From: Atractiella rhizophila
Lineage: Eukaryota
Reading direction: 5' to 3'
DNA length: 64,000 nucleotides
NCBI GenBank assembly: GCA_021432655.1
Contig: MU271187.1
Span: 62,001-126,000, forward strand
The translations under genes and the position numbers were made by a program. The notes under the pieces were generated by a model that searched no databases, had not been told where the DNA came from, and was given only the letters and a program-made list of their open reading frames with translations. Of this stretch, positions 1 to 64,000 are shown one piece after another (position 1 is the first letter of the stretch; each line of letters opens with the position of its first letter).

Positions 1-692
1 CTTTCCCTTGTGTTGCCCATCAATCTCGGGAAAAGGAGGGAACGAGTTCCATTCGGTTGTAGCTAAATTGAAGACGCCTGTGGCTGGAGGTGGAGAGAAC
101 ACATCTGTCAGTGCTGTCGCAGGATGGTGTGTGATGCATGATGTTCGTAGAAACGGTTTCGAGGGAGATGAAAAGGAAATGAGATTCGGAGAATCTGTTG
201 CCGAGAAAATCGTGTTCGCATTGAAGTCGGGCTGGGGAGAAGATAGAGGAGCGTTCTCTTTCTCGCAAATATTCAAGCTAGGGTCTGAAAGCGGGACTAC
301 CACAACAACAAATCAACATGCATGCAGTGACAGAGCAAACATCAAAGTAACTCACTGCTTGCATTCTCTTTCTCATCGTTCAGGGAGATATCATCAGAAA
401 ATTGGTGCCGCGGTGAAGCAACATAATAGGCATCGAGGAGCTTTATGGTAGCATCTTCTAGGTCTCCATCACAGTCACCGTCCTCGCTCCCTTCTTCGCT
501 GCCATCTTCTTCCACAGTCTCACCATCGTGTCCCTTCAAGATCCTAAAATCCCTAAGTTCCTCCTCGTCCAGCAAGCTGCTCTCAGCCTCGCTGCATTCC
601 GACAACTCGTCCCACTCTTTTTCCTCCATTCCTTCGCCAGGTTCAACGGCACCGAATTCGAGGGATGACAGAGAGTCGAGGGACAAGTCCAT
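1..692 (-). CDS. Hypothetical acidic/Ser-rich protein, 5' part; runs off the window start
   Basis: ORF 342..818 has an acidic tract from MDLSLDSLSS. GTGAGT donor near 354 and TAG acceptor near 297; the spliced frame stays open to position 1. Start codon uncertain. Confidence 0.5.
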
Positions 693-966
693 TTCGCGAT
701 GGTAGGCCAAAGAACGCGGATGGTCGGATGCAGGCAAGAAGCTAATTAATGTAAAGGCAGGTGGTTGTCGATGGCGTCGCCTGGAACGCGACTTTGTCAC
801 CTGACCACCGTGCATCATTCATCATCTTCTACCTCCCGCCGAAATAATTCTTTGCTACCATTACATATAATATTGCCATTGGCGTCTCGTGTGTGTTTGA
901 GACGCCCAACAGGTGCGCACTTTGCTTTCTGAGCAACAAAAATGTGAAATTGAGCATGTCGTAGAA

Positions 967-2769
967 ATGTCTAAAGACTTCTCCACGCTCCTCAGACACA
1001 GCAGGTTTGCTACCTGGGACCCAGTCATCGAGCAGGTGTATACCTCTCCCATTCATGGCGGCTATCGCGTTCGTATGGACTATGGCGTCAAACGTTCGCT
1101 CCCTCGTTTGGCCAAGCGCTTCCCCATGATCCGAATCCAGTCCATCGACACCACAGAAAAGTACACAGAGTTCGATAAAACGCTTAATGCTGCAAACTGG
1201 CTCAATCGCTTCGAGGCTTCCCGTACCGGCGTGCCTATGCGTATCCCTTCCACGTCATCTCTGGGGAACAACTCCGTGCCGGAGGCGGAGTTGCATGAGG
1301 TCGAGGAGGTGCAGAAGTTGTTCAGACTTTTCAATGAGGAGAAGGAGTTGCCGCCAAATTTCGTCGCCATGTCGGACCGCGAATTTCATGCTTTTGTGGA
1401 TGGCCTGAGAGGTGCGAGAGGTGCATGGTCCAAGTTTCTGGCGGCCAGGGACTGGGTCAAGAATCACGCAGGAAAGGCGAAGCATAAAAGAGATTTGACG
1501 GAGTTGGGACTTGCGAAGAAGCTCGAAGAGGTTAAATTGCGGCTAGAGGGAAAATTGAACATTGATTGGAACTTCGAGGAACTGGAGGAGGCGAAGAATT
1601 TGGAGCAGGAAAAGAAGAAAAAGAACAATGAAGAGAAGAAAGAGATTGAGCAGAAGCAAATTGAACTTGTTAAAGATGCCCGTACGTCCTTTCTGGCCGC
1701 GCTTGAGGTGATGTTGAGTTGAGGTGTAGTACAAAAGCAGAAGGAAGAGATTGAATCTCGCCTCGCTGCTCTCCAATCCAGCCCTTTCGAGCTTCCTCCA
1801 GCTGATCCCACACCTGTTGATCTCTATAGTCAAGCACAAGCTCACCTCTCGCTCTCTAAAGATAGGATGAGTTCGCCTGCTCGTGTGAAGCTGCTTCTGG
1901 AGTTTTTCGTTTTCCTTTCGCATATGGGGCCGTCTTCTTCTCCCGCACCGCCAGAAGAAACATCCAACATCAGGTCTACTTTTGATGTTCCCCCCACCAA
2001 TACTGATTTCCTTCATTCGCGGTCCAAGAGCCAACCAGCGATAACGTACTACCCACATGAATCCTTCGGTCTCTCGTACCTCCCTGACAACGCCTTCCAC
2101 CGCCAACACCTCGCTCCTACCCTTCCAGGACGAATGTTGAACGATTTGGGCATGGAGGAGAAGGACGCCAACTATCTCAGTCCCGACAATTTCTTCCAGA
2201 GGCGAAGCGTGCTCAAAAGCGCTGACGTTTCCGTCATGGGTCAAATCACCACTCTCAACCCTCACGAGGCTCATAAGAAAGATATCCGGAAGACTCAATA
2301 TTTTGAATCTGACACGGAAGGCAAAGATATGGATCGTGGACGTCTGAAGCTCCGGATTTCGAAGGTGGACATCAGCGAAAAAGGGATGACACCGTCCCTT
2401 AAATCGGCGAATCAATACGGGGCCGGATTGGGAGGCGAGTTAGGAGACAAGTGGTCGGATGGTTGGAGGTCCAGAAAGTGGCTTTTGGAGCAGAAACCGA
2501 ACGTCTCACTGCAGGTGGAGATTGCGAAGGAGTCGGATGGATTAGGGGAGAAGGCTAGGATGGGAGGAATGGACTGGATTGCGCCAAAGGCTGAAAGTCT
2601 GGATAAGGGCGTGGAAGAAGCAGTGAGAAGGGCTCAAGCTCGACGAGCGTCGAATATGATTAACAGGCGGGAGTATGATGCGAAGTTTGAAACTTCGAAT
2701 CAGCCATCGGACGACATTCTTCGGGCTTTGCTTGGGGAGATCGGAGCATCCCCGACGAAGAAAGAGTGA
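967..2769 (+). CDS. MRP51: Mitochondrial small-subunit ribosomal protein MRP51 (bS1m) family
   Basis: N-terminal FSTLLRHSRFATWDPVIEQVY...DYGVKRSLP...IRIQSIDT and a later HESFGLSY motif resemble fungal Mrp51. A GTACGT..TAG intron at 1682-1729 joins ORFs 913..1722 and 1867..2769 in frame. Confidence 0.75.
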
Positions 2770-2801
2770 TATCACTGCGTCTATTTATCCCTGCAACGTC
2801 G

Positions 2802-3276
2802 TTAATTAGGTACACTATGAGGGCTTGTTCCAGAGAGTAATGCAGCAACCACATTCCCTTCTGCCACCTTCAACAGCTCCTCAGCTTCCTTAGGCTCGAT
2901 CTCCAACTCCTTCTTAATAAGCTCGATATCTTCCTTCTTCAGTTCCCCCTTCCATTCGCTCTTCGTCTTCCCTGTAACGGGCAACGGTTCCTTGGTGTAA
3001 GACACGATGCGTTCGTATGCTTTTTGAAAAGCCACAGCATCATAACCCAGACGGTTCGAACCTATAACACTAGTTAGCACTATCATAGAGGTTTGAAAAG
3101 CAACGCTAACCTTCGCCTTGTGAATCAGCAAAGTAGAGTATGGCAGCAGATGCTGTTCGATTCACTGGCACAGGAGCTGGAGCCGCACCTCCAGTAGCTT
3201 CATAAAAATGAGCGCATGCATGAGTTAAAGTACATCACACACCTTTTCCTTTCCCTTTAACGTCTGCGTGTGTCAT
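2802..3276 (-). CDS. HYPK-like small protein with C-terminal UBA-like domain
   Basis: C-terminal LKKEDIELIKKELEIEPKEAEELLKVAEGNVVAAL is the HYPK/NAC UBA pattern. Short spliced upstream exons start at MTHADVKGKGK. Confidence 0.7.
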
Positions 3277-3819
3277 AGTAAATTCAGGTAGAATCTATCC
3301 AGCAGGAGCAGCAGTGAGGAAAATTCAAGTAGATCACGTGACTAGACACTTGCTTGCTGGGCATGTGGCGAAATGTGAATGGATAACCAATTATTCTGTG
3401 CGAGCCTGCATATTCCAATACGCAGTCGTATTCGACCTCAGAATAACAGTATATGATGGTCCAAGTTTTGACCAAATCCTCCAATCCGCTTTCGGATTCT
3501 GACATGATCACCCTCTTTCTTGTTCTTGTAACCATCAGCCAACGAGTCTTTCTCATTCGTCTCCTCAACATCCACATTTTGCTTTTTGGTATTAGGATGA
3601 ACCGTTACATGTCTTGTACTCCTTCTTCATGTACCTGCTGCCGATAAATGAAATTACTCCACACTGTAACAACATACAAGAAATTTCATGTTCCCTTCGT
3701 CGAAAGGCTTCAAAACAACATTCTGGTGAACCACTGTCCATCGGCTTCAAACGCAGAATCTTGGGTCTCAGTTGGAACATTTTCCTGGTTTCCTCTGAAA
3801 TGTGAACGCACTCGACGCT

Positions 3820-5465
3820 TCAGCTTGTGCCTTCCAGCAAATCACACCAGCTTTCCCTCCACGGTTCCAAATTGTGACTTCCTGCCCTCTCCAAAATGGC
3901 CAGCACGACTCGCTCAAAAGCACCACGGAAACGGTCCGAAGAGAGAATCTCGCGGAAGAGATCTGTTGTTACAGTCATCACCAAAGCTATACGAAGGGGA
4001 AGAAGGGAAGACGGACCTGCCATTCGTCCTGAATTACCAAGAAATGTAAGCTCTCATGTTGTAGGCAAGACTGAGTAGACTTGATCGAAAACGTACGAGG
4101 AGGATTTTTAAATGCCTGTCGCGACCAACCCAAGTCAGTGTTACAGGCAGCTGGAATCTGAAGAGGCACCTACGCCGCACCCAAACGCTCCTAGGATGAC
4201 GACCTTTTGGTTATGCCTTTGCGCAATGCCTAAGATGGTTTCGATCTTTCTCTTTGTCAATCTCTCGTCTTCAGGCCACATATATCCTTCTCCATCTTCC
4301 GTCAACTCTCTATAAACCACACCCTGTTAGGTTATGCTTTGTTTCACAGCTTCAATAATGAACATACGGCCTATTAAGCGCCGCCACACTCACGACTCCA
4401 ATCTTGAACCTCTGTTCGGGCTCTAACATTCGACAGTCGTCGTCATCACCTTTTCTAAACACAAGAACTCGTGGTGTCCAGAGTCCACCACTCTCTTCAA
4501 AAGGATACCAAGGCAGTTGGTGATTGATGCTACGGTCGCTGTTTTGTGACGGAGGCGGACTGACAAAGCTTTCACGATGTGTCAAGTGAGAGTATAGTGT
4601 AGAGCGACGACACAGGGCTTCTTCTTGTGCCATTGCGCCAGTTAGATAGCCGCCGCCTGGATGGTTGGCATTGGCCACTGCAACAACACTTAGCGATCGC
4701 AACATGCTGTAGGAAGATGTCGAAATGACACGAGATAAACGTTAGTCAAGCCAACAGATACCTCACGATGCACAAGTTGATTCAGTTACGCAAATACAAA
4801 ACCTGCAGGCCAATTGAGATGTCGCAGATTGTGCTCTTGGTTCTGCACTGTCACAATAACGAGGGTAGTAGAGAAACAATCTTTCGCGTCAAAAATAGTT
4901 ACAGCTTGAGCACAACGTTTTCATGGAAATACCATTAAATTCATGGACGAGCCAATCAAGCTCCCAATAATTATCGCACGATGGAATGAAAAAGGGCAAA
5001 TCTCGAGAACAACCACTCACTATTGAGAACTGCAACTTCGTCCTCGCTATATCCCCATTGTCTCCTAACTAATTCTGCACAATCAAAGCTATCCATGTTG
5101 TACAACCAATAGCTCGTATTCTTCTGATCACTCCCCCTCGCAACTTGGCTCGATAAGGGAAGGTTAGAGGGACAGGAGAAGTAACATATCGCTCCGTCTA
5201 GATCCCGCGTCTCCACTAGCTCAGGACAAAACAACAGGTTCTCTTCTGCAATCGCAGCGCGAGCTAGACGCTGAGGTGTCATGACTGGTCCACCTCTCCC
5301 ACGCCCCCTGCCCATTCCTCTCCCGTTCCACCTTCCGCCTGCCCTTCTGCTCCCGTTACCTCCTCTCCCACGCCCACCACGATCTCCACGACTGGGACTC
5401 GCACCTCGGGAGCTGGATGAGGAGGATGGATGAAAGAAGTTGCTGATCTTTGGCTGTGAGCTCAT
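3820..5465 (-). CDS. Microbial-type PARG / DUF2263 (TIGR02452) macrodomain ADP-ribose glycohydrolase with N-terminal PIP-box-like motif and RGG tract
   Basis: Spliced sequence gives [31 protein letters not shown] (GGG-x6-QEE catalytic loop), VILGAFGCGAFKNPP and FERVVLAI. First intron 4678-5020. Confidence 0.85.
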
Positions 5466-6318
5466 GGCTAGATAACTGCTACGACTAAACAGAGAGGAAC
5501 GTTTGATTTGGGAGAAGAACATCCACTTTTATCATCCCACTGACTCGTACCATCAATGAATCGAATCAATCCTTGAATGTGCGTCCGGACTTAGCATGGG
5601 AAGGGAGCGCGCGTGGACGCGCCACGGCGCAACAAGCGCCTGACTTGATTTTGTGCAGCTCACGTTAGCTTGAGAACAGGATGGTCCTCTGTGTCGCTCG
5701 ATGGGATGACCATTTTGCACACTTTCGCACACTCGCTTGACGGATTAGACTCCTAATAGGTCGGAAATCCATTTTGTAAGTAATTATTCCCTAGTCATGC
5801 CAATGGGGACAAGAGACAGAATCCATGATGAACATCAAAGTTCTTTCTTGGTAGGCCGCAAGCAACACGCCACACACCGAAAGAGTTGTGGAAAGCGCTT
5901 CATTGCGCGAGGAGTTGCTGATGTGGACGCAAAGGCGAATCTGAAATTTTTGTTTCGTCCCTTCCCTGCTCTAGTAAATGGAAGCCGGAACATTTTTCTG
6001 ACTTCCTTTCTGCAGGCTTAATTTTCATAGAGCACTGTCTACCCTGACCGGCGGATTCAATGTGTCGTGGTACGCCTGTGCCATACGGCCTGGACAAGAA
6101 AATGTGTTTCGGGTGGAACGAGATGACTTTGAAGACTGATGGTCTCTAGGATCACAGATAATCGCTCTTACAGGATGGACTTGTTCATTGCAGGTCTCAA
6201 GGTCTGATCGATTAGAACAAGACGTCTGCCTCGTGCGATCCATATGTAATGCATTTGTAATTTCACATTGATGACCTTTATGCTGCGAACATTTTGCTCA
6301 AAACCCAAACGTCTAACG

Positions 6319-7241
6319 TTTACTCGTATACCCAAGAAGCCTGAGCGGAGTTCCACTGGGTAATTCCTATCCAAGTTGCTCAAATTAGTGTTGGTCATCA
6401 ATAGTGTGAGAAAGAAATGGACCCTCGGGGAACCAAAGCGCGATTTCCTTTTGCGCGCTATGGATGGAAGAATCAGCCAGGAACTCATGACATCGTCGAA
6501 ACGAGGGGAGGGACGAACCTCTCAACGGCATCACTGCCGTGGCAGATGTTCCTTCCAACATCGATGGCGAAGTCTCCCCTGATGGTTCCAGGAGCGGAAG
6601 CAAGGGGATTGGTGGCACCTGACAAAACTCAGCATCAGCTAGCAGTCATCCAAGAAATCGGTAGACAGACCAAGCATGGCGCGGCCCTGCTTGACGACGT
6701 CCTTGCCCTCCCAGACCATTGCAACAACAGGTCCTTGAACAAACATCAGCCCTTCCTCATTCCTGAGGCTAAGGAGATGACGCACCAGAAGACATGTACT
6801 TGACGAGTCCTGGGAAGAAAGGCTTGGACGAGAGGTCGGCGTAGTGTTTTTCAAGGTGTTCTTTGCTGGCGTGGACAAATTTCCTTCAAGCGGCGTCACG
6901 CCAAACCCCTTGATCTAAACGATAGAGTAACTTACAGAGCAACAAGCTTGAAACCTCGCTTCTCGAATCTAGCAGCGACTAAATCTCAATGTAATGCTTG
7001 AGTAAAGAAAAGCCCACCTGCCGATGATTTCTCCGACAAGTCCTAGAACCACTGTCAGTACATACAGTAGTAAAACCAAGCTGTATTACCCCTCTGGACA
7101 CCATCGGGCCTGTCGATCATTAGCAAGGCTTTCCAAAAGGCGTTCAGCAAGCGTACTTGACCATAATGTAAGTTCTGCGCGCCATTTCGTATGTTAGTGT
7201 TTTTATTTATGTAGGAAAGCACATCGCACTCACTGCTCCAT
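6319..7241 (-). CDS. NDK1: Nucleoside diphosphate kinase
   Basis: Exons give [71 protein letters not shown] (catalytic His), EIALWFPEG and SWVYE*. Confidence 0.95.
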
Positions 7242-7418
7242 TTCTGTTGGCTATTCTTAACGCTTGATCAAAGATGTTGCTTCTTGCGATCTGGCCAAAA
7301 TTTCTCTGCTGATTGAAGCCCTAACCCTACTCGCGCATTTGTCCTTCCCGCTTTCCTTCCCGCCGTCTGTTTTCTTTTTCTGTGTCATGAGGAACGAGCT
7401 AAAGGGCGAAGGTGAGCG

Positions 7419-8864
7419 ATGGATAATATGGTGGGATACCCCGAACAGAAAGGTTTTCAGCAAATGTTTACGCCAATAAAATTATCAGGTACGAAATAAA
7501 GTCTTCGTTGGTAGAACTGGACTCAAGAGGCGGGAAGGCACGAATGTTTCAAGGGGATCTCCTAACCTCTCCCCTCCCTTCCAATGGGAGCTTAATTCTT
7601 CGCCTTTGTCGCTCAAGTCTCCGATAAATCTTGGAGACAACAATGATGAACGTGACGGTTTCTCAAAACTGGATTGCGACACGAGCCATGAATCACTCAA
7701 GCTCAAGCTGCAGACTCCAAAACTAGAAGCTACCTTGGACGCGCGAGCTACTCGACGAGCAGTAGGCAATCTGTGAGTTTTGATTAATCGTCTTCCCAAT
7801 CTTCAGCTGAGACTGTCAGTAGGGAATGGAATTGTCCAAGGTCATCTGTCCTTTCGAAGCATGGGCAGCGCAGGGTCTTCACGCCATCTTTGCTGACAAG
7901 CCCTCTCCCATCCGAAGAACTATCATTAGAGGAGTCTTCGGACGAAGAGAAGCCATATATCAACCAGCCTCTACTCACTAAGCGAAGAAAGTCGACGGGA
8001 CCGATTATGCATAAGGGAGAGAAAGTCGACAATAGGTTTTCAATTGGTAAATGGGCGCCGTTGAACCAAGAATATGCAGATGGAAAGATCGCTTCTGTCC
8101 GAAGTCACAGGAGATTCACAAATATCCCCACCACGGCTGGAAGTGCATCAACCGGTTCCCTCTGCGTGAAGGGGAAAACGACGCGGAGGGACACCATCGT
8201 CTCCTCAACGCCACAAGTCTTCTCTCCGAGTTCGAAAGGACGAATTTCCCTCGTAACATTACCTTCTACTCCAGTTCGACCTTTGAAAGTAGTGAAAACA
8301 ATGTCGAGAACGTTAATCAGCCAGTCAGTTGAGTCTTTTCACCTGGAAATGAAGTCGAAACATACCTCGAAACCTTCACCTTTTCTTTCCGACACAGCAA
8401 TTCTCGAGGGTGGAAGTACGGTCACCCTAGCTTCCTTTAGAGATCATGACTATTTTTCATCTTCGAATCAATCTTCCGATCGTGGTCAACGTCAGCGTAG
8501 AGCGACAGAAAGGATATTGGCATCAAGGTCTGGCCAAAGTGCAACCAGCATCACTACAAATTATCAACGTCGGGCTCTGAGACCGATGTCGACACCTAAC
8601 GCCATTGGGACGAAGGGTCTCGTTCGAACGTCATCGGTCCATCGTCCATCTTCTCGCCTTCCTTCTCGCCTACCGAAGCATGCTACACTTTCATCCATGG
8701 CTGAGCTAGACCGGAAGGACGAGAATACATCCTCGTTGTCTCCGAAAGGAGATAACTCAAACAGGACAGTTACCGCGCAAGGAAGAACGAGCTCGAAGAT
8801 AACTGACACGACTGTTAGCCGGAGAGGAGTTTCAGCGAGTGGGCATGTCAAGGCCCAAAAGTGA
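7419..8864 (+). CDS. Hypothetical Ser/Thr/Arg-rich disordered protein
   Basis: ORF 7890..8864 extends upstream through a GTGAGT..TAG intron (7773-7822) and a GTACGA..AAG intron to an ATG at 7419. No recognisable domain. Confidence 0.55.
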
Positions 8865-9464
8865 AACCCTGTAATTATTGTGTCTTGCGGTGTCCTTGGG
8901 CTGGCATGTCTGAATATGTTTGTAACTAAATGATAATTAATTATTGTAAGACCTAGAACATCGGGAAGTTTCTACCTCAGTGAAGTTACTTAGCGCAGAG
9001 TACTTCGCCATCCATTAAGCGGGGAAATTAGCTTGAAATATTACTCAACAAATACAAGAATACCCACTCAGGCACCTTTAAACGTGAGAATGCCTATTGT
9101 GCTTCTCTGATTCCATCCACTAAAGCAGTATGATGGTGTCTAGCAACATTGGAGCGTATAAGAAGCTCACAATGTTTCTGAATCACTCATAGAACAATCA
9201 GGGGGCCTCTCATAAGTGCATTTGTCGGGTTGTTATTCACATTTGCAACTCTCAAAAGTCCTTTCAATCGTCACGTATGTCTGGTGTGTTAAAGGCAGTC
9301 ACTTCAGCTTAAAAGTCAAGTTTAGAACTGATTAAACATTAATTATCCGAACTTTGTTCCTATGCTTCTACCAACATATCCGACCGCTGTTGCCAACAAC
9401 AAACTGAGAAGGTGGTGCGCCGAGTAGCTGTAACATACTGAAGAGGAATTCCAGCAAGTTGACC

Positions 9465-11016
9465 ATGTCCAAGTTGAAGGCTCGAGACTATCGTACCGCT
9501 TTCACAAATGAGAGCAAATCCCGCCTGGTACATCTTCCTCATGTCTTACTACGCACACACTGAATACAGCAGCAAACGTTCTATAAATTGTTTATGTTGA
9601 GGATGACTTACTGATGTGCAGATTGGTGGTGACAGACACAACGAATAAGCGACCTCCTCCTCTCCTCCCTCATCTTCACGCAATCCATCGAAGCGCACAA
9701 ACGCAAGGCTCTTTCCTTACAAGCTTGTCCCACCTGCGGTTCCAAGTCTGTCTCTCCTCCATCAAACTGTATATTGCGCTTATTGATGTGTATCCTACAG
9801 TTGCAGGACGGTACATCCCTCCGTCCCGTACAGATCGGATGGGAAGTACAACTCCGCCCCCCTCGCTGCTCCGTTACGACCCAACACTCCACTTCATTTG
9901 ACATGTTTGGAATGCGGAAAGCTAGTAGGATCCTCAACGTTCGCCTCTTACTCTCTCGTCCTTATCACATATCACGAAGATGATGGAAGAACTGCACTGA
10001 ATTGCTCGTCCGGGGGAAACAGGTACGCGAAGCACCTTTCGGGGTGTATGGACATCGAGAAGACGAATGGGAAGTTGGTGGGGACGAGGAAGAGGAAGGA
10101 GGTGGGGTATGCCGAGGACTCGAATTCCGAAATCGAGGAGGAAGCCGCTCCTCCTCAGCCTCTCTTACCTCCAGCCGCATCCACGGAAGACGCGGCGGGG
10201 GAGCGGGACGGCGAACTCTTCGTTCCCACCAACGCAGGTGAGGGTTTACTATTTATTGTTTTATTCATTATGACGTCGAAAACAGGTAGAATCTCTCCTT
10301 CGCCTACTCCACAGGCACAAACGGTGCCTCCCTCACAATCTAATCCAACAAAACGGGTGCGTGTCCTATTCCTCTCCTTCACCATCCCACTCACTCGCTT
10401 TCGAGCAGAAAAAGGAAAAAGACGCCAAATCAGGCGTGGAGAAGCCGCCAAAGAAGAAGCGGAAGACGGCGAAAGAGAAGGCGGCTGAAGCTGCAGCTGC
10501 CGCCGCTGCAGCAGCGGCTGCGGTTGTGGCGGAGGAAGAGGAAGAGGTGGTGAGGGGACGAGAGGATTCCGGGAGCGCCTGTTCGTTTCCTCCCCTCTTC
10601 TCTCTCGCTCAAGACTGACGGTGGTGGACAGCTCCTCCCGCTTTCCGAGCTGCGGTGCTCGCCGAACCTGTTGTTCGTCCAAACTTCATTCTTCATGGAT
10701 ACTTTAACTGAGATGAAATGATTGATGGGAACAGAGACCGACGACGAGTGCTTTGGCGATGCAGACTGCGAGACCGATGGGGATGCAACACCTGAACCCG
10801 TTCCAAAACGCACCTTACCCGATGTGGGGTTCGCAAATGCCTGCTCCGACCTCTATGGGAATGGGACCCGCGACGGGAACGGAGAGGAGGGAGAGCATGG
10901 ATGGTGCACAGGAGGCTGGTGTTGGAGGAGGAGGAGGAGGAGCGGTGGGGAGAAAGAAGAAGGCGAAGGAGGACGAAGACTCCGATTATGTGGTCTCGGA
11001 GGAGGATAGCGATTGA
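9465..11016 (+). CDS. SGF11: SAGA deubiquitination module subunit Sgf11
   Basis: Spliced zinc finger LTCLECGKLVGSSTYAKHLSGCM (CxxC..H...C). Upstream helix ISDLLLSSLIFTQSIEAHKRK and CPTC..CRTVH. Basic/acidic tail ends DYVVSEEDSD*. Start exon inferred. Confidence 0.75.
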
Positions 11017-11353
11017 TCTTGTCTTTTGGTTTTGCATTTTCGATTACGACATAAATTATCTGTGCATGAATCACGTGCTGGCGTGAGAGAATCTTGGCGA
11101 GGGAAAGCGATAAAGTTCGGTTGATCGATCGAACTCCGCACTCCCCCGCTCAATTGCCACTTTGTCCGTTCTTCTTTCAGCGACGTCCAGCCAAACTGCC
11201 TCACTCCCTCAGCCAACGAGCTAAAACCTCTCAGCTCGGACGCTCGAATTGCTCGAAATAGACAGCGCAGGATATATCACTCCCCTTCAACGAAGGATTA
11301 GGAAGCTGCTCGATTTCATTCAGACGACCACAATATTATTACAGCAAGACAGA

Positions 11354-12238
11354 ATGCAAGACGCCACAAGCATCCCCCTCCCGCCCTCTGCTCCACCCTC
11401 CCCCTCCTCCTCTACCACCTCCCTCTCCACGCCCTCCGATCCCTCCACCATCGCCTCCACATCCACCTCGCTCCCCTCGCCCTCCCTCTCGCTCCCCACC
11501 AACCCTCTCCCCAACAGCACCCTCCGCTCTCCCTCCGTCCGCTTCGCTCCCCTCCCCGAGACGCCGCCCCGGAAGAGCCGCACCGTCTCCCTCGGCGTGT
11601 CCAGTCGCGCGGAGATGCTCAAGGCCCAGCCTCAGCCTCAACCACCGCCTGTACCTCCGATGCCGGTACAGGTGAAGGTGCAGACGCCGCCGGGGAGCGT
11701 GCCGAGTTTGGGCGGGAGGGGTGGGTATGCGTATGCGGGACGAGGAGGTGGAGGTGCGAGGGGTGGAGGCACGTTTGGACCTGGTGGTGCGACGTATGGA
11801 CCGGGGTTGATGGGTGGAGCTGTGCGTTTCTCACTACTTTTATCTTGCAGTTTTGTCTGGGAGCGATGATGTTGACTTTTTCGATGGGTGATGGAACAGT
11901 GGTACGCTCCGCCAGCTAACACTTATGGGACGATGGCGGACTCGGAAGAGGACGTCGTGACGTACAAGGACGTGGTTCGAGGCGTGAAGAGCGCTGCGAG
12001 CTGGCTGGGGCTTCGGAGGAAGGAGAGTGGGCTTTCCAACCGGGAGAAGGAGAAAGAGAAAGGACAGAAGAAGAAGGACGCGGATGGAGAGGAGGAGTGG
12101 GTGGAGGATTCGGAGGAGTGGGAGGGGAAGGACGTGTTTGCTAATTTGCGGTTGGAGCCCAAAGGGAGCATTTTGAGGAATGGGAGCGAGACTCCGAACC
12201 AGGGAAGGGAGCTTGGAAGGAGGGCCACCGTCATCTAA
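11354..12238 (+). CDS. Hypothetical Pro/Ser-rich protein
   Basis: ORFs 11249..11869 and 11888..12238 appear joined by an intron starting GTGCGT near 11823. Contains SVRFAPLP...VSLGVSSR and strong codon bias. Confidence 0.6.
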
Positions 12239-12594
12239 TTCTTTCCTCACTTTTTAAGCCCATTTTAAGTAATAATAAGGTGATTGTTTCGTCGTATTCT
12301 GGGTTGTGTTACGATTTGCCGTTTGTTTGATTTACTCGGTTTGCTTGTGTAGCTCTCTGCATGTTGGTCAAGGCCATATCTCGGTTGGTGGTGAGACTGT
12401 GCTGTGCGTGTCGAGTAATTCCGCGTTCCTTAAAACTCTTCCAACTCTCTGCTTCCTTCTTCCTTACGACCTCTCGCTTCTCCTTCTCAGCAGCGTTGAG
12501 CTGTTTGTTGTTCATCTTAGTCGTGTTTAGAGCGTTTGAAAGGGATCCAAATTGTGATCCCGACATTCAACAGCAGTTAGCTAATCAGGCCGAG

Positions 12595-15014
12595 ATGTCC
12601 TCCTTCCCACCAACCTCTCCCACGCTCCCCTCCCACTCCAACTCCCTCACCTCCTCCACCACCCACGCCTCCTACACCTCCTCAGCCCCAATCATGGCCC
12701 ACCCATCCCCCTCCCTCCCCGCAGGGTACAACCGTCACTCCTTCCTCGACCCACACCAGCCCCTCTCCCCGCCGCCGCCTCATACAACTGCTGACGTGCC
12801 ACTCGGAAGCGCTGGGCTGCCGCAAGGCGCTGCGTATCAGCCGCAGAGGTCGTCTTACATCCCTGATGCTCCAGAAGATGGACGGTATGTCCTTCTTTCT
12901 CTTTCTCCTCTTCATATCATTTCTGGAATGCAATGCTTTTGAAATGATTTGGATGTGTGGAGCGATTGGCGTGTGTGCATGGCTGAAATGGTGTGTGATG
13001 GATGGTGCGTGCTGGTATCAGGTACTCGTACGCCCTCGCACCCGCTCCGCCATCGCCTTCGCCACACAACGGCATCCATTCCGACTTTGCCTATGCGCCC
13101 GAAGGACACTCAAACCATCATGTTGGTAGTGGCAGAGCTGGGGTTGAGGAGGAGGAGAAGAACGAGAAAAGGAGGTGGAGGGAGAAGCAGAGGGAGAGGA
13201 CCGTGGGTCAGTTCTTTAGGGGGTTTAGGACTCCTAATCAGGTTCGTATCTCTTTCTTTCTTTTCTTTTCCCTTTTGGATGTCTTTTGGGGTGTGCGTGT
13301 TTTTGGGTCTGTATCCTCGATGTGTCTTGGGGTATGAAGCGGGAGTATGGGTTCCCTTTGTTCTTGGAATAGGAGGTGTCTTCCCTTTGAGTTTCATGAT
13401 GTAGTGCTGCTCCTACATCATTGATGGTTCATCATTTCACGATGAGAATCGATCACTATATTTTCCGGGACAAGAAATTTCCCTAGAGAATGTTACATGG
13501 ATGAAGTAGTAAAGCATGTTGTGGACTTTGATATTCATAACTGACGATGGTGACCCAAGCTCGCCTATCTCCTCACCGTGGCGCTCCAAGGCCCCATCGT
13601 GCTCACCATGATCTCGATCGTCTTCGCCCGCATACGAGACAACAGTATCCGTACGACGCCCCAACTCCGGTCCATCTCCGTCTACCTCGCCATCTACATC
13701 TTCGGGTGCATCTTCGAGATCGTGGCGGCCGTGGACGCGTTGCGGCTGAAGAACACGATCCAGCTCGTCGCCATCCTCTTCTTCAACATCGCCATCCTCG
13801 TCTATGGTTGCTTGGTCTCTGGACAGGTCGATGATGCGCTTAGACCTAGTTTTGGAAGCACTTGTAGGGAGTTGGCGGATGGGACTGTCGTCGGTAGTGA
13901 TGATAATTTGGTGTGTATTCCTTTCTTTAGCTTGCAATATCGGTTGGTGTGGAGGTGTGTATAGGAAGGAGTGACTGATCGGTTGTGTGGTGAACAGACT
14001 TGTTTTGGCGTCCTCAAGCTGTACAACGAAGTCAAAAAGTTCATCTATGTCATCCCAGCGGTCACTGCTGCCGGCACTGCCGTCTTGGCCTACTTGAGCT
14101 GGTTCGTCGCTCCATCCCTCTTCTCTCATCATGGCGATGTTAACCGTGAGGGAACTGCAGGCGGCTCTTTGCTGAGTTCGGGTGGGACGTGTATCGGCGG
14201 ATCGGCGCGGATATTCAGCTCAAGAGTCCGTTTATCCCTATACAAATGGAGACAGATGATGACGTTGGGTGTAGGGATGTATTTCTACTATCAGATTTAC
14301 GTCTGTCTCCTCAAATTCGACTTTTTCTTCTTCGTCGGATTCACCATCCAATACCTCATCCTCGTCCTCGCCGGATCCAACACCGCCGAGGTACGTCTTC
14401 CCCACCTCCCTCTAACGGCGAGCCCCTGTGGTTGATCAATGTTGCAACTAGTTCGTGGTGACCATCATCGCCTTACCGGTCACTGTGGTCATCATCGTCA
14501 TTGCCGCCATGGCCGTTAGACTGGAGATACGGTCGGTGACCTATATCATCTTTGTCACCGAAGCTTTGGGCCTCGTGGGTCTTTCTTCACATCAGCAGTC
14601 GGCGGAACAACGGGTTGATCGAGAGTGCAGGCATACTTTTGTTACAAGCTCTTCAGGCTGTTCGAGAAGTCGCAGCGCTATAGATATGCGTTCTCAAGGA
14701 GGACACTCGCCATCTTTTCTGGACTTTCTATCAGTCAGTCCTCGTCTGTGCATTCGTTGATTTGAGATTGATTTTCTGGACAGTAATGATGGTTCTTACC
14801 ATCATAGCATCTGTGGTGTGCTATTTGAATTTTGGGAGGGGATTAAAGGACCAGAGTGAGTTCTCCCTCCTCATATCTACGCTATAATTAAGAAGACTGA
14901 CATGCGAAATCAACAGTCCCGCCGTACTTTCCTTCACTCAATCCACTGAAACAGAGGAAGAACGAAGACGAGAAGGAGGAGAACACGAATCAGAGTCGGA
15001 CTAGTCTGGATTGA
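12595..15014 (+). CDS. UPF0658-family multi-pass (Golgi) membrane protein
   Basis: ISVYLAIYIFGCIFEIVAAVDALRLKNTIQ, EFGWDVYRRIGAD, YQIYVCLLKFDFFFFVGFTIQ and CYLNFGRGLK motifs. Multiple introns, including a long one at about 13242-13559. Confidence 0.8.
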
Positions 15015-15305
15015 TTTTCTACATGGACCAACTTGGTAGCTTTGCAGCATTGTCACGATTTCGATTTCGGGAGGGAGAAGGAGAAGGAGAGTCACGAGGC
15101 TCTCAGGATCGGAACCTTGTTTCGTTTCGTCGAATGCTGATCACGAATTGATTGCCGATTCCCTTTCAGTTTCTTGTAGTAGTAGCATCTACTTACTTTA
15201 TTATTCTGTCAATACTATTCCATTGTCACGAAACGAATATCTCACGTAACGAACAATTCTCGATACAACAACTGCCGCAAATCAGTTCCATAAGGAGCCC
15301 GAAAG

Positions 15306-16813
15306 ATGTCCAAGATCGTGTCTCCCTCCCCAGTGCAAGCGAAGGTGCGTACCCTCAATAACAGCGTGTGGAGGCATGGGAAGAGCTGAGAGAGCGCTTT
15401 CGGGAGCAGTCGACGCCTCTGGTGTGCTCCGGTATCCTTCCGCCCTTTTCATCTTCCAGGAATCCCATGGCTGACGCGCCGTCCAATGGATGAGGCCACA
15501 CCCGCCCAGTGATCCAGCTAGAGTTTTCGTCCATATTACCCCCGGATTTGGGAGGCAATTACCTCTTGATTAGCAGCTGTAAAGATGGCAAACCCATGTT
15601 GAGGGATTGGCTTGGAGACTGGGTGGGCACTTTCATCGGTAAGCCCCTTCTTCCATGTTTTCGTCTTGTGGGGAGACGTGTTGAGGACGTATTCGTTGTA
15701 GGTCATAAGGGAGCAGTTTGGAGCTCAAAGTTGTCGCATGACGCCACAAAAGCTGTTACGGGGTCTGCTCACTCCTTTCTTCAATCCATATCTGGGTTGC
15801 ACTGACAGCTGCTTGTATGGACCAGATCGGCAGATTTTACAGCGTGAGCCTCTCCTTTCTAGCATAAGGGAAGCGAATTGGAGACGTGCTTGATAGAAAA
15901 GTTTGGGACACCTCATCAGGAGATGCCCTCCTCACTCTCCCCCATCCTCACATCGTCCGTTCCGTAGCAATATCTCCGTCAGCGAATGCAGTCGCCACAG
16001 GGTGCCAGGACAAGCGTGTTCGAATCTTCGACCTCTCCTCTTCCTCAACGGAAGGGCAGATGTTAGGCTCTGATGCCGAGACTCATACTTCAACGGTTAG
16101 GAGCGTGGTTTGGGACGAGCCACGGCGGCAGGTTATTAGTGCGGGAGAGGACGGGGCCGTCAAGTCCGTTTCTTTGTTTTCCATCTCAAAGGGTTGCTTT
16201 GTTGACGTGGGCGAAGGTGGTGGGACCTCCGCTCTAATGTGCTCGCCCATTCAGTTTCCTATCCAGAACAGATCACATCGCTGGAAAAGCCTTTCGACTC
16301 TTCGCTTCTCAGCCTAGTGACAGGGAAGGATGTGTCGTTCATTGATTTGGATACGTGGGTATTCTCCATTTTTCATACTGTTGTCATGTCAAACGGTGGA
16401 TTAGACAACAAACCTTCCTCTCTCACAAGCTAAATTATAAGCCGACAACGGCGTCGATACACCCAACGTCGCGTTCGACCTTCGTCACTGGATCCTCAGA
16501 AGATGGTTGGGTGCGAGTACATGATGCCGAAACTGGAGTGGAGCGTGAAGTCTACAAGGGCCATCATGGACCTGTTTGGGCTGTAGGTCCTCCTTTCCTC
16601 TCCTTTGCTTGCACTCAAACTGTCCGCTACAGATTTCATATTCACCCGACGGAGAGATGTATGCCAGCGGCTCAGAAGGTGTGCCTTTCCTCTTTTCACG
16701 GTGCAAAAAGATATTTTGCTGACCTTTGGATGCGTAATCCAGATGGCACGATTCGTCTTTGGCAGACATCTCCGAAATCCTATGGCCTTTGGCGACTTCC
16801 AGAGGACAGCTGA
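15306..16813 (+). CDS. STRAP/UNRIP-like WD40 protein
   Basis: [63 protein letters not shown] and DGTIRLWQT match STRAP. Confidence 0.85.
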
Positions 16814-17170
16814 TCATGTCCAGCTCTTGTTTAATCCATCTAATCATCAAGCGAGCAGTTGGTGGTATCGTAAACAGCTAAAGAGACCAAGAAATAAGAT
16901 TGACTAGTGTTTGTACCCAAGACCAAGATCTCCTCATCAATGCAGTTCAAGTCTCATTTCAGTACTCAATAGGCTGGTTACAAAGGCACGGTAATCTTAG
17001 TAGCCGATGACAAGAAGGGGAGTAGTAGAATCACATTTGATAAAGATTTGTTAACATTGTCAAGAGGGCAATGTAATCAAGAAAGTCGAATCGTCGAGAA
17101 CAATTGAGAGAATTATCAAGAGACGATGTTCAAAATCAATAAATCAGAATAAACAAGACTCCAAACCGAT

Positions 17171-18788
17171 CTACCTCTTTCTCTTTCCTCCCACTTTCTT
17201 CCAAAAGTATTGCTTGCCTCCTGCCTTCCTGTTCTCCCTAACAGGTCGGACGAAGTCTACCAATTCCTTCGCTCTTGCCTCATCTGGGTCCTTTTCTGGA
17301 CAATAATAATATGTGCTTTCGATCTCCCTCCCTTCCGCATCCTTCAATCCTTGATTCCCTACCCTCCCAAAGAAGCCTCCGTTCTCCCATCTCTTCCTCA
17401 AAATCGCCAGGCAAGGTTCTCTCCAAATCTCAACAGCCATATCCATATCTTCCTCGGGAGAGACAAGAGTCAGGAGGTCCCTGTTGTTGGAAAGGACTTC
17501 CCGAATCACTTCGCTTTCAGGGACACAGCCTTTAGGGTTGAAGACGATGGCACTGGCTAGCATTCCTTCAAGAGGAATGTTGGACTTGGAGAGGTGAGAG
17601 GAAATTACGGCGCTGTAGTCTTTCTGAGGCGTTGGCGGTTGAGGAGACGGAACAGGGGAGAGAGGGGAGTCTTCCACGATCGATGTCGGCGGTTTGGAAA
17701 CGCGAGTGGGTGTCTTGAGGACATCTGAAGCGGCAGGGGGAAGGATGGTAAGGTTGATGACGACTTGTTTTGCTAGCAGCATTTCAAAGCCCCTATCTTC
17801 CTCTAAATTACGGCAACACCAATCCGCGTCAGCAAGTCTCGGATGATAGTATAGGAACCGACGCACCTTCCCAACTGATCCTAGCTTTCTTCCCGCTCTT
17901 GACAACGTAATCATCGACGGTCACTCCCGCCTTTCCTTCGACCGCCAGTAAGGCGTATCTACCATCTGCCGCTACTCGAAGTGTACAATGACGACGAGAG
18001 ACGTGAGCAAATTTGTTGGGGACAATGAGCATTTCCCCATCTTGTAGTTTCTGCGCCATTGGACGGCCAATCTGGATTTTCTGCGAGGGACGGAGGGAGA
18101 AGTTGATGACGGGGTACTCAGTGCCTTGGAACGTTGTTGTGGCATTATCGCTAACCTCCGCAGATCCTTTTGCCGGTGAGGCTTTATTCTTCCGAGGAGA
18201 GATGATGGTCGGAACCTTGGTAGGGTCCTCTTCCGCTCCGAGACAGTCGGCGTCGGATGGCACGCAGGATGTATCCTCAGAAAAAGTGCCCATCATTGGT
18301 AGAGACATGGGAAGGGAGCCGCAGTCCATTTCGCTGTCGGCCTTTTCATCTGGCGTGAAGTCGCCTGGTATGGAAGTCGGAGGGGAGGAATAGCGACCAC
18401 CGTAGGCAGAGGACGCGAGAGGTGAAGAAGACCCATCTGCAACAACATTGAATCAGCCAATCTGAACCACGACGTGTTGTTTTCAATGTGACGCGTCAAA
18501 CACGCGACAAGCAAGCCAAAATAAACCGCCCCGCAAGGAAAAACAAGAACCCCTTCAAGGCCAAAAAAAAAAAGGGAAAAATGCCCCAAAAACAAAAAAA
18601 AAAAACAAGGCCGGCAAGCAAAACGGAACCGGGTCATCCCCCAAAAACCCCGGGTCCTGGGGTTTGCACCGACTTGGTCATGCCCAACAGTTCGAAAAAG
18701 AACACGCACCATCGACGAACCTCCTCTTTTTCTTTGCAGGCTCGAGTGAGTCCTGTCTCGCGGCCTGAGCGTACGAATCTGAAGCCAT
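17171..18788 (-). CDS. Tos4/Plm2-like FHA-domain protein
   Basis: FHA motifs IQIGR..HVSRRH. C-terminus GLKDAEGREIESTYYYCPEKDPDEAR...RKAGGKQYFWKK is typical of Tos4/Plm2. First exon MASDSY..KKKRR is joined through intron 18437-18709 (inferred). Confidence 0.75.
18491..18507. promoter_or_regulatory. Tandem MCB-like elements (ACGCGT, ACGCGA)
   Basis: ACGCGT at 18491-18496 and ACGCGA at 18502-18507, in the 5' region of a Tos4-like gene. Tos4 is an MBF target in yeasts. Confidence 0.45.
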
Positions 18789-19128
18789 CGCGGTTTTTGG
18801 TGTTGTTTTCTTCGGTTTGTGGTGTGACCTGGGCAGAATTAGGGTTGACCCTACAACTGACCCAAGCAACAATCGGCCAGATCGAACCAGGAACTCTTTC
18901 ACACTCGTCTACTCTTTGTGAAGCCCGTCCCTCGTCTTGAAACGCAGCTTAGACTAGGTGAAGTGGGAGATTTTGAGGCTCAGAGTCTGGAGATCTTGGG
19001 AAACCAACCGGAGTGTGGCGTTGCAGCAAACAAGCGCAACGCAGCGGCATAAGTGCAAAACAAGGGTTGAATCACCAAGGTGTGTCCTGTCAATTTGTGC
19101 TTACTCGGTGGTCAATGTGCGCGTATAG

Positions 19129-22100
19129 ATGCTCCCGACTCCAGACGTGAATAATGGCTCAAGGAGACGTCCCCGCGTGGAAACTCACACCACCACAACG
19201 ACTCATGCTCTCCCCTTTGATCCACTTCCAACCGCCTCAACTTCAATCTCTCTTCCAATGCCTCCAAATGAATCGTCAGCAGACTACTCCGCACTTCACC
19301 TCGCGCCACCAACTGTACGACGCGTCGTTACTACTACAACAACCACCACGCTCACATTCCCACCGCTTCTCATACCACGACCCAAAAGTCCACAACATGT
19401 CGAGCCGCTTGACAAGAAGAAGTACCCGCTTTCTCAAGCTGAGACGCCTTGGAATTTGAGGAGATTTAGAATGGAACAACTTGATGCCGATGGAAGTGAA
19501 GGAGGGACGAGAGGCCTAGTCTACGATCGCGTTGTGCCTAGTCTCCCTTCTGCATTAACTTCAGCGAACGATTTCCCTACCCAACCTCCATCACGAATTA
19601 GATCGCGAGATGAAGCAGAGGTCGTCTTGCCTACTCCTGATGTCTCTTCAGCAAACCTCCCTGCTTTTCGCCTACCTACTTCCCTTTCCCAAGAATCGAC
19701 CAGCGTCAATAGGAATCGACGATCCAGCTCCGCCGTGCCAGCCGTGGTGCGCCGAAGAAAACGGCAAAATTCCAACACCCAGCTTTCAGATGGTCCTCCT
19801 CCGCGCAAGCGACAGCGACAGAGCTCGCCTATCCAACTTCCTGACCCCCACGCCTCTGGGATATCAATCGGAGCAGGACCACGGGGCGGTTCAACCGAGC
19901 TCATCCTCCCTAGCCCGAAGATGTCTCCCCCTTCACCTGTGGAGACTAGTTATGACGATGACGGAGAGGACGAAGCAGAAACAAAAGGCAACTCAAGTCG
20001 GCAGCTCAGTCTTCCTCAGATGGACTCAGGGTTCTTTGAAGAAGGTTTCTCTCGGTATTTTGAGCAATCGAAGGGAAGTGGACTCCAACTGTCCCCCGAT
20101 GGCGCTCTCTCTCTGAGACCTGAACATGCCGCGGGATTACAAGCGATGATGTCTTTGCCCTCTCTCGTGAACAGCTTTTCCACTCTAGCTCCACAAATGC
20201 AGACCTACGTCCTTTTCTCTCTTCTCAAACGGTCACCAGTTTCCGTCCTCCAGAACCTGCATGCCATCATCACCCCTGCTCTCCGCCGCGACTTTCTAAC
20301 CGATCTCCCCCCGGAACTGGCTGTCCTGGTGCTCTCCCATCTGGATGCCAACAGCCTCTGTCGAGCTGCGCAGGTGTCGAAGACGTGGGCCAAGATGATT
20401 GATGGCGAATGGAGAGTCTGGAGGGACCGACTGAGGGCTGATGGATTGTGGCAGGGTCTGGGAGACGAAGAGGCAGAGGTGAATGATGAAGGCTCGGGAC
20501 TTGGAGGTGGGAACGAAAGGAAGAAGAAGAGGGCGGATAAAGAATTCTTGAGGATGTGGTTTTCGGGTATTTGGGATGATATACCAGGGGACGAAAGCGA
20601 GGTTCGGTCTCTCTATATACTTTAAGCTAAGTGCTGATGTACTTTTTTGACCAGTTCGGCGACGAGGACAGGGTGGCACGGGCGAAGAAAGTCGACTATC
20701 TGCTTGCTCGCAGATCCAACGAGCGCAAATGTGAGCTTATAAAGCGGATCGCTAACGCTTCGAAACGACCCCTCCCGCAATTCAACATCCACTACGTTCA
20801 TCCCTATAAGCTTCTCTACCGACGGCGTTTCGTTTCTAGAAGAAACTGGATGGATCGTGAGCCGGGAAGGATGGGATTTCAGGGCCATGCCATCAACGTT
20901 ATCACCTGTCTACAATTCGATGAACATCGGATTGTTTCTGCTTCCGATGATCATAATATCAACGTCTACGATACCAAGACCGGAGAACTCAGCAAATCTC
21001 TCGTCGGTCACGAAGGCGGAGTCTGGGCACTCGAATACATTGGTAACACTTTGGTTTCTGGTTCAACGGATCGGACGGTGCGAGTGTGGAATCTTGAAAC
21101 GGAGAAGAACACACATGTTTTTCTGGGCCACACATCAACTGTTCGTTGTCTTCAGATCGTTCGACCGGTCAATGTTCAGCATGACCCCAACGGTCCACCT
21201 GTGTGGGAACCTCCATATCCTATCATTGTCACAGGCTCGAGGGACTATACCCTCCGGATGTGGAAACTACCCGGTATCAACGATGACTGGTACATCCCTG
21301 ACATCCCAGATAGTCCAAACGCGGAGAATGTGCACTTCGAAGAGAACCCATTCCATATACGCCTCCTCAAAGGCCATCATCACGCCGTGCGAGCGCTGGC
21401 AGCTAAAGGACGAACCCTCGTTTCTGGCAGCTACGATTACGATTGTCGAGTCTGGGATATAATGACAGGAGAGTGTATTCGAGTGCTGAAAGGCCACACC
21501 CAAAAGGTTTACTCTATCGTCTTGGACGACGAGGCTAAGATGTGTATGTCCGGAAGCATGGATGGCACTGTTAGGGTCTGGGACATTGATACCGGAGAGG
21601 TGGCGCACATTTTGGAAGGGCATTCGTCCCTCGTCGGACTTCTTGGCCTCTCCAAACATCTCCTCGTTTCTGCTGCTGCCGACTCAACGCTTCGGCTCTG
21701 GCGACCCCACTCTGGGCAACACCTCCAGACCTTGGCTGCTCACTCTGGCGCTATAACTTGCTTCAAGCACGACGATATGAAAGTTGTGTCTGGCAGTGAC
21801 GGCGTGCTCAAATTGTGGGACATAAAAGGAGGGAGGGAGCCGAAGGATCTCCTTACGAATCTTGCGGGGGTATGGCAGGTAGGATTCGACGACCGATTTT
21901 GCGTCGCTGCAGTGCAACGGAATGGGAGGAGCGAGTTCGAGATTCTTGATTTCGGGAAGGAGATCGACGAAATGTACGAGGATGAGAAGTTTGAGGAGGA
22001 ACCAGATCCTTTCGAGTTCGTGGGGAAAGACGAACCTGCTAGGATAGCGTGGAAGGATGACGCCGATAGGATGAACTTAGCTGAGAAGAGGAGGAGGAGG

Positions 22101-22421
22101 AGGATAAGCTCGGGTGACAATTTCGAGCTGGATTGGATGTCGGCAGAGGGTGGGAAAGGCAGTCAGACCCTCCTGAGGAGGATGGAAATGCTGTCGAACG
22201 ATATCGAAATGTGGAGGAGAGGTGGTCCCTTACATGGCGAAGGCGACGAAGAAGAAAGGGAAATTAAGGAGGAGGAGGATGAATTCGACGCTGATAATCC
22301 TCCGATCAAAGAGGAAGAACCAGAAGGATTCGAAGAGAACCACGAAGAAGACGATGACATGTATGTCATCAAGGAAGAGGAGGATTATGGTGATGAAGAC
22401 GAGTTTTATGATGAAGTATAG
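19129..22421 (+). CDS. CDC4: F-box/WD40 SCF substrate receptor Cdc4/Fbw7
   Basis: D-domain plus F-box RRDFLTDLPPELAVLVLSHLD; WD40 repeats VITCLQFD, GHEGGVWALEY, GHTSTVRCL, GHSSLVGLL. Intron 20602-20654. Confidence 0.92.
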
Positions 22422-22817
22422 AGCAATGGGTTTGTGAAGTATTTCGTTCCCGTTCTATGGTCACACAATGTGGTTGCTCGATTGATTGGAATTTTGTTTG
22501 CCTATTTCATTGTTCCTAGTTTTCATTCATCCCATCTTTCTGGATTGTTCACTCGACGTCGTTTTCAGTGGTCACTCACGCACAACGAAGTCTCCACCAT
22601 GTTAATACGTATTCTACTCATAAATCATCACTTACTCTTTGCCAATTGTTCGTGCCTTTTGAGAACTAAGCAATGAATGTCGTCTGCTTTGCTTCTCCAA
22701 ATCATGTTCCGTGTCATTCTAACCCCCTCAAGCTCCTCCTTGTGGCTCAGACGCGGAGAGATAGTCGATTTTGCAGCGCGACAAAGAGTTGACTTGACTT
22801 TGAAGCTTTGTATGGAA

Positions 22818-24836
22818 TTACCAGCGAATATCGAGTTGCAACTCGCTGTTATACTTCAACCCTTTGTAAACATTGTATCCCTCGTTTGTCAACTTCAAGG
22901 CTTGTACTTTGATATTTGATATGGCCTGAAAGGGAATGAAGCTCTTGACGGTGAAGGAACTCGCTGGAGTCGAAAGTGTGGATGAAGATTCCCAAGTTCC
23001 TTTGAGAGAGGGCGGCCGTTCCGCCGCTGAGAGGGATGGAATTGACCACGTCAGAACCTTCATCACAATTAGTCAGTTGAACACTTGGTGTAGATAAAGA
23101 AAGTGTCTCACATGAGTTGTGGGATCAAACTCCCATCTTCCGCCTCGCGGAATAGCTTTCTTTCCATTAGAAGACCGAGAATCACGGAATGCCATCCCAC
23201 CACCACCAGCGCTAATGGTCGCAGCAACTCCATCTGCTTCCTCTCCAAGGAAAAAAGTGATTTCGGTATCCTCGATCTCTTGTGACGGTGACAGACGAGA
23301 GGCAATGGTGATGTTGAATGAACCTGGATTATCATGACCCCGTTTGCGTCTACTATGAGGGGACAATAACATACCTCCAGCAGAGCCTGTGGTAATCTGA
23401 GAGTTAATCCGAAGAGGAAAGATACCACTGCCGTGAGGCAGCATGCCAGTATTACCGATGGGGAAGGCATTGAGGAACCCAGGGGATCCGTAACGATAAG
23501 TCAGGAGAGTGAACTTGCTGTATTCTCACTTGAGCACCCAGAGTACAAATCATAATGAAGTTGAAGCTACCCATCTGGTGGTACAAATGAGACGAGTCGC
23601 TCTTTCGCCCATTTCTGGTATCTGAACTTACAATTAGTCTCGTGAAAGGATAAAACAAAACGGCTCACCGGACACATGAATGAAACGCTACGTCTTGGAG
23701 TACTGACGGCTCAGCGAACGCTAACAAAAGATCGGGCATTCCTTGATCAATGTCAACTGTTTGCACCATGAGCCAGATCTGCAAAGAACGACTTGCCTGA
23801 GAGTTTTGAATTGGTGTTGACTTTTCCTGTTATACTTCCAGTGACAAAATTTCCGTTCCTGATACCACAGAACTCAGTGCTAATGATAGAGGCGAAGGAA
23901 TTCAGACCTATCCAAGATTCCTTGTAAACGCTCAACAATATCGACAAAAATCTCGTTTTGAGAATAACGAATGCCAAGTCGACGCCATGGTATCGGGGAC
24001 GAAAAGATGTTGGATGAAGGGCTGGAGCTAGCTAATGGTGGAAGACTGCTTTCGTTGAGCTGCCCTTCGGTGAAGTTAAGAAACTAATACCCAGGTACAT
24101 TCGCGGCAGTGAGCACTTTGGACATCAGCGACGGAGGGGCGACAAGATCTTTGACAGTTGACTACGGCAATAGCAATAAGGATTTATCCGAATTCAGAAG
24201 GAAAGTGCTCACAAATTCTGTGGTCAGTGGAATGCCGCCGTGAAGAACCTCCTCGAACAGCTCGTATACCACGTCAAAGCAGTCTTTCACTCTCGTTTCC
24301 GTTAGTGGAGATCCGCAGTAGTTCTCTAAAAGATTTGCAAGCTGGTCGAGAAATGCAAAGGGAATTGATAGGTCAACTGTTGGACATATCAATAAAGAAC
24401 TCAATTGGAAAGAAAAGGTGAACCATTCTCTTTCACGCAAACCAGTATCCGGACATCTCCACGGATTGTGTGGCACACAGCACACCCTGAAGTTCCTCCC
24501 TCTCTCGTATGTCGCATCACTTCTCTAGCGCGCTCGACACTGCGTCTGCCCCAATGCGGTTCGTCATCATTATCGTCCGATTCTTCCGATTCTTCAGACT
24601 CAGAAGCTCCAGAGTCCCCGGAGAAAGTTGCTAATTGTAGAGAAGGTATCCACAGGACGTTCTGAGGTTCTGAAGTGGAAAGGGAAGCGTTGAGTGCGTC
24701 CAAGGCTGTCAAAGGGATGGTGGTAGATGTGAACGTCGATTGGAGAATCAGTTTTCTATTCGCAGCGTCGATCTCAGCGCACAATGGGATCCAACAAAGC
24801 TTACCCAGAATTGCTTGCAAGTAGAACCCCTTCCAT
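22818..24836 (-). CDS. Adaptor complex medium chain, AP-3 mu-like
   Basis: Longin domain (FDVVYELFEEVLHGGIPLTTE), IPWRRLG, NSKLSGMPDL, FHSCVR..SFVPPDG and C-terminal ISNIKVQALKL..YKGLKY..IRW*. Confidence 0.85.
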
Positions 24837-25653
24837 CGCAGCAGAGCCCAATCTAACTGAATTGTAATAATCTGGCTGCTGGGACACGGGCGGAAACTAT
24901 GATCGGTGGTCTCAAAACTACCAGGCCCCTGAACGTCCTGACTCCTGAGCGCCTGAGCTGCGATGACCGACCGAGATGATCGATCCAAAGTATTGATTGA
25001 GCGGACAGGAAGGCAGGATATACTTCAGTGGTTCCGTGAGGTAAGTTCTAATAAGTCTCACTCTTTCAGCTCTTCCGCGGCTACATGACTTTCGGCGTGT
25101 GGCCGTGAGCGGGCGTTCTAAAGGCACCGACGAATGGCATGCAGAAGTGTACCACTAGAAAAGTACTGTGATGCAGTGGATTGTTCTATTATGGAAAGCG
25201 GCATTCCTGCTATCTCATCAGAGATTTCGGATAAACACTGAAGAATAGTTTTGGTGTCTGAGATCTCGTTCGGTTTCCCAAGGGTTTGCTGAATCCGAAG
25301 GTTTTTTAATGCCTTTTAGTGTAATTACTTCTGATCTGACATTGTTTAAACAATGTATTGCTTTGTTAGTATTCCCACTACACTTAGGTGGGCCATACTT
25401 ACTTGCAACTCCTGGGTGAAATCTCTTTCGTATTTATCGACAGAATCCTGCATTTGGACATTTTCCCCCTCCAGTAATTCAGTCTTGTCACCTTTCCTTT
25501 GCAAAAGACAGTACCCACCAAGTCTCCTCGAGTTTATGACAACCTCACATCGCATGTGTATTCACTCACTCTTTCCATACAGTCAGGAGCGCTTCGCAGT
25601 GTGGCCAATCCATTCAACATTCAAAGACTTGAACACCCTAACGAAGGAACAGA

Positions 25654-27387
25654 ATGGAGAACGGAGCTTCGACAGTGATGTCATCCATGACTAGCAAAAC
25701 CATTGTCGAGTTCGAGAACCTCTTTCCGCTAGAAATTTTGTGCGCCATATTCGAATATTTTGATCCTCAGAACCTTTCCGAATGGGTTCCGCTGCTATTG
25801 GTCTGCCGCCGTTGGTATCACGTTGTCCTCAGGGACTTTTTTCTGAGCTCCCTCTCCTTACCTGACGACTTGTTTTCCCTCCGTTACGAGTACAGCACAG
25901 CAAAGGTCACAGGTGTTCTCTCCCGACTACGTTGCCACGACGACTTACGGTCTAGAGTACACACTTTGAAGCTCACCTTTATGTGGTCTTACTTCTGCAG
26001 AGACGATCCTCGAGTGGCAGTGCAGGATATTTTGGAACTGATCCGGCTTGAAGTGCGAACATGTTATCTCTCCGAATTCCATAGCGAAGTTCCTATCAGC
26101 CTCCCGATTCCGCCACTTCCACAACTGCGTCATTTAGCCATCAGCGCCTTCATGGATCCAGAATTTGACCTGGCTGCCAGATTTCCTGCGCTACAAGCAT
26201 CATCTGCATCATTACGGACATTTTCACTCGATGCAGGTGTACTCCGTTGGCCAGAGGATATCAACTCCCTTCCCAAATTCAGAGAATTGAGGTCCCTATC
26301 CGTGTTTGGAGTAGCCAGCGATCCCAGCTTTGCTTCGCGAACATCAATGTGGAACATCATGCTGCAGCAATCTGCACAATCCCTTCAGTCTCTTTACCTT
26401 GTTTTGGGCCCAAATGAGCATAGCTGGGATGATGCTATCCATCTGATGCCTTTTTTTCAAGAAGGCCTCGAGAATGTTAAACTCAGTCTGACCTTAGGCC
26501 TTCCTCTGCGCCATCTGATTGCGTTACCGCCACTTCCGCGCCTTAGCTTTTTATCTGTCATAAATCATGGCAGGGAACGAATATCTCTCCTCGAGTTGCT
26601 CCCCAACATTATTCAGTCCTCAAAACTTTCCCTCTTATCCATGTCCGGTTTCAGCTTCACGACATCCGACAGCACTAATCTGCCTCAAGCAGTAGCTTTC
26701 CCTCAGCTTACTGCGCTCTGCTCCAAACGGCCAGGTGAAGGCATAATCGAATATTCTACCACCAAGGCTTTGATGGCTCCGTATTCTAACTTGAAGGCAT
26801 TTACGGCATGTTACTGCTTATTCCATTCTTTTGGAAACGAGTCCAAAGGACACAGAGATATGGCACAAATTGTTCATGATCTTGCTAACTCTGAATGTGC
26901 TCCTCGTCTTGACATGGACTTAGAAATTTCGGGCTTGCATCCGGTGCTGTACTCAACAAGGACAACAAACACAAATATGGCCAGGTTTGGGATTTATCTA
27001 GCCGAGTTGTCATCTCTGTTTTCGGATCTTCTCGAATTCCGGAGCGTACTCATCCGTTCTGACAGCAATGGAATCTTCAGCCTCCCCGGCTGCGATATTT
27101 CCTTTAAAGGAAGAGACAATATCAGAGGCTTGAACCTCCGGTGTGAAATTGCATTTGGGGACGAAACCTTACTTGGAGGTGAACCCTTTGGCCGTTATTT
27201 TCCGGCGGCAGAGAGGGATGTCCAGTTCTGGAAAACCAAAGTTGCGGACGTCGTGGAAGCCTTACCTTCACTGCAGACATTTATCCTCGACGTTCTTGAT
27301 GATGATGAGTTTGCGCCACGTATACTTGGAATGCAAGAGTTGAGAAATTCACTAGCTTCAAGAGGAGTTCGATGGTCGGCGTTTTAA
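25654..27387 (+). CDS. Intronless F-box protein with degenerate LRR-like body
   Basis: FPLEILCAIFEYF..LLLVCRRWYHVV F-box followed by LxxLxL repeats (LPQLRHLAI, LRSLSV, LQSLYL) in a 577-aa single ORF. Confidence 0.8.
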   Translation: MENGASTVMSSMTSKTIVEFENLFPLEILCAIFEYFDPQNLSEWVPLLLVCRRWYHVVLRDFFLSSLSLPDDLFSLRYEYSTAKVTGVLSRLRCHDDLRSRVHTLKLTFMWSYFCRDDPRVAVQDILELIRLEVRTCYLSEFHSEVPISLPIPPLPQLRHLAISAFMDPEFDLAARFPALQASSASLRTFSLDAGVLRWPEDINSLPKFRELRSLSVFGVASDPSFASRTSMWNIMLQQSAQSLQSLYLVLGPNEHSWDDAIHLMPFFQEGLENVKLSLTLGLPLRHLIALPPLPRLSFLSVINHGRERISLLELLPNIIQSSKLSLLSMSGFSFTTSDSTNLPQAVAFPQLTALCSKRPGEGIIEYSTTKALMAPYSNLKAFTACYCLFHSFGNESKGHRDMAQIVHDLANSECAPRLDMDLEISGLHPVLYSTRTTNTNMARFGIYLAELSSLFSDLLEFRSVLIRSDSNGIFSLPGCDISFKGRDNIRGLNLRCEIAFGDETLLGGEPFGRYFPAAERDVQFWKTKVADVVEALPSLQTFILDVLDDDEFAPRILGMQELRNSLASRGVRWSAF

Positions 27388-27908
27388 CGTCCAAATAGGA
27401 GTCGTAGTAGGTTGTGTTACCGAGGACGAGGCAATCAACAATGAAACCAATGAAGGGCTTTGGGTGTGTATCGGTACAGCAGCAGTTAGTTTGTTCTAGC
27501 ACTATGGCTGAAACATAAATATTGAAGAAGCAATTTGTCATGTGATGAATGCTTGTGATGAATAGGAATCAAAATCAAATTTGCTCCACAAAGACTGAAG
27601 ACTGCAACCACTGTTTCGTACGCAAACTTAGGCATGGCTTGACATCGGTATTAACATTGGACAAAGGTTGTGATTAGACGATTCAGGACCTAAGAACACA
27701 GAGGGGTTCGTAAGTTTTTTTCTTTGAAACGTCTGGTCATCCCAAAAGGCAGGGTTACCGGCACAGCTGGAGTTATGTATATCTCTACTATCCATATAGA
27801 ATCCACCAGTACAATAAGCAATCGAAGAGGCGAATAGGACTCATTCCAGTCTAGGAAATCCATTCCACTTTGGCCGTCACAAAAAGCATACTCTTGCCAG
27901 CTTCAACG

Positions 27909-29381
27909 ATGGGCTTCGATTTTGAGGAAAAGGTCCCAGTTGAACTACTTCAAAAAATACTTTTACAATCCATCATAGCGGAAGAGGCTGCGACCTTTGC
28001 TGGCTACGCGACGGTTTGCTGGCGCTGGTCCTTTGTCGTTTCGGAGTTGCTTCTCTCTCACCTCTCCCTTTCCATCATTAATTCTCCTAGAAAGGATTAT
28101 ACGCCTCTACGCAATCTCCTTTGGACGCGACCGAGACTGGCTCAGCATGTTTGAAGCCTCGAGATTGTGGGAATGAAGATTCCAGATGATTTCCTTCAGT
28201 TTCTTCCCAACCTCGAGAACCTGCGGCTTGATGTGCCAGAAGAGGCGCATTTTGAATGTAGCATTCCTTACCTTCCCAAAATCAAGACTTTGACCATCTT
28301 CCGCGGTCACGAAACTCGAACTATGAAGCAGATCTTTCCCATGATGCCTCAGTGTCAGCAGCTCAGATCGTTTTCTCTCGCCATCTTTAACTCCGACGTG
28401 GTACCAGACTTCTTTACCTTTCCTATCATCAACCTAGGAAGTTTGAGCCTCCAACTCCCTTTCTATTCTGAGTCTACACTCTGCTCTCTGGAGCCCAGTG
28501 CCAACACTCTACGCCATCTTATCCTGCATGGGGTCAGGGAAGAGACTGTAGTCATCCTTCAATCTTTCCTGCAGATATTTACAAGAATTGCAACTTTGGA
28601 CCTATATGGCAATTTCTCTCGTAAATTGTCTATCCTTTTGCCGATTACCCCTACACTTCTTCAACTGGCACTCTACCATCGCCCATCACATCTCTCCTTG
28701 CAACGGGAGGAATGTGAGGATGTTGGAATGCTATCCTCTGGATTACAAAATCATAGATCTCTTGAGGTGCTCAAACTTTCTGGGGTCCCTTTCTCAGACT
28801 CATACTATTGGGGAACCTTTGGCAACTTGAAGGAGTTCACAGCGTCCGCTGATCATTTGCTTATCGTCCACCTGATTATTTTTCTTCCAAGCTTCAGGAG
28901 CTCACATGCACAACTATCGTTCGTCTGCATCACTGTATACACCGAGAAACAATCCCAGGATACCGATCTTCTCCTTCAATGCCTGAGCGGACCATCGTAT
29001 CGACCTATAGCTCTCGATGTCCACGGCTCAACTTCCAACCTCCGAATCCTCTTTCCGTCCGTTCTCGCCTTTCGGATACTCCGCATCTTAGGCATCAGCT
29101 CCACAGACCGTGAGATGCACGTCTTCACCTGCTCCGAGCTCGCGAAGGAGGAATGCACGATAGAGGTGTTTCAATGCGATAATGTGAACCTGTTGGATCA
29201 TGGGAATGCTGGTCTAAAGTGCCTTCCTAACCTCAAAGCGCTCTTCATCAACGAGCGATCGAAGTGCAAGGCGAACCAAATCAATTTTTGTTCGAGAAAG
29301 AAAGCCGATTTTTATTTTGGGGAATGGAACAAAGAAAATGTCACATTATTCTGTCGTCGTTATGGCTTGTGGTCTGCATGA
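27909..29381 (+). pseudogene. F-box/LRR-like gene with in-frame TGA at 28152-28154 (probable recent pseudogene or nonsense allele)
   Basis: VPVELLQKILL..ATVCWRW F-box. ORFs 27870..28154 and 28167..29381 are in the same frame, separated by a single TGA (LAQHV*SLEI), with no intron signals around it. Confidence 0.65.
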
Positions 29382-29568
29382 GTGGATCACTCACTTTCTA
29401 CGTTGTTTCCTGTTTCACTAACTATGAGTGCCTTGCTTGAACCACTCTAGTGTACAGTCCATCATGTTCTGTTTTTGTGAGGAGTGATTGTCTTATTTGA
29501 ACGCATTCCATCTTGAAAAGAAAATACAGATAATGGGATAGTATTATCCACCATAAACCGACGTCTCC

Positions 29569-30485
29569 TCAGCTGTTGGACACCAACTCACCACAAACAA
29601 AGTATTTATTTCCAAAATGCCCTTCCCAATCCCTCAAATTGCTCCATTCAGCAGCCGTGAGATCATTCAACTCATCGATGGGGGCATCCACAGGGGTGAG
29701 CATCGAATCATCAAACGACTGCTTCGCCAACCCTCTAGAGGCGTCACGACCAGCGAAGTTCCCGTACGGTCCTCCTGTCATATCGTTATTAGCAGCAGTA
29801 GGAGAAGTTCTGGAGAAAAGGACAAACCAGGTCCGTAGAACCCTCGGCCGGCGGAAACGTCGAAGATTCTGCCACGAATCGCAAGCAGGACTCTTCCACC
29901 ATCTCTACCGTCGTAGCTCCTCAACCTACATGGCGAGATAACTCTCATCAATAGATCGTCGAAAGAGAAGGAGGAGTCGTACTCTCTCGGCGTCAGCTTC
30001 TGCCACACCACAGCTTCGGCATGCTTCTCTGGCATCCAAGAATAGCTTGCCGCTGGATCAGTTGGAGGCTCCTTGGTGCCCCAACTGAAGGAAGGGAGGA
30101 GGAGGAATCCGAGATAGCCGATCATGGCGGCCAGAAAGATGTTTAATGGGTTTGTGACCTCTGGCGGAAAACGGTCGAGGAATTGATACAGCTCCTGCTG
30201 TAATGTCACAACGAATGGGAGGCGAGGAGCGACGACGAAGGTGCCGGCGAGGCCGAGGACGAGGAAGAAGAAGGAGAAGCCGCCGCTGGAGGAGGGCGGA
30301 GGGGGTTGGGACATAAGACCGGGCACCATGGCTCTTGTAGCAGCGAGATTAGTGACGTGGTTCAAGTAGAAAGGAAGGAGGAGCAGCCGCTTTGCCACTT
30401 CTACAACTGTAGTGATGGACTGGTAGAAGGAGCCCAGTAAATCTTGGATCATTGAAAACTTGGAGTGAGCTCTGGAAGGAGGCAT
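29569..30485 (-). CDS. DAP1: Dap1/PGRMC-type cytochrome b5-like heme/steroid-binding membrane protein
   Basis: LRSYDGRDGGRVLLAIRGRIFDVSAGRGFYGPGGPYGNFAGRDASRGLAKQSFD..DWEGHFGNKYFVCGEL with N-terminal TM segments. True start may be 30329 or 30314. Confidence 0.88.
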
Positions 30486-31396
30486 GGGACGAAACGAAAA
30501 GAGAGTCGACAGGATTTCATTCCTCCGCGGCTGACGCAGCTGCCACCATGATATAGTGCAATGGACAGGTAGACACCGAAACGAGATTGATCTGAACGAA
30601 ATTCACATACCTACTACTCGGCGAGAATGGAAAGGAGCTTTGCAAAGTCGTGCTCAGCTAACTCTAACTCGAAGTTCACTTCCGTGCAAACTCAGTTTTG
30701 CCGAGTCCGCGGACACTGCAAATATTCGTCAAACTGTAGTATGTACTTGTTCCGCTGCGTATGTTAGCTGCCTCAACAATACTTGTTGGAGAGGCATGCG
30801 CATGGTTAAACAGTGCCGCTTTGAGCAGCTCCATTGCGACCTCCACTCACATCTCCTGTGTGATTCATAGACTATCAATGACGGATCCTCTCACCTCGAC
30901 CTCATCCATCTTGTTGTTTTCAACCAACGTTAAGCTCAGCTCAAGTATGCCTACTTTTTGCACATCCGAAGCCGAAGCCTCGTTCGATGTAACCACGATC
31001 TTTCCCTTCACTTCCGATTCAAAATGGTCAGTTCCGTCCTCCCTACCCGCATTTCAATTTTTCTGCGCGCTCGGTGTAGATCATCGAAAATAAAATGAAT
31101 GCTCTTCCTACACGCGGCGCTGAAATGGAGTGGCATGCGGGAAAGAGGTGATAACGTCCAGATCTTCATGTTAGGAAGATATTTGTGTATTGGCTCAATT
31201 ACAGTCAAGGTCCATCAAATGTTCAAAAACAGTCTGCAGCTTGGTCTGTCAGAGAGTTTGAAGAGCCACAAAGTCAGATGGTGAAGAGATTGTTTTCATA
31301 TCGACAAGTTTGGTGAGTAGGCGCTTTTGATCCAATACATGGCGAAAGTACGCAAATGCTCGACTTGTCAGCCACGTACATCAATGGCGTAGTTGT

Positions 31397-33163
31397 CTAA
31401 TCAAATTTAATGCTGTGAGACTGCATCGTAATCTCTCCACTAATTTTCACACGAGGAATGAGCAAGGTTAGGACCAGCAAGATTCTCGACTCACCCTCTA
31501 TAAGATCCCCTTTTCTTCTTATTTTTCTCCTTTGTAAACCCCTTTCCTCTCGTCACGATCAAATCCGCCGAAGCCTTCGCCCCATAGTCATTCATCCCTC
31601 CCCTCTGTAGAAGTTCCGTCATCAGCGTAAAATGCATTGAGAAAAAGAAGGGTACGAACCCGAGCTTCGAAACTATTATCTGCCAACCGGGGATCCACAC
31701 TAATCTCCTCAGCTCTTACGCGACGGAAAGGTGTATTGGATCCTTTCTTTTTCTCTCCCTTCTTGCCATTGCCATTACCATTGCCATTCCCTTCAACATT
31801 GGAAGACGATGACAACACAGCAGCAGGAGATGGTGATTTTGCGGTGACGGAAGACTCAGTTGATTGGGCCACCTTCTGTTTTTTCGCTGTCGGTTTATCT
31901 ACAAAGTTGGCGAGGATGTCAGCGGGCTGATCGAAAAGATAACAATAGAAACAATGGATTGGAAGCAACGCACCAGAGTCAGAGCTTGATGAACTCGAAC
32001 TCGAGCTAGACGAGCTCTTATTCTCAGGCTTTTTCTCGTCCTCTGATTCCGATGAGGAGCTAGAAGAAGACGAAGTGCCTTCCCGCTTCCGTTTCGCACC
32101 TACAACGACAGCAGCAGATTTGGTGGGCTCTGCAGCTTTAGGTTTCGAGGCTCCATTGGATTCGTCGCTGGAGGAACTGGAAGAGCTAGAAGAACTGGAG
32201 GATGAACTCGATTTGGCTTTCCTTGAAGCAGGTTTAGAAGTCTCTTCTGAAGAAGAAGAGGAGGAAGAGGAAGAGCTGGCGGATGATTTCGGCGGGGTGG
32301 GCAGTGCCTTTGGTGTCTCATCTTCTGAGGATGATGATGAGCTAGAGGAAGACTGAGAGGAAGCCTTGGACGTTGTTACAGTCACAGGGATGCTAGATGT
32401 CGCTTTTGAGGCCTGGTTTTCGTCCTCCGACGAGGAAGAGGAGGAGGAAGAGGAGGAAGACGAGGAGGAGCTCTTTTTGGATAGTCCCTTGTTCGGCGCA
32501 GTCAATGTTTCCTTAACTTCTTCTTCCGAAGAATCGCTGCTGCTGCTGCTGGATGACGACGTAGCTTTTTTAGCTGCCTCCTTGTCCTCTGCAGATGAAC
32601 TAGCTGAGGAAGAACTAGAAGAGGAAACCATCTTTACATCTTCATCCTTGGATTTTGGACTCTTCTTGGACTCGGATTTCGAAGAGGTTGAACTTGAGGA
32701 GCTGGAGGAGCTGGAGCTGGAGCTTGCTTTACGTTTTGGCGATGTTTTCATGGGCTTGTTCGACTCATCCTCTGAGGAGTCGGAGGCTGAGGAACCCTTG
32801 GATTTGGGGGAGGGAGATTTACTTCATCAATGAAATGGTGTGAACCCTTTATTTCAAAGAGAGGAGAGAATAACGCACTTCTTCCGCTTCGACTTTGCAC
32901 CCGCCTTCGTCTTCTTCAACCCATCTCCCAAAATTTGCTTCAGAGCGTTGCTAGAGCTGACAACCTCCTCGGCTTGAGAATCTAGCGTCTTCCGCTTGAT
33001 CTTCACTTGCTTTCGAAGCTCTATCGCGACAGAAGTATGCCCTTCTGTGATGAGGAAAGCATCCAAAAGCTTGTACAAATCTGCTCCGCATTTGGCATTA
33101 GCACAGGCTTATATGCGCTAGAACATAGACCTTACCTTTGCTCTCACCGCTATCCATGGCCAT
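31397..33163 (-). CDS. SRP40: Srp40/Nopp140 nucleolar phosphoprotein
   Basis: LisH-like N-terminus, poly-Ser/acidic repeats alternating with Lys/Ala/Pro blocks, and SRP40_C PFRRV..YGAKASADLIVTRGKGFTKEKNKKKRGSYRGGEITMQSHSIKFD*. Confidence 0.93.
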
Positions 33164-33203
33164 ATCTGGCGTTTGACCTCGATCAAGATTGCTGGCCAAC
33201 GAA

Positions 33204-33217
33204 GAAATTTTTTTGCA
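33204..33217. promoter_or_regulatory. RRPE-like element in the ~114-bp SRP40/CLP1 divergent intergenic region
   Basis: GAAATTTTTTTGCA resembles RRPE (GAAAAWTTTT) and lies upstream of a ribosome-biogenesis gene. Confidence 0.4.
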
Positions 33218-33277
33218 CGAGAGAAAATGCAGAACAAACACGGACAACCAGTAGCTGAAAGGGCAGAAGCAACAACG

Positions 33278-35484
33278 ATGTCTCGTCCAGAACCGCGGTA
33301 TTTCAAGCTTGAAGCTCTCCAAGAGTATCGCTTCGAGCTGGAGAGACACGAAGCAATAGCAGTACGGCTGAATAGCGGGACTGCAGAGATTTTCGGATAT
33401 GAACTTGCGAAGCATGTGGAATATGGGTTCTCTGATGAAGCAAGGGGTGCAATCTTTAGTTGGGAGGGTGCTGAGCTCGAGATAGGTTTTTGGTGATGTA
33501 GTCTCTTCTTCTTGGAGCCATGAAGTGGAAAAGTGGCAGATGAAGTTGCTCCACAAACAACAACAACGATCCTGAGCTAGAAAGAGGAATGCGAAAAGAA
33601 AAACCGTCTTTGGGTCTCCTGCCAGGCGCTCATGCGGACATGGAGCTCTAGTACTGGCAAAAAGCAGTGGTTTTCATGCTATAATTAATCTATTCCCAAA
33701 CAGCAACTGTGCATGTTTGCTAAAATGCGAGGACACTGTTCAGTCTTTAAAGGAGATTCCTACTAGGAACAGTTCGTTGGCTGTCTACTCGACAAGTTCC
33801 CCTCTCGCCTCATTCTCATTCAAAAGTGGGCCTATCTTCTAAGTGCCGAGTTCATGCACCCGCGGATCGCACGATTTCTGCGAGTGCCAGTCTTTACAGT
33901 CTCGTTTATTGACGCAACGCGAGGAGTTCTTCCTCTCAACCCCGAACTTATGATGTTGGAATGTTTACGTTTTAGGTCAACCATCCACTGAGTACATAGG
34001 CGAAGAGACGCCAATACCTATGTATCTAAACTTGCATCTAGCAATAGAGAGCATGCGAATACAAGCTTGTCCCCCTTCAGCTTCCACTACCAGTTCAGAC
34101 ATCCCAGGTCCAAGGGTGCTGATCGTCGGGCACTCAAATACCGGAAAAACTTCTCTAGCCAAAATTTTGACCAACTGGGCTATAAGATCTGGAAGGGAAG
34201 GGATACTATTTGTTAATCTTGACCCGTCAGAAGTGGGTTTTCTCTCTGACTGCTTTGACGCGAGTCTGGATGACGCAGGAAGCAGGGCGCTCTAACAATT
34301 CCAGGAACTGTGGCTGTTGCTTCAGTTTCTGCTTTATTACCAACGACAACTCCAGCGGTTCCATTCGGCATAACGCCAACAACTGGCGCGGCGGTCCAAG
34401 GGAATACTCCAGAAGGAGCGACGCCAGGACAGGGAACAAATAATGTCGCCTATCATGCACCAGCACGACTTGAGACATTTGCACCTACACTCTCAATCCT
34501 TTCTTTCTTTTATGGGCATCTCTCCTACACTAGAAATGAAGAGTATGGAGAGGCTCTAGTTGAGAAGTTATCAGGGATTGTAAAGAGGAGGATTGAGCAG
34601 AGCGGCGACGAGAATCTCTGGAAGGCAGGTGTGATTGTGGATACGCCAGGGGAATGGACAGAGAATAAAGAGAAGGGATGGGCGATGATTAAAAAAGCAG
34701 TTAGGGATCTCGACAGTGGGTTGTCTCGTCTTCACGTTTCGGAAAACGAGCCTGAGGGTGGCCGTAATAGTTACTATAATGGTGGTTATTGGGAACGAGA
34801 AATTGAATATCGATATGTCGCGCCTCATGAAGGGATCTAATGTTCAGGTCGTGCGTGTAACAAAGAGCGGCGGGGTAAGCACTATCAGTACATCTCGTCA
34901 GCCGTTCATGATTACATCTAGATCACTGATCAAGATACCGCCTATCGTCGTCGCATACAACTTCAGCAAATCCGAGCCTACTTCTATGGCGGTCCGCGCT
35001 TAACACAAGGGGTTCTCTCACCCTTTTCGTTCCCAGTCCGTTTCGACGAGCTAAAAATCTATCGAGTTGGACAAGGTGGCTATTTCTTGCCTAAACGGCA
35101 GGTTCATACTTACCGGAGAAATGACAGAATCGTTGGCTCCTTCTTCCGCTCTGCCAATCGGCGCACAGCGTCAAATTTCAAAAACTCAGCTGTACGAAGT
35201 GGATATGTCCATCCCACGTTCAGCCACCGACCTTGCAAGCTGTGTTTTGGCGCTATCTCAAGTTTCTGACGATGCCCCTGAGTCCGATATGCTCCTCAGC
35301 CCAGTTCTAACTTTTGTACACCTGTGCGTCCCATTCTCTACTCAAATCCAAATGCATCCTGAGTTATTGACTTAGCACCTCAATCGACACAGTCAAAAAG
35401 AAGTTCATCATTCTCTCGCCACTGAAACCTCTGCCTCGAATGCGAGCCATTGCGGGTACTGTCCAATTTTTCGAGACGGAATAG
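33278..35484 (+). CDS. CLP1: Clp1 RNA 5'-kinase / mRNA cleavage-polyadenylation factor
   Basis: EYRFELE..SGTAEIFGYEL, STEYIGEETP..YLNLH, GPRVLIVGHSNTGKTSLAKILTNWA (P-loop), VNLDPSEG, VDTPG and KSGG. First intron 33486-33975. Confidence 0.93.
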
Positions 35485-35652
35485 TTCAGTTCACAAGTCA
35501 CCTCACATCAACCACGTGCGTTTATCGATGTTTTAAACTATGTTGCAAACACAGAGGTATATATATACGTCTACGAAATGCCAGTGATCCGTTCAACCAG
35601 CCAATGGGCCTTTACAATGTCATGCGAACTGAGGTGAATAAACATGGATTGA

Positions 35653-38600
35653 TCAGAATGCCATGAACGATACGTCGGCGTTATGCCCAAAATCCCAAAT
35701 GTAAATCTTTTGATCCTGTGAACAGCTAACAATTTTTGTGATGTCATATTGAATCCGAAAAATCTGGACAATCACGGTGAGTGAGTAGATTACGCGAGCT
35801 CGTAAGATGGCAGGACGAACTCGATGAGCATGCGCATGCACAATATTCACAAGCAGTTTCCGTGTCTTCCTATCCCAAATTTTGATCGTCTCGTCGTACT
35901 ATTATGAAGTACCTAGTCAATCAATGCTGTTGAAGGAGACGGGCCACGTACACTTCCACTGACAATCCATCGATCGTCAAACTGAAGTGTCCTCACCAGA
36001 TCCGTATGTCCACCACCAAACAATGGTACGGGATTGATAGTATTTGAACCGTTTGAACTGTTCTCAGGCCTCAAAGCTAACGATCCGAAAGTTATTACTG
36101 GTGCATCATTGAAGCGCGGATGAGGGCCAAGGAGAGTCTGCGCTTGAGTCTGGCCTCCTTCAATCAACGCCTCTGTTTTCCCAGTCACAACGTCGAAGAT
36201 ACGGATGCTACAGTCGCTTCCTCCAGAAACAATGGTCGATCCGAGGCACTGTATGGCAGCTATTCCTCGCTCGTGCCCTTCGATACAGCGAACACATTGT
36301 CCTTCGAAGTTCCAGATTCGTATTTCACGGTCACCGCTTGCGGAGACGATGTGGTCGCTTTCTATCTGTATTGCATTCCTGTAGCAAAGATTTAAAATGG
36401 TGAGAGGAGTGATGGAGCAGGATGACCGACACGGCGCGACGATGTCCTTCTAAAGTATGCAGAAGTTGGCCTGTAACAGTGCTCCATAATTTGATTGTTC
36501 GATCTGCAAGACAATGTTGATTTGATAGTCCGATGCCCAATTGATTAACATACCTTTTGAACAAGATGCAAGCAGTTCCCCAACGAACCGGACCCCAAGC
36601 ACGGAATCTCGATGACCCTAAACCATCATTAGCTTCTCTCCAGTAGAATAACTGTGGGCGACCTTAAGGACCATCCGTCTCTTCCCTGTGGCAAGCTCCC
36701 AAAGCACAATGTCTCCGTCAGAGCTTCCACTAACCAACAATCCCTCCTCGTCATCCTCACTCTCCGCTTCCTTATCCATATCCACATCCATATCCTCCTT
36801 ACCCCCATCCTTCCGCATGTTTTTCGAGTTCGGATCCCGCCTCCCCCTCCACTCCTCGAACTGCAAACACAACACACTCCCCGAATGATACCTGTAAGTC
36901 CTCAAACATCGTCCAGTAGACATATCCCACGCCTTCACTGTGGCATCACGGCTACCACTGACGAGGAGGGAAGAGTGAGGGTGCGGTGAGAACTGCACGC
37001 AATAAATGCTTTCGGCATGGGGATTGACGACTGGATGTCCAATGCGAGGATGAGGAATGAAGGATGCATGCGGGTTCAGGGCGGATGGCGCACTGGCGGA
37101 GGGTGAACAGAGTGTGCGGACGGTGTAACGACCTTTGCGCCAATTGCGGTCGATGACCATTCGAGTCGCGTACATATCTGTCAAGCGACGAAATTATGAG
37201 ACATTTCACGATGCACAAGAAGGAAGAAACGCACATCGCCAATTAACCACAGGTCGCCCTGCAGAGTCCCAATGCCCAGCTCCAACCTTCTGCACATCCA
37301 AAGTCTTAGGAACCATAATCTCCCTATCCTTCTCCCTCTCTTTGTCTTTCCCATCTTCTGCATATTGCTCCGGTAACAATCCTTCCGCGAAATTTTTCTC
37401 CAAAACGGTTGTCGGCATGCTAAGATGTGTAGCATGCACTCTACTAGCTCTTCTCGTGCTCGGACCTGCTCTCCTCTCTCTCCTCTCCCTGCCACTCCCA
37501 CTCCCTCCAACTCCAACCTCTCTATTGCTTTCTCTCTCCCCCTCCCTCCGTTGAGGCACGTGTCCTGTCCTTCGTTGGCTTTGCGTCCTCCTAGCACTCA
37601 CGCTGATTGGTGGATACTGTCCCCTCTCGCCCCTAACTTCTGGGGCAGGAACGAGTCTGGTCAAACAGGTGCCTATGGCTCTCGCACCTCTTATTGTCGA
37701 GTTAGGCGAAGAAGACGCGTAGAACACGTCGTCTGGCACTTCCAGATCGATGTCCAGCGTCGCTGCGCTCTTAGACAACGAAGAGCTTGACGAGGACGCG
37801 TGGGGATGATGAGACGGCGGGACTCGGGTAGGAGTTGCCCAGGAAGGAGCGATAGACTTGCGTCTGCGAGAATGTGAGGGGTGTGGAGGAGTGACAAGGT
37901 GTGATAGGGTCGCGGTGCGATCTTTAGGGGAGGCGGGAAGTCCTGGAGCTTTGAAGGTACTGATTGGACGGTCGGAGTAGTTGTAGGTTATTGACGGGGA
38001 CGGAGAATGGTGATGAGACGGTTGTAGGGGTGGGAAGACTTTGTGACGTGGGGACGGGGGAAGCCCAACTCTTGACGCCGAAGTCAGATGGTTCGGTAGG
38101 AAGGAAGTTGTTTGCTCGGAAGACATCATGTGCGTGTCTTCATCTCCATCTTCATCGTCGCGATCAGATGGGTAATTGGTGTCGTCAATGCTGAAGCGAA
38201 TATCGGATGCCTCTCTCCTCTTGCCTTTGGTATTGGTCATCCATTCGAAGTCCTCCTCCTCCTCTCCCATCCCCTCATCGCTCTCCATCCTCTCCTTTCC
38301 CTTCCCGCTTCCCTTAACTCCCTTACCCTTCTCTTGCTCTTTCTGTAGTGCAGCCGCACCTTGCGCTCCCCACCATTCCACTGCGGCACGATCATATTTC
38401 CAACCTGCTCTGACATAGAGCGCCTTCCAGAGTAGTTGATCGGTATTTATGAGGTTGTAGTAACGTTTGCAGACGAGCTATTCCCACGCGTTTTGCCAGT
38501 GATTCGGCACGTTGAGGGTGTGCAAGGGGGAAATAGAAGGGCAACATACAGAACAGTTTAACAAATCCGCGACATCTAGATGCTTCAAGATGCAGCGCGC

Positions 38601-39290
38601 TAGTTCGAGAGGTAAACGACCGATGATGTCGATGTGAAGAAGAGGGGAGATGCGAGATTGGATGGAAGCTAGCATGGAGGATGGTAGGGTGAGGAGGATC
38701 GAGAGCGCTAGTTCTGTAGGACCCGAAGTTAGCCCATGTCATGAGTGACAAAATAAGTCTCCGAGGGGGAATTATTGATGGAAGCTTCTGCCTGAGTTTA
38801 GGGTGAACCCGCATGACGATAGTTGGGCGGTTTGCTGGAAATTGTGAGAAACAGTTGGTTCCAGCGTAATGCGTATGGACGGCTCATTTGAACATAGTTA
38901 CGGCACAACACAATGTCCTCCCTTGCCTCGAAACGTATCCAGAATGTAGAACGTACCAGCACGCTCAGCTGCACTCGTATCCTTTGCCCAATCCACCACA
39001 ACAGCACTATTTAGGCCATGGCCTCCGCTCACACCGCCAATATCCCGCTCTCCGCCGTCCTGCGGCTCCTTGCTACTTCCTCCAGCAATTGTATGAGCAA
39101 TAGGCTGCCTCGTGAACTTCCTAGGGCTAACAAAAAAATAGCTGGATAGGCCTCCCACACCATTAGAATTTGGCAAGTCGGATGGAGCAAGCGATAAATG
39201 GTGGAAGTTGGAGAAGGGCGGATAGGCTTGGGAATGCAGCGTGGAATCGACGTCCTCGTAGCCCTCGTCGTCTGTGGTACCGCGCATCAT
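35653..39290 (-). CDS. F-box/WD40 protein of FWD-1/Pof11/beta-TrCP type
   Basis: LHIDIIGRLPLELARCILKHLD F-box, IDRNWRKGRY, HAESIYCVQF, HSGSVLCLQF, GHTDLVRTLQFD and RIFRIQYDITKIVSCSQDQKIYIWDF. Confidence 0.82.
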
Positions 39291-39736
39291 AGCGACTGTA
39301 GAGCTGCAGCTGAGCTTTTACGAGAGCACAGGAGCCTGAGCAGAAGAGGTTGCGATGGTCGCATGCACAAGGAACGATCGGGACTTAAGGGGTTCTTCCT
39401 CACCTGCCTGGGGGATAAAGAAGCACCACAAACTAAGACTGGAACTTGGTTCACTTTGAGGTGGATTGAAGAGGTGCTTCATCGTGTAAAGAGGGTTAAT
39501 AGTCGCATTGGTATCAAAACAGGTGTGTGCTTGCTCACCCTCACCACAACAAATGAATCTATTGTGGCTGGCGCTGTAGTTTGGCTGTCGTAACATAATT
39601 TCAAGTTATGCCTCCGGGCCTATGGTTCATCTTCAACTGTCTGTTGAATCTAAGGCAACTGCTTGGTTCCACTTGTTAAGATGCTATGATGCGGACCTGC
39701 CAACCCCGTTCAAGACTTCTTGAAGATTTCTCCAGG

Positions 39737-39757
39737 TGTACAATGTACAATGTACAA
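39737..39757 (+). repeat. Short tandem repeat (TGTACAA)x3
   Basis: tgtacaatgtacaatgtacaa read directly in intergenic DNA. Confidence 0.6.
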
Positions 39758-40217
39758 AACGCTGCGCTCAAGCTGTCAACTTCAGGGTTCGTTCTGCTCT
39801 GCTAGCTCATCTTCCATGAGCACGCAATCGAACAACACCTGAGCCTATCGGCTTGATTGACTTTGTTCGTCATACACTGTGATTACAACACGGGCTTGTC
39901 AGTTATGATGTCTTTCCCAAGAACATTCAAACTCTATTAGCTAGAGCACGATAAGGCTGATTACCTCCCTTGTCACATAGAAACGATTGCAGCAAAACGA
40001 AGAGGATGAAGTTGATTGGTTTGTTATTGATGGATCGCAGCTATGCGACCGTGCATAGTGCTCACCATCTGTTTTCTCTCCATCCTAAAACGGTATATAT
40101 GAACATGCGTATCATTAACTCACATCAGCTGCTTTAATGATGATTATGTACATCAAGACCTTTATACAATTGATTGTCCATTCTTATTTCTGGCAAAGTT
40201 GAAGATAACCATTGGCT

Positions 40218-40801
40218 TTAACCGCTCAATGGAATGCTCTCATCCTTTCCCTTCCCCAATCCAAAAACACTCCAAGCCACAAGGAGCAGATGACAAAGTC
40301 CTGAGAGGATAGAAAATGCATAACCTGCAACCTGTAGGGCATCCATCATCTCAGCATACTGCTGGCAATCCTCCCCGCTGTGCAAGCAGCTGAGATCCGA
40401 ATAATCCCAATAAAACGGATCGACGGCGAAGACAAGGCCCACGACCAGGCCGGCAGCGATGAGGTCACAGACAAGATCCACTTTCCTTGAGTAGGGAGGA
40501 GTGGAGGACGATTTGGATCGGCGGAGGAAGAGGAGGACGCTGAGCAGAAGGGTGAAGAATATGGAGATGGCGAACTATCGCCGCCGCAATTTTAAGTCGC
40601 TTTACACTGCTAGAATGCGAAAATACCCACGCCAATGATCCCCAATACGTCCTTGAGCTCCCCAACTCCATCTGTGTAGAAGGAGTCCTCGTGTGCGTAT
40701 TCAGCGCAAAGTAGGGAGAGACCGATGACGCTGAAAACAAACGTTGCTGCTCGTAGAACGAGATAGCTTGTGCGAACGGTAAAACGGTCATGAGAGAACA
40801 T
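40218..40801 (-). CDS. Small 4-TM (MARVEL-like) membrane protein, tandem copy 1
   Basis: Two exons; four hydrophobic segments, HEDSFYTDG loop, PPY..DL motif and C-x6-C loop. Paralogous to copies 2 and 3. Confidence 0.7.
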
Positions 40802-41728
40802 CGTTGAGAATACGTTCGTGAAGCTCAAGTGCAATAGTCGAGCTGTTCAGAACTGTCTGTGTGTGGGAGAGATGAAGCCATGGACGGAGTGTCAATATTT
40901 TTATCCACTTGGTGCCACGGCCAAGAAGGATGGCCAAGAGTGACGGTTCGAAAGCCATGAGCGGATTTGCGTTTACTAGGAGTTGGCGGATCTGAGGGAT
41001 CTGAAGTGATTGCCCCTCCAATCCGTTAAGATGAAAGTCGCACCGACGGCTTCACGCTAGCTCTTGGCAAGGAAAGTTGTCGAATCTGCGGGAAGTCTAT
41101 TGGTCCGCCAACGTTCTTTCCATGTTCACTTTCGCACATACATATGTAAATGAATGTGTATCCTCATCCGATGACTTGTGATATCCAGGTCTGGTCTTCG
41201 ATTTATATTATTGGCAATCTACTACCATAAAAGCTTTCGAGTAATATTATATATGTATGCATCATCAATAGTCCAAGCTTTGGGTCATTTTGGCAGCTCT
41301 ATTTCGACCAGGATGCCGTGGTTGAGGATATTCTCTCTTCGAATGATGGTTTACACGAGGTAGTCACCCCATGCTGTTCACCCATTGCATGCATTGCATT
41401 CACCATCACCTGATTTAATCACGCCTTCCTTGACTTCAAGGCTTCTAGCGAGGCAAAGGATCTGTGTCTTAGGTATCACATTCACTAGGCCCTTTCAAGG
41501 GATTTATCCGAGTCCCCCAACTCGTCTCACTTACATAATCTCGTCCGTGAGGGCACAGTGCCTATTTTCGTGAGGTTCATGCGCAACACGATTTGACATG
41601 GGGGTTGACGGTCATTAAGGCGATTGTGCTCTGCTGGAATTATTTCAAACAGTTTGATTGTCAGCTTGACATGATGTTGATCCTTCCTTATCCCACACAA
41701 GCCAACATAAATTTCCCAGCTCAACAAC

Positions 41729-42282
41729 CTATTGATGAATGCTCTCTGGCCTCGCCATACCCGTGAAACCGGCGAGAAAGAAATCTCCAGCCGCTGAAAT
41801 GACAGCGAACCCATAGCTCGTTTTTTGGAGCCTGTTCATCAAACCCGCGTATCGCTGGCAGTTAGGATCGCGAGTGAGGCAGTCGAGCTTCCTGTAATCG
41901 TAATTGAGTGAGACGGCGTAGCCAAAGACGAGACCGATAACTAGGATGCCAGATATAGGGTTGGCGAGTAGGTCGAATGCTCGATGATAGGGAGGCGAAG
42001 CGTTGGACCTATTGTGGTGGAAGTAGAACAGGAGCAGTGAAGCGATGGTCCATGCAAGAGAAAGAGAAAACTAGCCCGGAATGAGTCTCAAATCTCATCA
42101 TATCATTGACGTACGCCAACTATTCCCGCTACATCTTGGATATCTGCATCTCCATCCGTGTCGAACGAATCTTCATGCTGCAGCTTCCCGCTAAGCACGC
42201 CGATCCCAGTAATGCATGACACGAAGATCAAAGCCCTGACAGACAAATAGATGATACGGCGTATGCTTTGCTGTGAGGGCAT
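41729..42282 (-). CDS. Small 4-TM (MARVEL-like) membrane protein, tandem copy 2
   Basis: MPSQQSIRRIIYLSVRALIFVSC..HEDSFDTDG; exon 2 SNASPPYHRAFD..LDCLTRDPNC. TATA-like element at about 42425-42432. Confidence 0.7.
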
Positions 42283-43616
42283 CGCGATGCGTGCAGCTGA
42301 TTTCGTCGCTGGACCGTGGACGCATGAATTCGTCAGGAACAGCGTCGTTGGCTCGTAAAACGCCACTCACCTGGAGAACACCGTGAGAAAGCGATGAAGA
42401 GAATCATGTCTTCCAGAGCTCGACTTTTATAATACCTGTCAGGATAGTAACATTGGAGTTATATCACGACTTCAGATGCAAACTGTGAAGTTGGGCCTGG
42501 TGACCGACTGGCTCAGTTCTCAGTTCAACCAGACGACATACCTGCTTCATCCTTAATGGTAAGTCTTGGCACAGGACTTGGGAAAGTCCAATGTCCTCGC
42601 AACTACGGGGGAGAGATCGCGATAGCAGAGGGTGGGCTGATTGACTCATAAAGCAGTAACCCAGAGCAGGAACCATTCGCAAGGTTCCTCCAACTTCACC
42701 GGATATCGCCTCACAGAACGTGCACTGGCTGGCATTGAGAGGATTGAATACAGTGACATTACTACAACAAGCAACAATGAGTACAGTCAGCAAAAGGTCA
42801 TGTTATTGCGATTGTTATTCCTCAATTTGCCCTGGAAGCCTACGGGAGTTCTTCCGAGCAAAGTGCTGCGGTCATGTCTAGATCAGATTATGACCATTCG
42901 CCAAAGCTTGCTTTTGGACCTGGCACCGCCTCCAACGAGGGAGGACTAGAATTGTAGTATTATTTGTTTGCTGCCGTACGTGAGACTGTTCGGAAACTGC
43001 CTCTCTAGGCTTGGACACACGAGGTGCAATACGTGAATTCCCAAGGGCCAGGAGCATTGAGATTCTATGGAAGCCGGTCTCTTCTACCATCTTGTTGCGT
43101 TCGTCTGAAAAGGAGGTAGAAAGCGAAAAATAAATGTAAGTTAGTGTGGTGCTCTCCAATCGGCGATGGACGGCGTGGAAGAAACCGTTCACAACTTGCA
43201 CGCGACTTCCAACCAAGTTCCACCAAATTCCATATTATATGTGCCAGTCAGCTCTCACAGCTTCCATTTCCCATTTGGTACTTGCATACATGTATTACTA
43301 TCGATCCACTAAGTCGTTGAAATATTTGCCAGAACTTCAATAGGTTATTTACAAGAAGGTGAGGTCGTTGATCATTGCTTCCATCAACAAGGTGACCATG
43401 ACGGTTTTTGAAGGGAAATTGGTCCCCAAACAGAAGCAATTATATTTCTTCATAAGACTCTGACGTGAATTTTTACAATTACTACTACAAACGTTCAAGT
43501 AGTTCATACATTATTTCCAACAATTGGATGACGTGATTGCTATTAAGTTCCTCCGTCCACATCCCATGCGTACGCATCCTACCGCCACAGCAAGGTCTTT
43601 ACCATCCAAATGCAAT

Positions 43617-44204
43617 TTATTGATGGCTTAATGGGACACGTTCTGCCTTCGGAAGCCCCCATCCAGCGAAAGACCAAGCTGTGATGAAGAAATGGGTAGC
43701 AGCTGCAACGACGGCGAACCCATAACTTGTGGCTTGAAGCCTGTTCATCAACCCTGCAAATCTGTGGCAGTTGGGATCGCGATAAAGGCACTCGAGATCC
43801 CTATAATCGTAGTTAAGTTGGGCGGCGTAGGCGTAGACGAGAGCAACGACGAGGACAGCAGCTATGGGATCGCAGATCATGTCGAATGCTCGATGATAGG
43901 GAGGCGAAGCGTTGGACTTATTGCGGCGGAAGTAGAAGAGGAGCAATGCGACGATGGTCCACGCAAGTGAGAAGGAAAACTGGACCGGAATGAACCTCTA
44001 TTCCCCTCATGTCATTGTAGAAAGAAAACGTACCCCAATTATCCCCGTTACGTCTTGAATATCTCCGTCTCCATCGGTGTAGAACGAATCTTCATGCTGC
44101 AGTTTGACGCTGAGCACAGTGATCCCAACAATGCATGACACAAAAATCAGCGCTCGAGCAGCCAAGTAGACAGTGCGACGGATAAGCTGCGGCGAGGAAA
44201 TCAT
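43617..44204 (-). CDS. Small 4-TM (MARVEL-like) membrane protein, tandem copy 3
   Basis: MISSPQLIRRTVYLAARALIFVSC..HEDSFYTDG; exon 2 SNASPPYHRAFD..LECLYRDPNC. TATAAAA at about 44343-44349. Confidence 0.7.
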
Positions 44205-45781
44205 GATCGGGGTGGTGTCTTTGCCCAAACCTTCCAACGTTCAACTTCAGAATGAAGTCGTTGAGAAACTCACAGGTAAAGCTGCTGACTTGAGATACAC
44301 AACGATGGAGGGAGTGACAGGAGTCGGGTTTCCAGCGTAAGATTTTATAGCCAGATGGAAAACCGGCGGACCTTTTTGTTAGTGGTCTCTCGATCTGGAG
44401 GGCGACTTCTAAACAAACTTTGGCCAATTCTCTCAAGACAGGTCCCGGTGAGCCTTCGGTTGAGCCGCTGTTGAGTGCGACTGAATAAGAGGCGTTATGA
44501 TTGCTTCCCCTCGGGATTGTGCTGTTGGGTTCTCACTTGATCAAGAGACCCGTAAGGAGCAGCGAACTCTTGGCGAGGAGACTATTTCTCCTCGAAAGTG
44601 CTCGAAACTGCGAGGGAACAGGAGGGAACTTGTGGGAGAGAACAAGGCATGAAATTAAGTTCGGTTTAAAATTCCGACGGGAAGTCCCCCAAAAATGGAA
44701 GCTTGCCGGAATGTGTGACCACTTTCAAGACGAAGAAAATCATTTTTTAGGGATCTGGGCTTGTCACTAATGAGTTTAAAACACTCCAAAATCTGTTCGG
44801 AATCACCCTCCCATGTCCCAGAACGTTGTGCAGTCTTCTTGTTGCTAAAAAGTAGGAACCATGAGAACCCAATATCACGCTGTCATGTATATAACTTGAA
44901 GTTGAAGGGCTGCAGTCGCATCTTGTGACCCCATGCTGAGATTATGTTCGAATTCTGTCCTGCAGTAAGATTGAGAAGTACGACCATTCGCGCTCAAATC
45001 AAGGATCAGAGAGATAATGCCCTTGGGGAACGGAAGCGGCTAATATGGCTCATGGAATATTCCAAGGTGTGAATGAGTTGGAGAGGGAAGAGCAGGACAG
45101 CATTCAATGTTCAACGATATCAACTTTGTGTGAACACCAGCTGAGCTTCCCTCATCTCCATCTCAGCTTGCTGCCTGGGACAATCACTCAGTCGTCAGCT
45201 TTCTGTAAGCTTTCCCTTGCAGCAATCATTGAGGTTTACACCCTCTTGACGGATAAAGTTACGCCGAAGCCTCGTGATTAACTATCGTATCCAGCGATGT
45301 CCCGATTTTGTGAGCATCGAAGCTAGCGTGGAGACCGAATAAGGGTTAGTCCCAAGCCCAAGTGCTTTGAACTGAAGTAGTTCACAAATTCTACCTATAC
45401 TGTGGTCAATAACACCAGTATGTTGCATTTAAAAGTAACAAGTTGAATTACTGAAACAAATAAAGAATGTGGGACAAGAGACAGGGGTTCGAAGATTGAC
45501 AATTAGTCCTAGCATGCAAAGCTTTGGGAGGAGGACGGTGTTGATTCTTTATTCCATTCATCATCTTCCAGAACTGGATGAATAACTTTGACGATCTTTG
45601 GGCTACCAGCGACATCAAGCGACAGAGGAGCAACATAAATCCCCTTTCAATTCTTTTTACAACAAGAAGCTCGACCACACACCTCCATCAAGTCCCTGAT
45701 CCATCCCACAACTCTCCACCTTAATCTTCTTGCCTCCTTCGCATTTATCGCATCCACAGGTTCTTCGCACCCATAGTAACG

Positions 45782-46221
45782 TTATGCAGCTTGCATGAGC
45801 GTGATATTTTCTCCTTTGAGGAGGAGTCGCCCTGTTCGTGCAAACGAGTCAGGTGCAATTCCTCATTTATCCCCCTAAGAGTGCATAAAAGCTCACCCAA
45901 ATCAGTACGTGCGCCAACCTCCTTCCCCCGTTTACTCTTGATCACCACCTCCTGCGCCTCATCCAAAACAACATTCATAAACTCGTCGAACCCAATCAGC
46001 TTTCCTTCCAGTCTCATGTCAAGATTATCATAGAGCCAAATCTGGATGCGAGTGCCGGTTTGAAGATATTTGAAGATGACATTCTATAAGTCTCTCATAA
46101 ACATCAGGCCCAGCAGGCAGAGGGGAAAACACACGATGGGCTGAACCATCACGCGTTGTTGACGACCTGAAAACACGTTAGTTTTGCTTCAAAAAAGCGC
46201 AAAAAAGGGTGTACCGCTCAT
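45782..46221 (-). CDS. SME1: Small nuclear ribonucleoprotein E (SmE)
   Basis: MSGRQQRVMVQPINVIFKYLQ..IWLYDN..RLEGKLIGFDEFMNVVLDEA..LGRLLLKGENITLMQ over four exons. Confidence 0.95.
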
Positions 46222-46350
46222 TTTGTAAAGATCCGAAGCGAAACACGAAGAACAGAGGTCGAAAGACTGGCTGAAAGAGAGGCTGGTGGCGGTTTTGTTG
46301 GTTTTGGTACCTGGGCGTTGGTCCTGCGTACGTACCTCGAAACATCCTCA

Positions 46351-46360
46351 GAAAAATTTT
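46351..46360. promoter_or_regulatory. RRPE element in the SmE/UTP5 divergent intergenic region
   Basis: Exact GAAAAATTTT upstream of a t-UTP ribosome-biogenesis gene. Confidence 0.5.
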
Positions 46361-46861
46361 CCAAGTTTTGGCGGATTGCAAGAGGCGTCTGTAGCTGTCT
46401 GTAGAGCTGTAGTACTGGAAACGGGCACTGGCATTGGAAGTAACGACTGTTGTCAGCGTTGTAGCCTTTCAAAGTGAGTGTTTGTTTTCAAGTGTTGAGC
46501 TCCCTGGGTTGGATGATCGCAATTCTGTTTTTCACTGCTGAGTTCTCAGGATGGTTGTGCGCGACCTCAGTACCTCTTTGGAGTGAAACGACTCCTTGTT
46601 TATATTCTCATAGAGCCTCTTTGTTAATGTTTTATAAGATGGCTCTACTGAATCTGCCGTATTTTAAAGAAAGATGAGACTGGGACCTGTTCGGTATCCT
46701 TTCCGTACAGAATTTTCGGCAAGAAAAGTGCCAAAAGGGTGAATTTAAGGCGATCTACTAGATCAGCTTCCATTGCTCTCATGAAATGATGGCAAAGATT
46801 ATTTGTGGATCAGTAGCAACACACTTGTCCCTGCTGCAAGGAGCTGACATTCTGCTTCTAG

Positions 46862-49192
46862 ATGGCTCCTCCTCCACCGTCAGCAAAAATGAATGGCAAG
46901 TTGAAGTCACGCAAGGCACCGACGTCCACTCTCCATCGGGCTTTTGTGCCCCACTCTCTCGCAACCGCTAGCACCCCAGTCACACCAATACATCGATTTT
47001 CACCTTCTTGTTCGACCTCATCACAGCCTTTGTATGCGTCGCTTACCCGTAATCTTGATTCCCAAATTCTGCGCATCTATGATGTGAAGACAAGGAGCGT
47101 GTTGAGTCGCTGGGGAGCTAGCGTGGAGGAAGGAGCGGAGTGTGTCGAGTGGGGTGTGGTTACGGGAACAGGAGAAGGGAAGGCGAAGAAGAAGAAGAAG
47201 AAGAAAGGAGAAATGAACGGGGTCGTGGCTGATGAGGCACAGGAAAGTGGGAAACTGGTTCTCTTCATCGGAATGAAAGAGGGCAGCGAAAGTGGAAAAA
47301 AGGTCATCGTCCTTGACCCATTCAGTGGACTAGAAATCGCCAGTTTACCATCTGCGCCTACAGCTGGAGAGAAGGAAGGCGTTCATGCACTTTGTGTCCT
47401 CCCTCACGATGACTCAAAATTCCGAGACACGTCCACGCTGCTCTTCACGCTCTCCAAAGATGTTATCAAGGTGTTCAAGGTTCAATCGACCCCCTCTATC
47501 ATCTTCCAGCACGTCTTTTCCATCCCCACAAACGACTTGCCCTGCAAACCTCTCAATCTCACAGCGCGCTACTCGAATTCAGGAGAGGCGGACCGCACGC
47601 TTCAATTGGTTCTAGTCACGGCTGTTACCGCTCAGCCATGCACTACCTCCTTCACGCTCACTCACCTGCTTTCCCCAACCCAAACTATCCTCTCCCTGCG
47701 TCCTTTGTCCACGGTCCCTGCAAATTTTTCCACCTCTTCGAAAGCGCTAGAACAGCCTTTTGTAGGGTGGTGCCAAGATGGGTTTGTTGTTGCGGAAAGG
47801 GGAGGAACAGAAGTTTCAGCGTACACGATGGAAGGAAGGCTTCGTGAATCTTTCACTGTGGAAGGTGTGCGAGATGTGTCGTTTGAAGAAGGTTTGTGGA
47901 AGGTAGCCCATGGTGGAGGTGTAAGTGTGGGACGTTCTATGGGAACAAGTGAGAAGGCGGTGACGAAGGTTGTTGAAGAAGGGCGGGGTGAAGTTCATGG
48001 GGGAGAGGTGGAAGCGATTGGTGGAAGCTGGGTTGCGGTCACTGCTGAAGGCAGGACTCAATTTCTGACTATTGTGGGTATTCTGGTTCTCTCACGGACA
48101 GTAGCTGATGGATCTCATTTAAGCAATGGTTGGACGAGACTGGGAAGATCAAAAAAACCATCGAGCTCAAACCTGTTGAAAAAGACGGAGACGTAGCCAT
48201 GGACATAGATTCTGCAAGAGTACGTATCTCCTGCTGCATGTGTGGCGCGTCGTTGACATGGGTGATCACAGCCCACCTTGCCGTCAAGGTACAAGGAGGA
48301 CCAAGCAGTGGCTGCCTCCAGCTCCTTGCTGCCTTCTACATTAGGGCTCCCGTCCCTCTCCGATTCAGACGGCGAACCAACACTCGGCTCCCTCGCTGCT
48401 CGACGGCGTCAACGCCGCTATTCATCTTCATCTTCTGGTTCTTCAGCTTCCTCGTCGACCTCTCGCCGGCGTCCTACAAGTATACCTAGCACCTCGCTCT
48501 CATCCACGCTCATCCAGGCTTTACATTCGGGAGATGCCAGTCTTCTTCATACTTGCCTTCAGGAAGGAGATCCTCGCATCATTCGTGAGACTGTTAAGCG
48601 GCTACCATCGTCCTCCATAGTTCTCAAACTGCTCGAAGCACTCATGGAGCGTTTGTCGAGCGGAGGAGAGGGGAAGACGCGCAATTCGATTGAGTGGTTG
48701 CGACAAGTGTTGTTGGTTCACACCGGCTATCTCATCACAATACCTAGGCTTGTGGAACGTTTCGCAGGCTTGAGTCGAGCGTTGGAAGAACGGTTAGAGT
48801 GCCGTAAGCGGCTTGAGAGCTTGAACGGACGATTAGAGCTCGTCATGAGCCAGATGGAGCTTAAGCGAGAAGGACGGGGAAGGGGAAGGGAAGAGAGAGA
48901 GAAAGCGGAACGTAGGTTTGTGGAGGCCGAAGAGGAAGAGGAGGAAGAGGATGAGGAGGGGGAGACAGAGGAAGTCCTGGCTCCGGAGTCCGAAGACTTT
49001 GTGATGCAGAATGGAACAGAGGGGAGCACGATTGCAGGTGATGACACTTCTGAGGATTCAGAAGAAGACACCGATTTTGACGAAGACGAGGGAGAGGAGG
49101 AGGAGGAGGAGGAGGAGGAGGGAGATATCTCGATGGGCTTTATAGACTACGAGGCCATAGAGAGTGATGGATCAGAGGATGAGTCTACCTAA
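46862..49192 (+). CDS. UTP5: Utp5/WDR43-like SSU processome subunit (Utp12/Dip2 C-terminal domain)
   Basis: SLSSTLIQALHSGDASLLHTCL..IIRETVKRLP..WLRQVLLVHTGYL..LESLNGRLELVMSQ, an acidic tail and a divergent N-terminal beta-rich region. Confidence 0.8.
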
Positions 49193-49761
49193 CGTCTTGC
49201 CTATCCATCCAGAAGTAATGTTCATGATCCTGTATTCCTTCTAATCCTCACTTTTGCCGTGCTGGCCAGCCTTGCTTTCATCCAACTCCCTCGTTCCCTC
49301 TCTCCAAGACGGAAGCTTTTTATTTTTCATCCCCCCGTTCCGTCCTCAAAATTTGCGATGACAACATCGTGCCCACGAAGTCATGGCAGATCCCTGCTGC
49401 TGACGCCGGGAAAAATGTATGGCGATGGTTGTGAACCAAAAATTCACAGGTCCGCCCACCTCGAACGCAATAGCATTGTCGCGCTACGGCATGTGATGAT
49501 CCTTAAACCGCCCCAAGAGATTGGGAATTATCTTCGATTACCAAAGGTTCCATTACCCGTTTCGACTAGATATTGCGTGAAGCGAGCGCGGCCATATGGT
49601 CAGCGTCATTAGTAGCATACCCCGCGCGATGATGGAGTGAGCAAACTTCTCCCTCATCTCATCTCAGGATTGGGGAAGTACTTATAAAGAGACCCAGTGT
49701 GTGCGGTTTCGATATTCCCGCTATATTGCTGGAGCTTCTCTCTTTGGGTCGGTTCAAAAGG

Positions 49762-52320
49762 ATGTGGTCCTATCTGATCCCCTCCTTGCTCTCTTTCAGC
49801 TCGTGGGTCTCTGCGAACAACACGTCGACCACCAACGTTCTTGGTTACACCATACCTACTCCTGGAGGTGACACCTACTCTGTGAAAGAGCCGCCGCTTA
49901 CCACCAACTGGACCTACTCCCTTGGCACGAATCCGTGGGATCAATATCCTCGACCTCAGCTCAAGAGGTCGGAATGGCAGTCACTCAATGGAATTTGAAG
50001 GCACCGGAACGCGTCTTCCCTTCATGACGTCAAGAATCCGCCTTTCTGGAAGAGGCTCGAGAACGCCGTGATGGTTCCTTCGTGCCTGGAAAGCGGGATC
50101 AGTGGTATGTGTTGGCACCTTCTGTACTATTCTGTCTAATGCGGTTTGGTTTCTCAGGGTTGCAAGGAGAGAACCTTTTCTACTCCTGGCTTTCGACTAG
50201 GTTCAATGTTTCGGACTCCTGGAAAGGACAAAACATCATTCTGAACTTTGGCGCTGTCGACTATGAAGCGACGGTATTCGTCAATGGTAACTATGCTGGT
50301 TTCCATCGTGGCGGTTACTTCCGTTTTGCGCTCGACATCACAGGCTACATCAAATACGAAAGAGAGAATGAGCTGTAAGTTGTTTGATTAGTCTGGCAGC
50401 GCGTGAACTCAGCAACGCTTTCAGCCTGGTTTTTGTACATGACCCGACCGATTCTGGAGACCATGTCATCCCGATTGGAAAGCAGTCACTGCGAGAGTGG
50501 CGAGACGACAGGCAACCGCATCACATCTTCTATCGTCCTTGCTCTGGGATTTGGCAAGAGGTCTTCATCGAGCCAGTTTCCGCTAATTACATTACGCGTC
50601 TCGATCTCGCAGCAAGTATGGACGGGACTCTGAACGCGACCGTGCATACGTCCTGGTCAACCCCAAAACCTGTTCAGATTTCTGTTCACGCAAAAGAGGC
50701 CACTGATGTTATCGCCTCGTTCAACGGGACGACTGACAAGCCCTTCACATTCAGGGTCCAGAACTTTGAGCTTTGGTCGCCTTCGAATCCAAATCTTCAC
50801 AATATCACGGTCACTTTTGGAGATGACGTTGTAACAAGCTACACAGGCTTCAGGACCTTTGCACGAGGAGAAGTTCAAGGTGTAACGAGATCACTGCTGA
50901 ATGGCGAGCCCATTTTCATGTTTGGTACACTGGAGTAAGCCTAATTTGCCTTTTGCTCTCCGCAATTCTCTAACGAAAAATAAAAGCCAGGGGTTCTGGC
51001 CAGATGGCCTTTACCTCCCTCCTAACTACGAAGCCATGGTTTACGACTTGCAAGTTCTAAAGTCATTAGGATTCAACATGCTTCGAAAACACATCAAGGT
51101 CTGCTCCCTACTATCATAGACGGCCGACATGACAGAGAGTAATAGGTGGAGAATGATCTTTTTTACGAAGCTTGCGGTAAGAAATACTGGGTAAAAAAGT
51201 TACAAACTGATAAGGAGCAGATAAAATGGGGATTATTGTCATTCAAGGAAAGTGTTTTCTTTAAGAAGCTGACTATCAATAACTCCTCTGAACAAACAGA
51301 CATGCCCTCTCTTCGACCACTTCAGGAATACACGACTTCCGACTGCGTTACTCACACGTATCTTCCCAACGAGGAGCAACAAAAAGAATTCGACAGACAG
51401 CTCGACCTCTTGGTCGAAACCCACAAGAGCTTCCCTTCCATTGGAGTGTGGATTATTTATAATGAAGGTGAGGCGTTTCTACCTTCCATACATGGAACTA
51501 AGCGATGAATCAGGTTGGGGACAAAACGGGTTTAACAAGCCACCATACCCGGAAATTCGCTTGACAGAGCGAGTTCGTCAACTCGATCCTACTCGCCTCA
51601 TTTCTGCGACTAGTGGATGGTTTGACCACGTAGGTCTCTTTGTCCATTCTGTCAAATATCCTAATATTGTCCAGGATCAATACTGGCCGGCTGGACAATC
51701 CTCCGATTTCAGTGACAACCATCATTACGCTAATCCTCAGTGTGGAACTCCATTTTATTCTACCCAGTCACGTCCCTTCAACCCTTCTCGTATAGGATTT
51801 CAAGGGGAATTTGGGGGAGTAGGCCACAATCTCAGTCTGGCAAACCTGTGGAAGGTTAGTACGACAAGAATCGCGACACTTTGATCAGGGCTGATTATTG
51901 TTGATTCAGGTTCAGAAAGGTCTGCGTCATAAATACCGTTGATGTTAGCTGACAGCAGTTCAATTGTCTAGCAATTAACACGATTAATCAAACATACGAG
52001 TTGGATGCCACGATCGATGCGTGGAATTACCGCGCACATCGACTCCTTGACGAGTTGAGGGAGCAAGTGGATTTGTACTCGTGCGCAGGCGGTATTTGGA
52101 CTCAGACCAGTGTTTGTTTCTGTCGTCTCCCGGGAGAAAATAGGTTAATAATTTGTGATAGGACGTGGAAGGAGAGGTTAACGGGCTGTTGACTTATGAT
52201 AGAAGGATCCTGCGAACCGACATAAACCAGTGGAAAGCGGATATCCAAGCCCTCTATGACACTGCTGCTAACAGAGCAGATGGCGACAGGTTCGCTTCCA
52301 TCCCGGGTCATGAAAGTTGA
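49762..52320 (+). pseudogene. Secreted glycoside hydrolase family 2 gene with an in-frame TGA and a GA splice donor (probable pseudogene)
   Basis: Signal peptide, YPRPQLKR..WQSLNGI*, LNFGAVDYEATVFVNG, GTLDQGFWPDGLY, GFNMLRKHIK, WIIYNEGWGQ, GEFGG and DVEGEVNGLLTYDRR. TGA at 49996-49998; GAAAGT donor at 51248. Confidence 0.75.
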
Positions 52321-53151
52321 AGAAGCTAATGTCCTTCCAGCACATCCACTCGCCGCTTCTTGGCCAAACGTGACAGTTACTATGGCCAACAAGAGAAAAA
52401 CTACGCTCACGACCTTCACAAGCGATGGGCAGAAGAGAAGGCAATCCGCAACTGGGCAGAACCCAATTTCGACGAAGCAGTCGCCATCTAGAAATAGACT
52501 GGCTAGAAAAGTGAGGAATCTTAACATCCTCCTATTCAGTTTACATCTTTTCCAGGTCAACAAAGGCCAACACATTTTAAAGCGACGAAAAGCAATTCTC
52601 GTTGTCATGGATTCGCAAGTATTTACAATCACAATGGTCACGCCACGAAATGATGAAAAAGCGCTCTACTGTACCGCATGATAAATCAAGAATATCTTTT
52701 CTGTAGACCATACAACTGAGAAAGAGGGTTATCAATTCGAACAACCAGGCTGTTGAGTGTTACGATGAGAAGACGAGCATTTGTATGGCGACAATGAAGC
52801 GAAAAGAAAGCAGCGATGGTAGAAAGCGTTTCTACAAAGTCGAAGAAGCTATTGTGACAATCAAAAATCTCCAGGCCAGGAAAGCGTAATACTGCACTGG
52901 CTTAAGAGTAGAGTTCAAAGTTCCAGAAATTTGATTGTACGATGTACACCGCTTTTCTTTCCACTTGTACATACATAAAACAAGTCTCCTATAAACCCAT
53001 GTCCAAACCACGGAAGTCTCTCAATTTGAATTGCCTCAAGGTAAAACCATACTTTAACCTAAAAACTTTGTTATATAAGAGAGCCTGCTAGCTTGAGAAT
53101 CTTGACCCTCCTGTCAGTTCCGACGGTGACGGCAACAAGGAACGCTGTTCC

Positions 53152-54684
53152 ATGCGTACAAAAATATCAAAGCCACCAAAGAAACCAAGGAATCGAGAGA
53201 AAGCGATAGATTTTTGGGACAACGACCATGTTGAAAATACCATCAGCTCCTTGCAGGGTCACCTCGAATGTGAGCAAGCATTTAGTTGGAAGGTATCCTT
53301 GTTTTAAACTTTTCGTGTAACAGTTCACAAGAAATATGCGGCGCTGAACTTGAACCCAGACGACATCGTTCTCTCAGACCTCTGGCGACCGTCTGCTCCT
53401 CGTCAAACCTGTTTCATTGGTAAATTACCTCGCGAACTTTTAGAGCCAATCCTTCGAGCAAGCTTGCCGCGAGTTAGATTTGTTTCCGACATAGAGCACG
53501 GGTTCATTCGTGCTTTCAGTAACATTCGAGGCGTATGTGTCCATTGGGCAATTGCAGCACTTTCCATACTTCGCCATCATTTCCAAATTTTTGACGCGAA
53601 AGGAGACTCTCGATCCCTTCCAAAGTTCGAACATTACTTTCAGTCCGAATACCTTCGCAACATGTCGCTGCAGTATAGCTTGCCGCGTAGTGTACCCTAC
53701 GATGCTCTCATCACGATCTCAAAACGGCCGGTTAATTCTCAGAGTTGGTACACACTTCGAGCGTTCCTTTCTGGTACCTCGAACGCAACTCTGCGTGTTT
53801 CTTCTCTTCCTTGGGACAATTTTCCGATTCACCAGCTCCTCTCTGACCTTGACATGATCAAGTGTCGCCTTGAGCTAGTCGTCAATAGGACTGCGAAGGT
53901 CAAACTCAGTGAATGGCTCAACCTGCCTCTTGAAGCTACGAACATTTGGTTTTGTGACCTCAAAATAGTACAGGAGGGGGATGTAGATGCCTTCATCAAC
54001 TCTCCCACTGTTGGATATGATCTCGGCTTCCTAAACTGCCATATCCAGGATCGACGAGTCATTTCTTCAGCTCTTAGATCCCTCGACTTATCTGCATTCA
54101 GGTTTAGTTCCTTCTCATCCGACTTGAGCGGAGACCTAGACCTTTTGATGAGTTTACGTTTTCCCAAAGACCTGAGATTATTGCAATTGTCTTTTCGGGG
54201 TCATATTTCTGTGGAATTGCACGACGCAAGACTTCCACGTCCACTCGATCTGGTTATCGTATCATGTGCGAAGCTATCAAGGCTGTTCCTGGACGGAGGC
54301 CACGAGAAATCGAACTTCGTAACCCCTGAGTTACTTGCGCACCTACAATCAGTGAGGGAATTGGAGCTGCACTACTGTTGGTTCTCATTTGGGGAAATGG
54401 TCGACTTTGTTGGATCAGTTCACGTCTTTGGCGTTCGCATCATTTCAAAACCCTTTTTTGGGGACTGGGAAGATGTTGACAAGCTAGAAGAACTATCTCG
54501 CATTGATCCCAAGGTAGAATCGCTGACGATTCACAATCAAACACGTTTGCCTCTAGACTGGCGGTACAACGGGCGAACAGAGGGCTGCGACCTGGAAGGC
54601 TTCGAGGGGCCGCGTTTCACGTTTTGGATTGTTCGCGAATTGGATGAAGGTTCTACCAGTCCTTTCTTTTGGGAGAGTCGATGA
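53152..54684 (+). CDS. F-box-like/LRR-like protein with short N-terminal extension
   Basis: TATA-like TATATAA at about 53072, ATG at 53152, and GTGAGC..CAG intron 53270-53323 joining in frame to ORF 53350..54684. F-box-like FIGKLPRELLEPIL..IRGVCVHW. Confidence 0.68.
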
Positions 54685-54830
54685 AGAGAGGTTTAGCTCA
54701 ATGTCTAGTTCAAATTGCCTGGCCTTCTTCTTCCGGCGCTTCATAAGATGCTCCTGATGCTTCTGACCTTGTTGGGACACAAACATATCATATACAATTA
54801 CTTGGCTACTAATAGTCAGCATCATGTCGA

Positions 54831-57012
54831 TCAAATCGACATTCCCCCAAAGTTCTCTCTAGACCTTTCTCTAAAAGCTTTAAACCACCAACTGAAGGCA
54901 AAAACAGCTGCTGAATAAGCGACCAATACCACAGTAGCGACGAACGAATTGACATGAATGGTATGTATCGAAAGATTCACGAGACCAGTCAATAAATTAG
55001 CCTGTACAAATTCTCTCAGCATATCGACATGTTGCATGAAATGAGCAGGAGTGAGCGAGTGACGTACAATTAGGAATACCCATAGCCCATGTAGATTTAT
55101 ACTTTCGAAAAGATTCGGCACGAGCAACGATGTCTCCTCTGTTCCTCTCAGTTTAACCTCGGAGTCCAGAAGGAAAGATTTGACTGCAATTTCGACGAGA
55201 AGGTAGCAAAGGATGAAGCTGACGTTGAATGCTGTTATCCAGAGGACATATGAGACATTCGCCTGCACATAATATATTTTCGTCAATAATCAAGGGACGA
55301 AGTGAGTTCAGGAGGAAAGACATGCCAGTCGTCGAGAAACGTCAATCTCCAACCCATACCGAACAACGGCCAATGCGGCCCACCAAAGTATGGAATATCC
55401 GCTAAGGACGCTGGCGAGTTTCCCCGGCTTTTGACGCAGCGATTTCGTGCCGAGTGAGCGATAGATGAAGTAGGGATCTGGTGGTAGGACATAGATTCCA
55501 GTGGATGTGCCAAGGAGGAAAATGGCCAAGTAGCCTGCAAAGAAACATGATGCCCGCCGTGGGAGATGCTGGGGAAATAAACCTACCAGGGAAGGAGGTG
55601 ATGCCCTCTTTATTCTGCGAGAAGATGTTGGTGCGTTCAGCAAATAAGGCCCATTCTTGGAGCCCCCAGCGCTGGAGGGAGAACTGGTGTACTAATCAAG
55701 GAATCATTGTGAGCAAAAAAGTTGATCGAGGGCAACGCAAAAGAGGTGAAGGCGCACAAGCTGTTGTGAATAGCCCAAGGACGACGTAGTCCACCTTTGA
55801 AGAAAGTGCATCGAAACATACGCCGCAAACGCCGATAGCTCCAAGGGTGAAGAAGAAGTTCCAGTGGACTCCGTACTCGGTCACATGTTCCTGCATGGGA
55901 TCTGGTCAGAAGCGCCAGGATGAAGGAGAGAAAGAAGGATTACCGGATACTCGACTCCTTTCACGGCTAGTACCCGCAGGAGGCCGAGGATGAGGACTGG
56001 GAGAGACTTGAGGAATGATTTTTGGACTGAATGCAGGAATGGACGCGTCTGTCGTGATCGCAAGCGAGGGATGGCGGAGATGATACCTAGTGAGAACACA
56101 AAAGATCCCACTCCGAGATCCATCTACAAGAGCAACGAGTGGCACCGAAGTAAGTTTAGGATGAAAAGGAGGGAAGAGACGACTGACGATGGAGGTTCCC
56201 CAGGTCTCACACTTTGCGAACTCCCTCGGGAAGATCCTAAAGTCGACGGCTAGAATGCAGAGAACAGTCATGATCATCATGTGCGCTCGATAGACTGTGA
56301 TGAATGGTTTCCTGAACAGCTCATGAGGGAGTAGAGGAGACGGGGGGGGCTTGGTTTCTCGAAAGCTGGCATGCGTGGGTGACGTATGCGGGAGGTGGCT
56401 TTGGGGCGTCATGAGGATGCCTATGGACTCTGGAGAGGAGTCGTTCGTCTTCACCACAAAGTGAGACGAGCTGTCACGTTTGTGATGTGACCTTGGCGTG
56501 CCGGGAAGCGATGGCGCGCGGGAGGAAGGAGATTTTGGATTCGAAGAGTAGGCTGAGGCGGAGGAAGAAATAAGAACGATTGCGAGAAACACGAGGGAGA
56601 GGTTGAGGGTGATTGGAAGCGAAGAGAGTGATGTAAGCGCCCCGATTAGGGGTAAAATGAGAAGGGTATATTCGACGAAGAAAGCCTGCCATCCTGTCGC
56701 TTCTTCTGTATCGTTCGACCGTCGCTGTCCATGAGATGGAGTTACGTCTGTTCGAGCTCTCCGTCTCTGAGCACTGAAGGCGATCCAGAGCGCGTAGCTG
56801 GTCTAAACATGCCCCAAACGGACACACCGAGAAACCGTGAGCTTTAAACCTTGATGGTAGCAGAAGCAAAGTGCGGAAAAGCGAAGAAAACAGATGAAAT
56901 GACTGACGAGAGCTGTGAGACAGACGAGATTGATGCTCAACACCGTCCCTCCATTGGTGTTGGACACGAATTCCTCCTTCTCCGACTTGTAATTGATTGC
57001 CTGGCCATCCAT
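54831..57012 (-). CDS. GWT1: GPI inositol acyltransferase Gwt1/PIG-W
   Basis: [79 protein letters not shown] and [12 protein letters not shown]. Confidence 0.95.
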
Positions 57013-57725
57013 CAACTTCTCCTGCAACTTCTCTCGCCGAGAATATGTTGCCACGCCTCAAGTGCTCAGAACGTTGCCAAAACGCTCGCCCAAAAGATAA
57101 TTCCCACACACGTTTTACTTGTCTCGGATCCGAAAAACCCACACAAGGTAACATGGTTAATGTTTCAGCAATTGTTTCAAGTGTCTCCGAAATGCTGATT
57201 TTGGTGAGCATTACAACGGGGATGGATGAGGGACTGTCATGGAAATCATGAGCAAGGAAAATTATGGGGAATCTAGGGATATTTTGGAATGTCAGAGTTT
57301 CAATCCGATTCTATTGTACAACAGCAAAGACAGAAAAAGAACAAGGTAAGTTATGCACAAAATGATTAAGCAATATATAACTAGTCCAGACTAGACAGTC
57401 GAGATAAGGGAGGTAGTAGCATCAAAAGAAACGAATAGAGAAGGGTATCGAACTGATTGTAATTTGTCACATTCATGCTTTGTTGCGATCGCCAAACGAC
57501 ATTGATTTCTGGCTTCTTCAAAAGTCCACGGAGTCCATCTTTGGTAGTCCATTCAAGATTTAAGTCCATCGAACGATGAATGACAAAACTAAAGATAGTC
57601 CAAAGGCCCAAGAACCAATGTCCCTCAACGTCCATCGACATCGTCATATCGTTTTTTTTGACAGAAAGCAGAAAGACATCCCCTTCGTGGGGGAAGGACA
57701 GAGCACATCGTTCCATGAACATTTT

Positions 57726-60700
57726 TCAATCTACACCCATCATCATCCGTCAGGGCGTCGTCGCACTCAGAAACGACAGAAAGAGTAAAACTCACAACCC
57801 TGAGAGGGTCCTCCCACCACATTATTGAACCTCCTCCCGCCCATCTGGACCGGACTATGCCCATAGTCTGCTGGGCTCATCGCTGGTCCTCCACCTCTAG
57901 CGGAAACCGGCGTCCTGGGCGACTTGTGTTGCATATATGGCGGCAGGTTGGTTGACAGCGGCGTTAGCGTCGCTGGCGAATTCGGGTTGAAGGGTGAGGC
58001 AGCGGTGGTGGTGATGATGGGGGAGACGACGCGCTTGTCAAGCTCTTTAGATTCATAGAACGCTAAGTACAACGAAAGAGCAACGTCAAAGAAATGTCAG
58101 AATGAAATGGGAGAGGTAGGGAGCGACGGACCGTAGTCTTGTACCAAGGACGTGTTGGAGTGATATGTTGCAATGATCCTCAGGACTTCGAGACCAGCAT
58201 CGTAAAGCACCTCCTGCGTATCCCTCGAACTCGTGACTGCTTTCTTTTCCGCCGTATTCCTATTCGACGCCACAACAATGGGCGCATCAGCGTCCTGATG
58301 CATTGAAGGAGCAAAAGAAGGAACGCACTCAAGTTTGATATGCCTCAAAGCGCTCAACGGCACATCCTTCACGAACAGCCATTTGACCTTGAACACTCCC
58401 TTCCACTTATCCTGCGCCCACACAGTTGAAGAGGTGTGATAGTCCACCTCCGTCAACATCTGTGCGATCCCGCAAAAGTGTCCAGAACCATTGACAGAAA
58501 AGAAGAGATAGATGGGTCCGTTAGCATTCGACTCCTTGAATGCCCTGTCCAGACGCTTGTTGCCGAGGTCAGTCGAAGCCCAGATCTCGTATTTCAAGCT
58601 CTGCAACCCCCATGATCAATATCTCTCACATTGGATGCGTCAAGGAGAAATGGCAAGACGAACCTTATGCACGTCCTCCTCGGTATAACTCTTGATAACA
58701 AAGAACCTAGCCCTCGGAGGCTTCAGGTCAAAATTCTTCGGATTGTATCCCTTCTCCTCGACCAATTTCTGCACGTCAAAACTCATGGTTCCCCTTCCGA
58801 ATCCGCCGCCTCCTCCACCAGGCGTCATGGCGATCGGTGTAACAGGGGAGTTGGCCACCATTCCCGCTCCTCTTCCCATTCCCATCCCAGCACCATACGG
58901 AGAGTAAGGGCTCTGCAACATGACCGGGGACATCCCTTGAGTGCCGTACGGGCCATTTCGCATCCATGGTGGCTGGACGGGAATGATAGGGGATGGGTTA
59001 GGGAGGATAGGACTGGCAGCAGCGGCAAGGTTGATATTGTTCGAATTAGGGATATTTTGATTCGAATTCGCGTTCTGATTGGCGTTCACGAGGGTGGAAG
59101 GGTTATTGGAAGACGTGGATTGGATGCGGTCTATCATCTCCCTATTCTGTTGGATCTGCCACAAGATCTCTTCCTGCTGTTTCGCCAACACCTGAAACGT
59201 CCTATAAGCTTCCTCGCTCTGTCCTCCTCCATTCGCTCCTCCATTTCCACTCCCTTCCTCCTCCCCCAATCCTAACCCCATACTATTGCTCCTCCCAAGC
59301 ACTCTATCCTTCTGACTCCTCCAAGACCCTCCACCCTGAGCACTGAACAATCCTCCCTCCTCACTCCCAGCACCCGCGCTAACCGGTCCTCTCAACCTAT
59401 GACTATGCCCAATGGGAGGAACATAAGGGGCGGCCGACTGGGGACCCTTAAGAAAAGCGGCACGAGAGCCAGCAGTGACGTCCATAGGAGAAGGGGAAGC
59501 GAGAGCGTTACCGAATCCATTTCCATTCCCGCCATGTCCCTGTCCATGCGGAATTTGCTGCTGCTGTTGTACCATACCGATCAATGCATCCCTATTGGTC
59601 AAGAGCTGCAACTGCGGTCCCTTCCTCGCACTCGTTGGCGTCGTCGCGCTCGTCGGAAGAGTGTTATGCTTCACTTGCTGTCTCGGCCCTGCCGCGGGAC
59701 GGGGGCTCAATCTGCCACCATTAGGAGCGGTGGGAGTGGCTGCGCTGTCGATTGCGCTGTTAGGACCTAAGCCCGGTGGACCGGGAGGAACAGGGGAGGT
59801 GGAGCGATGCGAGTTCTGGGAAGCGCGACGGGAGAGTGAGGCAGCTTCTTCGGGGGTGGGGGACCAAGGGGACCTGATTCCAGAGGGGGAGGGAGGGATC
59901 AACGGTCCGCCTGCACCTCCGGTGTTGTTGGGTCCATGGAAGTTGGTGACGATGCTCAAGCTGGGAGTGGTCCCGCTCCTCTGTCTCTGCATCTGCCCAT
60001 CCTGCGCGCCTCCTCCTCCGACACCGAAGGATTGCTTGGTCGGAGACGCGAGCTCGTCGCTCCTGACCCTCGCATGGGAGGTCGGAGAGGTAGGAGATTC
60101 GTCGTCGATCTGGGCGAGCCGAGACCTGCCTTCGCGCAGGGATTGGTGTCGAGTGATGTTGGACGAGGTCGTAGGCGAAAGAAGGGACGAGACTGCCCCT
60201 CCTGTCGCACGAGAGAGGGAGGAGTGTCGAGTCAGATTCGTTTGGACCGTTATACGAGCTGGAGAGCGCGGAGGAGCGACGGGAGGGGTTGGGAGCGTCG
60301 GCATCGGCGGAGGAGGGGCGATCTGTCCGTCCAACGTACGAAATATCAACTACCGAATCGGAGCACGTTAAAAGAGCATAAGAGGGCATACGGCATTGTT
60401 GGACGGAGAAGGAGCCTCTTCCCTCTTATATTGATAATGAAACCTGCTAGGCAAGCTCGCCTGTCTCTGAAGGTTTGCCTGAGCCGCAGCGAGTTCCCTC
60501 TCGAAACGACCATCGCCTCCATCACCCTCCAATCCGTCATCTCCCTCCAAACTTTCCGGGAACGGACTCTCAACCACGAGCTCCTCCTCCTCACCAACGC
60601 TAGGTGGCGTCCCCACAGCTCCCCATCGACTTCCACCTGGGGAAACGGGATGTGGAGAGTGGTGAGAGGGAGAGGAGAGGCCAAAGAACTTCTGATCTTT

Positions 60701-61005
60701 CGCGCTCAGGTTCTTGGTGAGCCGTTCCCTGTCGTACCTCGCATGGCTTAGGTACGTCCTCGAGGCTGCGTGTGATTCCTGGACAGTGCGGACTGCGAGG
60801 CTGGCGGAGGAGAGGGAGTGCGAGGTGCTGGACCTGGGACGGATATGGGAGGCGGAGGCGGGAGCGGGAGATCGTCGCCTTCTTCTGCGAGTGCGTGGGA
60901 GAGGGCGGAGATGTTGGACAAGGGAGACGGGGCGAGTGCTGCTGCTGGCGGAGCGGGAGAAGCAGACTTTTTCTTGTCCTTTGAAGATGCAAAGATGGAA
61001 AACAT
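57726..61005 (-). CDS. YTH-domain (m6A reader, YTHDF/Pho92-like) protein with long low-complexity N-terminus
   Basis: [64 protein letters not shown] with aromatic-cage Trp residues present. The 5' end needs a frame change near 60770. Confidence 0.88.
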
Positions 61006-61767
61006 ATCTCTTCGAGTTCCTTTTGCCCAGTCTGCTGATGATTCGATGAGTGCGTACTCTGATAAAGTGTGTTTTCCTCCTTGGTATTAGTTCACTGGTT
61101 CTGCTGTTTTCTGCTTTTGCTGGTTCGTGGATCTGATGTATGAGGAGAGACGTCGAGCTGTGCACTTGGAATTGGGGAGGCAGTCACCCTGAACGGTGCA
61201 GGGCTGAAGAGCTGCGCTGGTGGTTGTTGTCGGTCGTTGTGAGGAGGAGAAGGTGTCGGACTTGTCGGAGGAGAACAACGAGCGAGATTTATGACGATCG
61301 TCCAGGGCGTCAATATTCCATCAATTCTTTATCGCTTCGTAGTCGGGTCTTCCTCTGTGTGTTCAAGTCCTAGTCTTACGGGCGAGTTGTGACCGCTCTT
61401 ATTCTTTCTTTTATGGCTGGATGGAATCGGGGCGCACTTCGTTTATGCACTGGCAGTGCTAGGGAGAAGGGAGTCCGGAGTTCAGAAATATGTTGGTCAA
61501 ATATGATGATCTGGGGTGAGAGGATGAATTTCGCTGTGAGTATGCTTCAATGAGGAATTCATGCAGCCTTTTCGAGTATTCGTCTTATTTAAGTGTTCTG
61601 TTCTTCTCCGTTTGTTCATCCAACGACACCGCACCAACATAGCCAAAAGACCCGCGAGTTCTAAGGTCTTTGTATAGTTGGGAAAGAACTTTTCGTGTCA
61701 ATTTCAAGTTCAAGTTAACGTACATCATCGATCCATTATCATGGAAGCAAGAAACACAATTTCCAAC

Positions 61768-63786
61768 TCATTTAGGATTTCCTGGTGCCTCAAACCGATA
61801 CTGCCAGTTCATCTTCTTCGTGTTCCTGTCGAGACCAATCACGAGTTCGACTTCATATTTCTCAGCGAACTCCGTCAGAGGTTGGAGTGCGACTCGATTC
61901 AACTCGTCGCGCATTGCACGCTCCATGCGCCAGTCGATGTGGAGCGGGAAGTTAATCCAAAGACCTCGCAACTTCGGCAGCAGGTACCTCCAGGATTCCA
62001 TGTCCGTCAGAACAGAGAGTAGTTGATAGCTGAAAGGAAGACGGAGATATTCGACGTGTTGAAAGTATAGGAACCCTTCAACGAATGGAAAGACGTCGCT
62101 CAGGACAATTACTGGCGAAATTTGGTCCACAGACTGGGTATGCTCTGGTAGAAGAGAGCTGGCACTGAAAGCGCTAAACTCCGGCGACACCACCAGAGCT
62201 TTGAGAGATGTGAATTGATGCACAAATTTAAGCGTTGCTGCAACATCATTTTCAATCATTAGCCAGCTGGGAATTGACAGATATGTTAAAGTATTCACAG
62301 AGCTTTCGGTAAGTAGTATCATAGGAAAGAGGCTCTGCCAACGAGATTCAGATTGGGGAGGTGTAAGGAGCCGGGACAAGTCGAGTGTTTCTAACTTGAA
62401 CGGCCGGGAAGTATTCGCTGTGGCCTCGAGCACCTGCACGTTACCACACAGCACGAGGTTGGAAAGGTTGGTGCTTTCAAATAAGAATGGAAACGCTTCA
62501 TCGAGGGAGACAGAGTGGCCATTCGACAGAAAGATTAACTCCAGATATTGAGCTTTGGGCAGTGGCGGGAGAGACCACGATTTCGTCGTGCTCATCAAGT
62601 CGGGAGCATCCATTGCGGAGCAAATTGTGATGCCAAAACTGACGAGAGTGTCGGCAAACAAGCGAATGAAAGGGCCGAAATCCGCAGTGTCAAGAATTTC
62701 GTGGGAGAAAGTCACAAAAAGGTTCTTCAGAGATTCGACACTGCCGCAGAAGGATTCAATCCAATGAGCGAATGAATCCCCAACGTATAACGGCCTAACT
62801 TCGAGCTCTCGGAGGGCAGGGAGTGCAATTGGGGGGAGCACGACGTAAGGTATCTTCAGCAGCAGGCGTCCCAAGACAGTGCAGCCACCCAAAGAGTGCA
62901 ACAGCAACTGTGATGTCTCCTTTGCTTCTTTCAGCTCCTCCTTGTCTTGATAGGGCGAATGCAGATGCCTTGAATCGTCAAGCTTCAGAAATATCAGGGA
63001 ACGAGGGAAGGCAAAATCTGGAGGGGGAGCTGCAGGGTAGACATCAGCACCCCACACCAACGTTAGGTGAAGCAAGCTGTCCAGCTTCTGCAGGATCGCA
63101 TATATATGTGGAAATAGTTCGAATGGAATGTACTCAAACTGACAAGTACGAACGAACTTGCCCTGGGAGGGGAATTCAGTTAAAGTCCTGTTGAATGGAA
63201 TATATCTCCACGCTATCTCTTCCCGAATGACAACAATGCTAAATCTCCTGATAGCCACCTCGTTCCAGCGTCGACAAACAAGGTGTACTGGCGTACAATG
63301 GAACAGAGAACTTGCTGCGACATACAAGAAAATCAAACTGAGCAGCTCATCAGGCAATGGTATGTCATTGGAGAGTCGATTGAGGCCTAACTCATCTCCT
63401 TCGTTCGGCAGAGGTTCTGTTGTCTCCTTGTTAATCGGAAAACCAACGTTGCGTAGGTTCTCGTGATGCGGACTGAGCATTCTTTGAATCATTTCAGGAG
63501 TCAAGATCTCCTCCAACGGCTGGTTCCCAATCGAAATTCCGCGAAGAAGATAATAGATCCAAGCAGGAAGGCCATTAATGATGGCAAGAGTAAGCATGTG
63601 ATCGGAAATGTCGACTTTGAAGGACACAAGGTGATCTCGAAGTTGAGACGCACGCTCAAAATACTGATCCAAAGTCTCCATTTTTCTCAGGCGCAAATGA
63701 AAAAAGCCAGTCATAGCCAATGCTAAATCAGCGAGATTCGGTTGCTGTATGGAGTGGACGCCGACGCCAGGATCAAGAGGATCCAT
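61768..63786 (-). CDS. Fusion protein: Ty1/copia Gag capsid-like domain + F-box + LRR-like body
   Basis: Single uninterrupted ORF. Residues ~29-105 (FFHLRLRKMETLDQYFERASQLRDHL..ISDHMLTLAIINGLP..LTPEMIQRML) fit the Retrotran_gag_2/UBN2 pattern. Residues ~143-182 (LPDELLSLIFLY..LVCRRWNEVA) are an F-box. LxxLxL repeats follow. Confidence 0.75.
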   Translation of the reverse strand: MDPLDPGVGVHSIQQPNLADLALAMTGFFHLRLRKMETLDQYFERASQLRDHLVSFKVDISDHMLTLAIINGLPAWIYYLLRGISIGNQPLEEILTPEMIQRMLSPHHENLRNVGFPINKETTEPLPNEGDELGLNRLSNDIPLPDELLSLIFLYVAASSLFHCTPVHLVCRRWNEVAIRRFSIVVIREEIAWRYIPFNRTLTEFPSQGKFVRTCQFEYIPFELFPHIYAILQKLDSLLHLTLVWGADVYPAAPPPDFAFPRSLIFLKLDDSRHLHSPYQDKEELKEAKETSQLLLHSLGGCTVLGRLLLKIPYVVLPPIALPALRELEVRPLYVGDSFAHWIESFCGSVESLKNLFVTFSHEILDTADFGPFIRLFADTLVSFGITICSAMDAPDLMSTTKSWSLPPLPKAQYLELIFLSNGHSVSLDEAFPFLFESTNLSNLVLCGNVQVLEATANTSRPFKLETLDLSRLLTPPQSESRWQSLFPMILLTESSVNTLTYLSIPSWLMIENDVAATLKFVHQFTSLKALVVSPEFSAFSASSLLPEHTQSVDQISPVIVLSDVFPFVEGFLYFQHVEYLRLPFSYQLLSVLTDMESWRYLLPKLRGLWINFPLHIDWRMERAMRDELNRVALQPLTEFAEKYEVELVIGLDRNTKKMNWQYRFEAPGNPK

Positions 63787-64000
63787 CAAAAAACTGGACT
63801 CGAATCAGTCACTTGACATTAATACAAACTCACGACTTAAGCTTATACCTACGTTTAAATAATCACTTAATTTAGGTGATATATTACGAGAAATGAAATC
63901 AGAGGAGGCGGTTTTATCCTCGTTCGTTGTTTTCCCGGAAACATGAGCACGGTGCAAGCTTCGGAAAATTAATGTGCGGAACCTAAAGGCTAAGGAGCGC

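Follow-up and report, generated by a model that had tools for sequence, protein, structure and literature searches.

On the reverse strand of a 64,000-nucleotide stretch of Atractiella rhizophila DNA (the window) lies what we tentatively interpret as a fungal host gene encoding an SCF substrate receptor of the FBXL type. The N-terminal part of the protein is a domesticated capsid C-terminal domain (CA-CTD) of the Ty1/copia type, which would act as a self-association module. The predicted protein joins a capsid fold to an F-box and a leucine-rich repeat (LRR) solenoid, an architecture that two distant homologues share, and a spliced contig runs across the capsid/F-box junction. Such a receptor would pair through its capsid domain, and the same CA-CTD surface may also bind resident copia Gag.

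Gene anatomy and transcript

In the window, the open frame occupies 61768..63789 of the reverse strand and begins at a TTG codon, while the first ATG, at 63786, gives 672 aa and a stop. The features of the locus are as follows.

61768..63786, reverse strand: coding sequence of 672 aa, with the stop codon at 61770-61768; the coding part is intron-free, with run X3 contigs colinear over 61500-63793
63445..63738, reverse strand: CA-CTD of the Ty1/copia type, five to six helices, residues 17-114 (AF2 model, VIA-align, Foldseek, and PF14223 below its cut-off)
63364..63444, reverse strand: linker, residues 115-141, poorly conserved and predicted to be disordered (21-31% identity to the homologues, with gaps)
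63244..63363, reverse strand: F-box, residues 142-181 (PF12937 F-box-like)
61822..63243, reverse strand: LRR solenoid of the FBXL type, residues 182-655 (whole-protein model, Foldseek, Atlas structure rows)
63794..63852, reverse strand: intron of the 5' leader, 59 nt, GTAGGT ... CAG (run X3 contig record 7)
63853..63922, reverse strand: 5' leader exon, reaching at least to 63922, where the same run X3 contig ends

The initial annotation, which was made from the sequence alone, had described a single intronless frame of 672 aa with a Gag-like segment starting at 63705, a linker, an F-box at 63363-63244 and an LRR body, and each of these elements is found where it was placed. The coordinates of the frame match, the run X3 contigs are colinear over it, the string FFHLRL... 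begins at residue 28 (position 63705), the F-box match lies above its Pfam cut-off, and the Pfam F-box assignment and the structure comparisons agree on the overall anatomy of a Ty1/copia Gag CA-CTD, a linker, an F-box and an LRR body. The same annotation had proposed RNA-seq across the capsid/F-box junction, and in run X3 a contig with the 59-nt intron spliced out at canonical sites continues through the junction. In contig record 7 of this run, 63793 is joined to 63855 with one letter between them, which corresponds to the removal of 63794-63852 together with a one-base difference. An upstream coding exon was considered and rejected, as removal of the 59-nt intron brings stops in the main frame directly before the ATG at 63786; the intron thus belongs to the leader. 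Three further runs that are, or may be, RNA (X4, X5 and X7) yield only contig pieces between 61757 and 63186, and the resulting gap over the capsid part is uninformative because these contigs are of low depth.

No other retroelement parts had been reported to follow the Gag segment, and we likewise find none: zinc knuckle, protease, reverse transcriptase and integrase families are all absent by Pfam from the 672-aa protein and from each of the 136 further ORFs (stop to stop, 110 aa or longer) that the window contains, and there are no repeats of at least 40 bases in 50000-64000. Only 214 bases separate the ATG from the end of the window, and an LTR may lie further upstream. What would mark an intact Ty1/copia element, namely pol families, repeats and a match to the N-terminal part of the PF14223 profile, is lacking here.

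A capsid fold joined to an F-box and LRR body

In an AF2 model of residues 1-135, residues ~17-114 adopt the fold of a Ty1/copia CA-CTD, with helices at 18-29, 39-55, 62-72, 75-82, 91-94 and 97-104 and a pLDDT of 82-88 across residues 21-70, falling below 50 across residues 107-124. We compared this model exhaustively with 48,161 PDB representatives using VIA-align. The best match is the Drosophila copia capsid (8vvw_A; rmsd 2.8, 91 aligned), where the matched part is chain residues 94-186, i.e. the CTD of that capsid, and where the Z of 11.0 still lies in the range in which helical bundles may match through a common arrangement. The yeast restriction factor Drt2 (9rxy_A) follows with a Z of 9.6, 8s41_A is matched with a Z of 7.7, and rows 1-28 of the best 50 are retroelement capsid CTDs without exception. 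With Foldseek, capsid proteins account for 40 of the 40 matches listed, Ty1 p22 entries among them; the Foldseek probability is 1.00, yet the best E is only 0.021. Atlas structure rows for the N-terminus are PF14223 clusters in 7/7 cases. The capsid CTD fold for which the initial annotation had proposed AlphaFold and Foldseek comparisons is hence recovered.

At the level of sequence, the assignment to Retrotran_gag_2 (PF14223) holds in part. The profile is matched in all three N-termini of the family, which we refer to as P0001 (the 672-aa protein of the window) and its distant homologues P0002 and P0003, at profile positions 82-144 or 82-167 with a best E of 7.4e-6, but the gathering cut-off of 27 bits is never reached. 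The whole protein scores 14.7 bits (E 0.021), its first 129 aa alone 19.1 bits (E 9.5e-4), P0002 16.7 bits and P0003 22.6 bits. In P0001, residues 22-111 align to positions 82-167 of the 172 in the profile, with the match starting only at 82. Searches of PDB sequences with the N-terminus and with a three-sequence profile gave no capsid, only chance-level matches to Nup49 (E 0.49) and a hibernation factor (E 0.58).

That every PF14223 score falls below the cut-off, and that the PDB sequence searches lack any capsid match, would fit an N-terminus without Gag origin, in which a generic helical or TPR-like hairpin resembles PF14223 by chance. This reading could also draw on P0004, a 1145-aa bacterial TPR-repeat protein with ten matches to residues 20-59 (E 6.9e-8), although we rejected that protein as a chance match summed over repeats. 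We consider the absence of a Gag origin very improbable: the best 50 matches of the exhaustive structure comparison contain no TPR protein and are headed by capsid CTDs, the same stretch of the PF14223 profile is matched by each of the three homologues, and the Atlas and AF2 models of the N-terminus agree.

The F-box that follows the linker matches PF12937 at residues 144-179 with an E of 3.8e-6 and a score of 27.0 bits, above the cut-off of 24.3. Its LPxELL and VCRRW motifs are unchanged across the three homologues, its region has a pLDDT below 50 in the free whole-protein model, and it presumably binds Skp1, which the window does not encode. Over the LRR part of the whole-protein model, strands and helices follow each other in turn; the mean pLDDT of the model is only 59. 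Used as a Foldseek query, the model yields 84 matches at E 0.001 or better, led by MAX2-ASK1 (E 1.8e-6), TIR1-ASK1 (2.3e-5) and FBXL2-SKP1 (3.1e-5) and including COI1-ASK1 and other LRR proteins. Atlas structure rows for this body include F-box/LRR_FBXL15 clusters; in the Pfam sequence search of the protein, no LRR family was matched.

Relatives and selection

The two distant homologues, at 34% and 28% identity, have the same CTD-only N-terminus and F-box architecture. P0002 (E 3.5e-75) aligns over residues 16-613 and P0003 over 16-280, and the family amounts to three clusters among 1.84 billion representatives. Between P0001 and P0002, the CA-CTD is 40% identical (47% in the core) versus 32% for the LRR body, while P0003 shares only 19% of its CA-CTD residues with P0001, below the 25% of its LRR body. 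Identity of the CA-CTD across the three members is thus 19-40%, and that of the F-box 38-42%. Residues F28, L39, Y42, L53, S61, D62, A68, G72, L73 and P74 are kept between homologues, as are the CTD-only boundaries. Within the ORF, the 29 differences listed between the window and run X3 comprise 13 synonymous and 16 non-synonymous changes, from which pN/pS is about 0.37 at 3.3 non-synonymous sites per synonymous site.

Since the F-box and LRR body are conserved alongside the CA-CTD in all three homologues, the whole fusion appears to be under selection. The gene is an old, constrained host gene rather than a one-off insertion. Domestication of the Gag domain, as the initial annotation had it, gains support because two distant homologues share the architecture and the spliced contig crosses the capsid/F-box junction. 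An unlikely alternative is a tolerated remnant: copia would have inserted 5' in an F-box gene and left behind a piece of Gag that is in frame and translated but has no function. The tiny size of the family is in keeping with such a remnant, and so is the fusion of copia Gag domains to further host proteins, plant NLRs for instance, with no role shown for them (PMC4759884). However, the motif residues and the CTD-only boundaries have been retained although the proteins are only 25-33% identical overall, a divergence at which a neutral piece would be expected to be unrecognisable, and the domain still folds confidently in AF2.

A word-indexed protein search with the whole protein, the N-terminus and the three-sequence alignment recovered the query alone; it misses P0002 and P0003 and is thus no measure of family size. 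In a metagenome scan, 2 of 330 pattern matches were confirmed (L001 and L002), both over the 35-residue F-box only. Neither was accepted as a relative, given that the ORF of L001 starts 12 residues ahead of its F-box and that L002 lacks an ORF that opens with ATG, reaches 100 aa and spans the match.

Possible roles of the capsid domain

Residues 14-116 are predicted to form a homodimer, with a score of 0.62 against 0.31 for the best control, agreement between runs in at least 98% of contacts and a partner pLDDT of at least 81. The mark for a dimer was reached by 21/30 proteins solved as pairs and by 0/23 solved as single chains; among eukaryotes, it was reached by only 1/7 proteins without an older solved relative, and the pass may reflect solved CA-CTD dimers that the model has memorised. 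The CA-CTD is thus predicted to be competent for pairing of the CA-CTD type.

In Fbw7/Cdc4, the D domain lies directly N-terminal of the F-box. The CA-CTD stands at the corresponding place, one flexible linker upstream of the F-box, and would most likely serve as the self-association module of the receptor: two receptor molecules paired through their CA-CTDs would form a dimeric SCF ligase, with substrate choice left to the LRR solenoid. The receptor would then dimerise in the cell, and selection would have preserved its dimerisation. The passage on Fbxw7 in PMC4998596 attributes to its D domain a homotypic dimerisation that aids ubiquitin conjugation, and names the domains in the order D domain, then F-box, with no more on position.

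Several observations count against a pairing role. Conservation is lower in the columns of the predicted interface than elsewhere in the domain (mean BLOSUM62 of 0.65 over 35 columns versus 1.47 over 57 other domain columns), which is not expected of a conserved homodimer interface, yet surface positions usually vary more than the core. The low identity of the P0003 CA-CTD relative to its LRR body and the possible model memory behind the dimer pass weigh in the same direction, and the ambiguous range of the best Z and the PF14223 scores weigh against the capsid identity. We also know of no need for a D-like domain in FBXL-type receptors.

The initial annotation had favoured an anti-retrotransposon SCF receptor, in which the CA-CTD would heterodimerise with resident copia Gag, in the way of p22/p18 and Drt2 with Ty1, and the F-box would recruit Skp1-Cul1 so that Gag or assembling particles become ubiquitinated. 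The protein would then be a fungal intrinsic-immunity factor against copia, its CA-CTD entering assembling Gag lattices and its F-box recruiting Skp1-Cul1 for their ubiquitination and destruction, and the LRR solenoid could add a second particle contact. We regard both the receptor model and this immune function as possible but doubtful. The fold is indeed that of known CA-CTD restriction factors (Drt2 and, in the Foldseek listing, Ty1 p22), pairing of the CA-CTD type is predicted to be possible, conservation within the domain is lower at the predicted interface, as expected from an arms race, and the F-box is intact. However, the conserved LRR body of roughly 470 residues, the usual substrate-binding part, gets no role in the proposed recognition, the CA-CTD lies N-terminal of the F-box and probably off the usual substrate side, and the window contains no copia element and so no cognate Gag for comparison. 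Drt2 provides a precedent for fungal domestication of a Ty1-family CA-CTD for restriction (PMC10951436), and both p18 and Drt2 act with high specificity on the subfamily they come from, with the target switched by three interface residues (PMC12530519); with 19-40% identity in the CA-CTD across the family, specificity of this kind would require continuous co-evolution.

Quite unlikely, in our estimation, is that the protein poisons the capsid lattice or soaks up Gag without acting as a ligase, with the CA-CTD working alone, as in p22 and Drt2, and the F-box/LRR part being a chance carrier gene. Known CA-CTD restriction does work without a partner domain (PMC12530519), and the fold matches those of copia capsid and Drt2, but the F-box and LRR body are conserved with the CA-CTD in all three homologues. 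Self-association, which the initial annotation had mentioned as an oligomeriser option, fits somewhat better than Gag targeting because the domain immediately precedes the F-box, the protein has a conserved LRR body for binding substrates and the homodimer prediction passed.

Domesticated capsid domains are known as free-standing restriction factors (p22, Drt2 and Fv1), as capsid-forming host genes (Arc, PEG10 and PNMA) and as SCAN, which acts as a dimeriser. To our knowledge, none of the matched FBXL-type proteins has a capsid domain, and searches of the literature on Gag, UBN2/Retrotran_gag_2 or capsid together with F-box or ubiquitin ligase gave no Gag-F-box fusion by title or abstract. The combination of a CA-CTD with an F-box/LRR body thus seems undescribed so far, and a Ty1/copia CA-CTD wired to an SCF adaptor would be a new way to reuse a capsid.

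Drt2 and Ty1 p22/p18 of Saccharomyces cerevisiae resemble the fusion protein in being fungal-expressed CA-CTDs of the Ty1/copia family without a capsid N-terminal domain or pol, and Drt2 is likewise expressed from a host locus. They differ as free-standing CA-CTDs that are nearly identical to their target element and poison the capsid lattice (PMC10951436 and PMC12530519), whereas the CA-CTD described here is joined to an F-box and LRR solenoid and is old, as its divergence within the family indicates. The SCAN domain is similar to capsid CTDs and probably descends from them; it likewise represents a retroelement capsid CTD that a family of host proteins has adopted as an N-terminal module for protein-protein contacts (PMC5509000). 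Unlike the Ty1/copia-type module of a fungal ubiquitin-ligase adaptor, it is of Ty3/gypsy origin and is found in vertebrates on DNA-binding zinc-finger proteins. There are no SCAN entries among the matches listed in the Foldseek and VIA-align comparisons. The D domain of Fbw7/Cdc4 is also a short helical module able to pair SCF receptors, as the CA-CTD is only predicted to be, but it is a three-helix parallel dimer unrelated to capsids and sits on WD40 rather than LRR receptors. If receptor pairing is correct, fungi would have arrived at the SCAN solution independently, and the fusion would offer a new route to dimeric SCF ligases.

TRIM5alpha and TRIMCyp combine a capsid-binding module with an E3 ligase, and Fv1 is Gag-derived and targets incoming capsids. 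Their likeness to the fusion protein, as a capsid binder with a ligase or as Gag-derived restriction, would apply only if Gag is the target; unlike it, TRIM5alpha and TRIMCyp are vertebrate RING ligases that bind capsid via SPRY or cyclophilin, and Fv1 is vertebrate and lacks a ligase part. Were Gag the target, the gene would found a further, novel class of factors that restrict retrotransposons and could serve as a natural model for the targeted degradation of capsids, uniting the Gag-against-Gag logic of Fv1 and Drt2 with the TRIM5alpha logic of a capsid binder on an E3 in one chain. Both receptor pairing and Gag targeting are directly testable by ordinary biochemistry and a retromobility assay. 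Finally, the order of an F-box followed by an LRR solenoid is shared with the FBXL receptors Skp2, FBXL2, TIR1, COI1 and MAX2, and the best Foldseek matches of the whole model are structures solved with Skp1/ASK1.

Architecture and capsid-like N-terminus

The initial annotation described a single open frame of 672 residues, which lies where it was placed: 61768-63789 on the minus strand is one open frame, and its first ATG, at 63786, gives 672 residues and a stop codon. The segment coordinates fit as well, with residue 28 (FFHLRL...) starting at 63705. The encoded protein, P0001, has the following architecture.

Domains of P0001 (residue numbers of the protein; gene on the minus strand)
Residues ~17-114: capsid C-terminal domain (CA-CTD), corresponding to the C-terminal half only of the copia Gag model
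Between CA-CTD and F-box: linker of ~27 residues, predicted disordered
Residues 142-181, window 63363-63244 (-): F-box, with PF12937 at residues 144-179
From ~residue 183 to 651: FBXL-type LRR solenoid, by strand/helix alternation in the whole-protein model

The Pfam profile PF14223 (Retrotran_gag_2) matches residues 22-111 with 14.7 bits in the whole protein and with 19.1 bits (E 9.5e-4) when the N-terminal 129 residues are scanned alone, both under the cut-off of 27, and the alignment spans profile positions 82-167 of 172. Capsid identity from sequence alone is suggestive but weak, and it was therefore tested by homologues and structure as well. In two distant homologues, P0002 and P0003, the profile is matched independently of the query at positions 88-144 (E 0.0054) and 82-144 (E 8.2e-5), respectively; when the N-termini are scanned alone, all three proteins match at common positions (best E 7.4e-6).

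An AlphaFold2 model of residues 1-135, built from the three-sequence alignment, contains six helices with a mean pLDDT of 67 (82-88 over residues 21-70). A Foldseek search of this model against the PDB gives nothing at E <= 0.001, and all 40 of the matches listed are capsid proteins of retroelements or domesticated relatives of these, led by the Drosophila copia capsid (8vvw_A, E 0.021, probability 1.00, TM by query 0.60) and followed by Drt2, Arc, PNMA2, Ty1' CA-CTD, MOAP1, PEG10, and Ty1 p22. In a second, independent comparison against 48,161 PDB representatives, 8vvw_A again ranks first (Z 11.0, rmsd 2.8 Å over 91 residues, chain 94-186, the CTD), followed by Drt2 (Z 9.6), where Z is to be read with the caveat that helical bundles can score near 13 through a common arrangement. 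Every one of rows 1-28 is a capsid CTD, and no unrelated protein appears before row 29 (Z 5.8). For the ESM Atlas model of P0001, 7/7 structure rows come from PF14223 clusters (TM by query 0.58-0.64). Because the top rows are uniformly capsid and Pfam is concordant, rather than because of Z alone, we assign residues ~17-114, from profile matches and predicted models, to a Ty1/copia capsid C-terminal domain, as the initial annotation had proposed. By structure it belongs to this fold, yet it falls short of Pfam's formal cut-off; the reading that the N-terminus is not Gag at all, which that shortfall would accommodate and the two structure searches speak against, is a lesser one. P0001 lacks the N-terminal domain of the capsid as well as the nucleocapsid part, and Pfam finds neither a zinc knuckle nor a protease, integrase, or RT in the protein, in agreement with the earlier description.

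The F-box and LRR-like body seen at first are likewise upheld. The F-box-like profile PF12937 scores 27.0 bits against a curated cut-off of 24.3 (E 3.8e-6). In the whole-protein model (mean pLDDT 59; 70-90 across much of residues 210-450), Foldseek gives 84 matches at E <= 0.001, and those listed are all LRR-type solenoids, with MAX2 in complex with ASK1 at the top (1.8e-6) and TIR1-ASK1, FBXL2-SKP1, and COI1-ASK1 among the best. The Atlas structure rows concur, with F-box/LRR_FBXL15 clusters and several clusters of fungal origin among them. Pfam thus places P0001 in the F-box family, and its predicted fold is that of an FBXL protein.

Homologues, constraint, and expression

The capsid/F-box family is small in the protein libraries covered. 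Searched exhaustively with HMMER (E <= 0.001), 1.84 billion representative proteins yield four: the query, P0002 (673 aa, 34% identity, E 3.5e-75, aligned 16-613), P0003 (692 aa, 28% identity, E 4.9e-8, aligned 16-280), and P0004. P0002 and P0003 have the layout of P0001, including the CTD-only boundary, and the three keep the motif residues F28, L39, Y42, L53, S61, D62, A68, G72, L73, and P74.

Identity to P0001 by region
P0002: CA-CTD 40% (47% in core), F-box 38%, LRR body 32%
P0003: CA-CTD 19%, F-box 38%, LRR body 25%

P0004 was rejected as a relative. This 1145-aa protein has ~15 near-identical TPR-like repeats (...ETAKQYFERSLQLSEQLL...) and matched capsid helix 2 ten times; it illustrates that summed chance matches can bring repeat proteins to E 1e-7.

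Contigs of X3, a sequencing run of a kind not on record with a differently coded organism label, are mostly 95-99% alike to the window. Among the 29 differences listed in the reading frame, 13 are synonymous and 16 are not, giving a pN/pS of ~0.37 at 3.3 non-synonymous sites per synonymous site, with 10 further differences outside the count; the capsid part has 2 + 2 of those listed, too few to read. A one-off neutral insertion is refuted, because the homologues share the boundary and motif residues and pN/pS is ~0.37, and the proposed domestication gains accordingly. A tolerated remnant is a lesser alternative, to be weighed against this same conservation.

One X3 contig of 1181 bases covers 62681-63793 and resumes at 63855-63922 with one letter between, which equals exact removal of 63794-63852 (59 nt, reading GTAGGT...CAG on the gene's strand) and a one-base difference. 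This is a 59-nt intron in the 5' leader: once it is removed, in-frame stops directly precede ATG 63786, so the protein starts as read. Since a DNA deletion at exact intron boundaries is unlikely and contig depth varies by a factor of three over this region (30.6 vs 10.5), we provisionally take X3 to be RNA-derived. The initial annotation had suggested looking for RNA across the capsid/F-box junction, and this contig passes through it without a break. Parts of 61757-63186 are also represented in contigs of one possible RNA run and of two root metatranscriptome libraries.

The 5' leader exon also holds an upstream frame of 25 codons (63867-63944, minus strand), which opens with the ATG at 63944, shares the main frame's phase once spliced, and stops ahead of the intron; it could regulate translation. 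Past the stop codon, at 61500-61767, X3 contig depth is 30.6, against 10.5 over most of the coding part, and the contig differs from the window by small insertions (G, TGCAA, G); a long 3' UTR may account for this signal, or else a transcript that overlaps from a neighbouring gene. Within the LRR region, 62244-62397 (154 bases) has two contig versions in X3, one identical to the window (depth 4) and one with 8 differences (depth 7.5), 4 of which change residues in codons 474-505. Allelic diversity is high at this spot, as it would be between two nuclei or haplotypes.

Candidate functions

The LRR solenoid is the substrate-binding part of FBXL receptors, and it is conserved in this family. The CA-CTD lies one flexible linker N-terminal of the F-box, the position that the D domain has in Fbw7/Cdc4-type receptors. 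Capsid CTDs are self-associating modules. The D domain is described as pairing two SCF complexes and aiding ubiquitin conjugation (PMC4998596). For residues 14-116, homodimer prediction scores 0.62 against 0.31 for the best control, a value that may reflect memory of solved CA-CTD dimers; it passes a mark reached by 21/30 proteins solved as pairs and 0/23 solved as single chains. The runs share at least 98% of contacts (pLDDT at least 81), and the predicted interface is symmetric, comprising residues 15-29, 56-58, 63-71, and 78-95. The vertebrate SCAN domain works as a dimerisation module. Similar to capsid CTDs, it is believed to descend from them (PMC5509000).

Function is something we infer throughout. 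Because of the D-domain-like position, the LRR substrate part, the homodimer prediction, and the SCAN precedent, we lean, at somewhat short of even odds, towards a dimerising SCF(FBXL) receptor, in which the exapted capsid module would dimerise the receptor. The domain is neither SCAN nor D domain and would work like them.

The main rival, which we hold to be somewhat less likely, is that of the initial annotation: a capsid-decoy SCF ligase, in which the CA-CTD would bind resident copia Gag and the F-box bring the ligase. The P0001 domain has the fold of the yeast restriction factors, Drt2 proves fungal domestication of a CA-CTD for restriction (PMC10951436), and conservation is lower at the predicted interface than in the domain core (mean BLOSUM62 0.65 vs 1.47). 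However, p18/Drt2 restriction is described as highly subfamily-specific, with three interface residues switching it (PMC12530519), whereas the domains of this family are only 19-40% identical, and the model leaves no role for the LRR body. P0001 stands outside the p22/Drt2 class, being fused, old, and without a known cognate element, although it might act like a member. The same fold would also suit a lattice poison without ligase action, a lesser rival. Dimerisation and Gag targeting are not mutually exclusive.

In open-access text, we found no description of a Gag-F-box protein and no matching gag-derived ligase fusion. The nearest described item is the fusion of copia Gag (UBN2) domains to plant NLR immune receptors, for which no role is shown (PMC4759884). 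Capsid domestication itself is already known, and P0001 is a further form of it.

Genomic neighbourhood

Taken as a whole, the window resembles ordinary fungal chromosome and carries, among others, genes for mitochondrial ribosomal Mrp51, HYPK-UBA, PARG, Sgf11, CLP1, LSM, Utp12, GH2, GWT1, YTH, and WD40 proteins. Pfam finds no retroelement family in any of its 136 other ORFs, counted from stop to stop with a minimum of 110 aa. A tblastn search of P0001 against the window returns itself plus one F-box, and 50000-64000 has no repeats of at least 40 bases.

Two other F-box ORFs in the window are without a Gag part. At 19129-22421 (+), PF12937 matches residues 391-434 of the first ORF (E 2e-12) and a WD40 propeller ORF comes next; together they resemble an intron-split gene for a receptor of the Cdc4/Fbw7 type. 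The intron-free ORF at 25642-27387 (+; 581 aa, F-box at residues 29-66) has no Gag-like N-terminus and resembles the gene studied in the F-box only. Finally, 58600-61200 is G+C-rich (0.54) and holds, on both strands, several long ORFs that overlap one another (the longest 569 aa) and match no Pfam family. R, S, P, and G abound in their translations, which points to low-complexity sequence or to a single real gene with other frames as its shadow. Adjoining this stretch, at 58100-58615 (-), is an ORF with a YTH domain.
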